Assembly (NCBI GenBank): GCA_002347045.1
Contig: DDWV01000001.1
Coordinates: forward strand, 33,553-97,552
DNA length: 64,000 nucleotides
From: Candidatus Collierbacteria bacterium UBA2277
GTDB lineage: Bacteria; Patescibacteriota; Microgenomatia; UBA1400; MFAQ01
Reading direction: 5' to 3'
Shown: positions 1 to 64,000 of the stretch, piece after piece
Numbering within the stretch: position 1 is the first letter of the stretch
Layout of the letters: each line of letters starts with the position of its first letter
The notes under the pieces: model-generated
The model's database searches: none
Told to the model about the DNA's origin: nothing
Seen by the model: the letters and a program-made list of their open reading frames with translations, nothing else
Position numbers and translations under genes: made by a program

Positions 1-4
1 ATCT

Positions 5-3000
5 TTGGTTGGTAAGGAGCTTTTGAAGTTGTCGCTTGAAATTGAAAATGAGAATAGTGGTTCTGTGTTGGCTGCAACTTCAGACACCCCCATTGAAGCT
101 ACGTCAAACACGATAATTGGACAAGCGGTGGGTTCGTCTTTTTTCCAAGTTAGAAAAAATATTGAGGACGGCTCTATTGAGGTGTTGTCTGCTGGTTTAC
201 CAGTTGTAAGTTTGGTGCCTGGACCATCTGGTCCACAAGGAATACAAGGACCTCCTGGTCCGGCAGGTGGACCAAAAGGAGATAAAGGAGATAAAGGAGA
301 TAAAGGTGACACTGGTGATACAGGTCCAGCCGGAGCGACTGGGGCGACGGGGCCAGCTGGGAGCAGTGTGGCTGGTGTTGATACACTAAATCTATTATCC
401 GGGGCGCTAAGTGTTGCTGGAGAAGGAATTAACACCATTACTACTAATGGAATTGATACCATTACAGTTACAGGAACTCTGCCAAGTCTTGATCCGACTT
501 ACTTTACAACAGCCAATATTTCTCAGTGGACAAATAATTCGGGATACATTACTTCCTCCGGTACGTCAACGAACTTTTCCGGTTCGCTAACTGGTGACGT
601 TTCGGGCACACAAACAACCACTTCGGTAGAAAAAATTAGAGGGGTGACTTTAGGCTTAACAACAGCAACATCGGGTAACTTGTTGATTGCCAATGGACTT
701 ACTTGGGCTACTCAAGCAATGACTGGCGAAGCATCCATCAACGGATCGGGTGCTTTTGCAATTAATTACGCTGCAGCACAGTCAGCCGATGCGACACATA
801 AAGGATTCCTGACTGCCGCTGATTGGATTTTGTTTAATGGCAAGCAAAACGCTTTAGGGTTTACACCAGAAAATGTGGCGAATAAATCAACCAGTACTGC
901 TTTGGGTACATCGGACACTTTATATCCATCGCAAAATGCAGTAAAAACCTATATCGACAACAACGCCCTTGGTCTAAATTGGAAAACGAGCCTTGACGCA
1001 GTAAACGTGATTGCCGAGACGGCAAGCCCTAGTCTTTCTACAGTTGAAGGAGATGCATATATTATTAATACTGGGGGGAATACCGGTATTTGGTCGACCT
1101 TTTTACCCGGTGACTTGGTGCAGTATCAGAATGGTGGTTGGATAAAGCTGGAATCTTTGACTGTGGGTGATCGAGTTGGTGTGTCCTTCACTTCATCTAC
1201 TTCGGCTACGGGAACCTTTACAGGTTATGACGATAATGTAATTGAAATTTCAGGCGGTGTCCCCGGTGCTTTTACATATAATTTCATTTCTCCTGCCAAT
1301 GGCGATGCTAGGTATGTTGATGATCCACAATCTATATATTATGGAATCTCCTTTACTTATTCCGGATCACTATCTGCATGGGTTCAACTATCGTCAAGTG
1401 TTAATGCTTCTTACGGAAGTGGTTTGCAAAGTGTTTCAAATGTTATTTCTCTAGGGAATTTGACAGAGGATTGGAATCAGACCGGAGTATTTAATATAAA
1501 TACAGCCGGAAACATCTCGACAACCGGAACGGGAACAATAACTTCAGCAGGACTTTTGACGGCATCCAATGGACTAATGGTGACAGGTCTGGCGATAAAT
1601 TCCGCAGTCTATACAGATGGCACCAGCAGTCTTACTACTACTGCTCCTACAGCTGGAGTCCTCGGATACTGGAGTAGAACCGGAACAGTATTATCACCGG
1701 CTACTGCAGGTGATGGAATGACTACGGCCGGAACAACAAACATTGGATCCGGAACAGGAGTTGTAACAATAAACTCCTCGGGATCATTGAACTTAACCGC
1801 AGCTTCAGCATCGACTTTTTCTTTGGCAAATGTAGCAAATGCTCTAAATTTTGATACTGATACTTTAACAATTGACGCTTTGAATAATCGGGTGGGTGTT
1901 GGTACAGGAGCGCCTTTGTCGAGCTTACAAATTAACGGTTCTTTGGGAACAAAAGTTACCACTGTGACTAGTAATTTAACGTTGACGGATCAACACTCAA
2001 CAATTGAGGGTAATCCAGCCGTTTCACTTGTGATTAGGCCGCCGCAGGCATCGACAGCGACAGGAAGGATATACCAAATTAAAAATATTAGTGCCACAGG
2101 TAGTATTACAGTAGATCCATACGTAGCTGAGTTGATTGATGGGCAGTCTACTTATACTTTTAGTGGTCAGTTTAACTCAATTATCATTCAGAGTAATGGA
2201 ACTGGCTGGAATATTTTGTCTGATAAATTATTTGAGGCCAATCAAAATTTAAGAACCACAGATTCGGTTTCATTTGCCGGTATTACCGGTACAGGACTGG
2301 CAATCAACTCCGCAGTCTACACAAATGGTTTTAGTGACTTAACCACAACAGCACCTACTTCAGGAGTACTGGGATACTGGAATAGAACGGGAAACACTCT
2401 TTCTCCTAGTACTTTAGGGGACGCAGTTACGACTTCAGGAAATATATTTTCAACCGGAACAGGAACCATTACTTCTGCCGGACTTCTAACTGCCAGTAAT
2501 GGTCTCACCCAAACAACAGGTGCTACTAATATCACCGGAACATCTGGCGCCTTAACATTGTCTGGACTGGGTGCTTCATCTATATCTACAACTGCAAACG
2601 GATTAACGCTATCTACTGTGACTTCTGGAACTCTAGCACTTACTTCTGCAGGAGCACTAAACATGTCTGCAGGAGCTGCTTCGACGTTTACTTTGGCGAA
2701 TGTAGCTAATGCTTTGAATTTTGATGCCAATACTTTATCAATTGATGCATTGAATAACAGAGTAGGAATAGGGACGACGACTCCTTCGTATACATTATCA
2801 GTATTGGATACTGTTAATTCCGGGGGGGTGACTTCTATATCAAATTTATCTACTACAAATAACGCCGCAGCCTACACAGTGTTGCGATTAAATATGGGAA
2901 CACCAACAGGGACAAATGTTTCTAGGTTTATTAAGTTTTTCGCCGGTTCAACAACGGATGACAATGGAATTGGAGTTGGTAACATAAGACTTAATAATGC

Positions 3001-6000
3001 CGGGGTAACCTATGCATCGGGGAATGCTGATCTGGCTGAGTGGACTGAGGTCTCCGGAGGCCCGGTGGCCGGAGATATTATTGCAGCAAAGGCGTCAGGT
3101 AATACAAAAGCAGTGACTGGGGACTTGATTTTGGGAGTGGTGACCGACACCGCGGCATTTATTGGAAATGAGACGGGAGACCTTACAGGAAAAGAAATCG
3201 TTGGAATGCTTGGCAGGGTTAGTACAAAAGTATCCAATGAAAATGGAGATATCGCTATAGGGGACCCGATTGCTCCAAGCTCTGTAGCCGGAGTGGGTAT
3301 GAAACAGACGAAAGCTGGGCCAACGATCGGAAAAGCGTTGGCGGCAAAAACAGGCGCTACTGTGGAGAGAGTTGAAGTTCAGGTGGTACCGGGATGGTAT
3401 GATCCTGATCCACTGTTGTCGCCGGCTGCCTTTACTGTGAGCGGGACAGATATTTTACAAAGTGGTGAGGTTGTGACTCGAGCAGGCGGATTCCAAGATT
3501 TAAAGATTAAAGACATTACCGTGGCCAACTCGCTAACGTTACCAAACGGTTCAATCTTAAATGCAAATTTGGCTAATTCGAGTTTAACAGTAACAGCAGG
3601 AACAGGATTGTCAGGAGGTGGTTTGGTGTCTCTTGGAGGAACAACTTCATTATCTTTACCTGGTGTGGGAATTGCAGGAACTTATGGAAGTGCATTATCA
3701 ATTCCAGTTTTAACTACTGATGTACAAGGAAGAGTGACTGGAGTTACGGCGACGACTATTTCAGGAATAACAAATTCTCATTTATCTGGGACTGCCGGAA
3801 TTACCGATGCAAACTTGGCAACGATTACAACGGCCAGTAAAGTATCCGGGTCGGCAGTTCAGTTGAATGCAAATGGAGGAATTACAAACAATACCGGATT
3901 ATCACTTTTAACTTCTTGTGCAAGTGGTGAGGTTTTGAAATGGAATGGATCTGCTTGGGCATGTGCCATTGACAACTCAGGGGGGTCACCATCCTTTGAT
4001 TTAATTGCTTCAGGAACTAATACGACTGCCACAATGACTGTAGGTACAGGAGGAACGCTCACTTTCTCAGGAAGTGGTGTAGTGAATGCCTCCACCCTTG
4101 GAGGTGCCACTTTTGCAGCTCCCGGCAGTATCGGCTCAACAACACCAGGCACCGGGGCGTTTACGACACTCTCTGCCAGCTCAACTCTGACTGCATCAAA
4201 TGGATTGACGATGACGACGGGTGCTTTGAGTCTGACTTCTACGTCAGGAGCGATCTCGTCCACCGGATTAACTGGACTGACACAAACATTATCGTCCGGA
4301 ACTGCGGCTATTACCGCGCCAACACTTAACTTAAATGCGTCTTCTACAGGAAATACTGTCATTGGAAACGGAACAGGAACGTTTGCTTTGGCATCAAGTG
4401 GAGGATTGAACGTAACAACCGGTGGTGCACTGACAGGAGTGGCTTCGATCGACACCATAGGGGTAACGGCAACCGGACTTACATTCGCGGGAGCAGGAAC
4501 AATCGTAACAAGCACAACATCAGCGTTGACTTTGGATTCGGGAACGACCGGAGCTGTAAATATTGGAACAGGGGCGAATGCTAAGACAGTGACTCTGGGA
4601 ACAACAAATACTACTTCAACTACAAATATCCAGTCCGGAACAGGAAATATAAACTTTACGGTTGGACCTACTTCTTCTTCCGGAAAGGTACAAATAGGGA
4701 ATAGTGGAACAGCGACACCTGATTTATTGGTGCTGGACAATGGTACTGCCGATCCTACCGGCGTAAACGGGGCGACATATTACAACACGTCGACAAATAA
4801 ATTTAGATGCTTTGAAAATAGCACCTGGAAAGATTGCGATACGACGGGTTCGGGGGGACCGGCAAAGAGTGCAGCAATTGTCGACAGTACCAGTGATACA
4901 TTGACAGGAACTGAGGCTGAGCTGCTGGATGGAACAGCCCCGGCAATCACCCCGTCGTCTACAAGTAATAGAATTTTAATTAATGGTTCGATAAGAGTAA
5001 GGACTACGGTTCGAACTCAACAGACGAATACTTTTAGAATAAGGAGAGGATCGGGTAGTTGCGCTGGTACTCAAGTTGATGGAGATTTGATACTTATAAC
5101 TAAGGAAAGCCATGCAGCGGGCGTCCCCTTTGATAGTTATGTGAGCTTTAGTTTGATTGATGCGCCATCTACCACCTCTTCACAAGCATATACCGTCTGT
5201 GGTTTGTTCTCAGGCGGAACTGCAAATACCACACCATATATCTCAATGACAATAATTGAAGTGGCGGCGACAGGCGCCGACTTGGCTGAGATTTACTCGA
5301 GTAATGATGAAACATTGGCTCCGGGAGATGTGGTGAGTCTTGATTCTTCATTGGAAGCCGGAGTAAAAAAGAGCAGTGTGGCCTACGACAAACAAGTTCT
5401 CGGAATTGTATCTACTAATCCTGGAATGACGATTGGTAGTATCGGTGAAGGGGACACTAAAGCTGTGCCGGTAGCTCTTTCTGGTAGGGTGCCGGTGAGA
5501 GTATCGACAGAAAATGGAGCGATTATGGCAGGTGATTACCTGACTACTTCATCAACTCCGGGTGTCGCCATGAAAGCAACTAAAGCGGGATCAATTATCG
5601 GAACAGCAATGTCAGCATTTGATGGTGACTATGTCGGACAAGTACTGGTATTTGTCAAGAGTGGCAATAGCACTGGTGTAAGTTTGGTGGAGGTTATGAA
5701 GGGACTCGATTTGACAAGTGTTTCGTATAACTCCGATGTGCTATATAACTTGATATTAAATAAAGAGCAGGTAGCGACAGGCTCAACCAATACTTCAGAA
5801 ATAATGACGGATAGGGTAGTGGCCGGGTTGGAAATTATTACTCCGAGAGTCACGACTCAAGACTTACTGGTAAGTGAGAACGCGACCTTCTCGGGAATCC
5901 TGTATGCAGATACGATTAAGGCCAGAAGAATTGAGGGAGTAGATATTCTGACCAAGAAACTGAGTCTACTTACTGATCAGGTGGCCGGGGTCGCCACGGC

Positions 6001-6550
6001 TGCGGGTGAGATACAAAGTAGCACTGCGAGTGAGATTGATATATTTGCGATAATTGCCAATAAGATTGCCGAGATATTCAGAAACACGGTGGAGTTTATC
6101 GGAAAAGTTATCTTCCGAAACGAGGTGGAGTTTGCTGGGAGACCGATTTTTAACAAAGATACTGCCGGGTTTGCCACAATAATGGCAGGTGGAAACGAGG
6201 TGGAGATTCTCTTTGATAAAGAATACAAAGACGAACCTATCGTTACCGCCACGGCACAGATTGCTGGAGGTGTGTCGATTGCCGATATTCCCGGATACGC
6301 GATTGCCGATGTTAATACCAAAGGCTTTAAGATTCGTATGAGTAGAAAGATTGGCATGGACCTGCGGTTTGCCTGGGTGGCGTTGGCTGTCTCGGAGACG
6401 ACGAAGTTTGAGGGAAGTGGGGAAGAAATTGTATCTCCTGTTACCTCTGTAACGCTAGAAACTTTTCCTGATACTTCTTTGACTCCAACCCCGACACCTT
6501 TAGTGGAGGTGACACCTTCAGAAACGGCTAGCGAAAGTGGAAATTTGTAA
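5..6550 (+). CDS. Giant secreted/surface protein, 5'-truncated by window edge (>2181 aa); collagen-like Gly-X-Y tract, Thr/Ser/Gly-rich tail-fibre-like repeats, large internal duplications
   Basis: Single uninterrupted ORF from window start. ~16 Gly-X-Y triplets at nt ~218-360 (GPSGPQGIQGPPGPAGGPKGDKGDKGDKGDTGDTGPAGATGATGPAG). Two ~110-aa near-identical modules (GLAINSAVYT...LANVANALNFD..IDALNNRVG) at nt ~1580-1910 and ~2300-2780. Two further paralogous ~90-aa modules near nt ~3120-3390 and ~5390-5660. Confidence 0.8.
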   Translation: MVGKELLKLSLEIENENSGSVLAATSDTPIEATSNTIIGQAVGSSFFQVRKNIEDGSIEVLSAGLPVVSLVPGPSGPQGIQGPPGPAGGPKGDKGDKGDKGDTGDTGPAGATGATGPAGSSVAGVDTLNLLSGALSVAGEGINTITTNGIDTITVTGTLPSLDPTYFTTANISQWTNNSGYITSSGTSTNFSGSLTGDVSGTQTTTSVEKIRGVTLGLTTATSGNLLIANGLTWATQAMTGEASINGSGAFAINYAAAQSADATHKGFLTAADWILFNGKQNALGFTPENVANKSTSTALGTSDTLYPSQNAVKTYIDNNALGLNWKTSLDAVNVIAETASPSLSTVEGDAYIINTGGNTGIWSTFLPGDLVQYQNGGWIKLESLTVGDRVGVSFTSSTSATGTFTGYDDNVIEISGGVPGAFTYNFISPANGDARYVDDPQSIYYGISFTYSGSLSAWVQLSSSVNASYGSGLQSVSNVISLGNLTEDWNQTGVFNINTAGNISTTGTGTITSAGLLTASNGLMVTGLAINSAVYTDGTSSLTTTAPTAGVLGYWSRTGTVLSPATAGDGMTTAGTTNIGSGTGVVTINSSGSLNLTAASASTFSLANVANALNFDTDTLTIDALNNRVGVGTGAPLSSLQINGSLGTKVTTVTSNLTLTDQHSTIEGNPAVSLVIRPPQASTATGRIYQIKNISATGSITVDPYVAELIDGQSTYTFSGQFNSIIIQSNGTGWNILSDKLFEANQNLRTTDSVSFAGITGTGLAINSAVYTNGFSDLTTTAPTSGVLGYWNRTGNTLSPSTLGDAVTTSGNIFSTGTGTITSAGLLTASNGLTQTTGATNITGTSGALTLSGLGASSISTTANGLTLSTVTSGTLALTSAGALNMSAGAASTFTLANVANALNFDANTLSIDALNNRVGIGTTTPSYTLSVLDTVNSGGVTSISNLSTTNNAAAYTVLRLNMGTPTGTNVSRFIKFFAGSTTDDNGIGVGNIRLNNAGVTYASGNADLAEWTEVSGGPVAGDIIAAKASGNTKAVTGDLILGVVTDTAAFIGNETGDLTGKEIVGMLGRVSTKVSNENGDIAIGDPIAPSSVAGVGMKQTKAGPTIGKALAAKTGATVERVEVQVVPGWYDPDPLLSPAAFTVSGTDILQSGEVVTRAGGFQDLKIKDITVANSLTLPNGSILNANLANSSLTVTAGTGLSGGGLVSLGGTTSLSLPGVGIAGTYGSALSIPVLTTDVQGRVTGVTATTISGITNSHLSGTAGITDANLATITTASKVSGSAVQLNANGGITNNTGLSLLTSCASGEVLKWNGSAWACAIDNSGGSPSFDLIASGTNTTATMTVGTGGTLTFSGSGVVNASTLGGATFAAPGSIGSTTPGTGAFTTLSASSTLTASNGLTMTTGALSLTSTSGAISSTGLTGLTQTLSSGTAAITAPTLNLNASSTGNTVIGNGTGTFALASSGGLNVTTGGALTGVASIDTIGVTATGLTFAGAGTIVTSTTSALTLDSGTTGAVNIGTGANAKTVTLGTTNTTSTTNIQSGTGNINFTVGPTSSSGKVQIGNSGTATPDLLVLDNGTADPTGVNGATYYNTSTNKFRCFENSTWKDCDTTGSGGPAKSAAIVDSTSDTLTGTEAELLDGTAPAITPSSTSNRILINGSIRVRTTVRTQQTNTFRIRRGSGSCAGTQVDGDLILITKESHAAGVPFDSYVSFSLIDAPSTTSSQAYTVCGLFSGGTANTTPYISMTIIEVAATGADLAEIYSSNDETLAPGDVVSLDSSLEAGVKKSSVAYDKQVLGIVSTNPGMTIGSIGEGDTKAVPVALSGRVPVRVSTENGAIMAGDYLTTSSTPGVAMKATKAGSIIGTAMSAFDGDYVGQVLVFVKSGNSTGVSLVEVMKGLDLTSVSYNSDVLYNLILNKEQVATGSTNTSEIMTDRVVAGLEIITPRVTTQDLLVSENATFSGILYADTIKARRIEGVDILTKKLSLLTDQVAGVATAAGEIQSSTASEIDIFAIIANKIAEIFRNTVEFIGKVIFRNEVEFAGRPIFNKDTAGFATIMAGGNEVEILFDKEYKDEPIVTATAQIAGGVSIADIPGYAIADVNTKGFKIRMSRKIGMDLRFAWVALAVSETTKFEGSGEEIVSPVTSVTLETFPDTSLTPTPTPLVEVTPSETASESGNL

Positions 6551-6594
6551 AATACTTGTAAAATTGTTATTTATTTGTTAAATTAGTTACAAAT

Positions 6595-7287
6595 ATGGAT
6601 AAAAGAAAAGTTATTTTGGCTGTGTTAATAGTAATAGTGTTCGGAGGTGTGGGTAGTTTGATAAAACTGACTAGAGATAACAAACAACTTAGATCTGAGA
6701 TACAGGGTTTGAAGGAAGATCCATACAAAATTGCAAAAGAGGAGACGGCAAATATTGTGGCTTTGGTCGGTAAGCTGGTGATTTTGCCTGAAGGAGAAGA
6801 GCCTGTCTTGGCAACCGTAACAGACAAAGAAAAGCTTAAAGATCAGCCAGTATTTGCCAAAGCGGAAAACGGAGACAAGATACTGATTTATTCGATTGCC
6901 CAAAAAGCGTATATTTATAATCCTACAAAAAATGTAATTGTGGATGTGGTTTCGGTAAACATTGGAGAAGAGAATATTGTCATTACGGGTGTCGATAAAA
7001 ATAACCCCTTAAAGATTGCACTGATAAATGGTAGTAAGACTGTTGGATTGACAAATATTTTTGAAGATAATCTTAATGAAAAGAAAATAATGGGCTTGTC
7101 AGTGGTGTTAAAAGCAAATGCAAAAAAAGATGATTATACAAAGACTCAAGTGTTTGACTTGTCTGGGAAATGGAGTGTACAAGCAAAAGAGATTGCTCAG
7201 ATGGTTGGGGGAGAAGTAATAACAGAGACAGAAGAAGATAAGCCAAATGCTGATTTATTGATAATTGTAGGAGAAAATTTTATGTAA
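6595..7287 (+). CDS. Hypothetical membrane-anchored/secreted protein (N-terminal TM helix)
   Basis: 230-aa ORF with N-terminal hydrophobic segment VILAVLIVIVFGGVGSLI. Its stop codon TAA lies inside the start of repeat copy A. Confidence 0.5.
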   Translation: MDKRKVILAVLIVIVFGGVGSLIKLTRDNKQLRSEIQGLKEDPYKIAKEETANIVALVGKLVILPEGEEPVLATVTDKEKLKDQPVFAKAENGDKILIYSIAQKAYIYNPTKNVIVDVVSVNIGEENIVITGVDKNNPLKIALINGSKTVGLTNIFEDNLNEKKIMGLSVVLKANAKKDDYTKTQVFDLSGKWSVQAKEIAQMVGGEVITETEEDKPNADLLIIVGENFM

Positions 7288-7390
7288 GAGCTTGCTCGTA
7301 TTTTTAGCTTAACTTCGTTATGTGTCTAAAAAATACTTGCGCTTCCTCTTATACTGAAACCCCATAATTACTTTGTCATTATGTGGATTG
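7284..7390 (+). repeat. Dispersed structured intergenic repeat, copy A (type 1)
   Basis: Motifs GTAAGAGCTTGCTCG, long hairpin GTATTTTTAG..CTAAAAAATAC enclosing TAAC-TTCG-GTTA, then CTTGCGCTTCCTCTTATACTGAAACCCCATAATTACTTTGTCATTATGTGG. Near-identical to copy C. Confidence 0.75.
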
Positions 7391-7427
7391 GTATAAATTG
7401 AGGCTATTGATGGTAAAATACTATGGT

Positions 7428-7501
7428 GCCACCTTAGCTCAGTTGGTTAGAGCACCTGTTTTGTAAACAGGATGTCCTGAGTTCGAATCTCAGAGGTGGC
7501 T
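7428..7501 (+). tRNA. tRNA-Thr (anticodon TGT)
   Basis: Hand-folded cloverleaf: acceptor GCCACCT/AGGTGGC, D-arm GCTC..GAGC, anticodon stem CCTGT/ACAGG with loop TTTGTAA, T-arm CTGAG-TTCGAAT-CTCAG. CCA not encoded. Confidence 0.85.
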
Positions 7502-7543
7502 CAGTAGTCTGATGTTTTTAGGAAGGATGGTAGGTTCTGTTTT

Positions 7544-7652
7544 GTAAGAGCTTGCTCGTCCTTCTTTCAATAATGGGCTATTATTGAAATGGCCTCCTGC
7601 GCTTCCTCTTATATCATGCGCCGATAATCACTTCGTCATTATCGTCTGGATA
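7544..7652 (+). repeat. Dispersed structured intergenic repeat, copy B (type 2)
   Basis: GTAAGAGCTTGCTCG; perfect 10-bp hairpin TTTCAATAAT-GGGCT-ATTATTGAAA; CTGCGCTTCCTCTTATA; hairpin CGATAATCACTTCGTCATTATCG. Similar to copies D and E. Confidence 0.75.
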
Positions 7653-7691
7653 TAAACAGGATGTCCTGAGTTCGAATCTCAGAGGTGGCTC
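7653..7691 (+). repeat. 39-nt exact duplicate of the 3' half of tRNA-Thr(TGT) (direct repeat of 7464-7502), att-like
   Basis: TAAACAGGATGTCCTGAGTTCGAATCTCAGAGGTGGCTC is identical at 7464-7502 and 7653-7691, bracketing repeat copy B. Confidence 0.85.
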
Positions 7692-7696
7692 TAAAT

Positions 7697-8242
7697 ATGA
7701 ATTTTTCAAAAGTATTGCCCGGCGACAGAATTATATACTCCGAAAAAACTGGAATTAGGCGAATTAGGGTGAATGATGTGGAGGAAATGAGACGCATGAG
7801 AATCATAGAAGATGATCCGGAGGTGTGTAAGTTTGTAGAGGATCTTCAGGCTACGGAGGAGGGACTTCGAAATTTTGCGAAGGGGAGTAGTGAGTCTGTA
7901 GTATTGGGAGTAATACAGGGAGGTGAGGTTCAGGGATGGATTTGCTTGTATCCGGATGAGTCGGAAAGACTGACTAGACTAGGATTGGCAGAAGATGCTG
8001 TAGAGATATGTTATGCCAAGTACCCTGGTGCCCCGAGAGGGCTCATGAGTAGTGGACTGAGACAAGTAATTGAGATGATAGTTGGCGAGACCTTCACTGC
8101 CTACACTGATCCAGATAATTTAAATTCTTCCAGACTACTTGAAGCGGTAGGATTTAAAAATGCCGGGAAGATTAAATATCACCCAGGCGCCAAGACACTG
8201 GACAACTTTTGGATTTTGAATAATAGCCCACTGATTTGCTGA
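7697..8242 (+). CDS. GNAT-family N-acetyltransferase-like protein (tentative)
   Basis: ORF 7685..8242 begins at GTG; first ATG is at 7697. The C-terminal region (AYTDPDNLNSSRLLEAVGF) resembles the GNAT acetyl-CoA-binding core. Weak assignment. Confidence 0.45.
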   Translation: MNFSKVLPGDRIIYSEKTGIRRIRVNDVEEMRRMRIIEDDPEVCKFVEDLQATEEGLRNFAKGSSESVVLGVIQGGEVQGWICLYPDESERLTRLGLAEDAVEICYAKYPGAPRGLMSSGLRQVIEMIVGETFTAYTDPDNLNSSRLLEAVGFKNAGKIKYHPGAKTLDNFWILNNSPLIC

Positions 8243-8352
8243 AAAACTGGCTATTTGAGTCTACTATTTGTCAAGTTGCAGTCAGTATAGGAATGTCTTT
8301 TACTTTCTGGGCTTGGGGAAGATGAAGTTTTGAGGTAAAATAGACGATGATT

Positions 8353-8428
8353 GCCGTCATAGCTCATCTGGCAGAGCGCGTTCTTGGTAAGAACGAGGTG
8401 TTGGGTTCGACCCCCAATGACGGCTCCA
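8353..8428 (+). tRNA. tRNA-Thr (anticodon GGT), CCA encoded
   Basis: Acceptor GCCGTCA/TGACGGC, anticodon stem CGTTC/GAACG with loop TTGGTAA, T-arm TTGGG-TTCGACC-CCCAA, discriminator T followed by CCA. Confidence 0.85.
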
Positions 8429-8453
8429 TATATCGGATATAATAAGCGTATAA

Positions 8454-8536
8454 GCCAAGGTGGTAGAGTGGTCAAATACTCGGGTCTGTAAAACCCGCGG
8501 CGCAAGCCTACACAAGTTCGAATCTTGTCCTTGGCA
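8454..8536 (+). tRNA. tRNA-Tyr (anticodon GTA), long variable arm
   Basis: Acceptor GCCAAGG/CCTTGGC, anticodon stem CGGGT/ACCCG with loop CTGTAAA, variable arm CGGCGCAAGCC, T-arm ACAAG-TTCGAAT-CTTGT. Confidence 0.85.
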
Positions 8537-8608
8537 CTCACAATTTTAGGACAATCTTCTCACAAGTTCTCCCCGGAGTACCGAGGATTTCTACCTTACA
8601 GGTAGTCA

Positions 8609-8631
8609 GAATCTTGTCCTTGGCACTCACA
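8609..8631 (+). repeat. 23-nt exact duplicate of tRNA-Tyr 3' end (copy of 8520-8542)
   Basis: GAATCTTGTCCTTGGCACTCACA is identical to the tRNA-Tyr 3' terminus plus 6 nt of trailer. Confidence 0.85.
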
Positions 8632-8653
8632 TTTAATCTCGGAGTGTGTTTTT

Positions 8654-8760
8654 GTAACAGCTTGCTCGATTTTTCATCATAACTTTGGTTATGTAAATGA
8701 AAAATCTTGCGCTTCCTGTTATTCTGAAACCCCATAATTACTTTGTCATTATGTGGTTGG
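8654..8760 (+). repeat. Dispersed structured intergenic repeat, copy C (type 1)
   Basis: GTAACAGCTTGCTCG; compound hairpin GATTTTTCAT-CATAAC-TTTG-GTTATG-TAA-ATGAAAAATC; CTTGCGCTTCCTGTTATTCTGAAACCCCATAATTACTTTGTCATTATGTGG. Confidence 0.75.
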
Positions 8761-8765
8761 AATCA

Positions 8766-8783
8766 GAATCTTGTCCTTGGCAC
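8766..8783 (+). repeat. 18-nt duplicate of tRNA-Tyr 3' end (third copy)
   Basis: GAATCTTGTCCTTGGCAC; with preceding TCA it forms a 21-nt direct repeat with 8606-8626, bracketing copy C. Confidence 0.8.
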
Positions 8784-8806
8784 CAATAGTTTGATAGACT
8801 GGAAGT

Positions 8807-9100
8807 ATGAAAAAGAAAACAAATGTTGCTTTGTTTCTGGTGGTCTTGGGTTTTGGAGTTCTATTGGGAGGGTGTGCTGGGATTCCTACGGTTAAACAGC
8901 CAGATGTTGTGGCAGAGTCCCCTGTAGTGTCCATAAAGGGAATGGTGAGTGTGTCAGGAGATAAGATATTTATCTTGAAAGATTATATTTCTACCGAGAT
9001 AACGAGTAGAAAAGTTGACTTAAAACAGTATGATGGTCAGAGCGTTGAAGTAACAGGCGAGTTTTCTGGAACTACACTGTATGTTGACGAAGTCAATTAG
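8807..9100 (+). CDS. Small putative lipoprotein/secreted protein
   Basis: 97-aa ORF; signal peptide with lipobox-like LLGGCAG. Confidence 0.45.
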   Translation: MKKKTNVALFLVVLGFGVLLGGCAGIPTVKQPDVVAESPVVSIKGMVSVSGDKIFILKDYISTEITSRKVDLKQYDGQSVEVTGEFSGTTLYVDEVN

Positions 9101-9106
9101 TGATCT

Positions 9107-10318
9107 CTATTTTGCGCTTAGTTCTGGAGATTGATAGAGAATTTCTTTGGTGTTGGAGTTTATCTGTGTAATTAGAGGAGCAGAGCTTAAGCCTTTAGTG
9201 TAGAGTGATAATTGCCAGATGATTCCGTTTCCAGTTTTGATGTATTGTGCCTTTACTGGCGCTTGAGTACAAATAGTTCTGTTTGCACATAGATCATAGG
9301 TAAGATCCAGTGCTTCATCCAGCTCTAAACCTAGTTGATTTCCTAGTACACTGTCGTTGAGGGAAGGAATATTGTCATCGGGAGTAACGTAGATTTGTTT
9401 GTCCATAATTTCTGGTGTGCCTTTGCCTGTAATCGATACATAAAAGTATTTTTTGGTTTGAAGGCTTTCTCGGAAAAAGTACTTGGTAACTGCCGTTGAG
9501 ATGTCTGTGGCGTTGTCAATTTTTATTAAGATTAACTGGGCATTGGGTGATCTGTTTCCGGCGATTTTAAGTGCTGTAGAAGCAAGGCTTAAGGGTTGAA
9601 GTTGATTTATGGTACTTGAGATTGTTGGAGTAGCTGATGGAGTTGCTTCTGCACTGGAAGTGGCTTCTGGTGTGACTGTAGGGGTAGGAATTTCGTAAAC
9701 CGTGGGAGATACAGTTGGTGTGAGTGTGGTTTGTTGTTTTTCAAGTGTTTGAGTGATTTCAGTTAGCTGTGTTTTGAGCTTGGCAGTTTGTTGGGACATA
9801 AATGCCGCAGCAGCTAAACCGATGCCGGCAATAATTAGCAGAACAACAATGATAACTGGAGTAATTGACTTACTGGGTTTGGATGGAAGTGAGGCTGGAG
9901 TCTCGACGGGGGTTAGGGATGGAGCTGGTTCTTCTATCTGAGGCATTTCTTGTGGTTCTGGTTGAGTGGGTTCTAAGGTAGTTTGTTTATCGATGAGTGT
10001 TTCGTTGGCTGAGATAAGTGTTTCCGCCTCATGTGATAATGATTCTGACGTAGCCGATGGAGTAGTGGTTGGTTGTGCCATGGAAGGGATATCGTCTGGA
10101 GTTGGTTCAAATGTAGGTTCTATAGTTGGTTCAAGTTGGGTAGGATCTGTAATGTCTGGAGTGAGATCTGTGGTGGAATAGTCATCATCTTTTGTGATCA
10201 CGGTTTGAGGCACGGGTGCGTTCGATGGTTCCGGGGGGTTACTAGATGGTTGGGGTGGCATTGGAAAAGTTCCAAGATCATCATTGGGCATAGATTTAGT
10301 ATAGCAAATAAAATACAA
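9107..10318 (-). CDS. Pro/Thr-rich single-pass membrane protein, hypothetical
   Basis: 403-aa ORF; P/T/E low-complexity regions, one TM (PVIIVVLLIIAGIGLAAAAF), C-terminal globular part. Confidence 0.5.
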   Translation of the reverse strand: MYFICYTKSMPNDDLGTFPMPPQPSSNPPEPSNAPVPQTVITKDDDYSTTDLTPDITDPTQLEPTIEPTFEPTPDDIPSMAQPTTTPSATSESLSHEAETLISANETLIDKQTTLEPTQPEPQEMPQIEEPAPSLTPVETPASLPSKPSKSITPVIIVVLLIIAGIGLAAAAFMSQQTAKLKTQLTEITQTLEKQQTTLTPTVSPTVYEIPTPTVTPEATSSAEATPSATPTISSTINQLQPLSLASTALKIAGNRSPNAQLILIKIDNATDISTAVTKYFFRESLQTKKYFYVSITGKGTPEIMDKQIYVTPDDNIPSLNDSVLGNQLGLELDEALDLTYDLCANRTICTQAPVKAQYIKTGNGIIWQLSLYTKGLSSAPLITQINSNTKEILYQSPELSAK

Positions 10319-10321
10319 AAT

Positions 10322-10351
10322 GGTATAAAAATCCCCGCGTGTACCGCGGGG
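10322..10351 (-). terminator. Rho-independent terminator (minus strand) for methyltransferase gene
   Basis: CCCCGCG-TGTA-CGCGGGG hairpin; in minus orientation it is followed by AUUUUUAU. Confidence 0.5.
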
Positions 10352-10484
10352 AATTATTTCTTTTAATCTTCCCTTATGTTTATTTGATAAATAGAGATTT
10401 TTTACTTACATTTTTGAAACCTTACTTTTTAGGGAACTGAGTTGTTTACATGGTATTTTCTCAAATTTGTTTTGGAATTTCAAA

Positions 10485-11123
10485 TTATGGGGTGAAGATT
10501 AAATAGTTGTGTTTAGTTTTTTTGAGCTCTAATTTATTTTTGTATGGGTTTATCAGTCTTTTGAGGTACGGCTTGGTAAAAGCAAAACAAAAGCGAGGTT
10601 TTCCCTGAAAAGGGATATATACATGATGTATGTTTTGAATTTTTGTTTTTAGGTCAAGGTGGAACTTGCGATACTTTGGTTGCCATAGGTTCCAAACTGT
10701 AATTAGTACTTTTCCTTTTGGTTTAAGATGTTTTTCTATTTGATTGAGGACAAAGGTTTGATCTTTTTTAGTGGGTAGGTGGTGAAAAACTCCGATGGAG
10801 TAGACATAGTCGTACTGCGATAGGCCTTTCCATGCTGCGACTTTGGTTATGTCAGCTTTAATGAATCTATGTTCGGGATGTGCTTCCTTAGCCTTTTTTA
10901 GCAGTTCTTCGCTGATATCAAGCCCAGTGTAGTTTATATTTTCAGTAAGTCCCATGAGGAGTCTGCCATTTCCGCATCCTATATCGAGAATCGAAGATCC
11001 AGGCTCAATTTGTTCGAGAAATGGCTTGAGATCTGGCCAGATGTACTGTCTAGTGGCAGAAAATTCTTTACCAATTTCATTATAAATATTTTTTACTGAC
11101 TCAATTATATTTTCTTGGTCCAT
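10485..11123 (-). CDS. Class I SAM-dependent methyltransferase
   Basis: Motif I ILDIGCGNGRLL; 212 aa. Confidence 0.7.
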   Translation of the reverse strand: MDQENIIESVKNIYNEIGKEFSATRQYIWPDLKPFLEQIEPGSSILDIGCGNGRLLMGLTENINYTGLDISEELLKKAKEAHPEHRFIKADITKVAAWKGLSQYDYVYSIGVFHHLPTKKDQTFVLNQIEKHLKPKGKVLITVWNLWQPKYRKFHLDLKTKIQNIHHVYIPFQGKPRFCFAFTKPYLKRLINPYKNKLELKKTKHNYLIFTP

Positions 11124-11188
11124 CAGTGGTATTTTATCAGCGTTGGAGTAAAATACGAAGAAAGTTCTTTAAAAAATAGATTGGAGGA

Positions 11189-11977
11189 GTGATGTCAGGT
11201 GAGTTTGATATGTACAAGCTTGATGGGAAAACCGTGTTGATTACAGGGGCTTCATCTGGTATTGGAAGAGCGACGGCTAAATTGTTTGCTGAACATGGTT
11301 GTCGGGTTTTTCTAGTCGACATAGATTTTCAAGGAATGATTGACACTGTAAGAGAAATGAAACTATCAGAGAGCCATGAAACTTTTTTGGTTGATCTGAG
11401 CAAAAAAGAAGAGATCGATCGTTTCTGGAGCAGTTTAGAAAGGTTTCCTGATGTTTTGGTAAACAATGCAGGGAGTTATCCCTCGATAGATTTTTTGAAA
11501 ATGACTGAAGTTGAGTATAAGAAAACGATTGATGTGAACTTGAACTCGATGGTTTGGATGTGTCATGAGTTTATTAAGAGACGCGGAAAAGCGGGTGGAG
11601 TGATCGTCAACATTGGGTCAATTGAGGCAATTTTACCTTTTAAGAAACACCTCGTTTCTTATAGTTTGAGCAAAGCTGCGGTGATTGCATTAACTCGTTC
11701 ACTGGCTAGAGATTATGGCAGAAAAGGATTTAGAGCTAATGTCGTATTGCCGGGAGCGATTAAGACTCCAGGAACAATGTCACAAGTTAAGAATGGTTTA
11801 CTTAGTTTCCGAGTAGATTTGATGAGAGTTGCTGATGTTTTTCAGTCTCGTCTGGCAATGGGTAGATGGGGGAACCCTCAAGAAGTTGCAAAAGTAATCT
11901 TGTTTCTAGCCAGTGATATGGCGAGTTATGTCCAGGGAGCAATGATTCCTGTTGATGGTGGATTTTTATCTTCGTAG
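11189..11977 (+). CDS. SDR-family oxidoreductase (short-chain dehydrogenase/reductase)
   Basis: TGASSGIGRATA Rossmann motif; catalytic YSLSK (YxxxK); 262 aa. Confidence 0.8.
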   Translation: MMSGEFDMYKLDGKTVLITGASSGIGRATAKLFAEHGCRVFLVDIDFQGMIDTVREMKLSESHETFLVDLSKKEEIDRFWSSLERFPDVLVNNAGSYPSIDFLKMTEVEYKKTIDVNLNSMVWMCHEFIKRRGKAGGVIVNIGSIEAILPFKKHLVSYSLSKAAVIALTRSLARDYGRKGFRANVVLPGAIKTPGTMSQVKNGLLSFRVDLMRVADVFQSRLAMGRWGNPQEVAKVILFLASDMASYVQGAMIPVDGGFLSS

Positions 11978-11984
11978 GTGTTTT

Positions 11985-12013
11985 GGCGGCTTTTATTTAA
12001 GCCGCCTTTTTTT
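11985..12013 (+). terminator. Rho-independent terminator after SDR gene
   Basis: GGCGGCTT-TTATTTA-AAGCCGCC followed by TTTTTTT. Confidence 0.6.
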
Positions 12014-12020
12014 GTGTCAA

Positions 12021-12049
12021 AAAAAGCCCCCGCCAAATGGCGAGGGAAA
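12021..12049 (-). terminator. Rho-independent terminator (minus strand) after small membrane ORF
   Basis: Minus orientation reads CCCTCGCC-ATTT-GGCGGGGG followed by TTTTTTT. Confidence 0.55.
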
Positions 12050-12091
12050 GAACGAAGATATTATTTCAAATCAAGAAGATACGAACCTTAT

Positions 12092-12343
12092 TTAGGATTT
12101 AGGTGGTTTGTTGACGATTCCCATCCAAATCAAGGCGATTATCGCTCCAATGTCAAGAATAACCAGAGGAGCAAGTGTTTCCACTGAGACATTAACCCCC
12201 ATGGCACCTAAAATGATGCCGACGAATAGGCCAAAGACGACAGCCACACCCATCGGAATCAGGCCCAGGGCCCATCTCTTACCAGTCTTTTTCAAATTGT
12301 TACATACCCAAAAGGTGAGGATCACTTGAAGAATAAGAATCAT
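12092..12343 (-). CDS. Small 2-TM membrane protein, hypothetical
   Basis: 83-aa ORF, two hydrophobic helices; has its own terminator. Confidence 0.4.
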   Translation of the reverse strand: MILILQVILTFWVCNNLKKTGKRWALGLIPMGVAVVFGLFVGIILGAMGVNVSVETLAPLVILDIGAIIALIWMGIVNKPPKS

Positions 12344-12468
12344 TTTGGTAATAATCTCCTTTGTTATTGGAATGTGCTTGAGTCCCCTTACTCAGCTAAG
12401 TTGGGATTATATTGCTTACCCATAGTAGTGTCAATGGTGATAGTTTTAAGATAGAGTAAAATTAGAGG

Positions 12469-13998
12469 GTGAAAATTGATGAATTGGTGTGTAGAGACAA
12501 TGAAAAATTGACACTTGAGAATATCGAGGATTATCGTCGTTCTTGGGCAAAAGAGATTGGACATATGCCAAGAAACTCGGAGATTTGGCAACACCTGGTC
12601 GACTCTGAGCTTATAGAGGCTATGAAGACTAGAGGGGTTCGTACCGAGTCTGGGGTGGCGCCTTTTGCTGTAATGATGAAGCCATTTTCTTGTCCTGGAA
12701 AATGTATATACTGTCCGTCGGAGGAAGGAATGCCTAAGTCTTATTTATCAGATGAACCGGCTGCCCAGAGAGCCAAGCTTTTGAACTTTGACGCTGGAAA
12801 ACAAGTGGAAAGTAGAGTACGTCAGATGGATGAGACAGGACATATGACGAATAAAGTTGATTTGATAGTAATTGGGGGAACTTTTGGTAGCTATCGAAAT
12901 GATTACAAAAGAGAGTTTTTTAAGGATATGTTTGACGCTGTCAATGGAGTGAAAAGTAATTCCCTGGAAGAGGCACAGAAATACAATGAAACTGCTGGCA
13001 GAAGAGTTGTGGGAATCTCAGTGGAAACTAGGCCAGACTGGGTAAATGAAAAAGAGATTAAACTTTGGCGAGAGCTAGGGGTGACCAAGGTCCAGCTTGG
13101 CGTTCAAGCCTTTGATGAAAAGATTTTGAAAAGTATTAAGCGTGGTCATGATTTAGATAGTGTTGCTAAGGCCACTCGCCTTTGTCGGAATGCTGGTTTG
13201 AAGATTTGCTATCACTTTATGCCAAACTTGCCAGGTAGTTCTCCAGAAAACGATATTAGGATGGCCGAAATTATGTTTGTTGATCCTCGTTTTGGTCCTG
13301 ACTATCTGAAAGTGTATCCTGCCATGACTATTCCAGGGACGCAGATGCACGAGATGTGGAATATGGGTGAGTACGAGCCTTACAGTGAGGAGAAGCTAAT
13401 TTATGTACTTAAGGAGATTAAGAGATTAACTCCTCCTTGGTGTAGGATAGATAGGCTGATTCGGGATATAAGTAAAAAATGGGTTGTGGCAGGTACGGCT
13501 CGAACAAATTTGAGACAGGTATTACAGAAAGAGCTTAAAGATGAAGGCAAGAGGTGTTTATGTATTCGTTGTCGTGAGGTAAGGGCAGGGGTATACGACG
13601 CATCTTTAGATTTATTGATGGATGAGCGCGATAGTTTGGGAGGCAAAGAGCTATTTTTGTCGTATGAGAGTCGTTCCGGTGAGACAGAGGGAAAGTTATT
13701 TTCTATGTTGCGTTTGAGATTGCCTCTAAAAACAGAAAAAATGTTGTTTGAGGAGCTTGAGGGGGCGGCGATGATTCGGGAGGTGCACACCTATGGTCAG
13801 GTTCAGCAGTTTAGGGAAAGTGGGGGAGATCTGACTCAACACAGAGGACTGGGGAAGAAACTGATGGCAAAGGCTGAAAGCATTGCTCGTGAGAGAGGTT
13901 TTAAGAGAATGGCTGTGATCTCCGCAATAGGTACGAGAGAGTATTATCGGAGTCTTGGATATGAACTTAAGGGGACGTACATGGTTAAAGAAATTTAA
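12469..13998 (+). CDS. Elp3-like radical SAM / GNAT acetyltransferase (tRNA wobble-uridine modification family)
   Basis: Resembles Elp3 core: ...PFAVMMKPFSCPGKCIYCPSEEG (Cys cluster), NKVDLIVIGGTFGSY, C-terminal GNAT region (GLGKKLMAKAESIARERGF); 509 aa. Confidence 0.65.
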   Translation: MKIDELVCRDNEKLTLENIEDYRRSWAKEIGHMPRNSEIWQHLVDSELIEAMKTRGVRTESGVAPFAVMMKPFSCPGKCIYCPSEEGMPKSYLSDEPAAQRAKLLNFDAGKQVESRVRQMDETGHMTNKVDLIVIGGTFGSYRNDYKREFFKDMFDAVNGVKSNSLEEAQKYNETAGRRVVGISVETRPDWVNEKEIKLWRELGVTKVQLGVQAFDEKILKSIKRGHDLDSVAKATRLCRNAGLKICYHFMPNLPGSSPENDIRMAEIMFVDPRFGPDYLKVYPAMTIPGTQMHEMWNMGEYEPYSEEKLIYVLKEIKRLTPPWCRIDRLIRDISKKWVVAGTARTNLRQVLQKELKDEGKRCLCIRCREVRAGVYDASLDLLMDERDSLGGKELFLSYESRSGETEGKLFSMLRLRLPLKTEKMLFEELEGAAMIREVHTYGQVQQFRESGGDLTQHRGLGKKLMAKAESIARERGFKRMAVISAIGTREYYRSLGYELKGTYMVKEI

Positions 13999-14047
13999 CT
14001 CATTAAGATGTTCTCCTTTTGAATAATAATTTTGGTACAATAATTTT

Positions 14048-14689
14048 ATGAAGAAATTTGCTTTAGGTGTATCGTCACTTGCTATTTTAGGCTCGTTGGT
14101 CTTGCCAAAAGTAGCCATGGCTAATGAGGGTGTAGCAATGCTAAAAGGTGCTGGAAATAGCGGAGCCTGCTACGCAGCCTCTGTTTTTGTGGATGGTACT
14201 TATCGAGTTTTGGCCACTTGTCGAGATTTGAAGATGGCCCTTTCTCCAGAACAAAATCGTTATGTGGTTTGGGTTACTCAAGAAGACGGAAAGTTTAGAC
14301 GACTAGGTGAAATAGTAAATGGAAAAATGTCCATGGCCACAGACGCGAAGTTTACTAGTTTGTTTGTGACGGCAGAGGCAGATGGTTATGGAAACAAACC
14401 ATCGGAGAGTGTTCTTCTTTCGGGGGCAGTTCAGCCAATTAATTTTGGTTCCGGCATTTCTGGGGTAGAAGTGGCTCCTTCACCAACTCCTACTATTGCA
14501 AAAGAAGCTAAGACTGCGAAAGTTACCCCAACAGAAACTGTGACTGCTGATGAGATAGTGGATGATGACTCAAGCCAAGGTGTGAGTGGAGCATTGTCGA
14601 CGGTTTTGAAAATTGCTTTGTTTGGATTTGGAGCTTTGCTTTTAGTAGTTGGTGTATTTAGCTTTATTTCAAGGAAGAGATCTCTGTAA
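14048..14689 (+). CDS. Secreted protein with signal peptide and C-terminal TM anchor, hypothetical
   Basis: 213 aa; N-terminal signal-like segment; C-terminal LKIALFGFGALLLVVGVFSFISRKRSL. Confidence 0.5.
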   Translation: MKKFALGVSSLAILGSLVLPKVAMANEGVAMLKGAGNSGACYAASVFVDGTYRVLATCRDLKMALSPEQNRYVVWVTQEDGKFRRLGEIVNGKMSMATDAKFTSLFVTAEADGYGNKPSESVLLSGAVQPINFGSGISGVEVAPSPTPTIAKEAKTAKVTPTETVTADEIVDDDSSQGVSGALSTVLKIALFGFGALLLVVGVFSFISRKRSL

Positions 14690-14841
14690 GTTAATCTATT
14701 GTTTTACTTCTTGGTGTAGTGTTTTTAGCATTTGTTTGGAGTTGAAGTTGTCATGGAAGATATGGCAATTGAGTTTTTATATTAGCACCCAGGTCAGTAA
14801 GATTTATATTAGAGATAGAGTTTTCTTGAGCTCTATTCTGG

Positions 14842-15468
14842 TTAGTGTAGAAGAATGCGAGCTATGAAGCTAATTATTGGATTCATGATGGCAGAGATTG
14901 GGGAAGAGCCTGAGATGGGGAGAATTAGGAGAAGTAGGATTAAGGTCCCGTATCTATTCATGATTACTTGGTACTCATAGGCTAGGTCTCGAGGAAGTAG
15001 TCCAAAAAGAATTTTTTGTCCGTCGAGAGGGCCTACCGGGATGAGGTTGAACACTGCTAGGGCTACGTTGGTAAGTATAAAAGGAACTAAAAATACTGAG
15101 ATTGTGTAAGGCAGGAAACGAATTGCAATAGAGACTATTACGGCAAGTAGGATATTACTGAGAGGGCCCGCAAGAGAGATAATGCCTGTGTCACGTCTGG
15201 GTTTTTGAAGGTTGTATGGGTCAAAAGGAGTGGGTTTGCCCCAACCAAATGCAAAAGTTCCACCACTGAGTAGGATTAATGTCAAAGGGAGTACTACTGT
15301 ACCTATAGGGTCAATGTGGGCTAGAGGATTGAGCGTAAGTCGGCCCGCTACTCTTGCTGTGGGGTCTCCAAGGCGGTCAGCTGCAAAGGCATGAGCAAAC
15401 TCATGAATGGCAACAGCCAGTACCAAATATGTGACTCCAAGAAGGAGGCTGATAAGTGTATATATCAT
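14842..15468 (-). CDS. Peptidase M50 (site-2 protease) family membrane metalloprotease
   Basis: HEFAHAFAAD (HExxH) within a TM helix; multi-TM; 208 aa. Confidence 0.65.
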   Translation of the reverse strand: MIYTLISLLLGVTYLVLAVAIHEFAHAFAADRLGDPTARVAGRLTLNPLAHIDPIGTVVLPLTLILLSGGTFAFGWGKPTPFDPYNLQKPRRDTGIISLAGPLSNILLAVIVSIAIRFLPYTISVFLVPFILTNVALAVFNLIPVGPLDGQKILFGLLPRDLAYEYQVIMNRYGTLILLLLILPISGSSPISAIMNPIISFIARILLH

Positions 15469-15533
15469 GTATTTTCTATTTTATTATACTTTGCAGTACC
15501 CTGAAAAGGCGTTTCTGTGTTAAAATTTGCTTC

Positions 15534-15773
15534 ATGAAACAAAAAGTAAAAGGTCGCCTTGAGTGCGCTACTTGCGGTAAAGGTGTTCAGCACTCAAATA
15601 TGGTTAGTTTTTCAAAGCAAAGAACTAAAGTTGTACGAAAGCCAAATTTGCACGTTCATCATTTGATGGTTGAAGGTTCAAAAGTAAAAATTAAGGTTTG
15701 TACTACCTGTAAGAGGTCGTTGAGGCAGGCTCAAAGAGCCGAACAGGTTGCTTTGTCAAAAGTTAATGCCTAA
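15534..15773 (+). CDS. rpmB: 50S ribosomal protein L28
   Basis: ORF 15456..15773 with internal ATG at 15534; MKQKVKGRLECATCGK...RKPNLHVHHLMVEGSKVKIKVCTTCKR matches L28 (Cys4 variant). Confidence 0.7.
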   Translation: MKQKVKGRLECATCGKGVQHSNMVSFSKQRTKVVRKPNLHVHHLMVEGSKVKIKVCTTCKRSLRQAQRAEQVALSKVNA

Positions 15774-16470
15774 TTTCTCTCCAGATTTCTTGAGATATAG
15801 TCCCATGGAGCCAAAGTTTGGTTCGATGATTGATATTTATGGAGGTACGAGTATACCTGAGGAAGAAGTTCTGGATCGTAATGCTTTTAGTGTATCGAAA
15901 GAAACTTCTTTGGGCAACCTAAGCATTAAGTTTGTGGAGGGTGGAATAAATATTTTGAATTTAGATTTAGGGATTGGCTTGATATATGGTGAAAACGGGC
16001 AGTTGAAGCTTGCGGGCATAAATTTATCAAAGTTTTGTGAAAACATTAATCCGGATATGTCTGGAGATATTGGAGGTGAGTACATCGCAGACATATTTAG
16101 CTTGATGAATGGAATGGGAGACAATTATCATGCATTGTTTGACTTGGAAAATAGGATATTTGCTGTGTTAAATATGAATAACGTTACTGGCAAACAGGAG
16201 TTAGTTTCCAGTATGGAGAACGCTAACTTTTCTTTAGACACTTTAATACAGCTGAAGTATGGAAGATCATCTTTGTTTATTAGATATCAGGTAATTGAAG
16301 ACGAACTTGCGATAGGTATCAGCGGAGGAAATTTTGAGGCTAAGCCTGATACAAATATGAAGGCTTCAGGCCTAAGAGTTTTGACAGATTGTAACTATCA
16401 AACATTTTTAGATAGTAGTTCTGAAGATAAATACGACAATCTTGCAAGGAGAGTTTTTCTTTTGAGTTAG
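15748..16470 (+). CDS. Hypothetical protein
   Basis: 240-aa ORF; 5' end overlaps rpmB so the true start is probably internal (e.g. ATG at ~15805). No recognisable motifs. Confidence 0.4.
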   Translation: MLCQKLMPNFSPDFLRYSPMEPKFGSMIDIYGGTSIPEEEVLDRNAFSVSKETSLGNLSIKFVEGGINILNLDLGIGLIYGENGQLKLAGINLSKFCENINPDMSGDIGGEYIADIFSLMNGMGDNYHALFDLENRIFAVLNMNNVTGKQELVSSMENANFSLDTLIQLKYGRSSLFIRYQVIEDELAIGISGGNFEAKPDTNMKASGLRVLTDCNYQTFLDSSSEDKYDNLARRVFLLS

Positions 16471-17342
16471 ATTTTGTGTCCTTGAATAAACTGTTTCCAT
16501 GAAATAGGGGATTTGCCAGGAAGTTGTACTGTGTCTATTATGAGTGAGTTTCCTGTGATGGTGGTTTTGATTATTTTTATATCAGTATCGTTAATTGTTG
16601 TCCATGCACCGGGGTCAGGATTTAGTGAACGGATGAGGGCATGAACGGTGAGGGAGTCGATTCCTTTTTGTCCATCTGATATTTTTTTGAAAGGAATATA
16701 GGCGGTTTGGTGACTAATAGTTTTGTGACTTGGTGTGAAAACAGACAGAGTTTCGTCTTGGTCCTTTTTTAAGTAGTTTTGAGCACAAATTTCGGGTATT
16801 TTATCGTCCAATAACATAATTGCTGCTTGAGTAAGTTTTGTGGTCAATGTGGATACATTGTCGTTGATATCTATGTTTACTTTTGACTGAGAAATTACAG
16901 GCCCGTGGTCTAATAGCTCGTCCATTTCCATTAGGGTAACACCTGTTTTTTTGTCTTGGTTTTTGATGGCTTCACTGATACATAATGCACCACGATATTT
17001 TGGAAGTAGTGAAAAGTGAATGTTAAAAGTGCCGATCTTTGGGGTGTCTATCCATTTTTTGGGAATTATTTTGCCGAAGGAGACAACAAGGAATATATCG
17101 GGATTGAGAATCTTTAGGTGGGCTAGGTTAGCGTCGTCAAGTTTGGTTGGTTTGTAAACAGGAAGGTCATATGCGCACGCTAGGGTGGCTACTGGGGATG
17201 GTGTAAGAGTTAGCCTGCGACCTGTTGGCTTGTCTGGAGTGGTAATCACAGCAACCACATTGATGGAGTCATTTTTTATGAGTGATTCTAGGATTGTGGC
17301 TGAGAACTGAGGCGAGCCGAAAAATATTAAGTTTGATTTCAT
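16467..17342 (-). CDS. fmt: Methionyl-tRNA formyltransferase
   Basis: N-terminal MKSNLIFFGSPQFS, formyltransferase core TPDKPTGRR...NIHFSLLPKYRGA; 291 aa; downstream of def. Confidence 0.8.
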   Translation of the reverse strand: MKSNLIFFGSPQFSATILESLIKNDSINVVAVITTPDKPTGRRLTLTPSPVATLACAYDLPVYKPTKLDDANLAHLKILNPDIFLVVSFGKIIPKKWIDTPKIGTFNIHFSLLPKYRGALCISEAIKNQDKKTGVTLMEMDELLDHGPVISQSKVNIDINDNVSTLTTKLTQAAIMLLDDKIPEICAQNYLKKDQDETLSVFTPSHKTISHQTAYIPFKKISDGQKGIDSLTVHALIRSLNPDPGAWTTINDTDIKIIKTTITGNSLIIDTVQLPGKSPISWKQFIQGHKI

Positions 17343-17643
17343 GAATGTATTTTAGCATTGAGAAGAATACTAGTGCTTTGGGGTAAATATATCCTATATA
17401 CTTGACAATAAGAGTTTCTTTAGGTATAGTACCATCATTGAGAGCTTGTTCTTTTAGTTATAGTTAATGAGGAGAAAAATGAAAAATAAGGAAGTTGTGA
17501 GTTGTAATATTAGAAGGCTTTCAGGATTGGAGGCATTTGCTTCAAGAATAAATGCCTTTAAATGGATGATTATCCACCCATTTAAGTGGTGGATAAATAT
17601 CCACAAGAAGTAGTTATTTATGCCTCGGGAAACCGAGGCTTTT

Positions 17644-18183
17644 TTACATCTTGAGAGGTGAGAGGCCTTGAGGAGTTTCTTGCAAGATGATGCCTTTTTG
17701 TTCGAGAATCCGGTCTGTGAATAGTATGCCATCTAGATGGTCATTTTCGTGTTGTATATATGAAGCATCTACGTCTTCAAATTTGCGATGACGTTTTTCA
17801 AGTTTTCCATTTATCGGAGTTAGATAATCGACTTCTATTGAGTAGTGTCTATCGACAAAACCCCAGAGTTTAGGTACGGAGAGGCATCCTTCAAGCCATC
17901 TCTTTTTCTCTTTGACGTGTACATCCGAAAGCATGGCTTCAGAAAAATTACTTAGTTTTGGATTTATAAATATTTCTGGAGTGCCGTTGAAACTGATTAT
18001 AAATAGACGACGGTTGATGTCGACTTGTGTGGCTGCTAAACCTACGCCCTCAGGATCTTTAGCAGATTTAAGGGATTTGATCATTTCGGCGATTTGCTCT
18101 GTAAGTTTCTTGTCTAGAGACTCTACAGATTTTGCGACTCGACGAAGTTTTGGGTCTGGTGTAGTTAGTATTTTTAAACTCAT
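17644..18183 (-). CDS. def: Peptide deformylase
   Basis: GVGLAATQV, EGCLS, HENDHLDG motifs; 179 aa. Confidence 0.8.
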   Translation of the reverse strand: MSLKILTTPDPKLRRVAKSVESLDKKLTEQIAEMIKSLKSAKDPEGVGLAATQVDINRRLFIISFNGTPEIFINPKLSNFSEAMLSDVHVKEKKRWLEGCLSVPKLWGFVDRHYSIEVDYLTPINGKLEKRHRKFEDVDASYIQHENDHLDGILFTDRILEQKGIILQETPQGLSPLKM

Positions 18184-18199
18184 TAGCTATATTTTAACA

Positions 18200-18228
18200 T
18201 TGACCTGTAATATATGCAGGGATAGAAT
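18200..18228 (+). promoter_or_regulatory. Sigma70-like promoter (TTGACC-N17-TAGAAT) with no ORF downstream
   Basis: TTGACC at 18200-18205, 17-nt spacer, TAGAAT at 18223-18228. Confidence 0.4.
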
Positions 18229-18333
18229 TCTTTTTGTACTTAAAACTATCATTTATTGAAGGGAGATAGGGTTGTATAAGGTTAGGAGCAGTTCTTCTTT
18301 TGTTGAATGTGTTTTCAGTAGTGATTAGTTTTA

Positions 18334-18360
18334 CCCCTCCCGTTTGGGAGGGTGTTTTTT
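18334..18360 (+). terminator. Rho-independent terminator (plus strand)
   Basis: CCCCTCCC-GTTT-GGGAGGG followed by TGTTTTTT; the opposite orientation lacks a U-tract. Confidence 0.55.
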
Positions 18361-18363
18361 CGC

Positions 18364-20298
18364 TTATTTGCTTAGGTTATCGAGGTAGTCTTTGGCTGTT
18401 TGGGACTCGGGATTGAGCTCAATTGCTCTTTCAAAGGCTACTTTTGCCATGTCTATGTTTCCAAGATTTTGATAAAGAATTCCTACGTTTTGGAAGTTGC
18501 TACTTTCTGTTGGTGATAATTCTGTAACTTTGAGAAGGGAGTTTAGTGCATCTTGATAAAGTTGTGGATTGATTGTGGCTAGTGTTATCTCTGTTTTTGC
18601 TTTGGTTTTTATGATATTTAGATTGTATGGATTTAGCTGTTGAGCTTTGTTGATGTTGTCTATGGCAGAGTTAACATATTTTTCCAAAAAGCTATTAGCT
18701 TGTTTTTTGATGTCTGCTGATGCTGATGCCGGAAGTTCTGCAATTTGAGGAGCGATAACTTGGGAGGCAACAAGAGCATTGATGCTGCCTAGCTGAGCGT
18801 AATATATGGGCTCGTGTGGATTAAGTGTCACAGCCTTTTGGCTTTCCTCTAGACTTTGTTTTCCCTTGTTGTAGGCAATGTCTGCGGCCCACATTCGACG
18901 AAGTCCTAGGAGAAGCCAAATCGAGATACAAAAAACTAAAAAATAACCAAAAGTGGAGTCCAGCTTTAGTTTTCGGCCGATTATCTGAACTTGGTCGCTT
19001 GAAGCAAGTACTATTGCAGGACACAAAAAAAAGAAGAGGGCGATATTTACTACAGAAAAGCCAAAGTAATTGGTGATGAGAATCGAGATGAAGCCGAGAA
19101 AGAGTGGCTGGGATATGTTTGGCTCAGTTTTCCAGTTTTTGAGGTATATATTTGAGATGAATGCTATTAGTAATAGATAGGTAGCAAGTCCCACAAAACC
19201 TGTTGTGGCAAAGAAGTTTAGATACTCATTGTGTGCCTTGTTGTAGAGAAAATCAGCCTCAGAAGTGAGATTGTGGGCGGCTGGTCGTACCCAGTAGTAA
19301 GAGTAGCCAAAAGTCTCGACTCCTGTACCAAAGAATGGGCGTTGAAGGCCCAGTTTGATTGCCCCTTCCCAGACCACTCTGCGAATAGCCATAGAGTCTG
19401 AACCACCAATTCTTGTTTTGTTTTCCTCTTTGATAATAGTGTTTGTGTCGGAGTAGAAGGGATTAATCTTATTTAAAGAAGATAGGGTAAGTTGGATAGA
19501 TGGTCCCTTAAATATGATAATGATAGCGAAAAGGGGAACCAAAGTGAGTAAAAGCCAAGTCTTTTTGTTTTGGATAGAGCTAATAATAAAAAACATAAGA
19601 AGGATTACAAAGGTTGCTCCAATACCTGACTGTGATTTTGTAAAGGCAATGGCTGATAGATATAAGAGTGATAGCCCTAAATAAATGAGACGATTGGAGT
19701 TATTTTTTGATCTAGTTGCCTGAAAAAGTGAAAGGGGAAGTATGGCTACAAGGAAAGCTGATAGCCAGTTTGGTTGACCAAGGGTGGAGAAGACTCTATT
19801 TTGAACATCTTGCACCCAGACGTTTTTGTCTATTCCAAGACGTTCTAGTACGGCATATACGGAAACAATGGCAGCAGACGAAAGAATGGCTGTAATTAAG
19901 TTTTTGATAGCCTTTGGTTGATTTGAAAAATGAGTGACAAGGGCGTAGTAGAGAGTTATGTAGGAAATTGTAGAAACAAGGCCTCCATGAAAACGTGAAT
20001 AGTATCCCCAAAGACTTGTGTGAGGGTTTATGGAGATGATGGTTGAAATTATCTGTGAGGTGAGAAAAAGAAGAATGGGAATGTCTAAAGGGGTTTTGGC
20101 TATCACAAATTTTTTGTTTGAAAAAGACATTATTGCCCAGGCTGAAGCGATAAGAACAGTCATAAGGTAAACAAAGATCATTTTGTTGAACTCGAAAACT
20201 TCTGAGGTAAAAGGCCAGAGAATTAGTGGGGTCAGAAAAAAGAGAACATAAAACAATTGCTGGATGATTTTATATGGCTTGTTTGTGAAGTCGGGCAT
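18364..20298 (-). CDS. O-antigen ligase/polymerase-like polytopic membrane protein with C-terminal TPR repeats
   Basis: 644 aa; >10 predicted TM helices (Wzy_C-like topology); C-terminal TPR-like repeats (AYNKGKQ...AFERAIELNP). Confidence 0.55.
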   Translation of the reverse strand: MPDFTNKPYKIIQQLFYVLFFLTPLILWPFTSEVFEFNKMIFVYLMTVLIASAWAIMSFSNKKFVIAKTPLDIPILLFLTSQIISTIISINPHTSLWGYYSRFHGGLVSTISYITLYYALVTHFSNQPKAIKNLITAILSSAAIVSVYAVLERLGIDKNVWVQDVQNRVFSTLGQPNWLSAFLVAILPLSLFQATRSKNNSNRLIYLGLSLLYLSAIAFTKSQSGIGATFVILLMFFIISSIQNKKTWLLLTLVPLFAIIIIFKGPSIQLTLSSLNKINPFYSDTNTIIKEENKTRIGGSDSMAIRRVVWEGAIKLGLQRPFFGTGVETFGYSYYWVRPAAHNLTSEADFLYNKAHNEYLNFFATTGFVGLATYLLLIAFISNIYLKNWKTEPNISQPLFLGFISILITNYFGFSVVNIALFFFLCPAIVLASSDQVQIIGRKLKLDSTFGYFLVFCISIWLLLGLRRMWAADIAYNKGKQSLEESQKAVTLNPHEPIYYAQLGSINALVASQVIAPQIAELPASASADIKKQANSFLEKYVNSAIDNINKAQQLNPYNLNIIKTKAKTEITLATINPQLYQDALNSLLKVTELSPTESSNFQNVGILYQNLGNIDMAKVAFERAIELNPESQTAKDYLDNLSK

Positions 20299-20572
20299 GG
20301 GACTAGTTTAACATTTTTAAAATCGTACTTATGCTTAATATCAGACCTTTTGCCTTATACCTTTTGCAAAAACCAGACGTTCTTCACCTGCGTTGAGGCC
20401 GTCTTTGTGCTGCGGGTGAAAAAATTTTCTCTATGAGAAAATGCCATGCTTTTTCGCACGTGCGCAATATTTTTGAAAAGATTTAAGGCTACGGTCTATC
20501 GAGTTGAAAGTGATAATTTGAATATATTTTGCGTGCCAAATAATGAGGCAATCTGTTATTATTAGCCATATT

Positions 20573-21637
20573 ATGTTCGAGTCTTTGTGGCGATTAGCGA
20601 CGTTGGACGTGGGTATCGATTTGGGTACCGCTAATACTGTGGTTCATGTAAGAGGTAAGGGTGTTGTAATTCGTCAGCCGTCGGTGGTAGCTAGACACAT
20701 GAAGACTAAGGAAATTTTGGCAATTGGAGAAGAAGCAAAGAAAATGTTGGGAAAGAATCCTGCCAATATAGAAGTAGTACGCCCCTTAAGAGATGGTGTG
20801 ATAGCGGACTTTGATGCTGCTGAGGCCATGTTGAAGCATTATGTGGTTGAGGTTCATGAGTTTTATAAAGGACTGGGCTTTCGAATAGCTCGTCCGAGAG
20901 TAGCTATTGGAATTCCGAGCGGTGTAACAGAGGTAGAAAGAAGAGCTGTTCAGGAAGCTGCCTTATCTGCTGGAGCAAGGGCAGCCTTTTTGATTGAGGA
21001 ACCTATGGCAGCAGCCATTGGAGCCGGTCTTCCGGTAGAAAAAGCTGAGGGGCAGATGGTTTGCGATATTGGTGGAGGTACAAGTGAAATTGGAATTATC
21101 TCATTGGGTGGTTTGGTGTTGAATAAAAGTTTGCGTGTAGCAGGGGATGAATTAACAGAGTCGATTACAAATTATGTTCGTTTGAAGTACAACCTCTTGT
21201 TGGGAGAAAGTACTGCAGAGGCGGTAAAAATCAAGGTTGGTTCGGCATTTCCCCTGAAGTGTGAAAAAGATGGTAACCCTTTGAGTGTAGTAGTTCGAGG
21301 AAGAAGTTTAGAAAATGGTTTACCGATGTCTATGAAGCTGAATAGTGTCGAGATTCGAGAAGCAATGATGCCAATAATAAATCAAATTTTATCTGAAATT
21401 GCTTTGATTATTGAAGAAACGCCACCTGACTTGGTTGCTGATATTTTGGAAAAAGGGATGGTAATGGCAGGAGGAGGATCACTGATTCGCGGAATTGACA
21501 AGCTAATTTCAGAACAAACAGGTATGCCCGTGTGGGTGACAGAGACGCCTTTGGAGGCAGTGGTGCGAGGTTGTGCTAGAGTGTTAGAGAGTGACAAGCT
21601 TTTGGGCAAGGTGAGAGTTATTGGCGGTTTGAGGTAG
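20573..21637 (+). CDS. mreB: Rod shape-determining protein MreB (actin-like ATPase)
   Basis: ORF 20543..; internal start MFESLWRLATLDVGIDLGTANTVV matches the MreB N-terminus; actin-fold motifs DIGGGTSE, GGGSLIRG. Confidence 0.85.
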   Translation: MFESLWRLATLDVGIDLGTANTVVHVRGKGVVIRQPSVVARHMKTKEILAIGEEAKKMLGKNPANIEVVRPLRDGVIADFDAAEAMLKHYVVEVHEFYKGLGFRIARPRVAIGIPSGVTEVERRAVQEAALSAGARAAFLIEEPMAAAIGAGLPVEKAEGQMVCDIGGGTSEIGIISLGGLVLNKSLRVAGDELTESITNYVRLKYNLLLGESTAEAVKIKVGSAFPLKCEKDGNPLSVVVRGRSLENGLPMSMKLNSVEIREAMMPIINQILSEIALIIEETPPDLVADILEKGMVMAGGGSLIRGIDKLISEQTGMPVWVTETPLEAVVRGCARVLESDKLLGKVRVIGGLR

Positions 21638-21696
21638 GGGTGGTAAAATATTGACCATTGTTCTTTAAGTAAATCTATTTTGATCTGGAGGTAGAC

Positions 21697-22020
21697 ATGA
21701 AAAGAAAGCGTGACAGTTTTGCAGAGGAGTTTTTGGTTTTTTACTTGTTTGTGTTTGCTGTTTTTCTTGGAGTCCTTGGGGTTTCGAGAGGAATTTTTGT
21801 ATCCTCAGAAAAAGCACAAGTTGCTGCAATCCAACTCATCGATGTTGATGCTGTTGTGGGTACAAAACATGTTTATTTTGTGAACTGGCGAGGTTGTGAC
21901 GAAGGTGACGCGGCCATGTTTGAAATCAATCCCTTTGTTAATCAGCAAGGAGTATTGGTGGAAAACGTAGTCCTTTGTTCAGGCTGGCCTTTAAAGGGGT
22001 TTACTCCAAGAGTTAAATAG
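21697..22020 (+). CDS. Hypothetical small membrane protein
   Basis: 107-aa ORF with N-terminal TM; followed by terminator CCCCAGC-TTTG-GCTGGGG-TTTTTT at 22030-22052. Confidence 0.4.
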   Translation: MKRKRDSFAEEFLVFYLFVFAVFLGVLGVSRGIFVSSEKAQVAAIQLIDVDAVVGTKHVYFVNWRGCDEGDAAMFEINPFVNQQGVLVENVVLCSGWPLKGFTPRVK

Positions 22021-22073
22021 AGATATTTATAAATTCCCCAGCTTTGGCTGGGGTTTTTTGTGTAACGGAGACG

Positions 22074-22838
22074 TTATTGTTCGAGGACGATGATGAGATT
22101 TTCAAGACTATCCGAAAGGCTTGCTTCAAGGATAATCTCTGCTTTTTGCAGTGGTTCTTGAGATCCTGATATTATTTTTTTAATTTTGCCTACGACGAGA
22201 TTGCCTGGAATAAGCTCTCCGGGTTCAGTAAATACATAATCATCGACCGTTATCAGCGAAAGGTTGGGAATGTCGGAGATCTGAGGAGTGTTGTCAGAGA
22301 ACTTGAACTGCCCTTTTACCCCTGATGATGTGTGAATTGGGAAACTGATTGATCGATCTGAGTTTAGGGGGGTTATGGTGATTACTGAGCCTTTGACTTT
22401 TGTGACAGTACCTAAAAAAATTTTTCCTGAAACGAGAGGTTGTCCAACCTTGACCTCTTCTAGTGAGAGTGTGGATGAAACAGTGTTGTTTCCGATGGCA
22501 CCGGAGACTCTAACTGGTAGTATTGATTTGAAGTCAGATCTGGGTAAGAGAGTGTTTCTGTCGGCGAGGGATTGTTTTAGGAGTTCGTTTTCGGATAGTA
22601 TTTGAGCATATTTTGATTTGAGAGAGATGTTTTCATTGTTGAGAGAAGGGAATCTTTTGATAAAAGAAAACTGTTTGTCTGTAAACTGCCGCAGGTACCC
22701 TACAGGTGAGTGAATCGGTATTAGTATGGTGTAAAAAAAGGAGTCAATAGCATTGCCGATTTTTAGTTTTGTTGCAGTAGACAAAAGTATTGCAATGAAT
22801 AAAGGCAAAAGGAGTAAATCAATTTTTGTACTAATCAT
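22074..22838 (-). CDS. mreC: MreC-like rod-shape protein (tentative), on opposite strand to mreB/PBP2
   Basis: N-terminal TM, coiled-coil segment, C-terminal beta domain ending ...PGNLVVGKIKKI as in MreC; 254 aa. Confidence 0.5.
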   Translation of the reverse strand: MISTKIDLLLLPLFIAILLSTATKLKIGNAIDSFFYTILIPIHSPVGYLRQFTDKQFSFIKRFPSLNNENISLKSKYAQILSENELLKQSLADRNTLLPRSDFKSILPVRVSGAIGNNTVSSTLSLEEVKVGQPLVSGKIFLGTVTKVKGSVITITPLNSDRSISFPIHTSSGVKGQFKFSDNTPQISDIPNLSLITVDDYVFTEPGELIPGNLVVGKIKKIISGSQEPLQKAEIILEASLSDSLENLIIVLEQ

Positions 22839-22863
22839 TAGTTGGGTTATACTTCACTATATA

Positions 22864-23292
22864 ATGCTTGAAAATAGGCAATCCAAGAATACCATAAAAA
22901 TTGTAATCACAGTTTTAGTTATGGTAATTTTTGGTGAAGGTGTTTTGGGATGGGGTATCTATTGGCCATTTCTATTAGTTTTGCTTGGTTGGGAAGGTAT
23001 TTATTGGTTGGCTTTAGTGTCTGGAGTTCTTATTTCAATATTGAGAGGTATGTCTGTGGGTATGCCAAGTTTGTTTATTCTGATAGTGATTGGTGGTTTG
23101 TCTTTTGTAGTAAATGCGAGAAAAGAAATGAGTTGGGTGTTTGTGGTGATTAGTGTCGTCGCTAGTGTTGTATTTGATCTTGTTTTTGGCTTTGAGGTAA
23201 GTGTATTTGAGATTATCGGAGTGACTGTGTCAAGCGTTTTGGCTATATCGTGGTTTGATAGAACAGAGGCAATAAAAATTCGATATAGCTGA
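22864..23292 (+). CDS. Small polytopic membrane protein, possibly MreD-like (position upstream of PBP2)
   Basis: ORF 22753..23292; the first 86 nt overlap mreC on the other strand, so the internal ATG at 22864 is preferred. 4-5 hydrophobic helices. Confidence 0.3.
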   Translation: MLENRQSKNTIKIVITVLVMVIFGEGVLGWGIYWPFLLVLLGWEGIYWLALVSGVLISILRGMSVGMPSLFILIVIGGLSFVVNARKEMSWVFVVISVVASVVFDLVFGFEVSVFEIIGVTVSSVLAISWFDRTEAIKIRYS

Positions 23293-23293
23293 T

Positions 23294-24808
23294 ATGGAAA
23301 ATAATAATATATTCCATTTTGCTCGATTAACTTTAGTGTTGTTGGTTGCAATGGCTTTTTCAAGATTATTTTTTTTAACAGTGTTTATGGGTCGGCATTT
23401 TAGCGATCAAGCTTTGGGGAATATGATAAAAATTGAGAGAACTGCAGCAACGAGAGGTGTGATTAGTGATAGAAATGGAAAACCTTTGGCGATGAATATT
23501 GATAACAATGGAGAAGTGGTTAGGTTTTATCCTGCGGGAGAGGTGGTAGCAAGCGTTGTGGGATACTTGGGAAAGTCCGATGAATTATCGAATCTTGGAA
23601 GTGTTTTGGTTGGACGAAGTGGTTTGGAAAAAGAGTATCAGGATAGATTGGTTGGAAGTTTTGGAGAAACGATTGTAGAAGAAACAGCTCAGGGGGTAAA
23701 GAGAACTGAGATTAAAAGACGAGAAGCTGTTCATGGAGAAAACGTGGTTACGAACATCGACTTACCAATCCAACAAACTGCGTATTTAGCTTTGAAAAAC
23801 ACTCTTAATTCTGTTGGGGTAAGTGGGGCAGTCGTCGTGGCGACTGTAGATGGTCGAGTGCTGGCGCTGGTGTCTGCTCCTTCATATGACACAAATTTGT
23901 TTGTTTCGGGTGGAAAAAGAAGTGATTTTGGTGGTGACTTTAAGGATGTAAAAACTTTGTTGAGTGACACCGAGAAAAAGCCTTTGTTTAATAGGGCAAT
24001 TTCTGGGGACTTTGCTTCAGGTTCGGTTTTTAAGTTAGTTCCGGCGTTGGCGGCCTTGGAAGAAAATAAAATTGACAAAGATACTCTGATAGAAGATAGT
24101 GGTGAGATTGTAATTGGAGCTTATCGTTTTGGAAATTGGTTGTTGGATAAATACGGACAGACTGAAGGAAAGATTAACGTAGTAAAAGCTTTAGCTAGGA
24201 GTAACGATATTTTCTTTTACAAGATTGGTGAGTACTTGGGAGCTGATAAATTAATTTCATGGAGTAGTAAGTTGGGATTTGGTGAAGTGACGGGAATTGA
24301 TATTCCCGGAGAGTCTAGAGGTTTTTTACCCACACCATACTGGAGAGAAAGAGTTTTAGGTGAAAAGTGGTACTTGGGAAATACGTATCACTTTTCTATT
24401 GGTCAAGGAGACTTGACAACGACTCCTTTGCAGATCAACAGAATGACGGCAATGGTGGCTTCTGGGATAAAGTGCGATCCAAGGATAGTTGGGGTAGGTG
24501 AGTGTGTTGATTTAAAGATTAGTGAGGGGAATAGGCAAATTGTCTTGGAAGGAATGAAAGCTACTTGTAGTCCAGGGGGTACGGCTTTCCCTTTTTATGA
24601 GTACGAAGGAAAGCTTTACTGTAAAACTGGGACTGCGCAAAAAGGAGGAGAGGAGACATTGCCAAATGCTTGGTTTTCTATGGTGGTTCCGGTTGGAGAT
24701 AATGTTAAAGATTGGATTGTAGTTACAGTTTTAGTAGAAGAGGGGGGTGAGGGAAGTGCCGTAGCTGCACCAATAGCTAAGGAGTTGGTGCCTTTACTTC
24801 TAAAGTAG
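23294..24808 (+). CDS. mrdA: Penicillin-binding protein 2 (class B transpeptidase)
   Basis: SxxK (SGSVFK), SxN (SND), KTG (KTGTA) motifs in order; N-terminal TM; 504 aa. Confidence 0.8.
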   Translation: MENNNIFHFARLTLVLLVAMAFSRLFFLTVFMGRHFSDQALGNMIKIERTAATRGVISDRNGKPLAMNIDNNGEVVRFYPAGEVVASVVGYLGKSDELSNLGSVLVGRSGLEKEYQDRLVGSFGETIVEETAQGVKRTEIKRREAVHGENVVTNIDLPIQQTAYLALKNTLNSVGVSGAVVVATVDGRVLALVSAPSYDTNLFVSGGKRSDFGGDFKDVKTLLSDTEKKPLFNRAISGDFASGSVFKLVPALAALEENKIDKDTLIEDSGEIVIGAYRFGNWLLDKYGQTEGKINVVKALARSNDIFFYKIGEYLGADKLISWSSKLGFGEVTGIDIPGESRGFLPTPYWRERVLGEKWYLGNTYHFSIGQGDLTTTPLQINRMTAMVASGIKCDPRIVGVGECVDLKISEGNRQIVLEGMKATCSPGGTAFPFYEYEGKLYCKTGTAQKGGEETLPNAWFSMVVPVGDNVKDWIVVTVLVEEGGEGSAVAAPIAKELVPLLLK

Positions 24809-24817
24809 CTTATATAC

Positions 24818-24846
24818 TTGACAAATGAGTGTTATTGTGGTATATT
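24818..24846 (+). promoter_or_regulatory. Consensus sigma70-like promoter TTGACA-N17-TATATT
   Basis: TTGACA at 24818-24823, 17-nt spacer, TATATT at 24841-24846, directly after the PBP2 stop. Confidence 0.5.
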
Positions 24847-24854
24847 ATCGGTTA

Positions 24855-25641
24855 TCCTGAAAAAGGATGAACATTTAATTTATTTGATCAATCTAGATAT
24901 AACTTAGAGGCGTAAATATGAGCGTTCGGGATCCCCCGAAAGTTTATTAACTGATGGATAACTCCATCAGTTGTATCTAAAAGTGGAAACTCCTGCCAAA
25001 AAAAAGGAGGCCTATGGCCCGCTTTATGAATAAAATCCAAGTTATGCCTTCTGCCACCTAAGGGATTAGTGGTGTGTAGAGGCTGATGGGTGAGAGTCCT
25101 GTCCAGATCCATATTTGGGAACGCGAACCAAATATGGGAAAAGTGCTTAAGCATCCAGTCCAAGTTACGGGGTGAGGTCTTAATACCTACCACAATTAGC
25201 TACCGTCTTCTGAAAGAGCGGTTGGGTGTGCACAAACAAAAGATCAAAATTATCGGTATGAGAGGAGATTCAGTTCTAAGACAAATGGCCAATGGACAGC
25301 CCGCGGAAGTAATGGCTGCGTCCCCGGTTTTGCCTGACAAATTGAAAATCCTCTTGAGGAGTGAGCGGTGGGGTGGACAGCAAAGGTCACCCATTTTAAG
25401 CCGCTAGAGGTGGAAGGGGGAATGTGAGCCAGCTGTGGCAGCATTCCCTCTAAAAAAGTCCAGGGCAACAGTTCCCTGGCGCATACGATTTGCGGGAGGC
25501 ATGGTCTCGAACCGTGTTTTATTCCCGCCAGGGCGGTCATCCTTGGTATAGTACCGCGCCGTGAGCTTGTTTAAGCTCATTAAGGCGCTGGTGAATCCTA
25601 GGAGTCCCCCTGAAATCTGGCCCTTCTGCAGATACCGCAGA
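24855..25641 (+). ncRNA. Candidate large structured non-coding transcript (~790 nt) between promoter and terminator; identity unknown
   Basis: No credible long ORF. Many perfect hairpins: AACTGATGGA/TCCATCAGTT at ~24941-24968, CCATATTTGG/CCAAATATGG at ~25110-25145, GGGAATG..CATTCCC at ~25413-25449, CCAGGG..CCCTGG, nested GCGGGA[GGCATGG-TCTCGAA-CCGTG]TCCCGC. Terminator at 3' end. Confidence 0.3.
25608..25641 (+). terminator. Rho-independent terminator
   Basis: GGCCCTTCTGC-AGATACC-GCAGAAGGGCC followed by TTTTT. Confidence 0.65.
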
Positions 25642-25719
25642 AGGGCCTTTTTCTTGCTTAAAATTTGCTGTTTTGGTGTTTGTAGTAGAATACTTGGTTC
25701 GAAGTAAGGTATATTTTAT

Positions 25720-27744
25720 ATGGCAATGAAGAAATTAGTTATCGTAGAGTCTCCCACAAAAACAAAAAGTCTCTCCAAGTATTTGGGGTCTGATTTTGAG
25801 ATCTTGGCTTCTATGGGGCATGTGCGTGATCTTCCAAAAAGCAAGCTAGGAATAGAGATTACAGAAAAGGGGAGAGGTAAGTATGATTTTGTTCCTTCGT
25901 ATGAGTTGATGAGTGGAAAAGGAGAACAAGTGAAGAAGTTAGAAGATGCTGCTTCTAAAGTGGACGAGATAATACTGGCAGCTGATCCTGATCGTGAAGG
26001 AGAGGCAATTGCTTGGCATGTTGAGCACATTTTGAAGAGTTCTAGAAAGCTAGCAAATAAGAAAAATCTTGTTTTCAAAAGAATTTCATTTCACTCGATC
26101 ACAAAAGAGTCTGTCCTTGAAGCTTTAGAAAATCCACGAAAAATTGATATGGATATGGTAAATGCCCAACAAGCAAGACGATTCCTGGATCGTTTGGTAG
26201 GGTACAAACTATCTCCAATCCTTTGGAAGAAAGTCCGTAGAGGTTTGTCTGCCGGTCGTGTACAGAGTGTGGCTGTAGAGCTTATTGTAGAGAGAGAACG
26301 AGAAATTGAAAAGTTTAAGCCTGTAGAATACTGGCAAATTAAAGTGCTGGTAGCTACCGAAAAGGGCAAGAAACTTGAGATTGAGTTAGCAAAAATACGA
26401 GGAAAGAAGGCTGAAATAGGTGATTCTGAGAAAGCAAAAAAAATATTGGTTGATCTTGAGAAAGCGAAATATATTGTTTCAGAGATAAAGAAGTCTGAGC
26501 GAAAAACTTCCCCTCATGCACCATTTAAGACATCTACACTACAGCAGGCGGCGGCAAATGTGTTGGGTTGGTCTGCAAAAAGAACAATGAATGTGGCCCA
26601 AAAGCTTTACGAGCAGGGAGACATCACTTATCACCGTACTGATTCATTTTATCTTGCTCCAACAGCTATAGAAGCTGCTAGGAAGTTTATTGGTGAGAAC
26701 TATGGTTCTGAGTATTTACCAAAAGGGCCTCGATTGTTTAAAGCGGCAGGAAAAGTTGTGGCTCAAGAAGCTCATGAGGCAGTCAGACCTACACATATTG
26801 AGATTTCACCAGATGAGTTTACTGGTCAAGAAATGGCTACAGACCAGAAAAAACTTTATTCTTTGATTTGGAGAAGAACTGTAGGTTGTCAGATGGCTGA
26901 CGCCTTGTTTGACAATACCAAGGTGGTTGTGTCGGCAACTTTGGGAGATAGTAAGTCTTCTGATTACGAGTTGACAGCTACAGGAGTTGTGGTTAAGTTT
27001 GCTGGATGGAAAAAGTTGTTTTTGAAAGACAAGGATGAAGTTAAGGTTTTGCCAGAGATGGCAAAAGACGAGATCTTGGAGAAAAAGAAGGTTATAGGCG
27101 ATCAAAAATTTACTCAACCGTCGGCAAGATTCAATGATGCATCTTTAATTAAAGAGTTAGAAAAAAGAGGCATTGGAAGACCTTCAACTTATGCAGCAAT
27201 TATTTCTACTATTTTGGATAGACGCTACGTAGAACAGAGAGATAAAAAGTTTTTCCCAACTACCATTGGTATTGCTGTTGTAGATTTCTTGATGGAAAAC
27301 TTTCCACAAGAGATGGATTATGAGTTTACTGCAAAGATGGAAAACTCGCTCGATGAGATTGCCGATGGGAAATTGAACTGGGAAAAGATGTTGAGTGTTT
27401 TTTGGGATAAGTTTCGTGAACGAATTGTAAAAGTAGATAAGGATAGTGCAAGAGTCGGAGTGCCTACGGTGTCTACAGGAAAAAAGTGTCCAGAGTGTCA
27501 TGAGGGGGAGGTAGTAATTCGTGATGGAAAGTATGGAAAGTTTTTGTCTTGTTCGAGATATCCAGAGTGTACATACAAGGCCCCGTTTATTGAGTTTGTT
27601 TCTGGTGTCGCGTGTGAGAAATGTGGTAAGCGAGTCATTTTAAGAAAGACTCGTACTGGTCGTGACTTTTATGGTTGTGAAGATTATCCAAACTGCACAT
27701 GGGCTAGTTGGCATAAGCCAGGAACGAAAAAAGAAGAAAAGTAG
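25720..27744 (+). CDS. topA: DNA topoisomerase I with C-terminal zinc-ribbon repeats
   Basis: Toprim N-terminus (LVIVESPTKTKS), active-site region, three C4 zinc ribbons at the C-terminus (CPECHEGE..., CSRYPEC..., CEKCGK...); 674 aa. Confidence 0.85.
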   Translation: MAMKKLVIVESPTKTKSLSKYLGSDFEILASMGHVRDLPKSKLGIEITEKGRGKYDFVPSYELMSGKGEQVKKLEDAASKVDEIILAADPDREGEAIAWHVEHILKSSRKLANKKNLVFKRISFHSITKESVLEALENPRKIDMDMVNAQQARRFLDRLVGYKLSPILWKKVRRGLSAGRVQSVAVELIVEREREIEKFKPVEYWQIKVLVATEKGKKLEIELAKIRGKKAEIGDSEKAKKILVDLEKAKYIVSEIKKSERKTSPHAPFKTSTLQQAAANVLGWSAKRTMNVAQKLYEQGDITYHRTDSFYLAPTAIEAARKFIGENYGSEYLPKGPRLFKAAGKVVAQEAHEAVRPTHIEISPDEFTGQEMATDQKKLYSLIWRRTVGCQMADALFDNTKVVVSATLGDSKSSDYELTATGVVVKFAGWKKLFLKDKDEVKVLPEMAKDEILEKKKVIGDQKFTQPSARFNDASLIKELEKRGIGRPSTYAAIISTILDRRYVEQRDKKFFPTTIGIAVVDFLMENFPQEMDYEFTAKMENSLDEIADGKLNWEKMLSVFWDKFRERIVKVDKDSARVGVPTVSTGKKCPECHEGEVVIRDGKYGKFLSCSRYPECTYKAPFIEFVSGVACEKCGKRVILRKTRTGRDFYGCEDYPNCTWASWHKPGTKKEEK

Positions 27745-27771
27745 TTACATGACTTCATTGACCCCATAAGA

Positions 27772-27800
27772 TTGATTTAAGGTGTGTTTTCGGATATAAT
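27772..27800 (+). promoter_or_regulatory. Sigma70-like promoter TTGATT-N17-TATAAT within a 24-nt block duplicated at 29355-29378
   Basis: Block GACCCCATAAGATTGATTTAAGGT; -35 at 27772-27777, -10 at 27795-27800. Confidence 0.5.
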
Positions 27801-27843
27801 ATGCGAGCTGTAGAACATTAAATCTATCGAGGAGGAGGCTTAA

Positions 27844-28362
27844 ATGTATGAAGTGTCTTTACCCCTGAAAGAGCAGTTCACATATTGGGATGTAGTTCGA
27901 TCATTGCCCACAGGCTGGGTTGCTGAGCCGTCAGATGATGGAGTTTTCATCTATGACATTCAAAAGCTTGGTTCCCGTCGTCGAGTTGGCAAGGTGGAAA
28001 TTACCGACAATGAGTTAGTATTTTCTGTCGACGAAAGTACTGAAGATGGTGCCAAGTTCTGGGATGATTTTTCTTATAAATATCCAATGAACTCACCTCA
28101 AAGGGTGTGTTATGGAATTGTTTACAAAATTTCAGAGAAAATTTACCTGTTTGAGAAGACAGTAACCCAGAATTATTTGCCTGGAGTATTGGAAAATATG
28201 AGAAAGTACAAAGCAATTGATGTATATTTCGTTACTTTCTTTTTGGGGGACTTGAAAAAGGGTAAAGAACTGAAGGGTCTTTATCATCAAAGGATTGACT
28301 CTGAAGGTTCCCTGGGAGACACCTGGGGGGAGTGCGTATTTAGTTTTTCTAATCCTGGATAA
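27844..28362 (+). CDS. Hypothetical protein, paralog 1 of a pair flanking thyX
   Basis: 172 aa; shares LP.GW, FW..F..KYP, FV.FFLGD motifs and overall length with the 29439..29972 product. Terminator GAGGGC-TCTAAG-GGGCCCTC-TTTTTT follows. Confidence 0.55.
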   Translation: MYEVSLPLKEQFTYWDVVRSLPTGWVAEPSDDGVFIYDIQKLGSRRRVGKVEITDNELVFSVDESTEDGAKFWDDFSYKYPMNSPQRVCYGIVYKISEKIYLFEKTVTQNYLPGVLENMRKYKAIDVYFVTFFLGDLKKGKELKGLYHQRIDSEGSLGDTWGECVFSFSNPG

Positions 28363-28455
28363 TAGGTTTGTGATTTTTATTTTTGAGGGCTCTAAGGGGC
28401 CCTCTTTTTTGTGGTGTAAAATGACTCGGTTCGTACCTTAAAAAATGGAGGATAA

Positions 28456-29349
28456 ATGCCAGTAAATAATTTAGCTCATGATAAGAGTTTTCCATATGTG
28501 ACACCCGATGTGTTCGAAACTGATAGTGGAGTGAGGTTTTTGCAATCACCGGGGGTTGCGGTGATCAGCGTACCCGACGTTTGTCTTGAAGGAGTAGGGC
28601 AGTTTTTGAGTGGTTTTCCTGATGATCTTGGTTTTTCTGATTACCTTTTGGATCCCACTGTATTGTCGTCTTCTGAGTCTTTGTGTAAGTTTGCAGGGCA
28701 GCTTTGCTATTTATCTTTTGGTCCACAGAGAACTTACAACGAGAACGCTGATAAGTATTTTAAAAATATTAAAATGTCGAGTCATGGTTCTGTTTTGGAA
28801 CACGCGAATATTTCCATGCTTTGGTGGGGTATTAGTAGGACCTTGACACATGAACTAGTTCGTCACAGAGCAGGATACGGATTTTCCCAAGTGTCACAGA
28901 GATATGTAGGCGGGAAGACCATTCGCTTTGTAGAGAGAGTCGAGTTTCAAGATAATGATCTTCTACATCAATGGTTTCTGAGGAGAATTGAGAGGTCATA
29001 TCGGGAGTATATTGAGTTAACAGAGTACTTGGTTTCTCTCCAAAAAGAAGGGGAGAGTTCACTCTCGGCTGAGCGAAAAACTGACCTTCGAAAAAAAGTA
29101 CGCCAAGCATCACGAGCACTATTACCCAATGAAACTGAAGCTCCGATTTTGGTAACGGCAAATGTACGAGCATGGAGACATTTTTTGAATATGCGAGTGA
29201 GTGAGCATGCTGAGGTAGAGATTCGAAGAGTAGGTTACGAAGCGTATCGATGTTTGTATTCCTTGACTCCTTTGCTGTTTGATGATTTTGAAGTGGTTGA
29301 CCTTATTGATGGAACTAAGGGATTGAAAACTGAGTATCCAAAAGTGTAG
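28456..29349 (+). CDS. thyX: Flavin-dependent thymidylate synthase ThyX
   Basis: ThyX signature RHRAGYGFSQVSQRY (RHRxxxxxxSxRY); 297 aa. Confidence 0.85.
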   Translation: MPVNNLAHDKSFPYVTPDVFETDSGVRFLQSPGVAVISVPDVCLEGVGQFLSGFPDDLGFSDYLLDPTVLSSSESLCKFAGQLCYLSFGPQRTYNENADKYFKNIKMSSHGSVLEHANISMLWWGISRTLTHELVRHRAGYGFSQVSQRYVGGKTIRFVERVEFQDNDLLHQWFLRRIERSYREYIELTEYLVSLQKEGESSLSAERKTDLRKKVRQASRALLPNETEAPILVTANVRAWRHFLNMRVSEHAEVEIRRVGYEAYRCLYSLTPLLFDDFEVVDLIDGTKGLKTEYPKV

Positions 29350-29367
29350 GTTTAAGACCCCATAAGA

Positions 29368-29396
29368 TTGACTTAAGGTATATTTTCTCGTAAAAT
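29368..29396 (+). promoter_or_regulatory. Sigma70-like promoter TTGACT-N17-TAAAAT (duplicate of the 27772 module)
   Basis: GACCCCATAAGATTGACTTAAGGT block; -35 at 29368-29373, -10 at 29391-29396. Confidence 0.5.
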
Positions 29397-29438
29397 ACGT
29401 TTATTGTTGCTCATTCAAATATATGTGAGGAGGAAAGA

Positions 29439-29972
29439 ATGTATCGAGTTGAAAGAAAATTAGGAAATACCGATTTTAGGTCGGTTTTAAGAGCTTTACC
29501 AAAAGGCTGGATTATTGAGGCAGTCGGGTATATCAACTTGTTTCAAATATCCAACGAGACAACTTATGTTGGAGTAGGATTTGTGAAGATATTAGACGAG
29601 AAGACAATTTCTATCTTGGTTGACGAAACCGAACCTGATGGTAAGTTGTTTTGGCAGGCTTTTGCCAGGAAGTATCCTGAACAAAATCCATTTGATATTC
29701 GATATGCCCTGCTTTATCAGGTCGGTGGTGAGGGGGAGCTTTATGAGATTGATAAGTACCCAAGTCATTCGATTGGAGACCCTTTTAGTCAGGCTATCCA
29801 TTACAAAAATGTTACAGCATTTGTCGTTTCATTTTTGTTTGGGGACTGGGTTCCTGGGAGGTCTGTTGAGGTAATTGCCTATCAGGAGATTCTGAAAAAT
29901 GGTGATCTTGGGCCAGAACAGCCAGCAAGAGTTTTCCGGCTTGCGGGTATCGAAAACGAAAATACAATGTAG
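29439..29972 (+). CDS. Hypothetical protein, paralog 2 of the pair flanking thyX
   Basis: 177 aa; same motif set as 27844..28362. Terminator GCTCCGGCT-TTCA-GCCGGAGC-TTTTTT follows. Confidence 0.55.
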   Translation: MYRVERKLGNTDFRSVLRALPKGWIIEAVGYINLFQISNETTYVGVGFVKILDEKTISILVDETEPDGKLFWQAFARKYPEQNPFDIRYALLYQVGGEGELYEIDKYPSHSIGDPFSQAIHYKNVTAFVVSFLFGDWVPGRSVEVIAYQEILKNGDLGPEQPARVFRLAGIENENTM

Positions 29973-30091
29973 TCTATTTTGCTCCGGCTTTCAGCCGGAG
30001 CTTTTTTATAAGTGTTTAAAGAAGTATCACTACAATAGACTCTTGTAGTTTTAGGTATTGTCAGAAGCAATTTTTTGATTTATCTTAGGTA

Positions 30092-30295
30092 ATGACAGAA
30101 AAATTTGAAAGCGACTTTCACAAAAGGTATGTTGGTGGTCAAGGTGACGTGGAAGAAAAAGAGACGTTTGTGTTTCCTGCAAAAAATGTTGAGAAAATTC
30201 CATATGATGAGATTTTGGCCGAGTATCGAAAATATGTGGGAGACTCAGATGCAGAATTACCCGGTGAGTTGTTATTGTTTAGCATGTTTAGCTAG
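30092..30295 (+). CDS. Small acidic hypothetical protein
   Basis: 67-aa ORF; its stop abuts the tmk start (TAGATGG). Confidence 0.3.
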   Translation: MTEKFESDFHKRYVGGQGDVEEKETFVFPAKNVEKIPYDEILAEYRKYVGDSDAELPGELLLFSMFS

Positions 30296-30925
30296 ATGGT
30301 AGAAAAAAGAAAACCATTTGTTGTGGCTGAGGGTGGAAGTGGTGCTGGGAAAACAACAGCAATTGAAGGAATCAAGAAGGAATTGTCTGACTGGAAGTTT
30401 TTTAGAGAGCCTGGTGGCTCAGAGTTTGGAGAAGCGATGAGGGAAGCTGTCCAACAACATAAGGATTGGGAGATTGACCCCCTGGCCTCAGTATTGGCTT
30501 ACAGCGCTTCAAGGGCAAATTTGATTAATACACAAGTTGTTCCTGTGCTTGAAGGTTATGTTCCTGCCAATGGTGTGTTTTTGGATAGGTATTGGTTTTC
30601 AACGTATGCCTATCAGGGTGGTGGAGAGGGTGTCGATAGGGAAATAATATTGGCAGTAAGTAAGATGGCTACAAGGGGGCTGTTGCCGGACCTAGTACTG
30701 CATTATGATTTGGTTCCGGAGCTTGCTGTGGCTCGAAAATCTAAATGTAGTGATATAGACAGGTATGACATGAAAGAGTTGGAGTTTCATCGCAAGGCTA
30801 GAGATGGGTATTTGGAGTTGTCGGTGATGTTTCCTGATTTTTGGAGAGTAATTGATTCATCACAGAGTAAAGAAAAAGTTTTGCTCGATTCATTGATGAC
30901 ATTGAGAGAGTTTGGTATGGTTTAA
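30296..30925 (+). CDS. tmk: Thymidylate kinase-like (dTMP kinase)
   Basis: P-loop VAEGGSGAGKTT followed by FREPGG; length ~209 aa; position next to thyX. Confidence 0.65.
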   Translation: MVEKRKPFVVAEGGSGAGKTTAIEGIKKELSDWKFFREPGGSEFGEAMREAVQQHKDWEIDPLASVLAYSASRANLINTQVVPVLEGYVPANGVFLDRYWFSTYAYQGGGEGVDREIILAVSKMATRGLLPDLVLHYDLVPELAVARKSKCSDIDRYDMKELEFHRKARDGYLELSVMFPDFWRVIDSSQSKEKVLLDSLMTLREFGMV

Positions 30926-31118
30926 GATTTTTAAATGCCTTTTGACTTGCCTATAGGCTAGGTATACCAATACATAGCGTTAGATAATTGGTCTCTTTAC
31001 AATCAAAAGAGGAGAGCTTTGTATATGAAAGTTGAAGATTGTGCACCTTGTAATTCCAGGGGCTTTTTTGTACCTTGAGGTATAAAAAACCGCCCCATAT
31101 AGGGGCGGTGTTGGTTGG

Positions 31119-32162
31119 TTACTGAAGTGGTTCAATCAGCTTGATCGATGAGCCTGACAGTGTCAGGTTCCATTCACTTCCGTTCTTGTACATTGGGAAC
31201 TCTGTAGTGCAGTCCGGAAAATATGAGTAAATTCGCTTATCCGTAAGAAACTCCGTTTTGCAATGAATTTCTTGATTACCGCTTTGTCTCAGGGTTTCAG
31301 TTTCTGTTACGGCAGGACAAACAATATTATTGTCAACCCCTGTTGACTCCAGAGGATTAATTGAAACCCATTCCCAAATGTTGTACTTGTACATGGTTTG
31401 GTAATTGGGTACAGGGAGGAAAATTTTCTCGTCCTCGCAATGTTCAACCCAGTCCCAATCATCAATAGGTACTATGTCTGTCGTTGGAACGCATGTCGTT
31501 ACATCTTTGTAATTATCGATGACATCGCAAGTTCCGTCATCGTAACAGAACGTATTTGTATCAACGTACACTGACTCTGTATTGCAATCCTCACCCTTTA
31601 CAATCTCGTTATGTGACCCGACCACTTCCCAATTTTTATCGCAGATAGTATCTGTACGTAAGTAGACTTGGTCATAGTGATGAATTTCTTGACTTTCAGA
31701 AATATAATCACCATCTGGAGGAATACTCCAGTCACTGTGAAGATTGTATTGGTACTCAGACATGGGTACCTTACACGACCAACTGCTGGCAGATACCCTT
31801 CCTACCATTTCGCGAGGGGAGAAGATCCATATTAGTCCAAACACTATTACCAGTAGCGCCAGTGAGGCTCCCACGATACCAACCCAGTTTAAGCTTTTGG
31901 TTTTTGGACCGTAGCCTGGGAGGTAATAATCTCGTGAATCTTGTGTTTGATAAGATGGCCTGGAAGCGAAGCTTTCTTTTGTGGTGGTTTCTGCACTGTT
32001 TTTCAGGACGGTTTCTGATCCACAACTTGAACAAATCAAATCGTTTGTTTCGATTGAACAGTTCAAACACAATCGATTTGTTTTCCCGACATTTTGATGG
32101 CCCCACCACAGTTGGGGCATATCTTGGACTTGGGTGCGATTTTTGCATTGCAAAAAGGGCAC
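31119..32162 (-). CDS. C-terminal (frame-shifted) part of a multi-zinc-ribbon membrane protein: third Zn ribbon, TM helix, Cys-rich extracytoplasmic domain
   Basis: This frame begins with GTG and has no obvious RBS. CLNCS...CSSCGSE ribbon, TM (WVGIVGASLALLVIVFGLIWIF), then 15+ Cys in the ectodomain. Continuous with 32063..32452 after a -1 shift at 32081-32087. Confidence 0.55.
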   Translation of the reverse strand: MPFLQCKNRTQVQDMPQLWWGHQNVGKTNRLCLNCSIETNDLICSSCGSETVLKNSAETTTKESFASRPSYQTQDSRDYYLPGYGPKTKSLNWVGIVGASLALLVIVFGLIWIFSPREMVGRVSASSWSCKVPMSEYQYNLHSDWSIPPDGDYISESQEIHHYDQVYLRTDTICDKNWEVVGSHNEIVKGEDCNTESVYVDTNTFCYDDGTCDVIDNYKDVTTCVPTTDIVPIDDWDWVEHCEDEKIFLPVPNYQTMYKYNIWEWVSINPLESTGVDNNIVCPAVTETETLRQSGNQEIHCKTEFLTDKRIYSYFPDCTTEFPMYKNGSEWNLTLSGSSIKLIEPLQ

Positions 32163-32452
32163 TCTTCATCGGATCCGTGATCCAAATCAACCCCACGTGC
32201 TTTCATGTCCTTTTCAGTGAGAAATGGTCGGCTGTCGGCTGGTGTGACGTAGGTTTCTGTGGAGTCCTTTGGATTTCCACACATTGGGCAAAGTTTAGTA
32301 CTGCCATTTATGTGGTCATGACCACAACTATTGCATGTCCAGTCGGCATCAACTGTACCGACATAGACTGTTCGTGTGCCCGCTGGCTTTGTCATCCCAG
32401 CTTTTTTTGGATTCACGGACTTAGTACTCGATACGAGCTTTCTTTCTGCCAC
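32063..32452 (-). CDS. N-terminal part: tandem C4 zinc-ribbon protein (129 aa) ending just after a -1 slippery site
   Basis: Cys pairs CNSCGH/CPMCGN and CPFCNA/CPNCGG form two Zn ribbons. The stop lies 16 nt after heptamer G_GGA_AAA. Confidence 0.6.
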   Translation of the reverse strand: MAERKLVSSTKSVNPKKAGMTKPAGTRTVYVGTVDADWTCNSCGHDHINGSTKLCPMCGNPKDSTETYVTPADSRPFLTEKDMKARGVDLDHGSDEECPFCNAKIAPKSKICPNCGGAIKMSGKQIDCV

Positions 32453-32591
32453 GGTAACTCCTTTATTGTTTTCTAGGTGTTAAGGTTCAATTTCGATGGA
32501 TAATGATAGCACATTTAGGCTCAAATGTCAAGGTTATAGGGTGTAAATCACTGTTGATGAATGTTTTCTATAAGTAGGATAAAATTAGTGT

Positions 32592-33806
32592 ATGAAAGAT
32601 ATGATCGGACAGTTAATTGAAAAAGAGTCGAAACGACAGTCTGATACTTTGAGTTTAATCCCATCTGAAAACTATGCCTCTTGTGACGTGCGTGAAGCAA
32701 TAGGCTCTGTATTGGCAAATAAATATGCTGAAGGATATCCAGGAAGAAGGTATTACCAAGGAAACGATGTGGTGGATGAAGTGGAGAACTTGGCTATTGA
32801 GAGAGGTAAAAAGCTTTTTAAACTAGAACACATTAATGTGCAGCCTTACTCTGGAAGCCCAGCTAACTTGGCTGTGTTACTTGCATTGGTGTCTCCAGGA
32901 GACATCATTTGTGGAATGGAACTTTCAGCGGGAGGCCATCTGACGCATGGACACAAAGTTAGTGTTACAGGGAAGTGGTTTCGAAGTGTGCAGTATGGAG
33001 TAGACAGTACAGGAAAAATTGATTATGAGGCTCTGTCTAAGCTAGTAACTACCGAGAAACCAAAAGTAATCATTGCAGGGACTACTGCATATCCATGGAG
33101 TATTAATTGGAAAATGTTTGCTGAGATAGCTGAGAGTGTTGATGCTTATCTTGTAGCTGATATCAGTCATATCGCAGGACTAATTGCAGGTGGTGCAATG
33201 GAAAGTCCTGTTGACTATGTTCATTTGATAACAAGCACGACTCACAAGGCGCTAAGAGGGCCTAGGGGGGCTTTTATAGGGGTGACAAATAATGGACTTG
33301 AGAAAGATGACTCTTTGTCGGGAAAGATTGATAAGGCTGTGTTCCCAGGGTTGCAGGGTGGTCCTCATATGAACGCTATCGCAGGTATGGCGGTCGCTTT
33401 TGAAGAGGCGAGTCAGGTTGAGTTTGGATCGTACTGTGTAAAAGTGTTGAAAAACGCTAAAATTTTGGCTAGTGAGTTGAGTGCTAGGGGGGTGAAGGTG
33501 TTTGGAACTGAGAATCATCTTATGCTTTTGGACGTTGGGCTACAAAAAGGAAAAGAAGTGGCTATAGCTTTAGAAAAGGCGGGAATTGTGGTAAATGCTA
33601 ATACTGTACCGGGTGAAAAGGGCAGTCCAGTGAACCCGTCTGGTATACGGATAGGCACTCCAGCTGTTACGACAAGAGGTATGGGTGAAAATGAGATGAA
33701 AATTGTGGCAGAATTGATTTACAGAGTAATTTCCGGAAACAATCCTGAAGAGGTAAAAATCGATGTTATTAAATTGTGTAGGAAGTTTCCTTGCCTTGAG
33801 ATATAG
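32592..33806 (+). CDS. glyA: Serine hydroxymethyltransferase
   Basis: PLP-site region TTHKALRGPRG, SGSPANLAV, overall SHMT architecture; 404 aa. Confidence 0.9.
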   Translation: MKDMIGQLIEKESKRQSDTLSLIPSENYASCDVREAIGSVLANKYAEGYPGRRYYQGNDVVDEVENLAIERGKKLFKLEHINVQPYSGSPANLAVLLALVSPGDIICGMELSAGGHLTHGHKVSVTGKWFRSVQYGVDSTGKIDYEALSKLVTTEKPKVIIAGTTAYPWSINWKMFAEIAESVDAYLVADISHIAGLIAGGAMESPVDYVHLITSTTHKALRGPRGAFIGVTNNGLEKDDSLSGKIDKAVFPGLQGGPHMNAIAGMAVAFEEASQVEFGSYCVKVLKNAKILASELSARGVKVFGTENHLMLLDVGLQKGKEVAIALEKAGIVVNANTVPGEKGSPVNPSGIRIGTPAVTTRGMGENEMKIVAELIYRVISGNNPEEVKIDVIKLCRKFPCLEI

Positions 33807-34978
33807 TGGTATTTAGATATATGGATAACGAAAAATCGACAAAGAGGGGTTTACCGGCGTCAAGTATTGTGGCAATTGTGTTTTTGGTTTTGATAATGTA
33901 CTTTTTTGTAACAGGTGGGCTGTATAAATTTTACGCAAGTGCCTTGTTTCTTTTTTATTCTTTCACTCAAAATATATGGGTTTCTGTTGTGCTTTTGGGT
34001 GTGTTTCAAACTATTTTATTGGTGCCTTTTCGTATTATTAGATTACTTGATTTCAAAAATATTCGTGATTTTCAGGCAGAAACTTTGGATACAAGAGTAT
34101 CTTTTGAACAAGAGTCTTATCTGAAACGTCAGTTTAGACAAGGAAACTGGACGTTTACTTTTTACATGCTTGATTTTGTGGTTCAACTTTCGACATATAT
34201 GACAATTGGAAGGCTGTTTTTGACTAACTTTTATACTAAAGCCTTGGACCCTAAAGTTTTATTTTCTTTTGTTAAGTATCCAGAGTATCCAATCTTAGAG
34301 AGATTTTTTAAGATCCCATATCCTCATATAACAAAAACAATTGATCTTGGTTTTGAATCTGTTTTATATTTTTGGTTGATAATTATTGTTGTTGAGATAC
34401 TGATTTCAATTTTTATTTCAGCTAGAAATGCCAAAAACACTCGAGAGGGTTCTAGCTCTTCCGATAGAGCAAGGGTTCGCCTTTCTAGTAAATATCTGGT
34501 TTCGTATGGGGTGATAATGATGGTAGTTTCGTATTTTTTGATGCGCAACTTTCCTGTAGGTATAAGACTAAGTATCTTTTCTGGGGATGTTGCTTTTCAG
34601 AATAGTATATTTAATACAGTTACGGCGATAGCTACGTTTATAACCTTGATGTGGTTTGGTGTAAACGATATTATTCGAAAAGGAAAAATTGCCAGAGAGA
34701 TGGGTATTTCTCAGGGTTTGATTGACTCAACTCAGACAAAGATGTTTAAAGAGTCTTTTTCTAGAGCGGTATTAATTGGTTTGGGTGCATATTTTATTAC
34801 CAATCAGATCCCTTGTGCCTTTGAGCTTTCAATATTTACCTTGGAGGTTATTTCTTTGTTTTCACCTCTTACTTTGGATAAATGGATTTTAAAAGCCGCA
34901 CCAAAGAAGGAGGATTTGGTCGTTGATCGAAAGAGTCGGGAGGAGCTTGAGGTACTAGAAAGTTTTCAGGTAAAATAG
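33806..34978 (+). CDS. Polytopic membrane protein, hypothetical
   Basis: 390 aa with >8 hydrophobic helices; no recognisable motif. Confidence 0.5.
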   Translation: MVFRYMDNEKSTKRGLPASSIVAIVFLVLIMYFFVTGGLYKFYASALFLFYSFTQNIWVSVVLLGVFQTILLVPFRIIRLLDFKNIRDFQAETLDTRVSFEQESYLKRQFRQGNWTFTFYMLDFVVQLSTYMTIGRLFLTNFYTKALDPKVLFSFVKYPEYPILERFFKIPYPHITKTIDLGFESVLYFWLIIIVVEILISIFISARNAKNTREGSSSSDRARVRLSSKYLVSYGVIMMVVSYFLMRNFPVGIRLSIFSGDVAFQNSIFNTVTAIATFITLMWFGVNDIIRKGKIAREMGISQGLIDSTQTKMFKESFSRAVLIGLGAYFITNQIPCAFELSIFTLEVISLFSPLTLDKWILKAAPKKEDLVVDRKSREELEVLESFQVK

Positions 34979-34982
34979 AGAG

Positions 34983-35735
34983 ATGAAGACATTTCTAAAT
35001 GGTAAGAAGGAATCAGAAAAAATTGCTATGTTTTTGGAGGAGTCAGAAAGACTTTTGGGGAAAAGCTTAATTATCATTCAGTGCGATGGCCATGTCGAAG
35101 AGAGTATGTATGTCAGATTAAAGAGAGAAATGGGTGAAAGGCTTGGGGTAATGGTAAGTGTTTTGTTTGCAAAAAATATCGATGAGGTTGAGGAGTTTGT
35201 TAGTGACGCCAATGGTGATGATACAGTTGATGGGATATTGGTTCAGTTGCCGATTCTGGGAGCTGACATCGATAAAATAGATCAAATTTTGTGTTCGATT
35301 AATCCAGCTAAGGATATTGACGGATTAAACCCGAAATCTAGGTTCATTCCGGCGGTAGTTAGGGCGGTTGAAAGAGCAATGGAGATTTTTAAAATAAGTA
35401 AAACTGAGAGAGTTGTGGTGGTGGGTTCGTTGGGAGAGGTTGGAAAACGGTTAGTAAAGAGATTGATTTCTTTAGGGTTTGACGTGACGGGTTTTGATAA
35501 GGGAGACAATCTGCATGAGCTGAAGAAGTTTGATGTCGTTATAGGAGCTACTGGAGTCGATGGACTTGTCAAAGGCAACTTTGTGTCAGATGGTGTTACT
35601 GCTATTGACTTGGGTTATCCAAAAGGGGATTTTTCTCCCGAGGCTTTAGAAAAAGCAGAGAAGATTACACCAGTACCAAACGGGGTAGGTCCTTTGACAA
35701 TTGTGTCGTTATTTGAAAGCTTGGCTGAAGTATAG
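34983..35735 (+). CDS. folD: Methylenetetrahydrofolate dehydrogenase/cyclohydrolase FolD-like
   Basis: GILVQLPI, PAKDIDG, VVVVGSLGEVGKRL, TPVPNGVGPLTIV match FolD motifs; follows glyA (one-carbon module). Confidence 0.7.
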   Translation: MKTFLNGKKESEKIAMFLEESERLLGKSLIIIQCDGHVEESMYVRLKREMGERLGVMVSVLFAKNIDEVEEFVSDANGDDTVDGILVQLPILGADIDKIDQILCSINPAKDIDGLNPKSRFIPAVVRAVERAMEIFKISKTERVVVVGSLGEVGKRLVKRLISLGFDVTGFDKGDNLHELKKFDVVIGATGVDGLVKGNFVSDGVTAIDLGYPKGDFSPEALEKAEKITPVPNGVGPLTIVSLFESLAEV

Positions 35736-35767
35736 ATTTTTGTGGTAAAATAAGCAGGTTAAATTAT

Positions 35768-35874
35768 ATGAGTTTGCTCGTCTTCTCTTCAATATATTCA
35801 TTATTGAAGTATCCAGACGGCACTTTCTCTTATAATCTAATCGCTCATAACTATGTTATGGTGCTTGATTATAA
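35768..35874 (+). repeat. Dispersed structured intergenic repeat, copy D (type 2, degenerate 5' end)
   Basis: GAGTTTGCTCG; hairpin CTTCAATA-TATTCAT-TATTGAAG; ...CTCTTATAATCTAATCGCTCATAACTATGTTATGGTGCTTGATTAT. Lies upstream of rpsB. Confidence 0.7.
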
Positions 35875-35931
35875 AATTGTCCCGGCACGAATCTCTGCAA
35901 AGTGCCTGTGGATTAAACGAGATGAATAAAT

Positions 35932-36858
35932 ATGGCTACTAAAAAAGCTACAGAAAAAAAGGTTATTGTTTCCGCTTCTACAAAGAGCGAATTGAGTACA
36001 AAAAAAGATGTCGTTAAGAAGGTGTCGTCTGCTAAGAGTAAGTTAGTTGCTAAAGAAATTGATAAGGTTGAAATAACGCTAGATGCAGTAGAGACAAAAG
36101 AAACCCCCGTTAAGGTTAATGAAGAGGTTAAAGTCGCTAAAAAATCAGGAGAAAAAATCACTGCAGAAGAACTATTTGAGGCTGGTGCACATTTTGGACA
36201 TGTGGTCAAAAAATGGAATCCAAAAATGAGAAAATTCCTCTGGGGAGAAAAGAATGGTATTCATATATTTGATCTTGAAAAAACTCTATTGGGATTAGAA
36301 GAAGCTTGTAAAGTCTTGTCGCAAGCAGCCGAAGATGGAAAGAGAATTGTAATGGTCGGTACAAAGCGTCAGGCAAAACAGATGCTCGAGGCAGAAGCTA
36401 AGAGAGTTGGAGTTTCTTACATTACTCAGCGCTGGATGGGTGGTTTAATCACAAATTGGAAACAAGTAAAGCAGACCATGGATAGATTGAACTCTTTAAA
36501 ACTTAAGCGAGATCAGGGTGACCTAAAGAAGTTTACCAAAAAAGAACAGGTACTGATCGACAAAGAGATTGTTCGTTTGGAAAGAATTGTTGGTGGTATT
36601 GCTACTTTGAAAAATGCTCCTGAACTTATCGTGGCAATAGACACCCACAAAGAAAAACTGGCTGTAAAAGAGTCTAATAATCGTAAGGTTCCGGTGATTG
36701 GATTGGTCGATTCAAATGCAAATCCAGATGTGGTTGACTATCCTATTCCTATGAATGATGACTCTGCAAAAGCACTTCAGATTGTGATTTCTGCCTTTGG
36801 TAGCGCTATTGAATCAGGTATGAAGAAGAAAAAAGACACGGTTGTTGCTTCGAAGTAA
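35932..36858 (+). CDS. rpsB: 30S ribosomal protein S2 with Lys-rich N-terminal extension
   Basis: GAHFGHVVKKWNPKMRKFLWGEKNGIHIFDLEKT core; 308 aa with ~70-aa K/E-rich leader. Confidence 0.85.
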   Translation: MATKKATEKKVIVSASTKSELSTKKDVVKKVSSAKSKLVAKEIDKVEITLDAVETKETPVKVNEEVKVAKKSGEKITAEELFEAGAHFGHVVKKWNPKMRKFLWGEKNGIHIFDLEKTLLGLEEACKVLSQAAEDGKRIVMVGTKRQAKQMLEAEAKRVGVSYITQRWMGGLITNWKQVKQTMDRLNSLKLKRDQGDLKKFTKKEQVLIDKEIVRLERIVGGIATLKNAPELIVAIDTHKEKLAVKESNNRKVPVIGLVDSNANPDVVDYPIPMNDDSAKALQIVISAFGSAIESGMKKKKDTVVASK

Positions 36859-36897
36859 AAGTGTCTTTTCTTAGAGTTATAAATTAATATATTTGAA

Positions 36898-37350
36898 ATG
36901 TTAGAAAAAATTAAAGAGTTAAGGCAGAAAACTGGGGCAGGGGTGATGGATGCTAAAAAAGCCTTGGAAGAGTCAAAGGGTAATGTTGAAAAAGCGATTG
37001 AGCTTATCAAAGCAAAAGGTCTTGCAAAAGCTGAAAGTAAGTCTGATCGTGAAGTGAACAGTGGTAAGGTGTACTGTTACACTCACGCAGGTGGATCAGC
37101 AGCTGCCATGGTTGAGGTCGCTTGCGAAACAGATTTTGTAGCAAAAAATGAAGAGTTTGAGGCTCTTTGTAAGGAAGTTGCCATGCAGATAGTTTCTATG
37201 AATCCAAAAGATGTTGAAGAGCTTATGTCTCAGGCGTATATTCGTGATTCTTCGAAGACGATTGAACAGTTGGTAAAAGAGTTGGTTGGTAAGACAGGAG
37301 AAAATATTCGTGTAATTCGTTTTGCTAGGTACAAATTGGGCGTAGAATAA
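36898..37350 (+). CDS. tsf: Elongation factor Ts (short form, 150 aa)
   Basis: LRQKTGAGVMDAKKALEESKGNVEKAIELIKAKG UBA-like N-terminus plus one dimerisation subdomain. Confidence 0.8.
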   Translation: MLEKIKELRQKTGAGVMDAKKALEESKGNVEKAIELIKAKGLAKAESKSDREVNSGKVYCYTHAGGSAAAMVEVACETDFVAKNEEFEALCKEVAMQIVSMNPKDVEELMSQAYIRDSSKTIEQLVKELVGKTGENIRVIRFARYKLGVE

Positions 37351-37370
37351 AATTATTTGTGGGATATATA

Positions 37371-37397
37371 AAAACCTCCCGTCGGGAGGTTTTTTTG
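37371..37397. terminator. Bidirectional rho-independent terminator between tsf(+) and the 37400..38245(-) gene
   Basis: CCTCCC-GTCG-GGGAGG flanked by A-run upstream and TTTTTTT downstream. Confidence 0.6.
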
Positions 37398-37399
37398 GT

Positions 37400-38245
37400 T
37401 TATAAAGCTTTCAGTAAAAAAGTGGCCATAACAAGACCAAAATAGTAGGCAATTTGGATAAATGTTTGCCAGTTTGTCATAGATTGAGTGCTATTCCAGT
37501 GCTTTGGTGGATACTTTTTTTGTTTGTGCCATATTCCAACAGCCATTAGTAGAAGGAAAATTACCGCTCCGAAGTTTTGGATAAGTGCATTAAGGACCGC
37601 TGTTTTGCCTAGTCCAATTGGGAAGATGAGAATCGCAGTTGTGATAACGGTTGAAAAATAGATTCCACCGAGGGTAATAAGTCTGTCAGATTTCTTTTTT
37701 AGCGAAGAAAAAACGATCTGAAATAGTTGTCCACCGTCTATGTTCCATAGTGGGAGTAGGTTGAACATTGCCAAGACTCCGTTTATGAAAATCATTTGAC
37801 GTCCGAGTTCAGGGAGGATCATAGTGTGGACAAGTATTTGGCCGAAGGCGATCTGGAGAATATTCATTGTTGGCCCCGCTTGAAGAATCCATCCTATGTT
37901 CCACAAAGGAAGTAGATCAGACTTGCAATTTTCATCTTTGTTGATTGGAGCAGCAACAGCACCAAGGGGGAATAGAAAAAGAATGACTGTTTTGATGTCG
38001 TTATAGACAAACATGGCGAAGTGTCCGAGCTCGTGGATATACATTCCGAGCAGCATAGCTACAACTGCCCATGGGTTTTGAAATGCAATCCAAAAAATGG
38101 CAACAAAAGCCAAAACCCCTAGAATTTGAGATTTGGGATTGTTTTGCTTTTCAATTAACCACCAAATGATTTTTTGTTCTTGGAGTGTTGCTTTTATTTT
38201 TGTTACCAATGTTTTTGGGTTATTTGAGGACACTTGGTTAAGCAT
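37400..38245 (-). CDS. Membrane zinc metalloprotease, peptidase M50-like
   Basis: HELGHFAMF (HExxH) in a TM helix; 281 aa, multi-TM. Confidence 0.5.
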   Translation of the reverse strand: MLNQVSSNNPKTLVTKIKATLQEQKIIWWLIEKQNNPKSQILGVLAFVAIFWIAFQNPWAVVAMLLGMYIHELGHFAMFVYNDIKTVILFLFPLGAVAAPINKDENCKSDLLPLWNIGWILQAGPTMNILQIAFGQILVHTMILPELGRQMIFINGVLAMFNLLPLWNIDGGQLFQIVFSSLKKKSDRLITLGGIYFSTVITTAILIFPIGLGKTAVLNALIQNFGAVIFLLLMAVGIWHKQKKYPPKHWNSTQSMTNWQTFIQIAYYFGLVMATFLLKAL

Positions 38246-38388
38246 CGAAGCTCCTTTACTATACCTATTTGAAGGGGCGATAAAATACTGCTTAATTTAA
38301 CATGTTGGGTAGGTTCAGTCAAGTGTAGATGTTTATAATTTGTGATAAATAATTACTGCAATTTGTAATCCTGTTGTACAATTGAGTT

Positions 38389-38952
38389 ATGGTTATAGAA
38401 CATGAATTGATAGTATTGTTGCGTCAGAAGTTCGCAAAGGTCATAGAAAACATAGAGGAAGATTTTGCGACAGTGAGGGTGGGTAGGGCAAAACCAAGTT
38501 TGGTTGAGGGTTTGATGGTGTCTGCTTATGGATCTCATATGCGCTTGATGGAGTTGGCAACAATAACTGCTCCAGACTCAAACATGCTTATTATTTCTCC
38601 TTATGACAAAAGCGTATTGAGAGATATAGAAAAGGCGATTCAGGATAGCGAGATGCAGCTTTCGCCTTCAGTGTCAGGAGATGTTATTCGAATTGTGATT
38701 CCTTCCTTGACTCAGGAGAGAAGACTGGATTTTGTGAAGCTATTAAAACAGAAAACAGAGTCTGGCAAAATTATGCTTCGTCAGGCACGTCAAGACGTTA
38801 AAGAAAAGATAGATGCACTTAAAGAAAGAGAAGATGTTTCTGAAGATGATATTTACATGTTACTTGAGCAACTAGACAAAATTACTGGTGAGTTTAATGA
38901 GGAGATTGAGGAGATGAGTAGGGGGAAAGAAGAAGAGATTATGGTAGTGTAA
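38389..38952 (+). CDS. frr: Ribosome recycling factor
   Basis: VRVGRAKPSLVEGLMV..., PSLTQERRLDFVKLLKQKTESGKIMLRQARQD matches RRF; 187 aa. Confidence 0.85.
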   Translation: MVIEHELIVLLRQKFAKVIENIEEDFATVRVGRAKPSLVEGLMVSAYGSHMRLMELATITAPDSNMLIISPYDKSVLRDIEKAIQDSEMQLSPSVSGDVIRIVIPSLTQERRLDFVKLLKQKTESGKIMLRQARQDVKEKIDALKEREDVSEDDIYMLLEQLDKITGEFNEEIEEMSRGKEEEIMVV

Positions 38953-39000
38953 GGGATTTTTCGATTGCTTAATGGCTATATTTGAATATAGAATGTAGTA

Positions 39001-40083
39001 ATGCAACTTATTGTTTTTATATTAATGCTTTCGCTTTTGATTTTGATTCATGAGATGGGTCACTTTTTTATGGCACGTCTTTTTAAGATGAGAGTTGAGG
39101 AGTTTGGTATTGGTTTACCCCCTAGGGCGAAAACGTTGTTTGTGAAGAAGGGGACTTTGTTTAGTTTAAACTGGCTCCCCTTGGGGGGTTTCGTAAGGCT
39201 TTATGGTGAGGATATGGATAATCCTGAACAGGCAAGTTCTCCTGAGGCCTTTTTTAATAAACCTATGTGGCAAAGAGCGGTGGTACTATTAGCAGGAGTT
39301 TTTATGAACTTTCTTTTAGGAGTTGTAGTTTTTGGAGTTGTGTACTCTTACTTGGGAATTCCTACTGAAACAGATAAAGTATTCATTGTGGAAGTGAGTA
39401 AAGATTCACCAGCTGAGTTAGCGGGTATTGTAAGTGATCGTGAGGTTAAGAAAATTGTGTTTGAAGAACAAGAGTATTTATTTGATGGGGTTGATGGTTT
39501 TATAGAGCAAGTGAGTTTTTTAAAAGGTAAAGAGATAGAGATGTTGTTACTAGATAAACGAGGAGCAGAGAGTGTGGTAAAGCTGGTTCCCAGAGTAAAT
39601 CCGCCAGAGGGTCAGGGTTCTTTGGGAGTAGCCTTGTCTAGTATTGAAATGAAGAAATATCCAATATGGCAGATGCCGTTTATGGGGATAAAGGTTGGTT
39701 TGAGAGAAGCCTGGGGTTGGGGTAAGGAAATTGCGTCTAATCTTGGGACTATTATGTATGGACTGATAACTGGTAAAGGCATTCCAAAGGATGTTGCTGG
39801 CCCTGTAGGTATGTATCAAGTGAGCAAGGAAGTATACAAAGTAGGTTGGGTGGCTGTTTTGCAGTTTATGGGTATATTATCAATTAACTTAGCGATACTG
39901 AATGCCATGCCTTTTCCGGCACTGGATGGTGGAAGAATTGCTTTTTTGGGAGTCGAGAAGATTATTGGAAAAAAGAGAAAGAACAGGATTGAAGGCTATG
40001 TAAATACAGCAGGAATGATCTTTTTACTCAGTTTTATGGCCTTTGTGACGGTGAAAGATGTGATTAAATTATTTGTAAAATGA
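39001..40083 (+). CDS. rseP: RIP zinc metalloprotease RseP-like (M50 with PDZ)
   Basis: LILIHEMGHFFMARLF (HExxH), central PDZ-like region, C-terminal NxxPxxxLDGG (LNAMPFPALDGG); 360 aa. Confidence 0.75.
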   Translation: MQLIVFILMLSLLILIHEMGHFFMARLFKMRVEEFGIGLPPRAKTLFVKKGTLFSLNWLPLGGFVRLYGEDMDNPEQASSPEAFFNKPMWQRAVVLLAGVFMNFLLGVVVFGVVYSYLGIPTETDKVFIVEVSKDSPAELAGIVSDREVKKIVFEEQEYLFDGVDGFIEQVSFLKGKEIEMLLLDKRGAESVVKLVPRVNPPEGQGSLGVALSSIEMKKYPIWQMPFMGIKVGLREAWGWGKEIASNLGTIMYGLITGKGIPKDVAGPVGMYQVSKEVYKVGWVAVLQFMGILSINLAILNAMPFPALDGGRIAFLGVEKIIGKKRKNRIEGYVNTAGMIFLLSFMAFVTVKDVIKLFVK

Positions 40084-40135
40084 GTGAATTATCTGGAAGT
40101 AAAATAAAATTGTTTCGAGATAAATCATTTAATGA

Positions 40136-40540
40136 GTGTTAGTCCTGTGTATTATGATAGATAAAAATTGTCTTTTTTGTCAGATCGGGGGACACAAAGA
40201 ACCAGCAGAGATTGTTTGGGAAAATGAGGAGTTTATAGCTATAAAAAATAAACATCCTGTTGCTCCTGTGCATGTGCTTGTTTTGCCGAAAAGTCATGTA
40301 GAGAAAAGTAATTGGGTTGCCCCACTACGTGAAGCAAAACTACGCGGGGCAAAATTGCCCGACACAACGGGGGAATTTTGGGGTAAAATAATGCCAGTCG
40401 TTTTTGAGGTGGTTGTTTTGCTTGGTTTAGATAAAACTGGTTACAAACTAGTGAATAATGGAGCTGGCTACAATCACTTTGAGCATGAACATATACACAT
40501 CCTGGGAGGCACAGAAGTTGAACCAGGTGGATCAACATGA
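40136..40540 (+). CDS. HIT-family (histidine triad) nucleotide hydrolase
   Basis: Histidine triad HEHIHILGG; 134 aa; ends with TGA. Confidence 0.75.
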   Translation: MLVLCIMIDKNCLFCQIGGHKEPAEIVWENEEFIAIKNKHPVAPVHVLVLPKSHVEKSNWVAPLREAKLRGAKLPDTTGEFWGKIMPVVFEVVVLLGLDKTGYKLVNNGAGYNHFEHEHIHILGGTEVEPGGST

Positions 40541-40610
40541 TAACGCATTAATAAAGAAAATAATATCCGCCAAAGGCGGATTGAATACAAGAAAGGTAGG
40601 TGCATTTTTT

Positions 40611-40835
40611 ATGGCACTCGTTGCAAGAAAAAAACAAGGTCAAAGTACACAACAGTTAATCAGCGAATTTAAAAAGCTGACTTATGAAGATCAAGGACTC
40701 GAAAGAGTTAAGACTGTTGGTATGACTGGATATCAAAAACCATCAACTATACGTAACGTTAAGATGATTGAACTTCGAAAAGCTTCGGCTAGAATTCGTC
40801 GTCGAAACAAGCGTGCAGCTGGTTTTACTAAATAA
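40611..40835 (+). CDS. rpsU: 30S ribosomal protein S21-like small basic protein
   Basis: Internal ATG of ORF 40458..40835, whose 5' end overlaps the HIT gene. MALVARKK..LISEFKKL..YQKPSTIRNVK...RIRRRNKRA parallels the S21 pattern (MPxIxVR..ALRRFKR..YEKPSxxRKRK). Immediately upstream of GatB/YqeY, a common rpsU-yqeY linkage. Confidence 0.5.
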   Translation: MALVARKKQGQSTQQLISEFKKLTYEDQGLERVKTVGMTGYQKPSTIRNVKMIELRKASARIRRRNKRAAGFTK

Positions 40836-40846
40836 CATTACAATAC

Positions 40847-41278
40847 ATGCTTTATGAAAGGCTAAAAGAAGAGTCTGTAACTGCTTTGAAAGCGGGAGAT
40901 TCTCGTTTGCTTGGGATTTTGCGATTGTTGTTGTCTGAGTTGGCATATGCACAGGCAGACTATAAAGAGGGTGATCTTCCAGATGAAGAGGTGGTTCGTA
41001 TCTTGTCAAAGGAGGCCAAAAAGCGTAAAGAAGCAATTGAGATCTACGAAAAGGCTGGTGAAGCTGCTAGAGCCGATCAGGAAAAGTATGAGTTAGGTGT
41101 TATAGATCAGTATCTTCCTCGATTGATGGGCGAGTCAGAAGTAGAAGCGGAAGTGAGTAAAATTGCTTCTGAGACTGGCCTTAGTGGAGGTCGTTTGATG
41201 GGAGCTGTTATGAGTAAGCTTAGAGGAAAGGTGGATGGGGGAATGATAAACAAAATTGTGCTTGAAAAGTATTCCTGA
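40847..41278 (+). CDS. yqeY: GatB/YqeY domain protein
   Basis: MLYERLKEESVTALKAGDSRLLGILRLLLSEL... is a typical YqeY N-terminus; 143 aa. Confidence 0.7.
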   Translation: MLYERLKEESVTALKAGDSRLLGILRLLLSELAYAQADYKEGDLPDEEVVRILSKEAKKRKEAIEIYEKAGEAARADQEKYELGVIDQYLPRLMGESEVEAEVSKIASETGLSGGRLMGAVMSKLRGKVDGGMINKIVLEKYS

Positions 41279-41336
41279 GTGTTTTGTAGTAAAATATCTT
41301 ATATTCATTGCATATTAACATGCTATAGGAGGTGTT

Positions 41337-41615
41337 TTGAGTGTCCGAGTGTTAAGGCATGGGATTGAGGATTTTGAACCTTTTGAGTGTCCTTGCATTT
41401 TTTGTAAAAATATTTTATTTGTTACAGAAGCTCGAGACCTTAATCTTACCGATTACAGTAGCTCATTTGACGATAATTTTCACGATGTTATGATTTATGT
41501 AATTTGTCCAGAGTGTCGCTCGGCTGTTATATGTCCGGATGATCAGCAACGATTGTATCTAACAAGATTACTAGTTAGAAGAAAATCTAATCAAGAAAAA
41601 TGGAGAGATATCTGA
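41337..41615 (+). CDS. Small 4-Cys zinc-ribbon protein, paralog 1
   Basis: 92 aa; DFEPFECPC..C...YVICPECRS..CPDDQQRLY; overlaps paralog 2 by 16 nt. Confidence 0.5.
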   Translation: MSVRVLRHGIEDFEPFECPCIFCKNILFVTEARDLNLTDYSSSFDDNFHDVMIYVICPECRSAVICPDDQQRLYLTRLLVRRKSNQEKWRDI

Positions 41616-41869
41616 TGACAGTTATCGTGAAGAAACATGGACTTGATGATTTTGAACCTTTTGATTGTACATGTAAGGTCTGTGGTTGTTTGGTTGAGGT
41701 AACAGAAGCAGAGGATTTGAAAATTGCTTCTTATAATGGAGTTGATGACGGCCCTGGAGAGGCAATGATTTATGTTGATTGCCCGGACTGCTATTCAGAC
41801 ATTCTGTGTCCAGATGAACAGCAAAAACTTTACACAAAAAAAGTGTTAGTGATGATCAAAAAAAAATAA
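41600..41869 (+). CDS. Small 4-Cys zinc-ribbon protein, paralog 2
   Basis: 89 aa; DFEPFDCTCKVCG...YVDCPDCYS..CPDEQQKLY; collinear with paralog 1. Confidence 0.5.
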   Translation: MERYLMTVIVKKHGLDDFEPFDCTCKVCGCLVEVTEAEDLKIASYNGVDDGPGEAMIYVDCPDCYSDILCPDEQQKLYTKKVLVMIKKK

Positions 41870-41876
41870 TTTGTAG

Positions 41877-42308
41877 TTGCCCTGGTTTATCCAGGGTTTT
41901 TTGTGGATATATAATAGAGATATGAAGTTGTTTTTAGACATAGCGGCAGATAGTAGGTACCAGTTTGATAGAAAGCGGGTCAAGTTGGCTTTGGAGAAGT
42001 TGCTGGTTGAGCAAGATATGGTGAGTGGAGATGTAAAAATTTCCTTATCTGTTGTCGGTGAGAGGAAGATACGAGAGTTAGAGAAGAAATATTTTAATCG
42101 TGATGAGGTTACTGATGTGTTGTCTTTTCCTTTAGAAGAGGGTGAGTTGATGCCTGAGGATGATGATGGATTAAATCTAGGAGATATTGTTATCTGTTAT
42201 CCTCAGGCAAAGCGACAGGCTTTGCAATGGAACAGAACGGTGGATGATGAGTTGGAGTTTTTGGCTTGTCATGGTTTACTACATCTTTTGGGTATTCATC
42301 ACGACTAA
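41877..42308 (+). CDS. ybeY: Endoribonuclease YbeY (rRNA maturation factor)
   Basis: C-terminal HGLLHLLGIHHD (H3xH5xH zinc motif); start may be the internal ATG ~41922. Confidence 0.8.
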   Translation: MPWFIQGFLWIYNRDMKLFLDIAADSRYQFDRKRVKLALEKLLVEQDMVSGDVKISLSVVGERKIRELEKKYFNRDEVTDVLSFPLEEGELMPEDDDGLNLGDIVICYPQAKRQALQWNRTVDDELEFLACHGLLHLLGIHHD

Positions 42309-42375
42309 GGTTGTCTCCGTGGTAGAATTTGCTGGTACTTTGAGTAAAATCCTAGATATATTCTTGGAGGTGTAA

Positions 42376-42738
42376 ATGAGTGAAGGTATAAAGATTTTGG
42401 ATGTTCAGGTGGCCGTAGATGTTGCACAGAGAGTTCTTGATATGTTGAAGGGGAAGGTCTTTGATGTTGTTACATATCACTCTGCTCATAGGTTTGATTT
42501 GACAGTCTTAGAGGAGGCACGACTTAAGGGTGACTCGATTGATGTAAATAACACAATGGTTAGGATCTTTTTGTATCCAAAGAGATCAATTGCTTTTGGT
42601 GTTGCTGAGTCTCCTGTGGTTACTTTTATTTCTGAGCGAAGAGTGGACATCGTAAGGAAGTTTCCTAATGGTGACACCTTAATAAGAATTATCTTGATTA
42701 ATCAGGACGGGCTCCGTCTTGAGTGGATGAATGACTAG
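42376..42738 (+). CDS. Hypothetical protein
   Basis: 120-aa ORF with SD-like GGAGG upstream. Confidence 0.4.
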   Translation: MSEGIKILDVQVAVDVAQRVLDMLKGKVFDVVTYHSAHRFDLTVLEEARLKGDSIDVNNTMVRIFLYPKRSIAFGVAESPVVTFISERRVDIVRKFPNGDTLIRIILINQDGLRLEWMND

Positions 42739-42954
42739 TTTTTTTAGTTTACCCAGCACTTTGCTGGGTATTTTTATTGGAAAATTGTTGATTAAGGTTG
42801 ATAAGGGAGACTTATTGTATTTATTGAGTAATATAATTTTTTTTATATTCTTTTGAGTTTTTAAAATAATGATATAGTTGCTCGAAAAATTGACTGGTTT
42901 TGAGGTGGTTATTTGTAGTTGACACGAGTGAGGGGGACATCATAAGGTGTTAAT

Positions 42955-44538
42955 GTGAGTTTTTATCAAAAGTATCGACCAAGGAAAATTTCTGAACTAG
43001 ACCTGGTGTCTGTTCGTGAGTCTTTGGAGTCCGTTCTGAAGAGTGGAAAACTTTCTCATGCCTACTTGTTCGTAGGTCCTCGAGGATCTGGAAAAACTAG
43101 TACTGCTCGGATTCTAGCTCAGATAGTTAACTGCGAGAAGAATGTCGACAAAAAGTCAAACTTATCTGAGCCTTGTGGAGAATGTTCGGCTTGCTTGTCG
43201 ATACTCCGAGGGAGTAGTGTTGATGTAATTGAGGTTGATGCTGCCAGTAGCGGCTTGGTTGATGACATTCGTGATTTACGAGAGAAAGTTCGTTTATCGC
43301 CAACACATCTTCAAAAAAAGGTATACATAATTGATGAGGTCCACATGGTGTCTACCGCAGGTTTTAATGCACTACTTAAGACGCTTGAAGAGCCTCCGAA
43401 ACATGCAATGTTTATTCTTTGTACTACTGAGTCACAGAAAGTACCTGAGACTATTGTGAGTCGTTGTTGCCGGGTGAATTTTACGAAGGCTTCGATATCT
43501 GAAGTAGTGGGGTCTTTGATGAAAGCTGTGAATGGAGAGGGTCTAGACATCAATGAAGAGGCTCTTGGTGAGATAGCAGAAGCTACTGACGGTAGTTTTC
43601 GTGAAGGTCATAAGCTACTTGAGCAAATCGCTACGCATGGAAAGTCAATTGACTCAGATTTGGTTCTTCAGGTTTTAGGTATCGTGGGAAAACAATCTGT
43701 AAAAGACTTAGTTTTGTCGGCAAAGAAGAGGAACTCAGTAAAAATTGTAAAGAGCTTTGGTGAGATGGAAAAGTCAGGTATTAAGGCACAAGTTTTGGCG
43801 GCATCACTTTTGGCGCAGCTAAAGGATGAAATGGAGGAGGCCCTTGAAAGAGGTTTTTCTGTTGTTGATGACTTGAAATTAATTGACGAGTTAATAAATG
43901 CCACAGACAAAATAAAGATCTCTCCTTTGCCACTTTTGCCTTTGGAGATTGCTTTACTTTCCTTGTCGATTGAGGATGATAGTTCTGGTAGAAGTGCTTC
44001 TTTTGGTGGTGATAAAGACTCAGAGAAAAATGAAACAACAGAAAGTGAAAAGTCTGTTAAAAGTGAGTCGACTGAAATAAAAGATGTAAAAACCGATAGT
44101 GTCAAAAAATTGACACAAGAAGAAAAAATAGAAGATGCGAGCAATGTTGTTGTACATAATTATGACGGACCTTTGGTGAGTTTGGAGAAGATTAAAATGG
44201 AGTGGATGGATTTTTTGAATGTGATGTCAAGCAACTATGGACCTTTAGCCGGGATGTTGAGGCTTGTTTCACCTGTTGATATGAATGGCAAGTCTTTGAC
44301 ATTAGCAGTTACATCCAAGTTTCAGCAAGATATCCTTGAGAGGGATGTTAAGAAAAAATTGATTGAAGAACAAATGGCAAAAATATGGGGTCCAATGACT
44401 TTCCGTTGTGTGTTGGGGGAGAAAGAAGCAGCCAGGATAGCTCCTGAGCCGAGTGATGTGAATGTTGAGCCTCTTAATGAAGATGTTAAAGAAGATAGGG
44501 GAATAGTAGCTGCTGCAGAAGAAATTTTTGGAGGATAA
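42955..44538 (+). CDS. dnaX: DNA polymerase III subunit gamma/tau
   Basis: YRPRKISELDLV, Walker A GPRGSGKTSTARILAQ, Zn-module CGECSAC, Walker B YIIDEVHM, sensor motifs; 527 aa. Confidence 0.85.
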   Translation: MSFYQKYRPRKISELDLVSVRESLESVLKSGKLSHAYLFVGPRGSGKTSTARILAQIVNCEKNVDKKSNLSEPCGECSACLSILRGSSVDVIEVDAASSGLVDDIRDLREKVRLSPTHLQKKVYIIDEVHMVSTAGFNALLKTLEEPPKHAMFILCTTESQKVPETIVSRCCRVNFTKASISEVVGSLMKAVNGEGLDINEEALGEIAEATDGSFREGHKLLEQIATHGKSIDSDLVLQVLGIVGKQSVKDLVLSAKKRNSVKIVKSFGEMEKSGIKAQVLAASLLAQLKDEMEEALERGFSVVDDLKLIDELINATDKIKISPLPLLPLEIALLSLSIEDDSSGRSASFGGDKDSEKNETTESEKSVKSESTEIKDVKTDSVKKLTQEEKIEDASNVVVHNYDGPLVSLEKIKMEWMDFLNVMSSNYGPLAGMLRLVSPVDMNGKSLTLAVTSKFQQDILERDVKKKLIEEQMAKIWGPMTFRCVLGEKEAARIAPEPSDVNVEPLNEDVKEDRGIVAAAEEIFGG

Positions 44539-44634
44539 TTTTTCTTGGTTTCTAGTGCTCGTGTAAATTAACAAATAGTCGCTCTTTTTGTTATGTTGCT
44601 ATAATTGGATTATTAAAAGTTAGTATATAAAAAT

Positions 44635-44934
44635 ATGTTCAATGGTATAAAACAGTTTGGAGCACAAGGTGCAGCTATTACAAAGTTGGCCTTGCTTCAA
44701 AAGAGGATTCAAAAACACAAGACTGAAGTAGAAGAGAATGGTGTTAAGGCTGTGGTTACAGGAGACGGAAAGTTAAAAGAGTTATATGTTGACGGAGAGA
44801 GTTTGGGGACAGCTGTAAAAGTAGTCAATGAGGCAATTACAAAGGCACAGAAATATTCTGCTGAAGAGATGAAGGATTCTATGGGCGACTTGTCCAAAGT
44901 TTTGGCAAATATGCCAAAGGGAATGGGGCTGTAA
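44635..44934 (+). CDS. ybaB: Nucleoid-associated protein YbaB/EbfC
   Basis: 99 aa; MFNG...QKRIQKHKTEVEENGVKAVVTGDGKLKELYVDGESL matches the YbaB family; lies between dnaX and recR. Confidence 0.75.
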   Translation: MFNGIKQFGAQGAAITKLALLQKRIQKHKTEVEENGVKAVVTGDGKLKELYVDGESLGTAVKVVNEAITKAQKYSAEEMKDSMGDLSKVLANMPKGMGL

Positions 44935-44955
44935 ATTAAAAACAGATTTAGGTGT

Positions 44956-44990
44956 AAAAAAGCCCTCTTTTTAGAGGGCTTTGTTTTGGG
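44956..44990. terminator. Bidirectional terminator
   Basis: AGCCCTCT-TTTTAG-AGAGGGCT with A-run before and TTTGTTTT after. Confidence 0.55.
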
Positions 44991-44996
44991 TCTTGG

Positions 44997-45380
44997 TTAA
45001 ATTACGAATTCGATAGTGATTTCCTTGGATGATTCTGATTTTGTGTTCCAACCTTTTGAAAGGTCGTCAATCAGTTTGAGAAGCTCTGTGTTTTCTCTTT
45101 CTTCTGGAATAATTGTTCCATAATTATCATATCTAAAAAGGTCAATGTTGATTAATGCAATTTGGACATTTTTGAAAATAGTAACCACTTCTGTTTTTTT
45201 AAAAAGTTTCTTTTTTTGCACCTTAATTGTTTTAGGAATCAAGATACGAATTTCATACCTTTTCTTTTGATATGCTTCTACTTCCACAATGAACTGTGGG
45301 TAGTTCATTGCAGTAGCCTTTGCGTTGGCTACGTTTTCTTTTTGCAAAGTTTCGCCAGATTTTACTATTTTTACTGACAC
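44997..45380 (-). CDS. Hypothetical protein on the opposite strand inside the dnaX-ybaB-recR cluster
   Basis: 127-aa ORF, Lys-rich, no recognisable motif. Confidence 0.45.
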   Translation of the reverse strand: MSVKIVKSGETLQKENVANAKATAMNYPQFIVEVEAYQKKRYEIRILIPKTIKVQKKKLFKKTEVVTIFKNVQIALINIDLFRYDNYGTIIPEERENTELLKLIDDLSKGWNTKSESSKEITIEFVI

Positions 45381-45533
45381 TTTTCTTCCTCCAATTTTTG
45401 AATGTTCTGTGTGGATTTACGTTAGGGGGAGTATAGCATTTAACCTATAGGGAGTCAATTGTGATACTTTGGGTAGTTTGGCTATGTTTGATGGGCGATA
45501 AAATGGCCGTAATCGTGTAATATTGAGTTTGTT

Positions 45534-46145
45534 ATGAGAAGTATCCGACCAGTACAGAAAGTAATTGATGCCTTTGAGGCTTTGCCAGGGGTTGGTCCAA
45601 AGTCTGCAGCTCGCTTGGCTTACTATCTATTGAATGTTCCTCAAGAAAAACTTACTAAGTTCGCTGATGCTTTGGATAATCTAAAGAAGGATACAAAGCT
45701 ATGCAAACTTTGTTTTAACGTGGGTGAAGAGGATTTTTGTCCTGTTTGTCAGGATAGTACAAGGAGTAAGACACAGGTCTGTGTAGTAGAAAACTCGTTG
45801 GACTTACTGGCTTTTGAAAGGGCAGATGGCTATAAGGGCGTGTACCATGTTCTAGGAGGAGTAATTAACCCATTGGCTAATATTGGTCCAGACGATTTAC
45901 GTATTCCGCAGCTGATGGCTCGAGTGAAGGCTGGCGAGATCAAGGAGCTAATTATTGCTACGAATCCAAATATGGAAGGTGAGGCTACGGCTATGTATCT
46001 GACGATGAAAATCAAAGATATGGGTTTGAGTAATGAGATTAAGATAACGAGAATTGGGCGGGGACTTCCAACTGGTGCGGATGTCGAGTATGCAGACGGT
46101 CAGACTTTGATGAGAGCTCTGGAGAGCAGGAGTGAGATGAGTTGA
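45534..46145 (+). CDS. recR: Recombination protein RecR
   Basis: HhH N-terminus (LPGVGPKSAARLAYY), C4 zinc finger CKLCFNVGEEDFCPVC, Toprim domain; 203 aa. Confidence 0.85.
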   Translation: MRSIRPVQKVIDAFEALPGVGPKSAARLAYYLLNVPQEKLTKFADALDNLKKDTKLCKLCFNVGEEDFCPVCQDSTRSKTQVCVVENSLDLLAFERADGYKGVYHVLGGVINPLANIGPDDLRIPQLMARVKAGEIKELIIATNPNMEGEATAMYLTMKIKDMGLSNEIKITRIGRGLPTGADVEYADGQTLMRALESRSEMS

Positions 46146-46226
46146 AAAGATAGACCCAATTACTTGACGCATAGCATTTTTATGCTATGATTTGAGTCTT
46201 AAGTTCTTTCAAATCAAGGAGAAAAA

Positions 46227-46757
46227 ATGGCAAAACATTGCACGGTCCAGTTTCTTGGACAGATATTTTTAGAGACTTATCCAAAGCAATATTGCATCGA
46301 CGCTTGGCCGACCTACGCGTTTGTTTCAAAATACGATGTGCGGCGCAGGCTTCACGAAACAGTTGCTCTATACGACTTTAAGAAAAATGAAGTTCAAATT
46401 TTTTGTCCTTCTTTTTGTGAATACCATAAAGTCAAGGAAACAATCTCAAAGATGGTTGAAGCGGGCTATGAGCCTTTTCAAATTGTCACAAGTAAGACTG
46501 TAACTTGGAACTTTCTTGATTTTATAGCCTACTGGTTGGAAACTACTACAGAGTGTGATGGTAATGGAAACACTCTTATGTTGAATGAAAACCTAACAGT
46601 TGTGGCCCTGAGATTGAGTATTCTGAAGAATATTAGCGAGACTGAGATAGTCTATGTTTTTGATGATGAGATTCTGAGAAAAATGAATGAATTTCTAGCT
46701 GAATACAAAGTTGTTTCTCGGATACCGGTATCCCTTGAGTGTTTAAGGGTGTACTGA
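46227..46757 (+). CDS. Hypothetical protein
   Basis: 176-aa ORF; strong terminator CCCCCCC-GATTATCA-GGGGGG-TTTTTTT at 46766-46794. Confidence 0.45.
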   Translation: MAKHCTVQFLGQIFLETYPKQYCIDAWPTYAFVSKYDVRRRLHETVALYDFKKNEVQIFCPSFCEYHKVKETISKMVEAGYEPFQIVTSKTVTWNFLDFIAYWLETTTECDGNGNTLMLNENLTVVALRLSILKNISETEIVYVFDDEILRKMNEFLAEYKVVSRIPVSLECLRVY

Positions 46758-46850
46758 TGTGATTACCCCCCCCGATTATCAGGGGGGTTTTTTTATGGAT
46801 AAAATGCGACACTTATTTTGAATAGATGATTTGTGTGGTTTAATTAAGTA

Positions 46851-47285
46851 ATGCCCGGTGTATTAGGTCAGGTTGGTCAAAATATGGCCGACAATTTGTT
46901 GGAGATTGGTCAAAGCGCCGTGAAAGGAACGGCGAAGGCTTTGACAGATGTGGCCCATGAATCTATTGAACAGTTATCGGGATCTATACCTCAAGGTGTT
47001 GGTAGCTTGAGTAGTCCAAAGCCTCCAGAAGAAAATAGAGATATTTCAACAGAGCAGAGAAAGTTGGATGAGAAACGTAGATTTGAAGAGGTGCGTGGTG
47101 AGCTGGCACAGTATATACAATGGAAAAAAAGGATAGAACAACAGCGAATATCTGAAGAAAATGCTCAACGTTCTCAACAAGTGGAGCACAATAAAGCAGT
47201 AGAGAAAAAAGAGAAAGAGTCTTGGGTAAGTAGGATAATTAATCGATCACAAACTGGAACAGAAAAAGGTCGTTCTAGTGAGTAG
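46851..47285 (+). CDS. Hypothetical coiled-coil protein
   Basis: 144-aa ORF, Glu/Lys/Gln-rich. Confidence 0.4.
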   Translation: MPGVLGQVGQNMADNLLEIGQSAVKGTAKALTDVAHESIEQLSGSIPQGVGSLSSPKPPEENRDISTEQRKLDEKRRFEEVRGELAQYIQWKKRIEQQRISEENAQRSQQVEHNKAVEKKEKESWVSRIINRSQTGTEKGRSSE

Positions 47286-48761
47286 TTAAGGTAAGGGGGT
47301 GAGGTGGCTTCTTTCTACGACATGGGTAACTCCAAGAAGTTTTAAAGTGTTAATGTTTTCTTGGTTTAGACCTTCCTCGTTAATTTTTTGAACGGTTTCT
47401 ATCCAGTGATTGGTTGCAAAGCCAGAGAATCCACCGAATCGTCTATGTCTGTGAGACAGAGAGTAAATTGACCGAATCGACTCAATTTCATGTCCTTTAT
47501 CGTTCCAAAGTTTTATGGGCAGCTCAAGAATGATAGAGTTTGCTGGTAGAGTGGAAACTTGTTGATATATTTGAGGTGGGGTGATGTCTACTGGATAGGA
47601 AGTAATGGGTGGGGAAAGCTCGTATAGAAGGAGTGAAAGAATGAGAAGGCTGACAGTTATTTTCGTTTTGGTTTTTAATTTTACAAATAGTTTTTGAAGC
47701 GAGTAGCCAGAGATTATTGTGATGGCTAATAAAGTAAGAATAATGAAGCGACTGGGTGTGCGGAAGCCGGTAAACCCTGGAAAAAGATAGTAGAAAATAA
47801 AATATGGGAGTGGAATAGGGAGTCCGAGGACTTTGAGTGTGTTTCCAAATATTTTTATAACAGGGCCAAGAGACATGAGTAAGGAAAGGGTAAATAGAAA
47901 CCACCACGACTTTGATTTGGCAGAGATTCCTTTTACAAAAAGTGAGGAGAGTATGAAAATGACAAGACTCGTAGTTCCGTGGTATTTGGTAAATACTTCC
48001 TCTAGTCCTAGGGAAAAATGAGCGGCGTCATGAATTGATCTTTTGGCTTCAGGAAAAGTAAAGTGTAGTTTGAGATAGGGGAAGATTAGTATTATCCAGA
48101 GAGGAATAAAGAATAATAGTTTTGAAAGGATTTTTTTAATTTGAGATGGTTTTTGTAGAAAAAGAATGAAGGTTGTAAAGAAAATTAAGTAAACGGGGAA
48201 AATACTTTCTACGAGTTGGAGTGTGACGGTAATAAAAAACAGTGTAAGGAAATGAGAATTGTTTTCCTTTTGGAAACGTAAATAGAAGTAGATTGATAGA
48301 AGAAGTGACCATATATTAAACATTTGAAGATGGGGGAGATAGGAAAAGTGATATCCAGAGAGGGTGAGTAGAAGTGTAGTGATTATATTTAGCCAGGTAT
48401 TTTGAAAAATATAGTCAAAAAGAATGTAGGCTGACATAAATGTAAGCACAAAGCCAAGAATTAGAGATATGTTGAAAATGACTATAGGTGAAGAAGTGAG
48501 TAGGCGAAAAGGTAGTGTGATAAGAGAGGTGGTGATAAATGCATCGGAGTAGGAAAGGGTGTTTGTGTCGGGAGCGAAGAACGTTCCGTAAAAAAGAGGT
48601 TGGCGTAGTGTGATGTTTTGCTGGACTTGGCCAATGATGTAGCTAATTAGTCTGGTGTCGTTTGTGTCTGGAAGAGAGGTGTTGGAGCTTAGAAAGGCAG
48701 ATGGGTAGATAAAGAAAAATAGAGTAATAGAGGAGAGTACAAGAAAAAGGTACCGTTTCAT
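47286..48761 (-). CDS. Large polytopic membrane protein, hypothetical (possibly glycosyltransferase-like)
   Basis: 491 aa with >10 hydrophobic helices. Confidence 0.5.
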   Translation of the reverse strand: MKRYLFLVLSSITLFFFIYPSAFLSSNTSLPDTNDTRLISYIIGQVQQNITLRQPLFYGTFFAPDTNTLSYSDAFITTSLITLPFRLLTSSPIVIFNISLILGFVLTFMSAYILFDYIFQNTWLNIITTLLLTLSGYHFSYLPHLQMFNIWSLLLSIYFYLRFQKENNSHFLTLFFITVTLQLVESIFPVYLIFFTTFILFLQKPSQIKKILSKLLFFIPLWIILIFPYLKLHFTFPEAKRSIHDAAHFSLGLEEVFTKYHGTTSLVIFILSSLFVKGISAKSKSWWFLFTLSLLMSLGPVIKIFGNTLKVLGLPIPLPYFIFYYLFPGFTGFRTPSRFIILTLLAITIISGYSLQKLFVKLKTKTKITVSLLILSLLLYELSPPITSYPVDITPPQIYQQVSTLPANSIILELPIKLWNDKGHEIESIRSIYSLSHRHRRFGGFSGFATNHWIETVQKINEEGLNQENINTLKLLGVTHVVERSHLTPLP

Positions 48762-48791
48762 TTATCCAGAGTATAACAAAGTAGGTTAAAA

Positions 48792-50210
48792 TTGGGTTAT
48801 ATGCTACATCTATATAACAGTCTTACGAAAGAAATAGAAAATTTTGTCCCGATAAAAAAAGGAGAAGCGGGACTGTATGCATGTGGGCCAACAGTGTATG
48901 GTTATACCCATATTGGCCATGGGAGAAAGTATGTAACAGATGATGTGCTTAGGAGATTTTTGGAAGTTATTGAAGAGCTGAAAGTAGCCCACGTACAAAA
49001 CGTAACTGATGTGGGACACCTTGTGTCTGATGGCGATACAGGTGAAGACAAGATGGAGAAGGGTGCTGCTTTGTCTGGAAAGACGGTTTGGGAGGTGGCT
49101 GAGGAGTTTACTGAGTATTTTTATAAGGTGATGAAAGAGTTGAATGTATTAATGCCTGATGTGGTTTGTAAAGCAACGGACCATATTTCAGATCAGATAG
49201 CTCTTATTGAAAAAATTATCGCTAATGGCTATGGATATGACACACCCGAAGCGGTTTATTTTGATGTAACGAAGTTTGCTGACTATGGCAAGATGTTTAA
49301 TCAGAACTTTGATGACAAGGAAGTGGGTGTACGAGAAGAAGTTCAGACCGGGGAACACAAGAAACATCCGGCTGATTTTGTTTTGTGGTTTAAGAGAGTG
49401 GGGAAGTATAAAGATCATGTGATGCACTGGGCTAGCCCTTGGGGCGACGGGTTCCCTGGATGGCATATAGAGTGTTCTGCTATGAGTATGAAGTACTTAG
49501 GTGAGCAGTTTGATATACACACTGGAGGAGAAGACCATCTTCCTATTCATCATCCAAATGAAATTGCCCAAAGTGAAGCTGGTACAGGAAAAAAACCATT
49601 TGTGAAGTACTGGGTTCATACAACATTTTTAATGGTTGACGGAAAGAAGATGAGTAAAAGTTCGGGGAACTTATACAAGCTTACAGATTTAGCAGAAAAA
49701 GGTTTTTCGCCTTTGTCTTTGCGCTATTATTTTTTGACTACTCATTATCGGAAACAGATGAACTTTACTTGGGAGGGGATGGCTTCTGCTCAAACAGCTT
49801 TAACTAAATTAAACAAAATGGTAGTTGATCTTACTGATGTGCCGGTAACTGCCGATGGCTGGTCTGATGAAGGTAAACCATTCTATGAAAAATTTGTGTC
49901 GGTAATGGAAGATGACTTGAATACTTCTGTGGCTTTGTCTGTTGTTTGGGAAATGATGAAGAGTGATATAAGCGACTCGGCAAAGAAAAATTTGATCGTT
50001 TTAATGGACTCTGTTTTAGGATTGGATTTAGGTACTGAGCCAGAGAGTAATATAGGTATTCCAGACGAAATTAAGGAACTCTTAAAGAAGAGAGAAGAAG
50101 AAAGAAAAAATAAGAATTTTGCTGTTTCTGATATGTTGCGTGATGAAATTGAGGCAAAAGGGTACAAAGTGGAAGACTATGCTGATGGGGCGAAAGTGGT
50201 AAAGGTTTGA
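48792..50210 (+). CDS. cysS: Cysteinyl-tRNA synthetase
   Basis: HIGH motif (YTHIGHGR), KMSKS (KMSKSSGN), Cys-binding region; the start may be ATG at 48801 ([11 protein letters not shown]). Confidence 0.85.
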
Positions 50211-50216
50211 CGAAAA

Positions 50217-50603
50217 CTAAACCTCGATAAATCCTTTTTCGAGATAATCAGGGAGTTCTGATAGGTTTATTAAAATGAAGCTGTAGTCTTCATCTTTTGT
50301 GTCATAAAAGACAAGCGTTTTGCCTATATTTTTTAGGTGAAGATTAGCTTTGTTCACGATGTCGATTGGTTTGGTTTCTGAGTCTAGGTTAAATTTGTAT
50401 TCTTTTCCTTCTATTGTTAAAGTCTCAATCCAGTCTCCAAGTACTTGTACTGCTTTTTCACCGTTTATATCAAGTGTGGGAATTATTTCCTTTATATTGA
50501 ATGCTACGTCTTCTGCTCCAAAGTCCCAGTCGACAGCAAAAGCCTTCTTATTTTTCTGAGCTTCGTCAAATATCTTTCCTTGTTCTGATTGTGATAGTAT
50601 CAT
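50217..50603 (-). CDS. Hypothetical acidic cytoplasmic protein
   Basis: 128-aa ORF. Confidence 0.45.
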   Translation of the reverse strand: MILSQSEQGKIFDEAQKNKKAFAVDWDFGAEDVAFNIKEIIPTLDINGEKAVQVLGDWIETLTIEGKEYKFNLDSETKPIDIVNKANLHLKNIGKTLVFYDTKDEDYSFILINLSELPDYLEKGFIEV

Positions 50604-50688
50604 TGTGAAATTATTATACTTCTAATGATACTTTTCTTAGGTATTTGGAAATTTTGAAAGGTCGATGTGAACAAGAGAAAAGGGGATT

Positions 50689-51264
50689 ATGCTAGACTTA
50701 TTTATGAGCTTTAAAAGGCCTTATGTAATAATTCTGCTAATCCCTTTGTTTTGGTCTGTGTGGCAAATTTATGGTTTGCTTGATGGTTCGAAACCACGTG
50801 TGCTTGCTGTAACGACATCTAAAACAAAGACAACAGATGAGAGAGTGGCTTCTCTGGAGTATAGAGTTGCTGTTTTGGAGAAAAATGCAGGGGTTGGATA
50901 CTATGCTTCAAGTAAAACGACTGAGTCTTTTGTTTCACTTTCTGGAGGTAGTATTAGTAGTTTTGGGTGGTCTAAGATCTCTGGAACTGATTTTTATCTG
51001 GACACTTCTTTGTATGGGAAGACTGTAGAAGTATCGTGGCAAGGGTGGTTGGAAGGTGGTTCGGGTGGTGTTCGTTTGTATGACGCAACCAATCATCGCG
51101 CAGTAGATTTTAGTGAGATAATTTCTGGGGGAAATGATAAGAGAAGTTTTTATACAAAAGCTGTTTCGATATGGAGAGGGCAGAACCAGTACTATATAGA
51201 AGGTAAAACTACTGGTGGAGTAATTAATCTATCATCTCCTCGATTGAGAATTGTTGCGAAATGA
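50689..51264 (+). CDS. Hypothetical membrane-anchored secreted protein
   Basis: 191 aa, N-terminal TM/signal anchor. Confidence 0.45.
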   Translation: MLDLFMSFKRPYVIILLIPLFWSVWQIYGLLDGSKPRVLAVTTSKTKTTDERVASLEYRVAVLEKNAGVGYYASSKTTESFVSLSGGSISSFGWSKISGTDFYLDTSLYGKTVEVSWQGWLEGGSGGVRLYDATNHRAVDFSEIISGGNDKRSFYTKAVSIWRGQNQYYIEGKTTGGVINLSSPRLRIVAK

Positions 51265-51512
51265 AACCATGGACAGTTTATTTGGTGAAATGTAGCGACG
51301 AGAGCTTGTATACAGGAATTTCAAATGATGTAGAAAAGAGAGTTAAAGCTCACAACCTTGGTAAAGGGGCTCGTTATACTAGAGGTAGGGCGCCTGTAAA
51401 GATAGTTTTTTCAGAGGAGTGTGAAGATAAAAGCAAGGCTTTGATAAGAGAAGCTGAAATTAAGAAAATGAATAGAAAGCAAAAATTGTCGTTAGTTGAT
51501 AAATGTTTATAA
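51261..51512 (+). CDS. GIY-YIG nuclease family protein (UPF0213-like)
   Basis: VYLVKCSDESLYTGISNDVEKRVKAHNLGKGARYT resembles the GIY-YIG core; 83 aa. Confidence 0.6.
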   Translation: MKPWTVYLVKCSDESLYTGISNDVEKRVKAHNLGKGARYTRGRAPVKIVFSEECEDKSKALIREAEIKKMNRKQKLSLVDKCL

Positions 51513-51573
51513 ATTAGATTAATGTCAGAATTTTTATGGCTAAATTTGGTTTGTAATGCGATAATATGAGCAT

Positions 51574-52620
51574 ATGTCACTTAAAGTGGGAATTGTTGGT
51601 TTGCCAAACGTAGGGAAGTCTACTTTGTTTAATGCGCTTTTAAAGCGTCAGCAGGCTTTGGTTGCAAATTACCCATTTGCGACGATAGAGCCTAATGTAG
51701 GCATAGTAGAAGTGCCTGACGAGAGATTAAATGTACTGTCTGAGATATCTAGTAGTAAAAAACAAGTTCCAGCAACTGTTGAGTTTGTAGATATTGCCGG
51801 TTTGGTGGCTGGTGCTGCTAGTGGAGCTGGTTTGGGAAATAAATTTCTAACTCATGTTCGAGAAGTGGATGTGATATTGCAGGTGCTGCGTGATTTTGAT
51901 GATTCTGAAATAGTAAAAGAGGGGAGTGTAGACCCAAAAACTGATTATGAAGTAATTGAGACAGAACTGATTTTGAAAGACCTTGAGACAGTTACGAAAA
52001 CCCTAGAAAGTAAAGAAACAAAAGCAAAAGGAGCAGAGAAGAAAAGGGGAGTGGTAGAAAAACTTTTTGCTGGTCTCAATGAGGGTAAATCGGCCAGGGA
52101 GATACTGGTTTCTGATGAGGAAAGAGAGCTTGCAAGGGATTTATTCTTGTTAACTAGTAAAAAAGAGATTAAGGTTTACAACGTGGGCGAGGGAGATGAA
52201 AGATTGCGACAGCCTATGGGGGAAAATTTATATATTTGTGCCAAGATTGAGTCTGAGCTGTCGAGTTTGGCCGAAGATGACGCAAGAATTTATATGGAAG
52301 AACTGGGAATCAAGCAGAGTGGCTTGGATTTGCTTATAAAAATGGCTTATCGTGAGCTGGGACTTATTTCTTTTCTTACGACAGGGGAGATGGAAAGCAG
52401 GGCTTGGACGATTACAAAGGGATCAAAAGCTCCGCGGGCAGCTGGAGTGATTCATACCGACTTTGAAAAAAAGTTTATTAAGGCTAAGGTGTGTGATTAT
52501 GAAAAGTTTGTAAGTGCTGGTGGTTGGAAAGATGCCTCTGAGAAGGGTTGGGTAAGATTTGAAGGGAAGGAATACGAGATGAAAGATGGAGATGTGGTGG
52601 AGTTTATGATCGGCTCTTAA
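51574..52620 (+). CDS. ychF: Ribosome-binding ATPase YchF (Obg-family GTPase)
   Basis: G1 GIVGLPNVGKSTLFNAL, G3 DIAGLV, C-terminal TGS domain; 348 aa. Confidence 0.85.
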   Translation: MSLKVGIVGLPNVGKSTLFNALLKRQQALVANYPFATIEPNVGIVEVPDERLNVLSEISSSKKQVPATVEFVDIAGLVAGAASGAGLGNKFLTHVREVDVILQVLRDFDDSEIVKEGSVDPKTDYEVIETELILKDLETVTKTLESKETKAKGAEKKRGVVEKLFAGLNEGKSAREILVSDEERELARDLFLLTSKKEIKVYNVGEGDERLRQPMGENLYICAKIESELSSLAEDDARIYMEELGIKQSGLDLLIKMAYRELGLISFLTTGEMESRAWTITKGSKAPRAAGVIHTDFEKKFIKAKVCDYEKFVSAGGWKDASEKGWVRFEGKEYEMKDGDVVEFMIGS

Positions 52621-52670
52621 AACTAGTATCTCTCAGGGTTTTTGTGGCTATTTGTGATACAATATCTTGT

Positions 52671-52772
52671 TATAAGAGCTTGCTCGTTTTCTTTTCAATA
52701 TTTGATTATCGAAATATTCAAACTGCGCTTCCTCTTATAATCGCTCATAACTTCGTTATGATGCTTGATTAT
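52671..52772 (+). repeat. Dispersed structured intergenic repeat, copy E (type 2)
   Basis: TATAAGAGCTTGCTCG; AT-rich hairpin AATATTT-GATTATCG-AAATATT; CTGCGCTTCCTCTTATAATCGCTCATAACTTCGTTATGATGCTTGATTAT. Lies upstream of rpsF. Confidence 0.75.
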
Positions 52773-52826
52773 TAAAAGAACCAAAAAAAGGTGAGAAAAA
52801 CAAAGACAACCGAAACAAAACCGTCC

Positions 52827-53108
52827 ATGGGCTCAGTAAATAAATACGAGCTTGTTGTCATTTATCCAGTGTCCGAGAATGAAATCGGTGCAGAAAAGGC
52901 AATTACAGAAAAGTGCAAAAAACGCGCTTTGAAAGTGATTGACATTGATAAGTGGGGAACAAAGACCATGGCTTACGAAATTAAAAAACAGAGTAAGGGA
53001 TACTATCTGAAGCTTAATCTCGAAGGATCTCCATCTAGTGTAAAAGAGTTGGAACGAGACTTGCAGATGGACGATAAAATGTTAAGATTTTTATTGATTA
53101 GGATTTAA
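52827..53108 (+). CDS. rpsF: 30S ribosomal protein S6
   Basis: ORF 52791..; internal ATG at 52827 (MGSVNKYELVVIYPVSE...KWGTKTMAYEIKK) fits the S6 N-terminus. Confidence 0.75.
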   Translation: MGSVNKYELVVIYPVSENEIGAEKAITEKCKKRALKVIDIDKWGTKTMAYEIKKQSKGYYLKLNLEGSPSSVKELERDLQMDDKMLRFLLIRI

Positions 53109-53124
53109 CAAAACAGGAGGTAAT

Positions 53125-53637
53125 ATGAGTACAAGAAGTTTAAACAAAGTAACATTAATTGGTAATTTAACTCGTGACCCTGAGTTGAAATATACTCCTT
53201 CAGGCACTGCAGTTTGTACATTTGGTTTGGCGACAAATCGTGAGTGGACTGACTCAGCGGGTCAGAAACAAGAGGGGGCAGAGTTTCATCGTATTGTGGC
53301 TTGGGGTAAGCTTGGTGAGATTTGTTCTCAACTAATGAGTAAGGGCCGAAAGGTATATGTTGAGGGCCGTTTGCAAACAAGAGCTTGGAAGAGTCAAGAT
53401 GGTGCAGATAGACAAGTAACAGAGATAGTTATAGAAGAGATGATTCTTTTGGATTCACCAAAAGGTGATCGAGATGAAGGATATGAAAGTAGATTTACAT
53501 CGAATGAATCAGGGTCTCCTTTGTCTGATGTATCACCTGCAGAGGAAGTTTTTAATCCTATTGCTGATGTTGATGAAGAACCAAAAAAACCTTCAAAGAA
53601 AAATGAGGTAAATGAAGATGACGAAATACCTTTTTAA
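53125..53637 (+). CDS. ssb: Single-stranded DNA-binding protein
   Basis: OB-fold N-terminus (NKVTLIGNLTRDPELKYTPSG...), acidic tail ending DDEIPF; 170 aa. Confidence 0.85.
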   Translation: MSTRSLNKVTLIGNLTRDPELKYTPSGTAVCTFGLATNREWTDSAGQKQEGAEFHRIVAWGKLGEICSQLMSKGRKVYVEGRLQTRAWKSQDGADRQVTEIVIEEMILLDSPKGDRDEGYESRFTSNESGSPLSDVSPAEEVFNPIADVDEEPKKPSKKNEVNEDDEIPF

Positions 53638-53652
53638 GTAATTAGTACTCCG

Positions 53653-53910
53653 TTGAAAGCGGATTTAATACAAAATAGAATGATCAAAAAAAAGAAAATC
53701 AAAAAATCAAGCAAGCCTTGTCCTTTTTGCGCAAAAAAGAGTGAACCAAATTATATAGATTTGGAGTCATTGGCAATTGGGGTTTCCAACAAAAAGAGAA
53801 TTGTTTCTCGTTGGACAACTGGAGTTTGTGAAAAGCATCAGTTGAGATTGGCTCGGGCAATCAAGCGTGCGAGACATCTTGCTCTTTTGCCAGTAACAGA
53901 CAGAGTTTAA
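53653..53910 (+). CDS. rpsR: 30S ribosomal protein S18
   Basis: CPFCAK...YIDLESL...RLARAIKRARHLALLP matches the S18 family; rpsF-ssb-rpsR order. Confidence 0.75.
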   Translation: MKADLIQNRMIKKKKIKKSSKPCPFCAKKSEPNYIDLESLAIGVSNKKRIVSRWTTGVCEKHQLRLARAIKRARHLALLPVTDRV

Positions 53911-53931
53911 TTAACAATTTTTATTCAGATT

Positions 53932-55143
53932 TTGCCCATGAACCTAAAAAGGATTAGGAGATTACTTGTTGGTATTTTGTTTACGGGGTTTTGTTTTCTG
54001 GGGGGTTATAGGTATGGTGTGTGGCAAACTGAAAAATTTAATAGCTCCAGAGTTAGCCTGAACACCAGTTCGATGAATGAAGTTTTGGAGCGTTTAAAGG
54101 CCAGCTATTTGAAGCCTGAGGATATTGATAACTCTAAGTTGATGTATGGTGCAACTGAGGGAATGACAAATTCACTAGGTGACCCATACACAAATTTCTT
54201 TCCGCCTGTAGATAACACTCGCTCAAAAGAAGATTTATCGGGTGAGTTTGGTGGAGTTGGAATTGAGCTTGGGTATATAGATAAGACGTTGGCTGTGATT
54301 GCTCCAATAAAGGATAGTCCAGCCATGAAAGCAGGAATTAGGGCAGGGGATTTGATACTCAGTATTAAGGATACGGAAAACGGAGTGGACAAAGATACAT
54401 TAGGAATTTCGATTACTGATGCGGTAAATTTAATTCGAGGAAAAAAAGGTAGTACTGTGACACTGAGTATTTTTAGAGAAGGAGATATGGAGTCGAAGGA
54501 TATTGATTTAGTTCGTGACACAATTACTGTTCCGTCTACTAATCTTGAGTGGGTAAATAATGGAAAGGTGGCTCATGTGACTGTGAGTAAGTTTGGAGAA
54601 AAAACTCTACCGGAATGGGAAAAGATAGTTAATGAGATTGTTGCAAAAGGAGCTACCGGTGTGGTGCTTGACCTTAGAAATAACCCAGGTGGATTTCTTC
54701 AAAGAGCTGTAGACTTAGGTAGTGAGTTTATTTCTAACGGTGTGATTGTAAAACAAAGAGATAAAACAAGAACGGAAGTTATGAATGTTGATAGAAGGGG
54801 AAAGTTAATTGGAATGCCTTTGGTTGTCCTTGTAAATCGTGGTTCGGCATCTGCCTCTGAGATTTTGGCCGGTGCGTTGCGAGAGCGAATTGGAACAAAG
54901 TTGGTAGGAGAGAAAAGTTTTGGAAAAGGAACGGTCCAAGAAGCACAGGAGTTGCCAGATGGCTCTGGTTTGCATGTAACTGTAGCTGAGTGGCTTTTAC
55001 CTTCAGGTAAAAATATTCATGGCGATGGATTGGAGCCTGATATTGAGGTAGCCTATGTTTATGATGAAAAAAACCCAAAAGCTGACAGTCAGCTGGATAA
55101 GGCTTTGGAGGTTCTTGGGGGAGTTATTGCTTCTGTAAAATGA
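53932..55143 (+). CDS. ctp: Carboxyl-terminal processing protease (S41) with PDZ domain
   Basis: PDZ region (GDLILSIKDT...), S41 catalytic region VVLVNRGSASASEILAG...; N-terminal TM; 403 aa. Confidence 0.8.
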   Translation: MPMNLKRIRRLLVGILFTGFCFLGGYRYGVWQTEKFNSSRVSLNTSSMNEVLERLKASYLKPEDIDNSKLMYGATEGMTNSLGDPYTNFFPPVDNTRSKEDLSGEFGGVGIELGYIDKTLAVIAPIKDSPAMKAGIRAGDLILSIKDTENGVDKDTLGISITDAVNLIRGKKGSTVTLSIFREGDMESKDIDLVRDTITVPSTNLEWVNNGKVAHVTVSKFGEKTLPEWEKIVNEIVAKGATGVVLDLRNNPGGFLQRAVDLGSEFISNGVIVKQRDKTRTEVMNVDRRGKLIGMPLVVLVNRGSASASEILAGALRERIGTKLVGEKSFGKGTVQEAQELPDGSGLHVTVAEWLLPSGKNIHGDGLEPDIEVAYVYDEKNPKADSQLDKALEVLGGVIASVK

Positions 55144-55145
55144 TA

Positions 55146-55180
55146 TAAAAACCCCCGCCTTTTTCAGGCGGGGAGAGGAA
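55146..55180. terminator. Bidirectional terminator after ctp(+) and the 55182..55436(-) gene
   Basis: CCCCGCC-TTTTTCA-GGCGGGG with A-run upstream; reverse orientation gives hairpin+UUUUUA. Confidence 0.55.
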
Positions 55181-55181
55181 G

Positions 55182-55436
55182 TTATTTCCCTTTGTTTTTT
55201 CTTTCTATGTACCACTTAGAGATGTATGCTGTAATGATGGGGAGAGCTATTTCGTCGATTAGCGGAATTGGGTCTACAATGAACAGATCAAGAATCCAAA
55301 TTCCAAAGAGCAGAAAAACACTGACGATGATTACCCAGTCTTGGTTGCTTGATGGAATGCTGTTTACAATTTTTAGAAAAATTCTTGAAAAAAAGTTTAA
55401 TTTTTTTTCGGTTTCACCTACAGGATTTTGTTCCAT
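55182..55436 (-). CDS. Small membrane protein, hypothetical
   Basis: 84-aa ORF with two hydrophobic segments. Confidence 0.35.
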   Translation of the reverse strand: MEQNPVGETEKKLNFFSRIFLKIVNSIPSSNQDWVIIVSVFLLFGIWILDLFIVDPIPLIDEIALPIITAYISKWYIERKNKGK

Positions 55437-55456
55437 ATTTCTCCTTTTGTTTTAGA

Positions 55457-55488
55457 AAATCCGCCCGAGATTAGTCGGGCGGTTGGGG
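55457..55488 (-). terminator. Rho-independent terminator for the 55497..56039(-) gene
   Basis: CCGCCCGAC-TAATC-TCGGGCGG followed by ATTTT on the minus strand. Confidence 0.5.
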
Positions 55489-55496
55489 AAAGATAG

Positions 55497-56039
55497 CTAT
55501 TTTACAAGCAGGGCGGCATCAGGTTTCTGTTTGATAATTTTTTCCCATTCTTCAGGTAATGAGTCCTTAATGCCCTGGAGAATTTCGACTGCTACTTTTT
55601 GCCAGTCTATGCTGGAAAAGTCATTAAATAGTTTTCCTGTTTCACCATATACCGGCAGTGCATCAATAACCTTGCCAATTTTTTCGGTCATTTCTTCATA
55701 CTTTTCAGAAAATTTCATGAAAATTTCGGCAAATTTTTTCTTAAAGTCGGGGTCGTAGAATACGAGCTGGGCGATTTTTGTGATGTCATCTTCATCCACG
55801 GGAATCACTTCATACCTGTCGAAAAAGGTACTGTATGTTACCATGATAGAGACGTCTTTCATGAGGAAAAGATAATTTTCGCTAACAGTTACGATTTCAG
55901 AGAGGCTTGGTGCAATATCAACCTTTGTCAGTTTTGTATACACAGGTAGTATATATTCCTGTTTTCCATCTCCGACACTGGAAATAAATGTTTTTTCTTC
56001 AACTTCCAAAACTGCGATACCCTTCATACTGAATTTCAT
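55497..56039 (-). CDS. Hypothetical protein
   Basis: 180-aa ORF. Confidence 0.45.
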   Translation of the reverse strand: MKFSMKGIAVLEVEEKTFISSVGDGKQEYILPVYTKLTKVDIAPSLSEIVTVSENYLFLMKDVSIMVTYSTFFDRYEVIPVDEDDITKIAQLVFYDPDFKKKFAEIFMKFSEKYEEMTEKIGKVIDALPVYGETGKLFNDFSSIDWQKVAVEILQGIKDSLPEEWEKIIKQKPDAALLVK

Positions 56040-56122
56040 TTAATTTTCTCCTGGGGATAGTTTTTGGATACACAATGATATGTGAATGTTCTACTGCGGG
56101 TATTTTATCTTATAAAACGCAA

Positions 56123-57049
56123 TTATTCAAGTTTGGCGAACTCGGATAGTGTAAATTCTAGGACATTTGTAAGATCTCCTTCGAGGACATCTTTGAGGTT
56201 GTGCCATGACTTGTTGAGTCGGTGATCTGTAAGTCTGTTTTGAGGAAAGTTGTATGTTTTTATTTTTTCTGCACGAGAGCCACTTCCGATGGCCTTTGAT
56301 CGTTTGTCTGATAGGCTTCCAAGACGTTTGTCTTCTTCTAGCTGCCACAGTTTTGAACGGAGTATTTGAAGGGCAATTTCTTTGTTTCTAACTTGATATC
56401 TTTCTTCTCTGACAAAAGTGATTATGCCTGTTGGAATATGGGTAAGTCGTACTGCTGTACTTACTTTGTTTACGTTTTGACCTCCTGGTCCTCCTGCTCT
56501 AGTAAACTGCCAGTCTAGGTCGGCGTCATTGATCACAATTTGATTTGATTTTACTTCCGGAAGCACAGCTATTGTAGCGGTACTAGTGTGAATTCTTCCT
56601 TGGCTTTCTGTTTCTGGCACACGCTGAACTCTATGAACTCCTGACTCATACTGGAAGGTTTCGTATGCTCCATGATTCCAAAGACTTCTGTTTGGTTTGG
56701 AAATTTTTATTACTCCATCATCGATAGACTCAACGGTAAAGCCTTTGGTTTCGGCAAAACGAGAGTACATTCGTAGAATATCTCCAGCAAATAATTTTGA
56801 TTCGTCTCCACCGGCAGCTCCACGAACTTCGATGATAGCAGGGGAGTCGTTGAAATTTTCTGAGGCTTCTTCCTCCTCTTCGTCTTTTATGGTAACGGCA
56901 CTGCTTTCGAGGGATTGAATTTGCTTTTTTAGTTTTTCAACTTCCATTTTAGCTAATGATCCTAAGTCAGGATCGTTGACTAAGGCTTCGTTGGCTTTAA
57001 TCTCGTTTTCTATACGAGAAATTTCTGATGCTAAATACGGATTATCCAT
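56123..57049 (-). CDS. prfA: Peptide chain release factor 1
   Basis: GGQ motif (AGGPGGQNVNKV), RF1-type PxT-region context (GVHRVQRVPETESQGRIHTS), YNFPQNRLTDHRL; short N-terminus (308 aa). Confidence 0.8.
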   Translation of the reverse strand: MDNPYLASEISRIENEIKANEALVNDPDLGSLAKMEVEKLKKQIQSLESSAVTIKDEEEEEASENFNDSPAIIEVRGAAGGDESKLFAGDILRMYSRFAETKGFTVESIDDGVIKISKPNRSLWNHGAYETFQYESGVHRVQRVPETESQGRIHTSTATIAVLPEVKSNQIVINDADLDWQFTRAGGPGGQNVNKVSTAVRLTHIPTGIITFVREERYQVRNKEIALQILRSKLWQLEEDKRLGSLSDKRSKAIGSGSRAEKIKTYNFPQNRLTDHRLNKSWHNLKDVLEGDLTNVLEFTLSEFAKLE

Positions 57050-57103
57050 AGTTTAGTCTAAACTATTATTTGATGAAAAGTCTGCTTTTAAGGCAGGTTT
57101 GAC

Positions 57104-57433
57104 CTACTCTGATTTTGCTTCTTCGGTGACAGACGATTTTGCTTCTGCTTTTTTCTTGGCGTCTAGCATTTCTTTAAGAGTTTTAGGTGTTGTGTCGGTG
57201 TCTTTTTTAAGCTTGTCTTTTTTGACATATCCGGAGGCAGCTTTTCGTTTGGCAATGAATTTGTCTACTCTTCCCATGGAATCAATGAATCTTTGTGTGC
57301 CAGTGAAGAAAGGGTGACACTTGTCACAAACATCTACTTGTAAGGTTGTACTTGTACCGCCGACGGTAAATTTGTTGCCGCATGCGCAGGTGACAGCTGT
57401 CTCTTGGTATTGTGGATGAATATTCTGTTTCAT
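57104..57433 (-). CDS. rpmE: 50S ribosomal protein L31 with Lys-rich C-terminal extension
   Basis: MKQNIHPQYQETAVTCACGNKF...VCDKCHPFFTG (L31 Cys4 core). Confidence 0.75.
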   Translation of the reverse strand: MKQNIHPQYQETAVTCACGNKFTVGGTSTTLQVDVCDKCHPFFTGTQRFIDSMGRVDKFIAKRKAASGYVKKDKLKKDTDTTPKTLKEMLDAKKKAEAKSSVTEEAKSE

Positions 57434-57517
57434 AGCCTCTGTATTGTACCACAGGAGGCTAGTTTTGACATAAAAATAACCGCTTTTGTGGAGATTTGAG
57501 GGGTTGGCTGTTTAAAC

Positions 57518-58393
57518 TTATCTTGTTTCAGATATGTACACCCCTAAAGCAATAAAAATAGTGGCTACTATAGCAATGGGCGAGAAAACTTCTTTAAGCC
57601 ATACGATTGATAGAGGAATGGCAAAAATTGGTTTGAGATAGGAGAAAACTACTGCTTCTGAGGCCTCTATGCGCTTTTGTCCTTCCTGATAGGTCCAAAA
57701 AGCGATAATAGACCCAGCAATAGACATAAATAGCACTCCGGGGAGTGCAAGAGGGCTTAGGGTAAGATTTGATCCAGTAGAAACTGAGGCTACGTAAAAG
57801 AAGGGGATGCTAATAACAAATGAATAAAAAGAAAGATAAATAGGGTTTATTTTTAGTTTTTTAGAAAAAAATAGGAACAAAGACCATATTAGAGCTCCGA
57901 GAAGAATGAGTAGATTTCCTTTGACAGATGAGTGTGATGCTTGGTGACCTCCCCTGATAAGGGGTTCTATAACTATCATTAGTGTTCCTGAAACAGCGAT
58001 AAGCAGTCCTTTTAATTCTTTTTTACTAAGTTTTTCATTGAGAAATAGAACACACAGTACAACGGTAAAAAGTGGACTAGTGGCGTCCAGTAATGAGGCT
58101 TCAAGTGATGATGTTAAGTTTATTCCAGCGTAAAGGGGGATTAGACAAAAAGGAGTACCGATAAGTGCTACTAGAAGAGTTTGAGTATGATTAATTCGGT
58201 GTTTCTTTTTAGCTTTGTAGGTGAAAAAAATCGGAATAAATAGAAGCGAGGCAAATAGATATCTGAAAAACAAAAAAGGAAGTGGTTGAATGAATTGAAA
58301 AGAATGTTTAATGATGGGCGTTGACACTCCCCAAATTGCAGCACTCATGAGTAATAGGAGATAGGCAACTAAACGGTTGTTTGAACGAGGCAT
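57518..58393 (-). CDS. EamA/DMT-family transporter
   Basis: 291 aa, ~10 TM helices arranged as two EamA-like halves. Confidence 0.6.
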   Translation of the reverse strand: MPRSNNRLVAYLLLLMSAAIWGVSTPIIKHSFQFIQPLPFLFFRYLFASLLFIPIFFTYKAKKKHRINHTQTLLVALIGTPFCLIPLYAGINLTSSLEASLLDATSPLFTVVLCVLFLNEKLSKKELKGLLIAVSGTLMIVIEPLIRGGHQASHSSVKGNLLILLGALIWSLFLFFSKKLKINPIYLSFYSFVISIPFFYVASVSTGSNLTLSPLALPGVLFMSIAGSIIAFWTYQEGQKRIEASEAVVFSYLKPIFAIPLSIVWLKEVFSPIAIVATIFIALGVYISETR

Positions 58394-58412
58394 TAAGTAA
58401 TTCTAACTTAAA

Positions 58413-59048
58413 TTAGAGTACCTTGGAACGGGATATTAGCAAGTTGCCATCGTATTCTTTAACTATTGCTAAAATAGTTTGACCCTGCTCGAGTTCTTCG
58501 ATCTTTACGGTAGATTTTTTTGAAAGAGAGAGAATTTTGTCTTGTTCGTTTATTGTAAGAGTAACGGTTTTCTTTTTTGTGTCCGTGGAGACAACTTCGG
58601 CAACGACAGCGGATGTCTTTACTAGCACTGGTTCTGCTTTGAAAACATTTATTCTTTTTGCTTGAACGATGTCGTCTTTTACTGAAGTTCCTATGACTAT
58701 GATTTTATCTCCAATCCCAAGTGAAGCGAATTTGAGAGTTGAGCCATTTTTTTGTATGAGTGTTTTGGCTGAAGTTGTTATCTGAATAAGATTCCCTTTT
58801 GATTCTATGGTGAGATTGTTACTACTTATGGAGGTGATGTCACCAGCAAATCCAACGAGTGTGTGGAGGTCAACTTTTTCTTTGAGTTTGGCTTCTGTAG
58901 TTGATAAATTTTCTTGGACAAGCAGTTTGATCTTGTCTTCCATGTTCTGAGTAGGGTTTGCTTCTGGACTGGCTGTTTCTGCCATTGTGCCAGATGTTAT
59001 TAGGAGAAAGAATAGACTAAAGATAAGGAAGGAATATATAAATTTCAT
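58413..59048 (-). CDS. Hypothetical secreted protein
   Basis: 211 aa with N-terminal signal peptide. Confidence 0.45.
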   Translation of the reverse strand: MKFIYSFLIFSLFFLLITSGTMAETASPEANPTQNMEDKIKLLVQENLSTTEAKLKEKVDLHTLVGFAGDITSISSNNLTIESKGNLIQITTSAKTLIQKNGSTLKFASLGIGDKIIVIGTSVKDDIVQAKRINVFKAEPVLVKTSAVVAEVVSTDTKKKTVTLTINEQDKILSLSKKSTVKIEELEQGQTILAIVKEYDGNLLISRSKVL

Positions 59049-59049
59049 A

Positions 59050-59481
59050 TTATTCAGGTATATTTTGTGTGTATATTACGGTAATGGAAGCTGAAGAAGT
59101 GGAAAGAGTTGGATCAACTATGGTTACTGAGATGGTGTTTTCACCATTAATGAGGTTAATTGGCGAAGAGTAGTTTCCATCTGAGTCTGAAGTAGTAATG
59201 ATGTTATCAGCTTCAGTAATTATAGCGATGTTTGAGTTAGGTTTAGTGACTCCCTTTAAAGTTATCTTGGATTCGGTGATAACAGCGTGGTCCTGAGGGT
59301 AAATAAATGATGTAGAGTTTTGTTCCTTAGGAGTATCAGTTGAGCTTGTGTCGTCGGTTTCTGTGGTTCGAGAGTCCGTTTGAACTGGAGCAGCGGCATT
59401 ATTTGCCATATTTATTCCATATAGTATTACACCACCAAGAATTACACCAATAATGACAGCTAGAATAACTTCTTTGCGCAT
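59050..59481 (-). CDS. Hypothetical membrane-anchored protein
   Basis: 143 aa, N-terminal TM, Thr/Ser-rich linker. Confidence 0.4.
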   Translation of the reverse strand: MRKEVILAVIIGVILGGVILYGINMANNAAAPVQTDSRTTETDDTSSTDTPKEQNSTSFIYPQDHAVITESKITLKGVTKPNSNIAIITEADNIITTSDSDGNYSSPINLINGENTISVTIVDPTLSTSSASITVIYTQNIPE

Positions 59482-59606
59482 ATGCTTTCGACAGAAGAAT
59501 AACAGTTAGTTTATAAAAATGCAAGTTTTGATAGTAAAAAGTGATAAAAAATGAAAGTTAGAAATATTGGTCCGTACTTAAAAATAGCCTGTGGTATTAT
59601 TGATTC

Positions 59607-60272
59607 ATGGAAATCACGTATTTAGGAAACGCATGTTTTAAATTAAAAAACAAGAACGGAATGTGTCTTTTGATTGACCCATTTAAGAGTGACTCCGTTG
59701 GTTTGCCATTGGCTAAAGAGGTAGCCGATGTGGTTACAATTTCTCATGCTCATGAAGGTCATAGCGCAATAGAGATAGTAACTGGCCCAGTGACACGTAA
59801 AAAAACTTTTGTTATCGATAATGAAGGTGAGTATGAGATAGATGGTGTTGAGATTACTGCTTTAAAGACTTTTCATGACAATGAAGAAGGTAAGGTTTAT
59901 GGAAAGAACCTGATAGTATATATCAGGATTGATGGAGTAAAAGTATTACACTTGGGTGACTTGGGTCATAAGCTGACCGAAACTCAGATTGATAAACTTG
60001 GTTCGGTGGATGTCTTGATGGTAGGTATAGGAGGTGTTACTTCTTTAGAAAATAATGAAGCAGTGGAGCTAATAAAGAGTATCCAACCTTCTTATGTAAT
60101 TCCGATGCATTACTCGGTAAAAGGTATGAAAGGGAACTATGCCACTAAACATACCTTAGAAGAATTTTTGGATAAAAATAAATTTTTGGTGTCTGGTGAG
60201 CCTGTTCATAAAATAAAAATCGACGAAAATAATATGCCAGACGATACGCAAGTACTAATAATGAATGCCTAA
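59607..60272 (+). CDS. MBL-fold metal-dependent hydrolase (UPF0173-like)
   Basis: ISHAHEGH metal-binding motif; 221 aa. Confidence 0.65.
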   Translation: MEITYLGNACFKLKNKNGMCLLIDPFKSDSVGLPLAKEVADVVTISHAHEGHSAIEIVTGPVTRKKTFVIDNEGEYEIDGVEITALKTFHDNEEGKVYGKNLIVYIRIDGVKVLHLGDLGHKLTETQIDKLGSVDVLMVGIGGVTSLENNEAVELIKSIQPSYVIPMHYSVKGMKGNYATKHTLEEFLDKNKFLVSGEPVHKIKIDENNMPDDTQVLIMNA

Positions 60273-61575
60273 TACTCGGATTCCACCTCATGCAGATGAG
60301 GCTGAAAAATCAATTTTGGGTGCAATCTTGATCGACAAGGATGCAATAGTAGATATTGCTGTTCTTTTGAGACCTGAGATGTTTTATAACGGAAACAATG
60401 GGGAGATTTTTAATGCTATGGTATCTCTGTATGAGAATCGAGATCCTATTGACGTTCTTACTGTGGCAGACTGGCTAAAGAAAGAAAAGCAGTTGGACAA
60501 GGTGGGTGGTAGGACATATTTGTCAGAGCTTTCAAATGTTGTTCCGGTTGCTTCTCATGTAGCAAAGTACGGCCAGATTGTGCGAGAAACATATATAAAG
60601 CGACAGCTTATCTCAGCAGGTGCTGTTATGGGAGAGATGGGGTTTGATGAAAGTAAACCGTTAGGTGAGATACTGGATAAAGCTGAACAGGCAATTTATT
60701 CCCTGTCACAAACGCATGTTAAAAAGTCTTTTGTTCCTGTAAAAGATGCTTTGGCCGAAAGTTTTGATCGTTTGGACTCCTTGCAAAATACTCCAGACGG
60801 ACTAAGAGGTTTACCTACGGGTTTTGCAGATTTAGATAAGATGTTGGCCGGAATGCAGGACAGTAATTTACTCATATTAGCTGCTCGTCCTGGTATAGGA
60901 AAAACAACCCTTGCTACAAATATTGCCCAGTATGCTGCTGTTGAGAAAAAACTTCCTGTGGGATATTTTGCTTTGGAAATGAGTAACTTGGAAATGGTAG
61001 ATAGAATGTTGGTGTCTCAGTCAAATATTGATGCATGGAAATTAAAAACGGGAAACTTGAAGGATGATGATTTTGCTAGATTGTCTGAAGGAATGGGAGT
61101 TTTGGCTGAGTCACCTTTGTATATCGATGATACCCCTGGTCAGTCTATTCTTGAGCTTAGAACAAAAGCTCGTCGTTTGCATTCTCAGGTAGGATTGAAG
61201 CTTTTGGTGGTTGATTACTTGCAGCTTTGTGTGGGTGACAAGAACTATGAGAGCAGAGTTCAAGAAGTGGGTGCCATATCTCAGGGATTGAAGAACCTGG
61301 CTCGTGAGCTGCGAATTCCAGTATTGGCGCTTTCACAGTTGAATCGTGGAGTTGAAAATAGAACGGACAAGACACCTGTGCTTGCTGATTTACGTGAGTC
61401 GGGCAGTATTGAGCAGGACGCAGATGTTGTTATGTTTCTTTATCGAAACGATGACGCGGTTTTGGAGGATGTTAAGTTGGCTATTGCAAAACATCGTAAT
61501 GGTGGACTGGGAACAATTGATCTTAAGTTTCGTGGTGATAGGGTTAAGTTTTATGGTGTGGATAGGGGAAGGTAA
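60265..61575 (+). CDS. dnaB: Replicative DNA helicase DnaB
   Basis: N-terminal primase-interaction domain (PPHADEAEKSILGAIL), Walker A ARPGIGKTT, Walker B LLVVDYLQL, arginine finger region; no intein; 436 aa. Confidence 0.85.
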   Translation: MPNTRIPPHADEAEKSILGAILIDKDAIVDIAVLLRPEMFYNGNNGEIFNAMVSLYENRDPIDVLTVADWLKKEKQLDKVGGRTYLSELSNVVPVASHVAKYGQIVRETYIKRQLISAGAVMGEMGFDESKPLGEILDKAEQAIYSLSQTHVKKSFVPVKDALAESFDRLDSLQNTPDGLRGLPTGFADLDKMLAGMQDSNLLILAARPGIGKTTLATNIAQYAAVEKKLPVGYFALEMSNLEMVDRMLVSQSNIDAWKLKTGNLKDDDFARLSEGMGVLAESPLYIDDTPGQSILELRTKARRLHSQVGLKLLVVDYLQLCVGDKNYESRVQEVGAISQGLKNLARELRIPVLALSQLNRGVENRTDKTPVLADLRESGSIEQDADVVMFLYRNDDAVLEDVKLAIAKHRNGGLGTIDLKFRGDRVKFYGVDRGR

Positions 61576-61680
61576 GAGCTTTCTCGATATTTCATCATAC
61601 CTACGTTATGTATCTGAAAAATTTTGTGCTTCCTCCTCTAATACTGAAGCCCCACTGATTCTTTACACATAGCTGTGCAC
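61572..61680 (+). repeat. Dispersed structured intergenic repeat, copy F (type 1, divergent)
   Basis: GTAAGAGCTTTCTCG begins at the dnaB stop codon; CATCATACCTACGTTATG; TGTGCTTCCTCCTCTAATACTGAAGCCCCACTGATTCTTTACACATAGCTG. Confidence 0.65.
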
Positions 61681-61773
61681 TGTTGATATGGCCTATAGCT
61701 TGACATTATACAAATATATTGATACAATTCAAGAGTACTTTAAACCTATTTTTTAGACCACAGGAGGAGAATA

Positions 61774-62013
61774 ATGATGTTTCTTGATGTTTTAAACTTA
61801 GTTATGGCTGTTACCTTTATTCTTTATGCCACCTCGGGACATGATCAGAGTGGCATAGTTAAAGAATTTGCCGATATTGGTATGATCCTTTCTCTGATAA
61901 TGATTTGTATTATTAGGGTATCATATTGGCCATTTATGGCCTGGAGTACATTATTGGTAGGCGAGGTAATTTACCTCGCTTATAAAATAATTATACGTAA
62001 TAAGAAAAAATAG
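61774..62013 (+). CDS. Small 2-TM membrane protein, hypothetical
   Basis: 79 aa; strong SD GGAGGAG 6 nt upstream. Confidence 0.45.
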   Translation: MMFLDVLNLVMAVTFILYATSGHDQSGIVKEFADIGMILSLIMICIIRVSYWPFMAWSTLLVGEVIYLAYKIIIRNKKK

Positions 62014-62042
62014 GTAGTTAAAAAGTTTTTTTAACCCATTTC

Positions 62043-62325
62043 AAATGAAGTGGGTTATTTTATGCCGAGAGAGGGGATGCGATTCCCTGCCTCACCAGGT
62101 TCGTTAGGAAACTGGTTCGCCTGTTCGATCCCCTCATGCTTGTCAAAACAAATAGCCCTCCATAAAGGAGGACTATTTTTTTAGTGCCGAGAGAGGGGAT
62201 CGCCATTCAGTAACTATTTGCTAATAGTTCTTCATGGCCTGCCTCGTTGTCAGCCACACCTCCGGCTTTCGATCCCCATTTATGACAAAAAAATATACGT
62301 CCACAAGGGACGTATATTCTTATTG
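62043..62325. repeat. Two tandem ~141-bp units, each beginning with the 3'-terminal 17-20 nt of tRNA-Leu (minus-strand sense); att-like tRNA-end array
   Basis: TGCCGAGAGAGGGGAT(CG) recurs at 62043, 62184 and 62326 (the real tRNA 3' end) with 141/142-bp period. Each unit also contains a TTCGATCCCC block. Confidence 0.7.
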
Positions 62326-62408
62326 TGCCGAGAGAGGGGATCGAACCCTCACGGCCTTGCGACCACAGGTTTTTGAGACCTGAGCGTATACCATTCCGCC
62401 ATCTCGGC
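62326..62408 (-). tRNA. tRNA-Leu (anticodon CAA), long variable arm
   Basis: Minus strand: GCCGAGATGGCGGAATGGTA..., anticodon stem CAGGT/ACCTG with loop CTCAAAA, variable arm TGGTCGCAAGGCCGTG, T-arm GAGGG-TTCGATC-CCCTC, acceptor 3' strand TCTCGGC + A. Confidence 0.8.
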
Positions 62409-62436
62409 ATTACTAAGTTATATTTTATCTCACTAA

Positions 62437-62492
62437 GGTCTTGCGACCACAGGTTTTTTAGCCTTAAGTGTTTACCATTCTGCCATCTTGGC
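62437..62492 (-). pseudogene. Truncated tRNA-Leu(TAA)-like 5' fragment (acceptor, D-arm, anticodon region, variable arm) lacking T-arm and 3' acceptor strand
   Basis: Minus strand GCCAAGATGGCAGAATGGTAAACACTTAAGGCTAAAAAACCTGTGGTCGCAAGACC is ~80% identical to the 5' two-thirds of the adjacent tRNA-Leu; no TTCGA T-loop follows. Confidence 0.6.
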
Positions 62493-62556
62493 ATGACTAA
62501 GACTATATTTTACATTAAATCGCTTTGTTGAGGGTGGAATGGAGTAGAATATAGGA

Positions 62557-63117
62557 ATGATTGATGTAAATAAACTAAAAGTTGGCGTTACCTTCACAGA
62601 AGAAGGTCAGCCATTTAAAGTGACAAAATATGACTTCACTAAAATGGGAAGAGGTAACGCCACGATAAAAGTTAAAGCCAAAAACATGTTTTCTGGCGCC
62701 ATTGTTACAAAGGGTTACATTTCAGGAAACATGGTTGAAGACATCACTTTAGACAAAAAGCATTTACAGTATTTGTATAAAGATGAAGACAAGGGTTATT
62801 TTATGGATCCAGTATCATTTGAACAGTATGAGATACCTCTAAAGGTATTAGGGGATGATGTTTCATACCTAGTTGAGGGAGACAAGGCTTGGGTGCTTTT
62901 TTGGGATGAAAAGATTCTTGGTGTTGAGCTTCCAGCAAGTGTAGTGATGGAGATCACTGAGTCAGAACAGGGAGCAAAAGGAAATACCGTTAGCAATGTT
63001 TTGAAGCCTGCAAAAACTTCTTCTGGCTTAATTGTAATGGTTCCTTTGTTTATCAAAGTAGGAGACTCGATAAAAATTAACACTGAAACCGGAGAGTATA
63101 CCTCTAGGGTTAACTAG
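62557..63117 (+). CDS. efp: Elongation factor P
   Basis: 186 aa; N-terminal KOW-like domain with conserved loop TKMGRGNAT; three-domain length. Confidence 0.8.
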   Translation: MIDVNKLKVGVTFTEEGQPFKVTKYDFTKMGRGNATIKVKAKNMFSGAIVTKGYISGNMVEDITLDKKHLQYLYKDEDKGYFMDPVSFEQYEIPLKVLGDDVSYLVEGDKAWVLFWDEKILGVELPASVVMEITESEQGAKGNTVSNVLKPAKTSSGLIVMVPLFIKVGDSIKINTETGEYTSRVN

Positions 63118-63119
63118 GT

Positions 63120-63566
63120 TTATTTGAGAAGAAGGACTAAAAGAATTACAAGAAGCTGAGGAAGTAGACCCCAAAGTTTGTCTGGTGTTGATCTATGGGC
63201 CCATTTGTGGAGATTGGCAAGCTGTTTGATGGGAAAAAATTTCATGTTTAGGAACAGGTAGGGGAACTCGAGAAAATCTGGTAATAAAGCAATAAACCAG
63301 CCTAGCCATGCAGCCCAATTGAAGGGTCGGCCAACTTGAAATACTAAGAAAACAGCTAGTATTGAAAGAGGAAAATCGACAAATAGCTCTTGGAGAAAAG
63401 CAATCTTTTTTGATTTATCTTTTTTGGATAGCCCTTGACCAATGTCCCAGTGTGGCACTCTATCTTCGATATAGTGTGAAAGAAGTACCAGAGGAACACT
63501 AATGTATGGGTTAGGAATTTTTGAGGCTATTAGGGCGCCAGTTAGTCCGTGTGATATAGATAGCAT
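63120..63566 (-). CDS. Membrane protein, hypothetical
   Basis: 148 aa, 4 hydrophobic helices. Confidence 0.45.
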   Translation of the reverse strand: MLSISHGLTGALIASKIPNPYISVPLVLLSHYIEDRVPHWDIGQGLSKKDKSKKIAFLQELFVDFPLSILAVFLVFQVGRPFNWAAWLGWFIALLPDFLEFPYLFLNMKFFPIKQLANLHKWAHRSTPDKLWGLLPQLLVILLVLLLK

Positions 63567-63594
63567 GTAGTTTTCTAGTATACAATACTGATAG

Positions 63595-64000
63595 ATGAAT
63601 GAAGCAGTATTTAGATTAAACGGTATATCGGTTTATGGTTTTGGATTGCTTGCTGTGGTCTCTTTTTTATGGGGATCATTTGTTTATTATCAAAAATCAA
63701 TTGAGTCTCGCCTGGATGAAAAGTTGATTTTGGACAGTGTGGTTTTGGCGGCTTTTTGGGGCTTAATCGTAGGGAGGATCGTTTATGCTTTTTTTGATAT
63801 TGGTACTTTTATGAGTCATTGGTCTAGATTATTTTTATTATCAAATTATCCTGGTCTAAATCGTTGGGGAGTGTTGATAGGGTTGTGTGTCGGGCTATGG
63901 TTTTCAATTAGGAAGATAAAAGCAAAACTTTTGGACTGGCTAGATCTAGTTGCTTTGGGAGTGTCTGCAGGTAGTTCGGTATTTTTTGCCGGTTTATCGA
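63595..64000 (+). CDS. lgt: Prolipoprotein diacylglyceryl transferase, 3'-truncated by window edge
   Basis: ATG at 63595; LNGISVYGFGLLAVVSF, AAFWGLIVGRIVYAFF, WGVLIGLCVGLW parallel Lgt TM1-TM3 motifs (GPxxxxWYG, GGRxxYV, GGxxG). ORF runs off the window. Confidence 0.55.
   Translation, partial: MNEAVFRLNGISVYGFGLLAVVSFLWGSFVYYQKSIESRLDEKLILDSVVLAAFWGLIVGRIVYAFFDIGTFMSHWSRLFLLSNYPGLNRWGVLIGLCVGLWFSIRKIKAKLLDWLDLVALGVSAGSSVFFAGLS

What the first reader, a model, noticed from the sequence alone, without database searches (positions are those of the whole stretch)
7428..8783. Repeat copies B and C are bracketed by direct duplications of tRNA 3' ends, an att-like signature of tRNA-targeted integration
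A 39-nt copy of the tRNA-Thr(TGT) 3' half (7464-7502) recurs exactly at 7653-7691, with repeat copy B in the 150-bp segment between them. Likewise the 23-nt tRNA-Tyr 3' end (8520-8542) recurs at 8609-8631. A 21-nt version (TCAGAATCTTGTCCTTGGCAC) brackets copy C at 8606-8626 and 8763-8783. This is the classical attL/attR geometry left by integrases that target tRNA 3' ends. Here the inserted 'cargo' is only ~110-150 bp and encodes nothing. That suggests non-autonomous mini-elements mobilised in trans, or the collapsed remains of serial integration and excision. The 5' boundary of B (TTCTGTTTTGTAAGAG) also mimics the tRNA-Thr anticodon stem-loop (CCTGTTTTGTAAACAGG).
Basis: seen in the sequence. 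Interest (0 to 1): 0.8.

Follow-up and report, generated by a model that had tools for sequence, protein, structure and literature searches.

The report
Small mobile repeat inside tRNA stubs
The duplicated tRNA ends are real, but they look like leftover stubs of extra tRNA gene copies that a previously undescribed ~110-bp structured mobile repeat of Collierbacteria-type (CPR) bacteria has inserted into or next to, not classical integrase attachment sites.

Summary
Repeats A, B and C belong to a ~110-nt element, called E here. The window holds six copies, and I found about 150 more in Patescibacteria MAGs and metagenomes. E matches no Rfam family. Its three-helix fold covaries strongly and is strand-specific.

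E is mobile. Three filled/empty site pairs show a 4-5 bp A/T-rich direct repeat that occurs once in the empty site. Syntenic relatives carry intact tRNA-Thr and tRNA-Tyr genes with no E and no duplicates.

Across genomes, 21 of 39 partial tRNA copies abut an E end, against 3% expected. In most cases the tRNA sequence continues on the far side of E, so E sits inside a truncated tRNA copy. B lies in the anticodon loop of a stub of tRNA-Thr(UGU). C has only the 3' arm.

The stubs involve at least ten tRNA species, 5' or 3' parts, D-, anticodon- and T-loops, and both E orientations. No integrase was found. A fixed attP is therefore not supported, although a tRNA-linked mini-element remains possible. 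How the stubs arise is unresolved.

The parts
7283..7400 (+). Element E, copy A. It follows the LytR_C-like ORF, and the ORF's TAA stop codon is the TAA of helix P1. It lies 36 nt upstream of tRNA-Thr(UGU).
   Evidence: CM R1 hit at 82 bits; alignment. The flank TTTTATGTAA is the native ORF end in relatives.
7428..7502 (+). Intact tRNA-Thr(UGU) gene.
   Evidence: ARAGORN; Rfam tRNA model, 72.7 bits.
7503..7536 (+). Spacer between the intact tRNA and the stub. No similarity elsewhere in the window; only its 3' part matches relative L224.
   Evidence: blastn-short search.
7537..7547 (+). Short arm of the tRNA-Thr(UGU) stub: CTGTTTTGTAA, tRNA positions 29-39 (anticodon stem 5' strand plus loop).
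   Evidence: Exact 11-nt match; control P = 0.005.
7547..7652 (+). Element E, copy B, inserted in the anticodon loop of the stub. TAA is present on both sides.
   Evidence: CM R1 hit at 100 bits. A copy is present at the same place in relative L224.
7653..7691 (+). Long arm of the stub: an exact 39-nt copy of tRNA-Thr(UGU) positions 37-75. It ends one base after the discriminator; no CCA follows.
   Evidence: Absent from L224.
7697..8242 (+). GNAT acetyltransferase ORF in a variable slot. It is absent in L224 and replaced by an unrelated 201-202-aa ORF in L241-L248.
   Evidence: Pfam PF13302, E = 1.9e-7; synteny.
8353..8428 (+). tRNA-Thr(GGU).
8454..8537 (+). Intact tRNA-Tyr(GUA).
8561..8631 (+). 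tRNA-Tyr stub 2. It consists of a short arm CACAAGTTC (8561-8569), a unique 36-nt insert in the T-loop (8570-8605), and a long arm plus trailer TCAGAATCTTGTCCTTGGCAC-TCACA (8606-8631). The trailer is shared with the intact gene, which points to a local tandem duplication.
   Evidence: Sequence read directly; repeat family D2; the insert is unique.
8654..8763 (+). Element E, copy C. P1 carries a compensatory TAACAG/CTGTTA change.
   Evidence: CM R1 hit at 88 bits; fold z-score -4.9.
8763..8783 (+). tRNA-Tyr stub 3 (T-loop to 3' end), directly abutting the 3' end of C. No short arm is seen on C's 5' side.
35762..35879 (+). Diverged copy of E upstream of rpsB; no tRNA piece.
   Evidence: CM R1 hit at 62 bits; Pfam Ribosomal_S2 for the downstream ORF.
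52668..52779 (+). Copy D of E, between a ychF-like ORF and rpsF; no tRNA piece.
61568..61696 (+). Weak, diverged copy of E overlapping the dnaB stop codon.
   Evidence: CM R1 hit at 31.9 bits; sequence.

Best explanation
B and C are copies of a ~105-115-bp non-coding insertion element, called E here.

What E looks like: it has no terminal inverted repeats. It has a conserved fold: helix P1 (UAAGAG/CUCUUA), a core helix built from GCUUGCUCG and CUGCGCUUCC, a variable hairpin P2, and a long 3' hairpin P3. E is abundant in Collierbacteria and other Patescibacteria.

How E moves: it inserts at short A/T-rich sites and ends up flanked by a 2-5 bp direct repeat (ATATA, AAATA, ATAA, TAA, TA). The A/T-rich loops of tRNA genes appear to be favoured targets.

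What the window shows: B lies in the anticodon loop of a truncated second copy of tRNA-Thr(UGU) (about positions 29-75), 34 nt downstream of the intact gene. C abuts the T-loop end of a 3' stub of tRNA-Tyr. The att-like direct repeats are therefore the intact gene plus disrupted partial copies of it. They are not recombination sites carried by the element.

Why the intact gene is always next door: only arrangements that keep one whole copy of an essential single-copy tRNA can survive.

Shown: the family, its fold, its mobility, its tight physical link to tRNA stubs, and the empty sites.

Inferred: that the stubs arise by local partial duplication or replacement of the tRNA gene, and that an enzyme encoded elsewhere moves E. 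The order of events (stub first or E first) is not resolved.
For: Family and fold:
- Six copies in the window.
- nhmmer finds 155 copies in 137 loci from independent assemblies.
- No Rfam family matches at E <= 10.
- In 109 aligned copies, 96.8% of cells are paired. There are 298 double-change cells against 75 in shuffles (0 of 500 shuffles reach the observed value). Slid controls give 34-60% paired.
- G.U/U.G pairs number 57 against 13 A.C/C.A, plus one near-invariant G.U.
- Copies found without the search pattern show a compensatory G-C to A-U change in the core helix.

Mobility:
- L144 versus L213/L159/L143: E is flanked by ATATA, which occurs once in the empty site.
- L222 versus L213: AAATA. 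L218 versus L213/L076: ATAA.
- Syntenic loci L241-L248 have none of A, B, C and no tRNA duplicates.

tRNA link:
- 39 of 155 copies lie within 300 nt of a tRNA.
- 21 of 39 exact partial tRNA copies of at least 14 nt abut an E end, against 3.1% of positions expected; binomial P about 1e-21.
- In 12-13 of 20 cases the tRNA sequence continues on the far side of E (mean longest match 6.55 nt against 4.34 in controls), with 2-3 nt shared by both arms.

Stub formation by local duplication including flanks is visible in L057, L160, L133 and in window Tyr stub 2.

No recombinase was found nearby.
Against: - The stub boundary lies only 7-13 nt from E, and E always occupies the first loop after that boundary. 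This ties stub formation to E more tightly than a model of pre-existing stubs hit at random would predict.
- C has no short arm.
- For B, the sequence after the long arm is unrelated to the sequence after the intact tRNA, so a simple tandem duplication does not explain it.
- Several stubs have a different acceptor stem from the neighbouring intact tRNA (L001, L174, L183, L220). That needs extra gene-replacement steps.
- No transposase or autonomous parent element was found, and there are no terminal inverted repeats.
- The 4-5 bp repeats are always A/T-rich. They could be a shared recombination core rather than a true target duplication.
- E's boundaries are known only to within 2-3 nt.
- The core motifs are partly imposed by the search patterns, and some loci are redundant.
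Confidence: 0.55

Rival explanations
1. Integrase or Campbell-type mini-element. A small circle made of [spacer + short arm + E + tRNA 3' part] integrates into the tRNA gene. The crossover is either site-specific, in the anticodon or T-loop, or homologous, through the tRNA-identical segment. This leaves the intact tRNA as attL and the displaced 3' part as attR. A recombinase encoded elsewhere acts in trans.
For: - The geometry fits: the identity blocks run from the anticodon loop (39 nt: B and L173) or the T-loop (17-18 nt in seven loci with tRNA-Trp, -Gly or -Glu) to one base past the discriminator.
- The repeats are usually perfect.
- Empty sites exist in relatives.
- The DNA that follows the intact tRNA often supplies a terminator, as integrative elements do.
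- Recombination between the repeats would yield a circle carrying one repeat.
Against: - Stubs of at least ten tRNA species each match their own genome's tRNA, so there is no fixed attP.
- 5' stubs and D-loop junctions occur (L069, L153, L133, L231, L001, L057).
- E lies between the two halves of the supposed core, with its own 2-3 nt repeat.
- E also moves alone into non-tRNA sites.
- No integrase was found in 38 scanned window ORFs, and none was among the 25 most frequent families in 148 ORFs near tRNA-linked copies.
- In L001 the stub's acceptor strand cannot pair with the intact gene's 5' strand, so that locus is not a single crossover product.
Confidence: 0.2
2. Long target duplication made by the element's own integration. 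E, and a second family called X here, attack a tRNA gene at a loop on one strand and at the gene's end on the other strand. These would be staggered cuts as in Cas1/casposase integration or target-primed reverse transcription. Gap filling then duplicates the 17-59 bp between the two cuts and leaves an intact tRNA.
For: - X elements are flanked cleanly by 15-21-bp copies of the tRNA 3' end. X's own terminator starts right after the intact tRNA.
- Two X copies in one genome (L034: tRNA-Arg(UCU) and tRNA-Leu(UAA)) each carry the repeat of their own tRNA, which suggests the repeat is target-derived.
- Repeats end consistently one base after the discriminator.
- Repeat length varies with the loop that was hit.
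Against: - For E, the left repeat copy does not abut the element. A spacer of 6-80 nt plus the short arm intervene.
- E has ordinary 4-5 bp repeats at non-tRNA sites.
- No Cas1, reverse transcriptase or other candidate enzyme was found.
- 5' stubs carrying their own duplicated promoter (L133) look like ordinary tandem duplications.
Confidence: 0.12
3. E is a host-encoded functional RNA or cis-regulatory module, such as a leader, terminator or promoter cassette of highly expressed genes. On this view it is duplicated together with pieces of tRNA genes by ordinary recombination and is not itself mobile.
For: - Strong covariation, G.U asymmetry and UUCG loops point to selection on a single-stranded, probably RNA, fold.
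- All six window copies are co-oriented with the downstream gene (tRNA-Thr, rpsB, rpsF and others).
- Across loci the downstream feature is on the same strand in 84 cases and on the opposite strand in 48.
- A -10-like motif occurs at the 3' end in 29% of copies against 11% of random 30-mers.
Against: - Filled/empty polymorphisms have precise boundaries and short direct repeats.
- Flanking genes are almost all different: 226 proteins fall in 178 clusters.
- A third of copies are antisense to both neighbouring genes.
- Close relatives lack E at the same loci.
Confidence: 0.08
4. Assembly artefact: the duplicated tRNA halves are mis-joins at repeats.
For: A unitig-level assembly of the same organism (Logan SRR5324103) stops about 96 nt after the LytR_C gene, inside copy A.
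Against: - The same architecture recurs in dozens of independent assemblies from different projects.
- Six contigs carry the identical LytR_C protein, and those not shown were collapsed as having the same neighbouring genes.
- L224 independently shows tRNA-Thr, the spacer and B in the same arrangement.
Confidence: 0.03

Closest known systems
Bacterial MITEs and other small non-autonomous insertion elements (for example Correia elements of Neisseria, RUP/BOX of Streptococcus, Rickettsia palindromic elements)
   Same: E is short (~110 bp), non-coding and multi-copy. It is intergenic or sits at gene ends. It shows presence/absence polymorphism with short A/T-rich direct repeats at the insertion site, and internally deleted derivatives exist. 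It must be mobilised in trans.
   Different: - No terminal inverted repeats; the two ends share a direct GCTTG motif instead.
- No parent IS or transposase was identified.
- The fold covaries like a functional RNA and is strand-specific.
- There is a marked association with tRNA loops and tRNA stubs.
tRNA-targeted integrative elements with tyrosine integrases (attL/attR direct repeats of tRNA 3' parts; anticodon-loop and T-loop sublocations)
   Same: An intact tRNA is followed by inserted DNA and then by a perfect copy of the tRNA 3' part, running from the anticodon loop or T-loop to the gene end. Serial copies occur downstream of one tRNA. Empty sites exist in relatives.
   Different: - The insert is only 90-190 bp and has no integrase.
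- Stubs match many different tRNAs.
- 5' stubs and D-loop junctions occur.
- E interrupts the stub rather than lying next to it.
- E also inserts at non-tRNA sites.
IS200/IS605-type single-strand elements and their hairpin-bearing derivatives (PATEs, REP/REPIN)
   Same: No terminal inverted repeats. Conserved subterminal hairpins. The structure is strand-specific, which would fit recognition as single-stranded DNA. The elements are non-autonomous and short.
   Different: - By my recollection, which I did not check here, these elements leave no target duplication and insert 3' of a fixed tetra- or pentanucleotide.
- E is flanked by variable 4-5 bp A/T-rich repeats.
- The one IS200-like TnpA seen near an E copy (L144) has its own, unrelated end hairpins.
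Group I introns in tRNA genes of Patescibacteria (PMC13011429)
   Same: The host phylum is the same. In both cases an insertion lies in a tRNA loop, including the anticodon loop.
   Different: - E is far too short for a group I intron and gives no Rfam group I hit.
- The interrupted tRNA copies lack one half, so they cannot be spliced into a tRNA.
- An uninterrupted gene sits next door.

Membership tests
Integrase-generated attL/attR at a tRNA gene | Direct repeats of a tRNA 3' segment (loop to 3' end) flank the inserted DNA next to an intact tRNA. | tested here: met
   A 39-nt exact repeat flanks B. A 21-nt repeat flanks C.
Integrase-generated attL/attR at a tRNA gene | A tyrosine or serine recombinase gene lies in or beside the element (or elsewhere in the genome for a non-autonomous element). 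| tested here: inconclusive
   None was found among 38 scanned window ORFs. No recombinase family was among the 25 most frequent Pfam families in 148 ORFs within 5 kb of tRNA-linked copies. The rest of the genome was not available.
Integrase-generated attL/attR at a tRNA gene | The element carries a fixed attP, so one element family targets one tRNA and one sublocation. | tested here: not met
   The same family abuts stubs of Thr, Tyr, Arg(CCU, UCU, CCG), Pro, Ala, Val, Ile, Trp, Gly, Glu and Gln tRNAs. Junctions lie in D-, anticodon and T-loops, involve 5' or 3' parts, and occur in both orientations.
Integrase-generated attL/attR at a tRNA gene | The att core is uninterrupted; the element lies wholly to one side of it. 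| tested here: not met
   The tRNA sequence continues for 6-13 nt on the other side of E in 12-13 of 20 cases. For B it is 11 nt.
MITE / non-autonomous transposable element | Short, non-coding and multi-copy within and across genomes. | tested here: met
   Six copies in 64 kb. 155 copies in 137 loci.
MITE / non-autonomous transposable element | Filled and empty sites with a short target-site duplication. | tested here: met
   Three independent pairs, with ATATA, AAATA and ATAA. Syntenic loci lack E.
MITE / non-autonomous transposable element | Terminal inverted repeats that match a parent IS. | tested here: not met
   By direct reading of the ends, 5' AGAGCTTGCTCG and 3' ..GATGCTTGAATATA are not reverse complements. 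No parent element was seen.
IS200/IS605-derived hairpin elements | No target duplication; a fixed target tetra- or pentanucleotide 5' of the left end; a Y1 transposase in the genome. | tested here: not met
   Direct repeats are present and vary from site to site. The only conserved feature of the 5' flank is R-T-A. The one TnpA seen has unrelated ends.
Known structured RNA families (Rfam 15) | A match to a curated covariance model. | tested here: not met
   No hit on any E copy at the gathering threshold or at E <= 10.
Group I intron in a tRNA gene | A group I core fold; both exon halves present and spliceable. | tested here: not met
   No RF00028 hit. E is only ~110 nt long. The stub 5' parts are only 7-13 nt.

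The most novel reading that the evidence does not exclude
E and the second family X may be members of an undescribed class of tRNA-gene invaders in CPR bacteria. On this reading they are structured, strand-specific elements, moving as RNA or single-stranded DNA, that enter tRNA gene loops. Their own integration chemistry would duplicate the tRNA segment from the loop to the gene end (17-59 bp), so the essential tRNA is regenerated without a tyrosine integrase and without an element-borne attP.
Probability: 0.15. Interest if true: 0.85.

Novelty: new variant of a known kind. Interest (0 to 1): 0.6.

Why it matters
CPR/Patescibacteria genomes are tiny and are usually described as poor in mobile DNA. 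This analysis shows a widespread, highly structured ~110-bp mobile repeat in them that is not in Rfam and that the literature searches here did not turn up.

The repeat is tightly linked to partial tRNA gene copies at many tRNA loci. If the link is mechanistic, it points to a way of using tRNA genes as landing pads that needs no element-borne integrase or attP. It could also help explain the rapid turnover of tRNA alleles seen here, such as the nested tRNA-Arg(CCU) stubs with different acceptor stems.

There are practical consequences too. Such stubs can confuse tRNA annotation. The repeats appear to break short-read assemblies (one unitig assembly stops inside copy A). The element is also a ready marker for strain-level population studies of Collierbacteria.

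Tried and rejected
- Known RNA family: Rfam at the gathering threshold and at E <= 10 gave nothing on E.
- Split, permuted or intron-containing tRNA: rejected. The 5' parts of the stubs are missing, an intact gene is adjacent, and there is no group I signal.
- Copies of mature tRNA made by reverse transcription (the stub classes resemble tRNA halves and 3' fragments): disfavoured. Stubs end at the discriminator plus C and lack CCA in all but about one case (reading), and no reverse transcriptase was found.
- E as a portable promoter: a -10-like motif occurs at the 3' end in only 29% of copies against 11% of random 30-mers. This is weak.
- Link to IS200/IS605: one TnpA lies 256 nt from an E copy (L144/L148), but it has its own different end hairpins. 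I treat this as coincidence.
- Phage carriage: no exact-pattern match in IMG/VR.
- Recurrent neighbouring gene that might encode the mobilising enzyme: the flanking proteins are almost all unrelated, 226 in 178 clusters. No integrase or transposase family was among the 25 most frequent families.
- Simple tandem duplication for B: rejected. The flank after the long arm differs from the flank after the intact tRNA.
- Origin of the spacers as filler copied from elsewhere: no matches.
- Literature: three full-text searches found no description of this element.
Full report
**Observation.** ARAGORN and Rfam place tRNA-Thr(UGU) at 7428-7502, tRNA-Thr(GGU) at 8353-8428 and tRNA-Tyr at 8454-8537. The repeat finder confirms an exact 39-nt copy of 7464-7502 at 7653-7691. 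It also finds three copies of the tRNA-Tyr 3' end, at 8515-8545, 8604-8634 and 8761-8791. B's 5' flank contains an exact 11-nt copy of tRNA-Thr positions 29-39.

**The repeat is a family.** A, B and C share a ~110-nt unit. A fourth copy lies between a ychF-like ORF and rpsF (52668-52779), with no tRNA piece. A covariance model built from window and MAG copies finds two more diverged copies, at 35762-35879 upstream of rpsB and at 61568-61696 over the dnaB stop codon. Rfam has no match, even at E <= 10.

Pattern scans of genome and metagenome collections returned many true homologues. They come from Collierbacteria and other Patescibacteria MAGs, plus a few MAGs labelled Pseudomonadales, Spirochaetia or Rikenellaceae whose labels I suspect are wrong (not checked). 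nhmmer then counted 155 copies in 137 loci.

The window organism is a Collierbacteria-type CPR bacterium. The LytR_C-like protein next to the tRNA cluster has its best named relatives there, at about 73% identity.

**Structure.** The unit folds as follows:
- P1: UAAGAG/CUCUUA.
- A core helix made of GCUUGCUCG and CUGCGCUUCC.
- A variable hairpin P2.
- A long 3' hairpin P3, often with a UUCG loop.

In 109 copies aligned to the model, 96.8% of cells pair. There are 298 cells with changes on both sides against 75 in shuffles (0 of 500 shuffles reach this). Sliding the 3' partners drops pairing to 34-60%. G.U pairs outnumber A.C by 57 to 13, and one G.U is nearly invariant. The fold is therefore selected on this strand as a single strand, either RNA or ssDNA.

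Two caveats apply. The alignment is fitted to the model, and the two core motifs were required by my search patterns. However, eight copies found without the patterns keep the core with one to three changes, including a compensatory G-C to A-U change.

**Mobility.** I compared the flanks of every copy with all other loci. This gave three clean filled/empty pairs:
- L144 versus L213/L159/L143: ATATA.
- L222 versus L213: AAATA.
- L218 versus L213/L076: ATAA.

In each pair the short A/T-rich repeat flanks E in the filled site and occurs once in the empty site. E has no terminal inverted repeats. Its neighbours are almost all different genes (226 flanking proteins in 178 clusters), and its orientation relative to them is mixed.

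I fetched seven syntenic loci from relatives through the LytR_C protein. They carry LytR_C, tRNA-Thr(UGU), a 201-202-aa ORF, tRNA-Thr(GGU), tRNA-Tyr and the same downstream genes. They have no E (0 model hits) and no tRNA duplicates.

The closest relative is L224, whose coding DNA is about 77% identical. It has B at the same place after tRNA-Thr(UGU) but lacks both the 39-nt half and the GNAT ORF. In L224, E is followed after 19 nt by tRNA-Thr(GGU).

**Link with tRNA stubs.** 39 of 155 copies lie within 300 nt of a tRNA. Of 39 exact partial tRNA copies of at least 14 nt near their parent gene, 21 abut an E end, where 3.1% would be expected by position. The binomial P is about 1e-21, and removing redundant loci leaves 20 of 35.

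The stubs are very varied:
- 3' parts starting in the D-loop (L001, L057, L166, L183), the anticodon loop (window B, L173, L053) or the T-loop (window C and seven loci with Trp, Gly or Glu).
- 5' parts (L069, L174, L153, L133, L231, L183, L220).
- E in either orientation.

In 12-13 of 20 cases the tRNA sequence continues for 6-13 nt on the other side of E, with 2-3 nt (TA, AT, TAA, ATA) present on both sides. So E lies inside a truncated tRNA copy. For B the layout is CTGTTTTGTAA | E | TAAACAGG...GGCTC.

Window Tyr stub 2 has the same layout around a unique 36-nt insert instead of E. C has only the long arm.

**What this means for the att model.** The geometry is formally att-like, and the two commonest stub classes (anticodon loop to end, T-loop to end) match, as far as I recall, two sublocations described for tyrosine integrases. 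Four findings argue against a fixed attP:
- One element family is found with stubs of at least ten tRNA species.
- Each stub is identical to its own genome's tRNA.
- D-loop and 5' stubs occur.
- E sits in the middle of the supposed core.

E also moves on its own. No integrase, transposase or reverse transcriptase was found in 38 scanned window ORFs. No integrase or transposase family was among the 25 most frequent families in 148 ORFs within 5 kb of tRNA-linked copies in about 30 loci. An enzyme encoded elsewhere remains possible.

**How the stubs arise is not settled.** Local tandem duplication including flanks is visible in four places:
- L057, where the tRNA part plus trailer plus the start of E is repeated.
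- L160, where the terminator is repeated.
- L133, where the promoter is repeated.
- Window Tyr stub 2, where the trailer TCACA is repeated.

B does not fit this, because its two downstream flanks are unrelated. Several stubs carry a different acceptor stem from the neighbouring intact gene, and L220 shows nested stubs of three tRNA-Arg(CCU) alleles. This implies replacement by foreign alleles.

The stub boundary is always within 7-13 nt of E, and E is always in the first loop after it. This suggests that E takes part in making the stub. That is why I keep a long-target-duplication model and the mini-circle model as live rivals.

A second family, X, strengthens the idea of a general process. 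X elements are about 100-140 nt long and carry their own terminator. They sit between an intact tRNA and a 15-21-nt copy of its 3' end at many loci, including tRNA-Leu(CAA) in the window. One genome has two X copies next to two different tRNAs, and each carries its own tRNA's repeat.

**Verdict.** The classical integrase attL/attR mechanism is not supported. The thing itself is a new, structured, TIR-less insertion element family of CPR bacteria nested in tRNA gene stubs. Its mobilising enzyme and the origin of the stubs remain open.

Noticed in passing
window 62055-62501 (minus-strand tRNA-Leu(CAA) at 62325-62408): Two extra copies of the tRNA-Leu 3' end lie downstream of the gene, at 62186-62202 and 62063-62078 on the + strand. 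Each is preceded by a ~70-90-nt structured segment (family X) and followed by its own terminator hairpin. A 57-65-nt, 85% identical copy of the tRNA's 5' part lies upstream of the gene (62437-62501). The same layout is seen in L130, L034, L148, L166, L144 and L224.
   Followed up: partly
L241-L248, between LytR_C and tRNA-Thr(GGU): In relatives, tRNA-Thr(UGU) lies on the minus strand in five loci and on the plus strand in two. The slot occupied by the GNAT ORF in the window holds an unrelated 201-202-aa ORF with no Pfam hit. By eye that ORF has a LAGLIDADG-like motif (LGLYWGEG); this was not verified. The slot is empty in L224.
   Followed up: partly
window 7574-7589 and 8215-8230: A 16-nt inverted repeat, 94% complementary, links the P2 hairpin of copy B (TGGGCTATTATTGAAA) to the last codons of the GNAT ORF (TTTGAATAATAGCCCA). 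By a rough estimate about 0.04 such pairs would be expected by chance in this region. It is unexplained; it may be a fragment of another E copy.
   Followed up: no
L224 rc around 550-620; L057 7713-7735; L069 7932-7960; L183 about 7290-7310: Internally deleted E copies. In L224, copy A lacks P2; the deletion runs between the direct 8-mers GCTTGCTC and GCTTCCTC. Stubs of only the first 14-18 nt of E (..TAAGAGCTTGCTC) occur next to tRNAs in three other genomes.
   Followed up: partly
L001, L053, L174/L235/L212, L183, L220, L229 (tRNA-Arg(CCU) loci): tRNA-Arg(CCU) is a hotspot. Stubs with acceptor stems GTCGATG, GAGGTTG, GACGGCG and GTCCATG flank intact genes that have other acceptor stems. In L220 three alleles are nested like onion layers. 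This suggests repeated replacement of the gene by foreign alleles.
   Followed up: partly
window 7284-7286 and 61573-61575: In copies A and F the TAA stop codon of the upstream ORF (LytR_C-like and dnaB respectively) is the TAA of E's P1 helix. For A, relatives without E end the ORF with the same ..AAGTAA, so E inserted immediately after the stop codon.
   Followed up: partly
window 7279-7286, 7539-7547, 8649-8657: Copies A, B and C share the 5' flank TTTT(N)GTAA. In B this is the tRNA-Thr anticodon loop, and in A it is the native end of the ORF. This hints at a sequence preference of this E subfamily for TTTTGTAA-like targets.
   Followed up: no
window 27844-28362 and 29439-29972: Two ORFs of unknown function (172 and 177 aa, no Pfam hit) flank the thyX gene. 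From their N-terminal sequences they look paralogous.
   Followed up: no
L250 (Logan SRR5324103 contig, end of record): An independent unitig assembly of the same organism ends about 96 nt after the LytR_C gene, inside copy A. This is consistent with E copies breaking short-read assemblies.
   Followed up: no

What the first reader, a model, noticed from the sequence alone, without database searches (positions are those of the whole stretch)
24818..25641. ~800-nt ORF-poor, hairpin-dense unit with consensus promoter and strong terminator between PBP2 and topA: candidate large structured ncRNA
A TTGACA-N17-TATATT promoter at 24818-24846 immediately follows the PBP2 stop. A GC-rich terminator sits at 25608-25641. 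In between there is no convincing coding frame. The only ORF over 100 codons (25090..25407) has no SD sequence. There are at least six perfect 6-10-bp hairpins, including AACTGATGGA/TCCATCAGTT, CCATATTTGG/CCAAATATGG, GGGAATG/CATTCCC and a nested GCGGGA[..GGCATGG-TCTCGAA-CCGTG..]TCCCGC that looks like a tRNA T-arm. I tried to match RNase P RNA (an AAAGTCCAGGGC P4-like string), tmRNA and SRP RNA by eye but could not confirm any of them. Housekeeping RNAs of this lineage may be divergent, or this may be a novel large ncRNA of the OLE/GOLLD/ROOL size class.
Basis: seen in the sequence. Interest (0 to 1): 0.55.

Follow-up and report, generated by a model that had tools for sequence, protein, structure and literature searches.

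The report
Orphan structured RNA gene before topA
Between the PBP2 and topA genes of an uncultured CPR (Collierbacteria-like) bacterium lies a self-contained, about 800-base unit that appears to make a heavily folded non-coding RNA matching no known RNA family; relatives carry different folded RNAs at the same spot, and its function is unknown.

Summary
A near-consensus promoter (24818-24846), an 11-bp terminator (25619-25647), no coding signal and far more hairpins than chance are all present.

It is not RNase P RNA, tmRNA, SRP, 6S, OLE, GOLLD or ROOL. Rfam found nothing relevant even at E<=10, and ARAGORN found nothing.

The genome is Collierbacteria-like (CPR). In relatives the PBP2-topA interval is a variable island. 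It is about 85 nt in some genomes. In others it holds protein cassettes, one or two ORF-poor GC-rich RNA units, or both.

These units share:
- the same promoter type
- a hairpin at the transcript's 5' end
- usually a Shine-Dalgarno site with a conserved 8-codon ORF (MKKxΦDKΦ-stop)
- a strong terminator
- extreme folding z-scores (-4 to -21)

Two sub-families show compensatory base-pair changes.

The window's unit shares the 5' module. Its short ORF looks like a degenerate copy of the 8-codon ORF. Its 700-nt body matches nothing anywhere, so covariation cannot be tested for it.

Best reading: a stable, lineage-specific structured ncRNA gene of unknown function. This is a new family-level candidate supported only in silico.

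The parts
23294..24808 (+). Upstream flank: PBP2 (penicillin-binding protein 2) gene. There is no terminator between its stop codon and the unit.
   Evidence: Pfam Transpeptidase and PBP_dimer domains. The ORF is listed.
24818..24846 (+). Sigma-70-type promoter. The -35 hexamer TTGACA is at 24818-24823, the spacer is 17 nt, the extended -10 is TGg-TATATT (24838-24846), and it is preceded by CTTATATA.
   Evidence: 11/12 match, TG present. (one of 6 such sites in the window). The same promoter type heads every unit in relatives.
24854..24868 (+). 5'-terminal hairpin AUCCU-GAAAA-AGGAU, beginning 1-2 nt after the inferred transcription start (about 24853).
   Evidence: It is nearly identical in L001. 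A hairpin is kept at this place in all relatives' units, with different stem sequences. The transcription start is inferred from the promoter only.
24869..24908 (+). A/U-rich linker predicted to be unpaired (GAACAUUUAAUUUAUUUGAUC...).
   Evidence: Similar GWACWUUUAAAU stretches follow the 5' hairpin in relatives.
24909..25048 (+). Domain 1, a multi-branch domain. It holds hairpins 24918-24947 and 24948-24973 (the latter a perfect 10-bp AACTGATGGA/TCCATCAGTT) and 24980-25025.
   Evidence: mean pair probabilities 0.59-0.96.
24990..25010 (+). Anti-SD / SD hairpin. CUCCU (24990-24994) pairs with AGGAG (25005-25009), which lies within the Shine-Dalgarno sequence AAGGAGG (25004-25010).
   Evidence: pair probability 0.96. 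The sequence is read.
25014..25061 (+). Short ORF MARFMNKIQVMPSAT-stop, starting 3 nt after GGAGG. It is probably a degenerate homolog of the relatives' 8-codon ORF MKKxΦDKΦ-stop, with the stop codon changed to CAA.
   Evidence: The SD-start context GGAGGCCTATG compares with GGAGGCCCATG in the nearest relative L163. Homology is inferred and weak.
25085..25395 (+). Domain 2, a 311-nt domain closed by two long-range helices: GAUGGGUGA/UCACCCAUU (25085-25093 with 25387-25395) and CUGUCCA/UGGACAG (25099-25105 with 25374-25380). It has three branches, including the perfect 10-bp hairpin 25109-25137.
   Evidence: pair probabilities 0.85-0.99. This is a prediction only, with no covariation available.
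25415..25612 (+). This is the GC-richest part (0.55).
25619..25655 (+). Intrinsic terminator: a perfect 11-bp G+C-rich stem, a 7-nt loop, then UUUUUCUU.
   Evidence: Equivalent terminators end every unit in relatives.
25686..25691 (+). Downstream flank: the conserved -10 element (G)TAGAATAC of topA's own promoter. topA is at 25720-27744.
   Evidence: The element is conserved in all relatives, including those without any unit. Pfam Toprim and Topoisom_bac domains.

Best explanation
This is an independent RNA gene. A strong constitutive-type promoter fires just after PBP2. An intrinsic terminator stops transcription about 800 nt later, just before topA's own promoter. The product is a non-coding, very stably folded RNA read from the + strand.

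It is the local representative of a lineage-specific set of RNA units found in Collierbacteria-like CPR bacteria. These units sit in the variable PBP2-topA island and share an expression and 5' module:
- a consensus promoter
- a hairpin at the very 5' end
- an A/U-rich linker
- a Shine-Dalgarno site with a very short ORF

Each also has a strong 3' terminator. The 300-700-nt body is G+C-rich and heavily base-paired, but it is free to change in sequence.

Inferred mode of action:
- The two end hairpins protect the RNA from exonucleases, so it accumulates.
- The RNA then acts through its fold, as a scaffold or decoy for a protein or for the ribosome, rather than through a conserved catalytic or ligand-binding core.
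- In relatives, a ribosome translating the 8-codon ORF would open the structure that starts at or just after the stop codon.
- In this copy the SD is locked in a hairpin and the ORF has drifted, so it probably works as a pure RNA.
- PBP2 has no terminator of its own here, so the same sequence also serves as the 3' end of the mre-PBP2 operon transcript.

Shown: the anatomy, the lack of coding signal, the excess structure, the synteny and the shared 5' module. Inferred: that it is transcribed, that it is stable, and what it binds.
For: Promoter and terminator.

Non-coding.

Structure far beyond chance: z = -8.6; hairpin excess; coding controls z +1.6 to -2.8.

The + strand folds better than the - strand: -301 vs -264 kcal/mol, and 30 vs 14 G-U pairs in the MFE structures.

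Synteny:
- 13 or more relatives carry the PBP2-topA interval.
- The interval is about 85 nt in L003, L004, L005, L097 and L165.
- It is 500-3000 nt elsewhere.

Features of the relatives' ORF-poor units:
- GC 0.39-0.56 and z from -4.4 to -20.8
- the same -35/17/-10 promoter and a 5'-proximal hairpin
- strong terminators

The window and L001 share 86% identity over promoter plus 5' hairpin.

A mini-ORF with synonymous codon variation and all three stop codons occurs in 8 distinct relatives (9 distinct copies; a tenth in L163). It occurs nowhere else in 160 loci.

Covariation in relatives:
- 9 of 29 pairs are compensatory and 88% of cells paired, reached by 0-1 of 500 shuffles.
- 9 of 33 pairs are compensatory and 95.6% paired, reached by 0 of 500 shuffles.

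Purifying selection in relatives: the L002 and L081 units are 68% identical over 581 nt, whereas four-fold sites of their topA genes are only 49% identical.

C-GAAA-G tetraloop strings are enriched: 12 of 17 units against 3.5 expected.
Against: No expression data exist.

The window's body has no homolog anywhere:
- nhmmer --max finds nothing at E<=10.
- Smith-Waterman z is <=2.6.
- There are no matches in phages, plasmids or viral contigs.
- The only other copies are 100% identical.

So no base pair of this RNA is supported by covariation.

It lacks the motifs conserved in the relatives' families: the intact mini-ORF, the GCGGAGC...CGCGAAG motif and the GUAAGUAACUAAAUUACUUGC hairpin.

The unit is absent from this site in some close relatives, so it is dispensable there or sits elsewhere.

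A body with no sequence constraint also fits weak or no function. No binding partner is identified. The proposed mode of action is generic.
Confidence: 0.6

Rival explanations
1. The sequence is transcribed but functionally neutral filler of a variable genomic island. On this reading it is a decaying cassette or an accumulation of palindromic mini-elements (REP/BOX/MITE-like). It happens to lie between a promoter and a terminator, and its hairpins do not serve an RNA function.
For: The interval is a hot spot with changing content: NDT-like gene, SPFH gene, small acidic ORF, RNA units, or nothing. The window's body is an orphan with no conserved motif. Its short ORF looks degenerate. Some relatives lack any unit here.
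Against: No part of the unit is repeated elsewhere in the 64-kb window. There are no tandem or direct repeats. GC is 3-4 SD above the genome mean. The fold is better on the + strand and includes G-U pairs. Related units in other genomes are under purifying selection and show compensatory changes. A near-perfect promoter and terminator are maintained.
Confidence: 0.2
2. It is a long regulatory leader or attenuator. The strong promoter feeds topA (or whatever lies downstream) through regulated read-through of the terminator. The short ORF would act as a ribosome-sensing leader peptide, as in erm, cat or trp attenuators.
For: An SD plus short ORF lies upstream of a strong terminator in the same orientation as topA. 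In the minimal relative L082/L166 (about 290 nt), the ORF stop abuts a conserved helix shortly before the terminator. In the window, CCUUCUGC at the end of the short ORF (25047-25054) is identical to part of the terminator's 5' arm. It could therefore compete for the 3' arm.
Against: topA keeps its own conserved promoter and leader in all genomes, with or without a unit. Units can be separated from topA by other genes with their own promoters (L006, L081, L164). Units can also occur in tandem (L007, L011, L090). A distance of 560 nt between ORF and terminator is far longer than in known attenuators. The single 8-nt match is within chance (about 5%, my estimate).
Confidence: 0.1
3. It is a highly divergent housekeeping RNA (RNase P RNA, tmRNA, SRP RNA or 6S RNA) that standard models miss, as reported for some CPR RNase P RNAs.
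For: CPR RNase P RNAs can fall below Rfam thresholds (PMC8172020, read). The unit contains AAAGUCCAGGGC and ACAGUUCCCUGGC, which resemble the two P4 strands, and a hairpin followed by ...CCCGCCA.
Against: No match to any of these families appears even at E<=10 on a 1.1-kb search with lax filters, and ARAGORN is negative. The two P4-like strings are 8 nt apart and form a plain hairpin. There is no acceptor stem or 7-nt T-loop. An essential RNA would be conserved in relatives with 80% identical TopA, yet the body is unalignable and the unit is absent from this site in several genomes. No such hit appears in relatives' units either.
Confidence: 0.02
4. It encodes one or more small proteins, or a frameshifted or pseudogenised protein gene.
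For: Three ORFs of 96-105 codons exist. One of them was called as a gene in a public assembly. A 15-codon ORF follows a strong SD.
Against: Protein families, homolog search and codon usage are all negative, as itemised under the observation check. There is also no protein-level similarity to the ORFs in relatives' intervals. The SD of the 15-codon ORF is paired.
Confidence: 0.04

Closest known systems
Large 'ornate' bacterial ncRNAs of unknown or partly known function (OLE, GOLLD, ROOL)
   Same: The size class matches (about 600-800 nt). It is a stand-alone gene with multi-domain predicted folds and long-range helices. It has a patchy, accessory distribution and no coding capacity. GNRA-type tetraloop strings are enriched in the relatives' set.
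   Different: There is no match to their covariance models. Those families keep many conserved nucleotides and covarying helices across phyla. Here the body has no detectable sequence conservation even within a genus-to-family-level group. There is no link to tRNA genes or prophages (ROOL/GOLLD) or to Oap proteins (OLE). An SD plus short ORF is part of the unit.
Dual-function RNAs that carry a small ORF (RNAIII/hld, SgrS/SgrT, SR1/SR1P)
   Same: It is a structured regulatory-type RNA with a translated short ORF near the 5' end. In relatives the ORF shows codon-level conservation.
   Different: The ORF is far shorter (8 codons). The RNA is several times larger. No target-pairing region is known. 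In the window copy the ORF is degenerate and its SD is sequestered.
Leader-peptide attenuators (ermC/ermB, cat/cmlA and trp leaders)
   Same: A short SD-led ORF sits upstream of RNA structure and an intrinsic terminator. The relatives' peptide has a hydrophobic-Asp-Lys core reminiscent of the ErmBL ...V-D-K stalling site. That resemblance is from my own knowledge and was not tested.
   Different: No regulated ORF follows inside the unit. The ORF-to-terminator distance is hundreds of nt. Units occur away from topA and in tandem. topA has its own promoter.
5' stabiliser elements of stable bacterial transcripts (ompA 5' hairpin; 'STAB-SD' of cryIIIA; ermC stalled-ribosome protection)
   Same: There is a hairpin within a few nt of the 5' end, and an SD-like element some distance downstream, in a transcript that ends in a strong terminator hairpin.
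   Different: Those elements stabilise mRNAs. Here there is no mRNA body. The stabilising role is inferred and was not tested.
Interspersed palindromic intergenic elements (REP/BIME, BOX, RUP, Correia)
   Same: It is a hairpin-dense, ORF-free intergenic sequence that is transcribed with neighbours.
   Different: It is single-copy in the 64 kb available. It has its own consensus promoter and terminator. It is much longer and is not built of repeated modules.

Membership tests
Bacterial RNase P RNA (Rfam RF00010/RF00011) | Match to the family covariance model | tested here: not met
   There is no hit at gathering score in the window. There is none at E<=10 in 24700-25800 on either strand.
Bacterial RNase P RNA (Rfam RF00010/RF00011) | A P4 helix formed by two conserved strands (GGAAAGUCCGG... 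and ACAGAANCCGGCUUA) separated by about 250-300 nt of specificity and catalytic domains | tested here: not met
   The look-alike strings at 25453-25465 and 25468-25481 are 8 nt apart. They form a local 6-bp hairpin with pair probability 0.99.
tmRNA (RF00023 and the permuted forms) | A tRNA-like domain (acceptor stem, T-arm with 7-nt loop, 3' CCA) plus a tag reading frame, as detected by ARAGORN or Rfam | tested here: not met
   ARAGORN finds only four tRNAs elsewhere in the window. There is no Rfam hit. The nested hairpin 25499-25517 has a 7-bp stem and a 5-nt loop.
SRP RNA / 6S RNA | Match to the family covariance model | tested here: not met
OLE, GOLLD, ROOL, HEARO, raiA and other large ncRNA families in Rfam 15 | Match to the family covariance model (conserved nucleotides plus covarying helices) | tested here: not met
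   The same holds for the analogous units of 12 relatives.
OLE, GOLLD, ROOL | Typical genomic company: Oap genes for OLE; tRNA genes or prophage for GOLLD and ROOL | tested here: not met
   The neighbours are mreB, mreC, mreD-like, PBP2 and topA, then thyX and tmk. There are no phage matches.
PBP2-topA island RNA units of Collierbacteria-like genomes (unnamed; defined here) | Position between PBP2 (or island cassettes) and topA, on the same strand | tested here: met
PBP2-topA island RNA units of Collierbacteria-like genomes (unnamed; defined here) | TTGACA-17-TAnAnT promoter, a hairpin within about 12 nt after the -10 element, an A/U-rich linker and a strong intrinsic terminator | tested here: met
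   Identity to L001 is 86% over promoter plus hairpin.
PBP2-topA island RNA units of Collierbacteria-like genomes (unnamed; defined here) | ORF-poor, G+C-enriched body with a folding z-score far below that of coding DNA | tested here: met
PBP2-topA island RNA units of Collierbacteria-like genomes (unnamed; defined here) | An SD followed by the 8-codon ORF M-K-K-x-Φ-D-K-Φ-stop | tested here: inconclusive
   The strict pattern is absent from the window. At the same relative place the window has GGAGGCCTATG + MARFMNKIQ..., against GGAGGCCCATG + MKKLLDKQ-stop in L163. At least one relative's unit (L164) also lacks the ORF.
PBP2-topA island RNA units of Collierbacteria-like genomes (unnamed; defined here) | Sequence or structure homology of the body to sub-family A1 (GCGCGGAGC-hairpin-AGUCGCGAAG motif) or B (GUAAGUAACUAAAUUACUUGC hairpin) | tested here: not met
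   nhmmer --max finds nothing at E<=10. Smith-Waterman z is <=2.6. Neither motif appears in the sequence. No covariance-model search was run with these sub-families.
Any structured ncRNA | Covariation support for the predicted helices of this very RNA | not testable with these tools
   The only other copies are 100% identical. The nearest relatives have <=78% PBP2 identity and unalignable units.

The most novel reading that the evidence does not exclude
CPR bacteria of the Collierbacteria group may carry a previously undescribed class of abundant, large (0.3-1 kb) RNAs at one chromosomal island. These RNAs would be extremely stably folded and evolve as fast as silent sites in sequence while keeping their fold density. 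They would be built on a common 5' module that recruits a ribosome to an 8-codon ORF. That would make them a translation-coupled structural RNA with no counterpart among known families. The window's unit would be one divergent member that has become ribosome-independent.
Probability: 0.3. Interest if true: 0.7.

Novelty: new variant of a known kind. Interest (0 to 1): 0.45.

Why it matters
CPR/Patescibacteria have tiny genomes, so an 800-nt stretch kept non-coding behind a near-perfect promoter is conspicuous. Their non-coding RNA repertoire is almost unexplored: three of the four literature searches made on this found nothing on the subject, and the fourth was not examined for it.

If these units are real, they would add a new family-level group to the short list of large bacterial structured RNAs. 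They have two unusual properties:
- fold density is maintained without sequence conservation
- in most members, the RNA is coupled to a conserved 8-codon ORF

They would also be good candidates for structural work of the kind recently done on OLE, GOLLD and ROOL.

If the window's copy is only island filler, the result still flags the PBP2-topA interval as a recombination hot spot in this lineage.

Tried and rejected
Known RNA families:
- Rfam at gathering score on the whole window.
- Rfam at E<=10 on the region.
- Rfam on relatives' loci.
- ARAGORN.
- Nothing relevant in any of these.

Homologs of the body:
- blastn, nhmmer and Smith-Waterman against about 30 related PBP2-topA intervals from genome, metagenome and Logan/ENA/JGI contigs. 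Only the promoter and 5' hairpin match.
- Phage and plasmid collections: no match.
- A viral-contig scan with a degenerate mini-ORF pattern: no match.
- A protein-space trick: searching the spurious 105-aa ORF among 5.8 billion predicted proteins. Only itself was found.
- An exact-protein look-up of PBP2, which returned only 100% identical copies.

Pseudogene or coding:
- tblastn of all ORFs from relatives' intervals.
- Pfam, PHROGs and NCBIfam.
- Codon-usage scoring.
- All negative.

Other ideas tested and rejected:
- Repeat-based systems (CRISPR/TIGR-like arrays, type III antitoxin arrays): no direct or tandem repeats.
- CsrB-like sponge: I saw no repeated loop motif, and GGA is not enriched. 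This was judged by eye and from the k-mer scan.
- Defence-island context: there are no PADLOC hits for the island cassettes.
- Formal covariation of the 5' hairpin across all units: dropped, because the stem register shifts by one base between groups in the sequence alignment. I claim only that a hairpin is kept at that place.
- Literature: no paper found describing such RNAs in CPR.
Full report
WHAT IS THERE

The 911-nt interval 24809-25719 lies between PBP2 (23294-24808, +) and topA (25720-27744, +). Both genes were confirmed by Pfam.

- Promoter. Nine bases after the PBP2 stop codon starts a TTGACA-17-TATATT promoter with a TG extension (24818-24846; 11/12). Only six sites this good exist on both strands of the 64-kb window.
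- Terminator. A perfect 11-bp G+C-rich stem at 25619-25647 is followed by TTTTTCTT.
- topA promoter. topA keeps its own conserved -10 element (TAGAAT, 25686-25691) and an SD-less A/U-rich leader downstream of that terminator.
- Unit. The unit is therefore a self-contained promoter-to-terminator cassette of about 800 nt on the + strand. PBP2 has no terminator of its own, so operon transcripts should also run through it.

NOT CODING

- The three longest ORFs (96-105 codons, in three different frames and strands) have no Pfam, PHROGs or NCBIfam match.
- The 105-codon ORF finds only itself among 5.8 billion proteins.
- ORFs from the equivalent intervals of relatives show no protein-level similarity.
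- A codon-usage log-likelihood trained on 25 genes of this window is negative in all six frames (-0.11 to -0.31). Real-gene chunks average +0.21 +/- 0.11, with a minimum of -0.065.

STRUCTURE BEYOND CHANCE

- The + strand folds to -301.4 kcal/mol, z = -8.6 against dinucleotide shuffles.
- The - strand folds to -264.2 kcal/mol, z = -6.0.
- The + strand MFE structure uses 30 G-U pairs against 14 on the - strand. This points to an RNA-level fold rather than a DNA-level one.
- Six 800-nt coding controls from the window give z from +1.6 to -2.8.
- Perfect Watson-Crick hairpins with stems >=7 bp number 5 against 0.77 expected (0 of 300 shuffles). Stems >=10 bp number 3 against 0.02 expected.
- GC rises to 0.555 at 25300-25600, against a window mean of 0.40 +/- 0.04.

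Predicted architecture:
- A 5'-terminal hairpin at 24854-24868.
- An A/U-rich linker.
- Domain 1 (24909-25048). It includes a hairpin that pairs CUCCU with the AGGAG of a strong Shine-Dalgarno sequence.
- A 15-codon ORF (25014-25061).
- A 311-nt domain 2, closed by two long-range helices (25085-25105 with 25374-25395).
- Four 3' hairpins.
- The terminator.

NOT A KNOWN RNA

- Rfam 15 gives only four tRNAs elsewhere in the window at gathering score.
- At E<=10 on 24700-25800 it returns only seven chance-level, terminator-type matches. None is to RNase P, tmRNA, SRP, 6S, OLE, GOLLD, ROOL or any ribozyme or intron.
- ARAGORN finds no tmRNA or tRNA there.
- The 'T-arm' is a 7-bp stem with a 5-nt loop.
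- CPR RNase P RNAs are known to be divergent (PMC8172020). But an essential RNA would not be unalignable between genomes with 80% identical TopA, nor missing from the site in some of them.

RELATIVES

TopA and PBP2 place the window in a Collierbacteria-like Microgenomates (CPR) lineage.

- The window's own sequence occurs, 100% identical, in a JGI metagenome and a Logan assembly.
- The next PBP2 relatives are only 73-78% identical.
- Four-fold synonymous sites of topA are 34-41% identical between the window and its relatives, which is saturated.

Across about 30 related loci the PBP2-topA interval is a variable island.
- It is about 85 nt (PBP2 terminator plus topA promoter) in L003, L004, L005 and L097, and about 57 nt in L165.
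- Elsewhere it is 500-3000 nt, holding combinations of:
  - an NDT-like small protein
  - an SPFH/Band-7 protein
  - a 32-aa acidic ORF
  - one or two ORF-poor units
- Sources.

The ORF-poor units have:
- GC 0.39-0.56 and folding z-scores from -4.4 to -20.8
- the same TTGACA-17-TAnAnT promoter
- a hairpin starting 6-13 nt after the -10 element
- strong terminators

An SD-led 8-codon ORF, M-K-K-x-[FLM]-D-[KH]-[LMQ]-stop, is found in nine distinct relatives.
- It has abundant synonymous differences and uses all three stop codons.
- It occurs nowhere else in 160 fetched loci or in the window.

Two sub-families can be aligned and show compensatory changes:
- The first domain of 'type B': 29 pairs, 88% paired, 9 pairs with double changes, reached by 0-1 of 500 shuffles; slid controls <=48% paired.
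- Local helices of 'type A1': 33 pairs, 95.6% paired, 9 with double changes, reached by 0 of 500 shuffles.
- Caveat: the tested structures came from RNAalifold on the same alignments.

The L002 and L081 units are 68% identical over 581 nt, although their topA four-fold sites are only 49% identical. This indicates purifying selection.

No unit matches Rfam.

HOW THE WINDOW'S UNIT RELATES

- It shares the position and the promoter.
- It shares the 5' hairpin, with 86% identity to L001 over 65 nt.
- It shares the A/U linker and an SD at a similar distance from the start.
- Its SD-start context GGAGGCCUAUG is almost identical to GGAGGCCCAUG in the nearest relative, L163.
- Its ORF (M-A-R-F-M-N-K-I-Q...) lines up with M-K-K-x-Φ-D-K-Φ-stop if D became N and the stop codon became CAA. 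This is plausible but weak evidence of homology.
- Its SD is predicted to be sequestered (pair probability 0.96).

From about +70 onward the body matches nothing:
- no other unit (nhmmer --max at E<=10; Smith-Waterman z <=2.6)
- no phage, plasmid or viral contig
- nothing elsewhere in the window

At this evolutionary distance that is what a sequence constrained only for 'being folded' would look like. It is also what an unconstrained sequence would look like. The excess structure, the GC enrichment and the strand asymmetry argue for the former.

INTERPRETATION

The best-supported reading (about 0.6) is a stand-alone gene for a stable, heavily structured ncRNA. It would be a divergent member of a lineage-specific group of island RNAs.

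- The end hairpins plausibly protect the RNA.
- The fold itself, rather than conserved nucleotides, would be the functional feature, for example as a scaffold or decoy.
- In relatives, translation of the mini-ORF would remodel the structure that starts at or after its stop codon.
- These functional steps are inferred, not shown.

Rivals:
- Neutral island filler or palindromic debris: about 0.2.
- A long attenuator feeding topA: about 0.1. It is weakened by topA's own conserved promoter, by units separated from topA, and by tandem units.
- Small-protein coding: about 0.04.
- A divergent housekeeping RNA: about 0.02.

VERDICT

It belongs to no known family. I rate it a new variant of the known kind 'large stand-alone structured bacterial ncRNA'. 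Interest is moderate (0.45), because expression and covariation evidence for this particular RNA are missing.

Noticed in passing
Related loci: L001 3490 and 3741; L002 3568; L007/L092 2781; L013 3056; L081 328; L086 1489; L090 2953; L163 about 2908: An SD-led 8-codon ORF (MKKEFDKL-stop and variants) is conserved. It has synonymous codon changes and uses all three stop codons. It sits inside otherwise non-coding, highly structured units. In L082/L166 and L163 its stop codon directly abuts a conserved helix (GCUCGNGCGGARC...GAGYCGCGAAG).
   Followed up: partly
PBP2-topA interval in L001-L013, L081-L101 and L163-L166: The interval is a variable island. It ranges from about 85 nt to 3 kb. Its interchangeable cassettes are an NDT-like small protein, an SPFH/Band-7 protein, a 32-aa acidic ORF (MFEKIIVRYDSSDDSDHSSDDEENTTPEMFGS) and one or two structured RNA units. 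The cassettes have no PADLOC defence hits.
   Followed up: partly
L007 3245-3947, L090 3382-3947, L093 1-600, L094 1240-1790: A second RNA family ('type B') has a strongly conserved hairpin GGGYGUAAGUAACUNAAAUUACUUGCWCUCGG inside a long covarying helix. It sometimes has its own promoter and sometimes directly follows a type-A unit. Folding z-scores are -12 to -16.
   Followed up: partly
window 62040-62500 (- strand): Next to tRNA-Leu(CAA) (62325-62408) lie at least three partial copies of its ends. TGCCGAGAGAGGGGAT occurs at about 62064 and about 62186, and a copy of the 5' half lies at about 62428-62495. They look like integration scars, or like pseudo or intron-bearing tRNA genes.
   Followed up: no
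window 31119-32452 (- strand): Overlapping ORFs of 129, 141 and 347 aa in different frames are Cys-rich (zinc-ribbon-like). The 347-aa ORF has no Pfam hit; the other two were not scanned. This may be one frameshifted gene or two overlapping genes. A terminator lies at about 31089-31109.
   Followed up: no
window 25008-25020 and 25460-25479 (read on the - strand): Two hairpins inside the unit are preceded on the + strand by A-runs. On the - strand they therefore look like intrinsic terminators. No - strand gene or good - strand promoter lies to their right.
   Followed up: no
window 25692-25722 and the last about 40 nt before topA in all relatives: topA has a conserved, SD-less, A/U-rich leader (AATGTATATTTTTAWRAGTA-ATG). 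It has a conserved TAGAATAC -10 element. This suggests non-canonical translation initiation.
   Followed up: no
window 17394-17640: The same CCTATATACTTGACA-17-TATAGT promoter type drives a 44-codon ORF (MKNKEVVSCNIRRLSGLEAFASRINAFKWMIIHPFKWWINIHKK) followed by a terminator. The promoter type is therefore general for strongly expressed small units in this genome and is not specific to the RNA.
   Followed up: no

What the first reader, a model, noticed from the sequence alone, without database searches (positions are those of the whole stretch)
27758..29972. Duplicated promoter+gene modules flanking thyX
Two paralogous hypothetical genes (27844..28362, 172 aa; 29439..29972, 177 aa) sit on either side of thyX. 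They share motifs (LP.GW, FW..F..KYP, FV.FFLGD). Each is preceded by the same 24-nt block GACCCCATAAGATTGAYTTAAGGT, which contains a TTGAYT-N17-TAWAAT promoter (27772-27800 and 29368-29396). Each is followed by its own terminator. The arrangement suggests a tandem duplication into which thyX was inserted, or a two-copy regulated module linked to thymidylate synthesis (thyX, tmk, glyA and folD all lie within 8 kb). The protein family is unrecognised.
Basis: seen in the sequence. Interest (0 to 1): 0.5.

Follow-up and report, generated by a model that had tools for sequence, protein, structure and literature searches.

The report
Duplicated orphan gene with conserved promoter
Two old copies of a small protein of unknown function, found only in one group of tiny-genome bacteria (Candidatus Collierbacteria), sit on either side of the thymidylate synthase gene thyX; each copy has the same family-specific promoter and its own terminator, but the tie to thymidylate synthesis looks like shared location rather than shared function.

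Summary
ORF A (27844-28362) and ORF B (29439-29972) are true paralogs (28% identity, E=7e-19). Each follows a copy of the 24-nt block (23/24 identical; none expected by chance), which holds a -35/N17/-10 promoter, and each ends in a strong intrinsic terminator.

The family always sits in a variable island between topA and tmk, in 0, 1, 2 or more copies. A 14-nt core of the block (CCCATAAGATTGAC) is conserved upstream of family genes in at least 11 lineages and occurs upstream of no other gene in the Collierbacteria DNA read.

The "thyX inserted into a tandem duplication" idea is not supported. topA-family-thyX is the common order, B sits where relatives carry Nramp, and A and B are not sister copies. 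Family and thyX presence are uncorrelated.

Function remains inferred: probably a non-enzymatic, partner-binding protein. This is an ordinary-to-modest finding. A large structured non-coding region upstream of topA, noticed in passing, may deserve more attention.

The parts
27760..27783 (+). 24-nt block, copy 1. The family-wide conserved core CCCATAAGATTGAT lies at 27763-27776: 9 nt upstream of the -35 hexamer plus the first 5 bases of that hexamer.
27772..27800 (+). Promoter of paralog A: -35 TTGATT (27772-27777), 17-nt spacer, -10 TATAAT (27795-27800). There is no TG extension.
   Evidence: the same architecture is conserved in orthologous loci
27807..27843 (+). Predicted 5'UTR of A. It carries the genome-wide leader motif GAACATTAAA (27813-27822) and the Shine-Dalgarno sequence AGGAGGAGG (27830-27838). 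It has no significant secondary structure.
27844..28362 (+). Paralog A, 172 aa. It is a long-branch member of the family and lacks the conserved C-terminal tail. It is under purifying selection (dN/dS 0.13 against L001).
28385..28410 (+). Intrinsic terminator of A: an 8-bp GC-rich stem followed by a T run.
28412..28422 (+). thyX's own extended -10 promoter TGGTGTAAAAT, followed by the leader CGTACCTTAAAAAA and GGAGG. It is conserved in 8 loci.
28456..29349 (+). thyX (FAD-dependent thymidylate synthase, 297 aa). It is not part of the duplicated module. No terminator lies between it and B.
29356..29379 (+). 24-nt block, copy 2. The core CCCATAAGATTGAC lies at 29359-29372. The block starts 7 nt after the thyX stop codon.
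29368..29396 (+). Promoter of paralog B: -35 TTGACT, 17-nt spacer, -10 TAAAAT.
29403..29438 (+). Predicted 5'UTR of B. It carries the leader motif CTCATTCAAA (29410-29419) and the Shine-Dalgarno sequence GAGGAGG (29427-29433). It is unstructured.
29439..29972 (+). Paralog B, 177 aa. It is a canonical family member and keeps the conserved C-terminal tail ...LAGIENENTM. It evolves fast: 58% identity to the L001 ortholog over the first 92 aa, against 84% for A and for thyX.
29981..30007 (+). Intrinsic terminator of B (and of any thyX read-through): a 9-bp stem followed by a T run.

Best explanation
A and B are two anciently diverged paralogs of an undescribed protein family seen only in Collierbacteria-type loci. 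The family has about 175 aa and is soluble, acidic and two-domain. It lives in a variable gene island between topA and the tmk-glyA-folD cluster.

Each paralog is an autonomous transcription unit. It has a sigma-70-type -35/-10 promoter without a TG extension, a short unstructured leader with a strong Shine-Dalgarno sequence, and an intrinsic terminator.

The 24-nt block is the family's own promoter signature. Its 14-nt core (CCCATAAGA plus TTGAC of the -35) was inherited with the gene and kept by selection, so both copies are most likely expressed through the same recognition event. That event could be the sigma factor plus an upstream contact, or a dedicated factor binding CCCATAAGA next to the -35.

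thyX lies between the copies because all three genes occupy the same island, not because the family needs thyX.

Shown here: paralogy, family distribution, promoter and terminator anatomy, conservation and specificity of the core, lack of co-occurrence with thyX, purifying selection on A and fast evolution of B.

Inferred: the protein is non-enzymatic, because no polar residue is invariant. It probably acts by binding a partner, partly through the conserved C-terminal tail L-G-N-[IL]-E-N-[ED]-x-[TS]-M, which B keeps and A has lost. The recurrent two-copy state suggests that the copies have divided functions or work together as a hetero-oligomer.
For: Paralogy: (E=7e-19).

Family size and reach: the exhaustive profile search finds 47 representatives, nearly all 165-185 aa, and the alignment is. 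Contexts all lie in Collierbacteria/Microgenomates-type loci. There are no hits in Pfam, NCBIfam, PHROGs, PADLOC or PDB sequences, whether searched with single proteins, with the profile (PDB), or member by member over all 42 aligned members (Pfam). There are none in IMG/VR, phages or plasmids.

Near-invariant columns are P, G, F, V and L only. Both proteins have pI 5.0 and no hydrophobic segment.

Promoter core: CC[CT]ATA[AG]GATTGAY with at most 2 mismatches is found in about 1.1 Mb of fetched loci only upstream of family genes, apart from chance hits inside coding sequence (one in an unrelated window ORF, three in Sulfurimonas topA). It is absent from related loci that lack the gene. It aligns with a 17-nt spacer and TAnAAT in 13 promoters. 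The metagenome scan recovered 6 family loci, 4 of them new (L141 is the L003 contig, L142 the same locus as L131); the remaining 46 hits lie in loci without a family gene and fit chance.

Island variability and copy number of 0, 1, 2 or more.

No association with thyX.

Selection: A has dN/dS 0.13; B has dN 0.35 against 0.11 for thyX.

Terminators.
Against: No transcription data exist, so the promoters, transcription start sites and terminators are predictions. The CCCATAAGA part is not universal in the family: L147, L148 and the whole second clade lack it while keeping the -35 and -10. It may therefore be dispensable.

Conserved promoter elements are common in this lineage; the thyX promoter is equally conserved. 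Conservation alone therefore does not prove a special regulator.

Within the clade that carries the block, every locus with readable downstream DNA has thyX next to the family gene (10 of 10). A functional tie to thyX in that clade cannot be excluded.

The protein function is pure inference. Absence of the family from a locus does not prove absence from the genome.
Confidence: 0.6

Rival explanations
1. ThyX accessory module. On this reading the two proteins work with ThyX, for example as a regulator, chaperone, or flavin/folate-handling partner. They would be co-regulated with dTMP synthesis through the shared block.
Against: Five related genomes have thyX at this locus without the family, and at least four loci have the family without thyX. 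thyX has its own separate promoter without the block, and A is terminated before thyX. No catalytic-type residue is conserved. The flavin-reductase hits are no better than many unrelated folds.
Confidence: 0.13
2. Autoregulated DNA-binding protein. On this reading the family protein itself binds CCCATAAGA next to its -35, so the cis-element travels with the gene as an operator for its own product.
For: The core is strictly co-inherited with the gene and is seen upstream of no other gene in 64 kb of the window plus the related loci. Two lineages, L012/L131 and L137, carry a second degenerate copy of the box 21-24 nt upstream, about two helical turns away.
Confidence: 0.1
3. Fast-evolving conflict gene. 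On this reading the family is an immunity, anti-toxin, defence or host-interaction protein sitting in a hypervariable island, and it diversifies by duplication.
For: Presence is patchy, at 0 to 5 copies per locus. L004 has tandem arrays and N-domain-only fragments. Divergence is very fast: 30-39% identity where topA is about 79%, thyX 57-70% and tmk 62-78%. B's dN is 3-4 times that of its neighbours. The island content is variable.
Against: There is no PADLOC or PHROG hit. No toxin- or nuclease-like partner is consistently adjacent. There is no mobile-element signature, and no phage, plasmid or viral relative. The position is fixed rather than mobile.
Confidence: 0.12
4. Recent duplication or gene conversion artefact. 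On this reading the 24-nt identity reflects a recent copy-paste of a promoter cassette, or a recombination junction, rather than selection.
For: In the window the identity (23/24) extends beyond the 14-nt core. In the close relative L001 the two copies share only 17/24. The spacer regions of A and B within the window are more alike than B and its L001 ortholog. This hints at local conversion over about 30 nt.
Against: The coding regions are only 28% identical, so the duplication itself is old. The core is conserved across many genomes that have a single copy. No repeats, integrase or att-like structure flank the units.
Confidence: 0.05

Closest known systems
Lineage-restricted 'hypothetical protein' (ORFan/DUF-type) families of CPR/Patescibacteria genomes
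   Same: It is a small soluble protein without detectable relatives outside one candidate phylum-level group. It is present patchily and duplicated locally. Sources annotate it only as a hypothetical protein.
   Different: Here the family comes with a recognisable, conserved promoter signature, a fixed chromosomal address (the topA-tmk island), a confident predicted structure and a conserved C-terminal tail. That makes it more tractable than most ORFans.
KA1-type alpha+beta domains (Chk1/MARK/AMPK-alpha C-terminal domains) and Sm/LSm barrels
   Different: The scores are marginal and the matches are partial (50-75 residues, 5-18% identity). No Sm1/Sm2 sequence motifs are present. No full-length match exists, and no known protein combining the two halves was recovered.
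Sigma-70 promoters with sequence-specific contacts just upstream of the -35 (UP-element proximal subsite, or activator/repressor sites abutting the -35)
   Same: A conserved 9-nt stretch lies directly upstream of a consensus-like -35, with a 17-nt spacer and a -10. This position is the one used by alpha-CTD or by class II regulators; that statement rests on established knowledge, not on a test here.
   Different: CCCATAAGA is not A/T-rich like UP elements. Its binding factor is unknown. It is restricted to one gene family in the DNA examined.
thyX-tmk-glyA-folD thymidylate/folate gene clusters
   Same: The window has thyX, tmk, glyA and folD within about 7.3 kb, and relatives keep tmk, glyA and folD together.
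   Different: The family gene is not a constant member of that cluster. It is present or absent independently of thyX.

Membership tests
Same protein family (paralogy of A and B) | Significant pairwise similarity over the full length, and a common profile | tested here: met
   BLASTP E=7e-19 over 171 aa. Both score 1e-50 or better against the family HMM.
Sigma-70-type -35/-10 promoter | TTGACA-like and TATAAT-like hexamers 17+-1 nt apart, upstream of the gene | tested here: met
   Both sites match 10 of 12 positions with a 17-nt spacer. The same geometry is seen in 13 aligned family promoters.
Sigma-70-type -35/-10 promoter | A transcription start about 7 nt downstream of the -10, shown experimentally | not testable with these tools
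Intrinsic (Rho-independent) terminator | A GC-rich hairpin followed directly by a T run, downstream of the stop codon | tested here: met
   28385-28404 folds at -15.7 kcal/mol (z -3.4) and 29981-30001 at -17.7 kcal/mol (z -6.3), each followed by T6. Equivalent hairpins follow the family gene in relatives.
Any curated protein family (Pfam, NCBIfam, PHROGs, PADLOC) or solved structure by sequence | A score above the family threshold | tested here: not met
   There are no hits for A, for B, or for any of the 42 aligned members at E<=0.1 beyond three single spurious ones. The best PDB E-value is 1.1 by phmmer and 1.7 by profile.
Sm/LSm/Hfq-like proteins | An Sm fold (N-terminal helix plus 5 bent strands) with Sm1/Sm2 motifs and a ring oligomer | tested here: inconclusive
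RimP-like two-domain proteins (N-terminal alpha/beta domain plus C-terminal Sm-like domain); this lead came from memory | Sequence or fold match to RimP | tested here: not met
Functional partner of ThyX (conserved gene pair) | Co-occurrence of the two genes across related genomes beyond shared synteny | tested here: not met
   In loci selected through topA, the family/thyX counts are ++ 2, +- 1, -+ 5, -- 3. The family occurs without thyX in L004/5, L007 and L143. Caveat: only the locus was examined, not whole genomes.
Toxin-antitoxin, immunity or defence system | A match to known defence models, or a conserved adjacent toxin/effector partner | tested here: not met
   PADLOC gives none. The neighbours vary: thyX, Nramp, GT87, small ORFs.
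Autoregulatory transcription factor with its own operator | A DNA-binding domain, plus a repeated or symmetric operator at its own promoter | tested here: inconclusive
   No DNA-binding domain is detected. The core is asymmetric. A second degenerate box lies 21-24 nt upstream in L012/L131 and L137 only. Binding is not testable here.

The most novel reading that the evidence does not exclude
The family is a new fold combination: a KA1-like domain plus an Sm-like domain, ending in a conserved acidic C-terminal docking tail. It would form a Collierbacteria-specific, self-contained regulatory or conflict module. In this reading paralog pairs act as hetero-oligomers (tail-bearing B with tail-less A, or 'type 1' with 'type 2'), they are switched on through a dedicated factor that reads CCCATAAGA beside the -35, and they act on a conserved partner near DNA metabolism such as TopA, ThyX or Tmk.
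Probability: 0.12. Interest if true: 0.55.

Novelty: new member of a known kind. Interest (0 to 1): 0.3.

Why it matters
If the reading is right, this is a well-delimited example of a CPR-specific orphan family that can actually be tested. It has a confident structure model, a fixed genomic address, a 14-nt promoter signature that could serve as bait for its regulator, and a conserved C-terminal tail that could serve as bait for its partner. It also gives a small view of promoter architecture in an uncultured lineage, where -35-dependent promoters coexist with extended -10 promoters, leaderless genes and a shared leader motif. It does not change any general concept, and it does not add a new player to thymidylate synthesis.

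Tried and rejected
- **Word-indexed homolog searches.** Searches with A, with B and with the 42-sequence profile returned almost nothing: the queries themselves plus P0002, P0049, P0012 and P0048. Only the exhaustive HMM search revealed the family.
- **Related-locus search with the full alignment.** This failed because no stretch was conserved enough. Searching genome contigs and viral contigs with B alone found nothing.
- **Long repetitive 'hits'.** P0033, P0042, P0045 and P0047 are SprB, Kelch and similar repeat proteins, so they are spurious.
- **5'UTR element.** The conserved ~GAAC[AT]TT[ACT]AAA looked at first like a second family-specific site. It was rejected because the same motif precedes the Shine-Dalgarno sequence of thyX and many unrelated genes in the window.
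- **RNA structure or riboswitch in the two leaders.** Rejected: z -0.4 and -0.1, and no Rfam hit.
- **Metagenome scan for the block.** It gave 46 hits in loci without a family gene. In number they fit chance matches among real promoters, and they were not treated as a regulon.
- **Literature.** No paper contains the block sequence, and none links Collierbacteria with thymidylate synthase.
- **One script timed out** and was redone with a simpler shuffle.
Full report

The window holds ORF A (27844..28362, 172 aa) and ORF B (29439..29972, 177 aa) on either side of a 297-aa ORF (28456..29349). That middle ORF is ThyX by Pfam Thy1 (2.3e-38) and TIGR02170 (4.4e-31).

A and B align end to end at 28% identity, E=7e-19.

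The 24-nt block occurs at 27760-27783 and 29356-29379 with one Y difference. It occurs nowhere else in 64 kb even with three mismatches, and no shuffle gave a match. The similarity runs on for 63 nt at 73%.

The consensus scan ranks exactly these two sites as the best promoter-like sites in the region: TTGATT-17-TATAAT and TTGACT-17-TAAAAT. It also finds a terminator after each gene. Those hairpins fold at -15.7 and -17.7 kcal/mol, with z -3.4 and -6.3.

tmk (30296..30925), glyA (32592..33806) and folD (34983..35735) are confirmed.

**2. Whose genome, and how big is the family?**

The closest topA relatives (60-80% amino-acid identity) are MAGs. Those carrying a usable organism name are labelled Candidatus Collierbacteria, Microgenomates group or Patescibacteria group. 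The source contig is 646,801 nt. This is therefore a CPR/Patescibacteria genome.

Word-indexed searches found only the queries themselves plus one 84%-identical protein. The exhaustive profile search of 1.84 billion representatives found 47 proteins at E<=1e-3, 34 of them at E<=1e-10. Nearly all are single-domain proteins of 165-185 aa. The four long hits are unrelated repeat proteins.

No Pfam, NCBIfam, PHROG, PADLOC or PDB-sequence relative exists for A, for B or, in Pfam, for any of the 42 aligned members; the family profile also finds nothing among PDB sequences. No relative was found in IMG/VR, phage or plasmid collections.

**3. The protein.**

With the 42-sequence alignment, AlphaFold gives a confident model: pLDDT 90.9, pTM 0.83. 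The order of elements is beta-alpha-beta4-alpha (residues 1-80), then beta2-alpha-beta4 (88-167).

The near-invariant columns are P22, G49, F72, P85, V130, G135, G155, L157 and L168. No polar or catalytic-type residue is invariant. Both window proteins are acidic (pI 5.0) and have no hydrophobic segment. The inference is a soluble, non-enzymatic, binding-type protein.

The best conserved stretch of sequence is a C-terminal tail, L-x-L-G-N-[IL]-E-N-[ED]-x-[TS]-M. It sits at the very C-terminus in about half of the members, including B (LAGIENENTM). A ends ...FSFSNPG and lacks it.

**4. Where the family lives.**

In every locus with readable context the family gene lies just downstream of topA, inside an interval that ends at a small conserved ORF plus tmk. 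That interval is highly variable between related genomes:
- topA-sm-tmk with nothing in between: L013.
- Tandem-domain ThyX only: L011, L014, L018 (Pfam).
- Family-thyX-Nramp: L008, L015.
- Family-Nramp: L007.
- Family-family: L016, L143, L145.
- An array of two full copies plus three N-domain-only fragments: L004.

A divergent 'type 2' subfamily (L143_181, L145_190, L016b, L020, L021, L004a/b) was recognised by HMM and pairwise BLAST. The two-copy state therefore recurs in several lineages with different pairs of paralogs.

**5. Is thyX part of the module?**

The evidence says no. The 13 species-representative loci were chosen only through topA. Of the 11 that read far enough downstream, the family and thyX occur together in 2, the family alone in 1, thyX alone in 5, and neither in 3. 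Family-selected loci also include complete topA-to-tmk intervals without thyX.

thyX has its own promoter: an extended -10 TGGTGTAAAAT placed right after the family gene's terminator, conserved in eight loci and without the block.

One caveat remains. In the clade that carries the block, every locus with enough downstream DNA does have thyX adjacent. Also, I could only examine loci, not whole genomes.

**6. Was thyX inserted into a tandem duplicate?**

This is not supported. A single family copy followed by thyX is the common arrangement. B sits in the slot that relatives fill with Nramp.

In the neighbour-joining tree B falls among canonical, tail-bearing members: 39% identity to P0006 and 37% to L002. 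A, together with its L001 ortholog, is a long tail-less branch that is 28% identical to B.

Against the close relative L001, A and thyX are both 84% identical (A: dN/dS 0.13). The first 92 residues of B are only 58% identical, with dN 0.35 against 0.11 for thyX. B is therefore a fast-evolving gene, while A has diverged far in the past but is now constrained.

**7. The block.**

Thirteen family promoters from about eleven lineages were aligned. The alignment shows an almost invariant CCCATAAGATTGAC (9 nt plus the first five bases of the -35), a 17-nt spacer and TAnAAT. The proteins downstream are only about 30-39% identical.

In about 1.1 Mb of fetched loci, the core with at most two mismatches appears only upstream of family genes. 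The exceptions are chance hits inside coding sequence: one in an unrelated ORF of the window and three in Sulfurimonas topA. The core is absent from the related loci that lack the family.

A metagenome-wide scan for the core plus the -10 returned 52 loci. Six are family loci, two of which duplicate loci already in hand (L141 is the L003 contig and L142 the same locus as L131). The rest are loci without a family gene and with different flanking sequence, in numbers compatible with chance among real promoters.

The core is not universal. L147, L148 and the second clade keep the -35 and -10 but not CCCATAAGA.

From, my unquantified impression is that most promoters in the window are extended -10 or leaderless types. 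The family promoters lack the TG and rely on a consensus -35, which by itself explains part of the conservation. The extra 9 nt suggest an additional contact, by a factor or by RNA polymerase alpha. This is inference.

The 23/24 identity in the window exceeds the 17/24 seen between the two copies in L001. Some local gene conversion between the two promoters is possible.

A second conserved element in the leaders (GAAC[AT]TT[ACT]AAA) turned out to be a genome-wide leader motif and is not family-specific. The leaders have no significant structure and no Rfam match.

**8. Most likely mechanism.**

Each paralog is an autonomous unit: P(-35/-10), a short leader, a strong Shine-Dalgarno sequence, the ORF and a terminator. 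The likely transcripts are as follows.
- topA may read into A, because no terminator lies between them.
- A stops at 28385-28410.
- thyX starts at its own promoter and can read through into B.
- B also has its own promoter, and everything stops at 29981-30007.

Both paralogs share one recognition signature and are probably expressed together.

The proteins are probably non-catalytic partner-binding modules. The tail-bearing B keeps the ancestral interaction, and the tail-less A has either changed or lost it. Recurrent paralog pairs hint at hetero-oligomers.

Rivals and their estimated probabilities are a ThyX accessory (0.13), an autoregulator (0.10), a conflict gene (0.12) and a conversion artefact (0.05). 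Details are in the rival section.

**9. Novelty and verdict.**

The gene organisation is ordinary. The protein family is undescribed and confined to one CPR lineage. The promoter signature is a neat, testable detail. The proposed link to thymidylate synthesis is not supported. Interest is 0.3.

**10. Seen in passing.**

The 912-nt PBP2-topA spacer (24809-25719) has a promoter, the leader motif and a terminator, but no ORF. It folds far better than shuffles, with z -7 to -9. The equivalent spacers in relatives do too, with z -5.5 to -17, against -0.5 to -1.5 for coding controls. No Rfam family matches, and only the ends of the spacers are conserved in sequence. This may be a more interesting lead than the assigned finding.

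Noticed in passing
window 24809-25719 (+), between the PBP2 gene (23294-24808) and topA (25720-27744); also L143:3881-5009, L145:4350-5290, L019:6207-7003, L021:5576-6575, L012:5964-7000: A 0.8-1.1 kb non-coding spacer. It has its own promoter (TTGACA-N17-TATATT at about 24818-24848), the leader motif GAACATTTAA and a strong terminator (about 25619-25655). It is GC-richer (0.48) than the genome (0.40). It folds at -282 kcal/mol against -233+-7 for dinucleotide shuffles (z -7.0). The syntenic spacers of relatives give z -5.5 to -17, while coding controls give -0.5 to -1.5. There is no Rfam family at gathering score, and none worth noting at E<=1. Only the first ~70 nt and the last ~60-80 nt are conserved in sequence between lineages. 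In two relatives (L016, L018) the spacer instead holds a ~360-aa ORF. This is a candidate large structured RNA, or an array of hairpins, of unknown kind.
   Followed up: partly
window, e.g. starts at 14048(+), 17342(-), 18183(-), 32592(+, glyA), 38389(+), 39001(+), 57433(-), 58393(-): Many genes appear leaderless: a TAnAAT box lies only 6-8 nt before the start codon and there is no Shine-Dalgarno sequence. Other genes have leaders with a strong GGAGG. This suggests two classes of translation initiation in the genome.
   Followed up: no
window 5'UTRs of 11189(+), 21697(+), 27844(+), 28456(+), 29439(+), 45380(-), 46227(+), 56039(-); thyX leaders in L001, L002, L008, L015, L115, L129, L142: Leadered genes share a motif, GAAC[AT]TT[ACT]AAA(A), about 5-20 nt upstream of the GGAGG. 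It is conserved across relatives upstream of thyX as CGAACTTTAAAAA. It could be a lineage-wide translation or mRNA-stability signal.
   Followed up: partly
window 30092-30295 (+): A 67-aa ORF abuts the tmk start. It is conserved (42-55% identity) as a 70-119 aa ORF immediately upstream of, and overlapping, tmk in most related loci. It has no family hit in Pfam, PHROGs or PADLOC.
   Followed up: partly
L011:9020-10666(-), L014:9034-10632(-), L012, L003, L145, L148: Several Collierbacteria carry a 533-557 aa ThyX with two Thy1 domains in one chain, on the opposite strand. The window instead has the 297-aa single-domain form with a ~70-aa N-terminal extension.
   Followed up: partly
L004:3889-6013: An array of family genes: two full-length 'type 2' copies plus three short ORFs (78, 80-105 and 103-105 aa) that match only the N-terminal domain. 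This suggests the N-domain can stand alone, or that copies decay in place.
   Followed up: partly
whole window: There is a strong and uniform positive GC skew (+0.2 to +0.4 per 2 kb) over nearly all 64 kb at about 40% GC. The window therefore lies on one replichore with an unusually marked strand asymmetry.
   Followed up: no
L145:480-563 (-): A c-di-GMP-II riboswitch (66.8 bits, E=1.4e-12) occurs in a related Collierbacteria-type contig, upstream of the mreC region.
   Followed up: no
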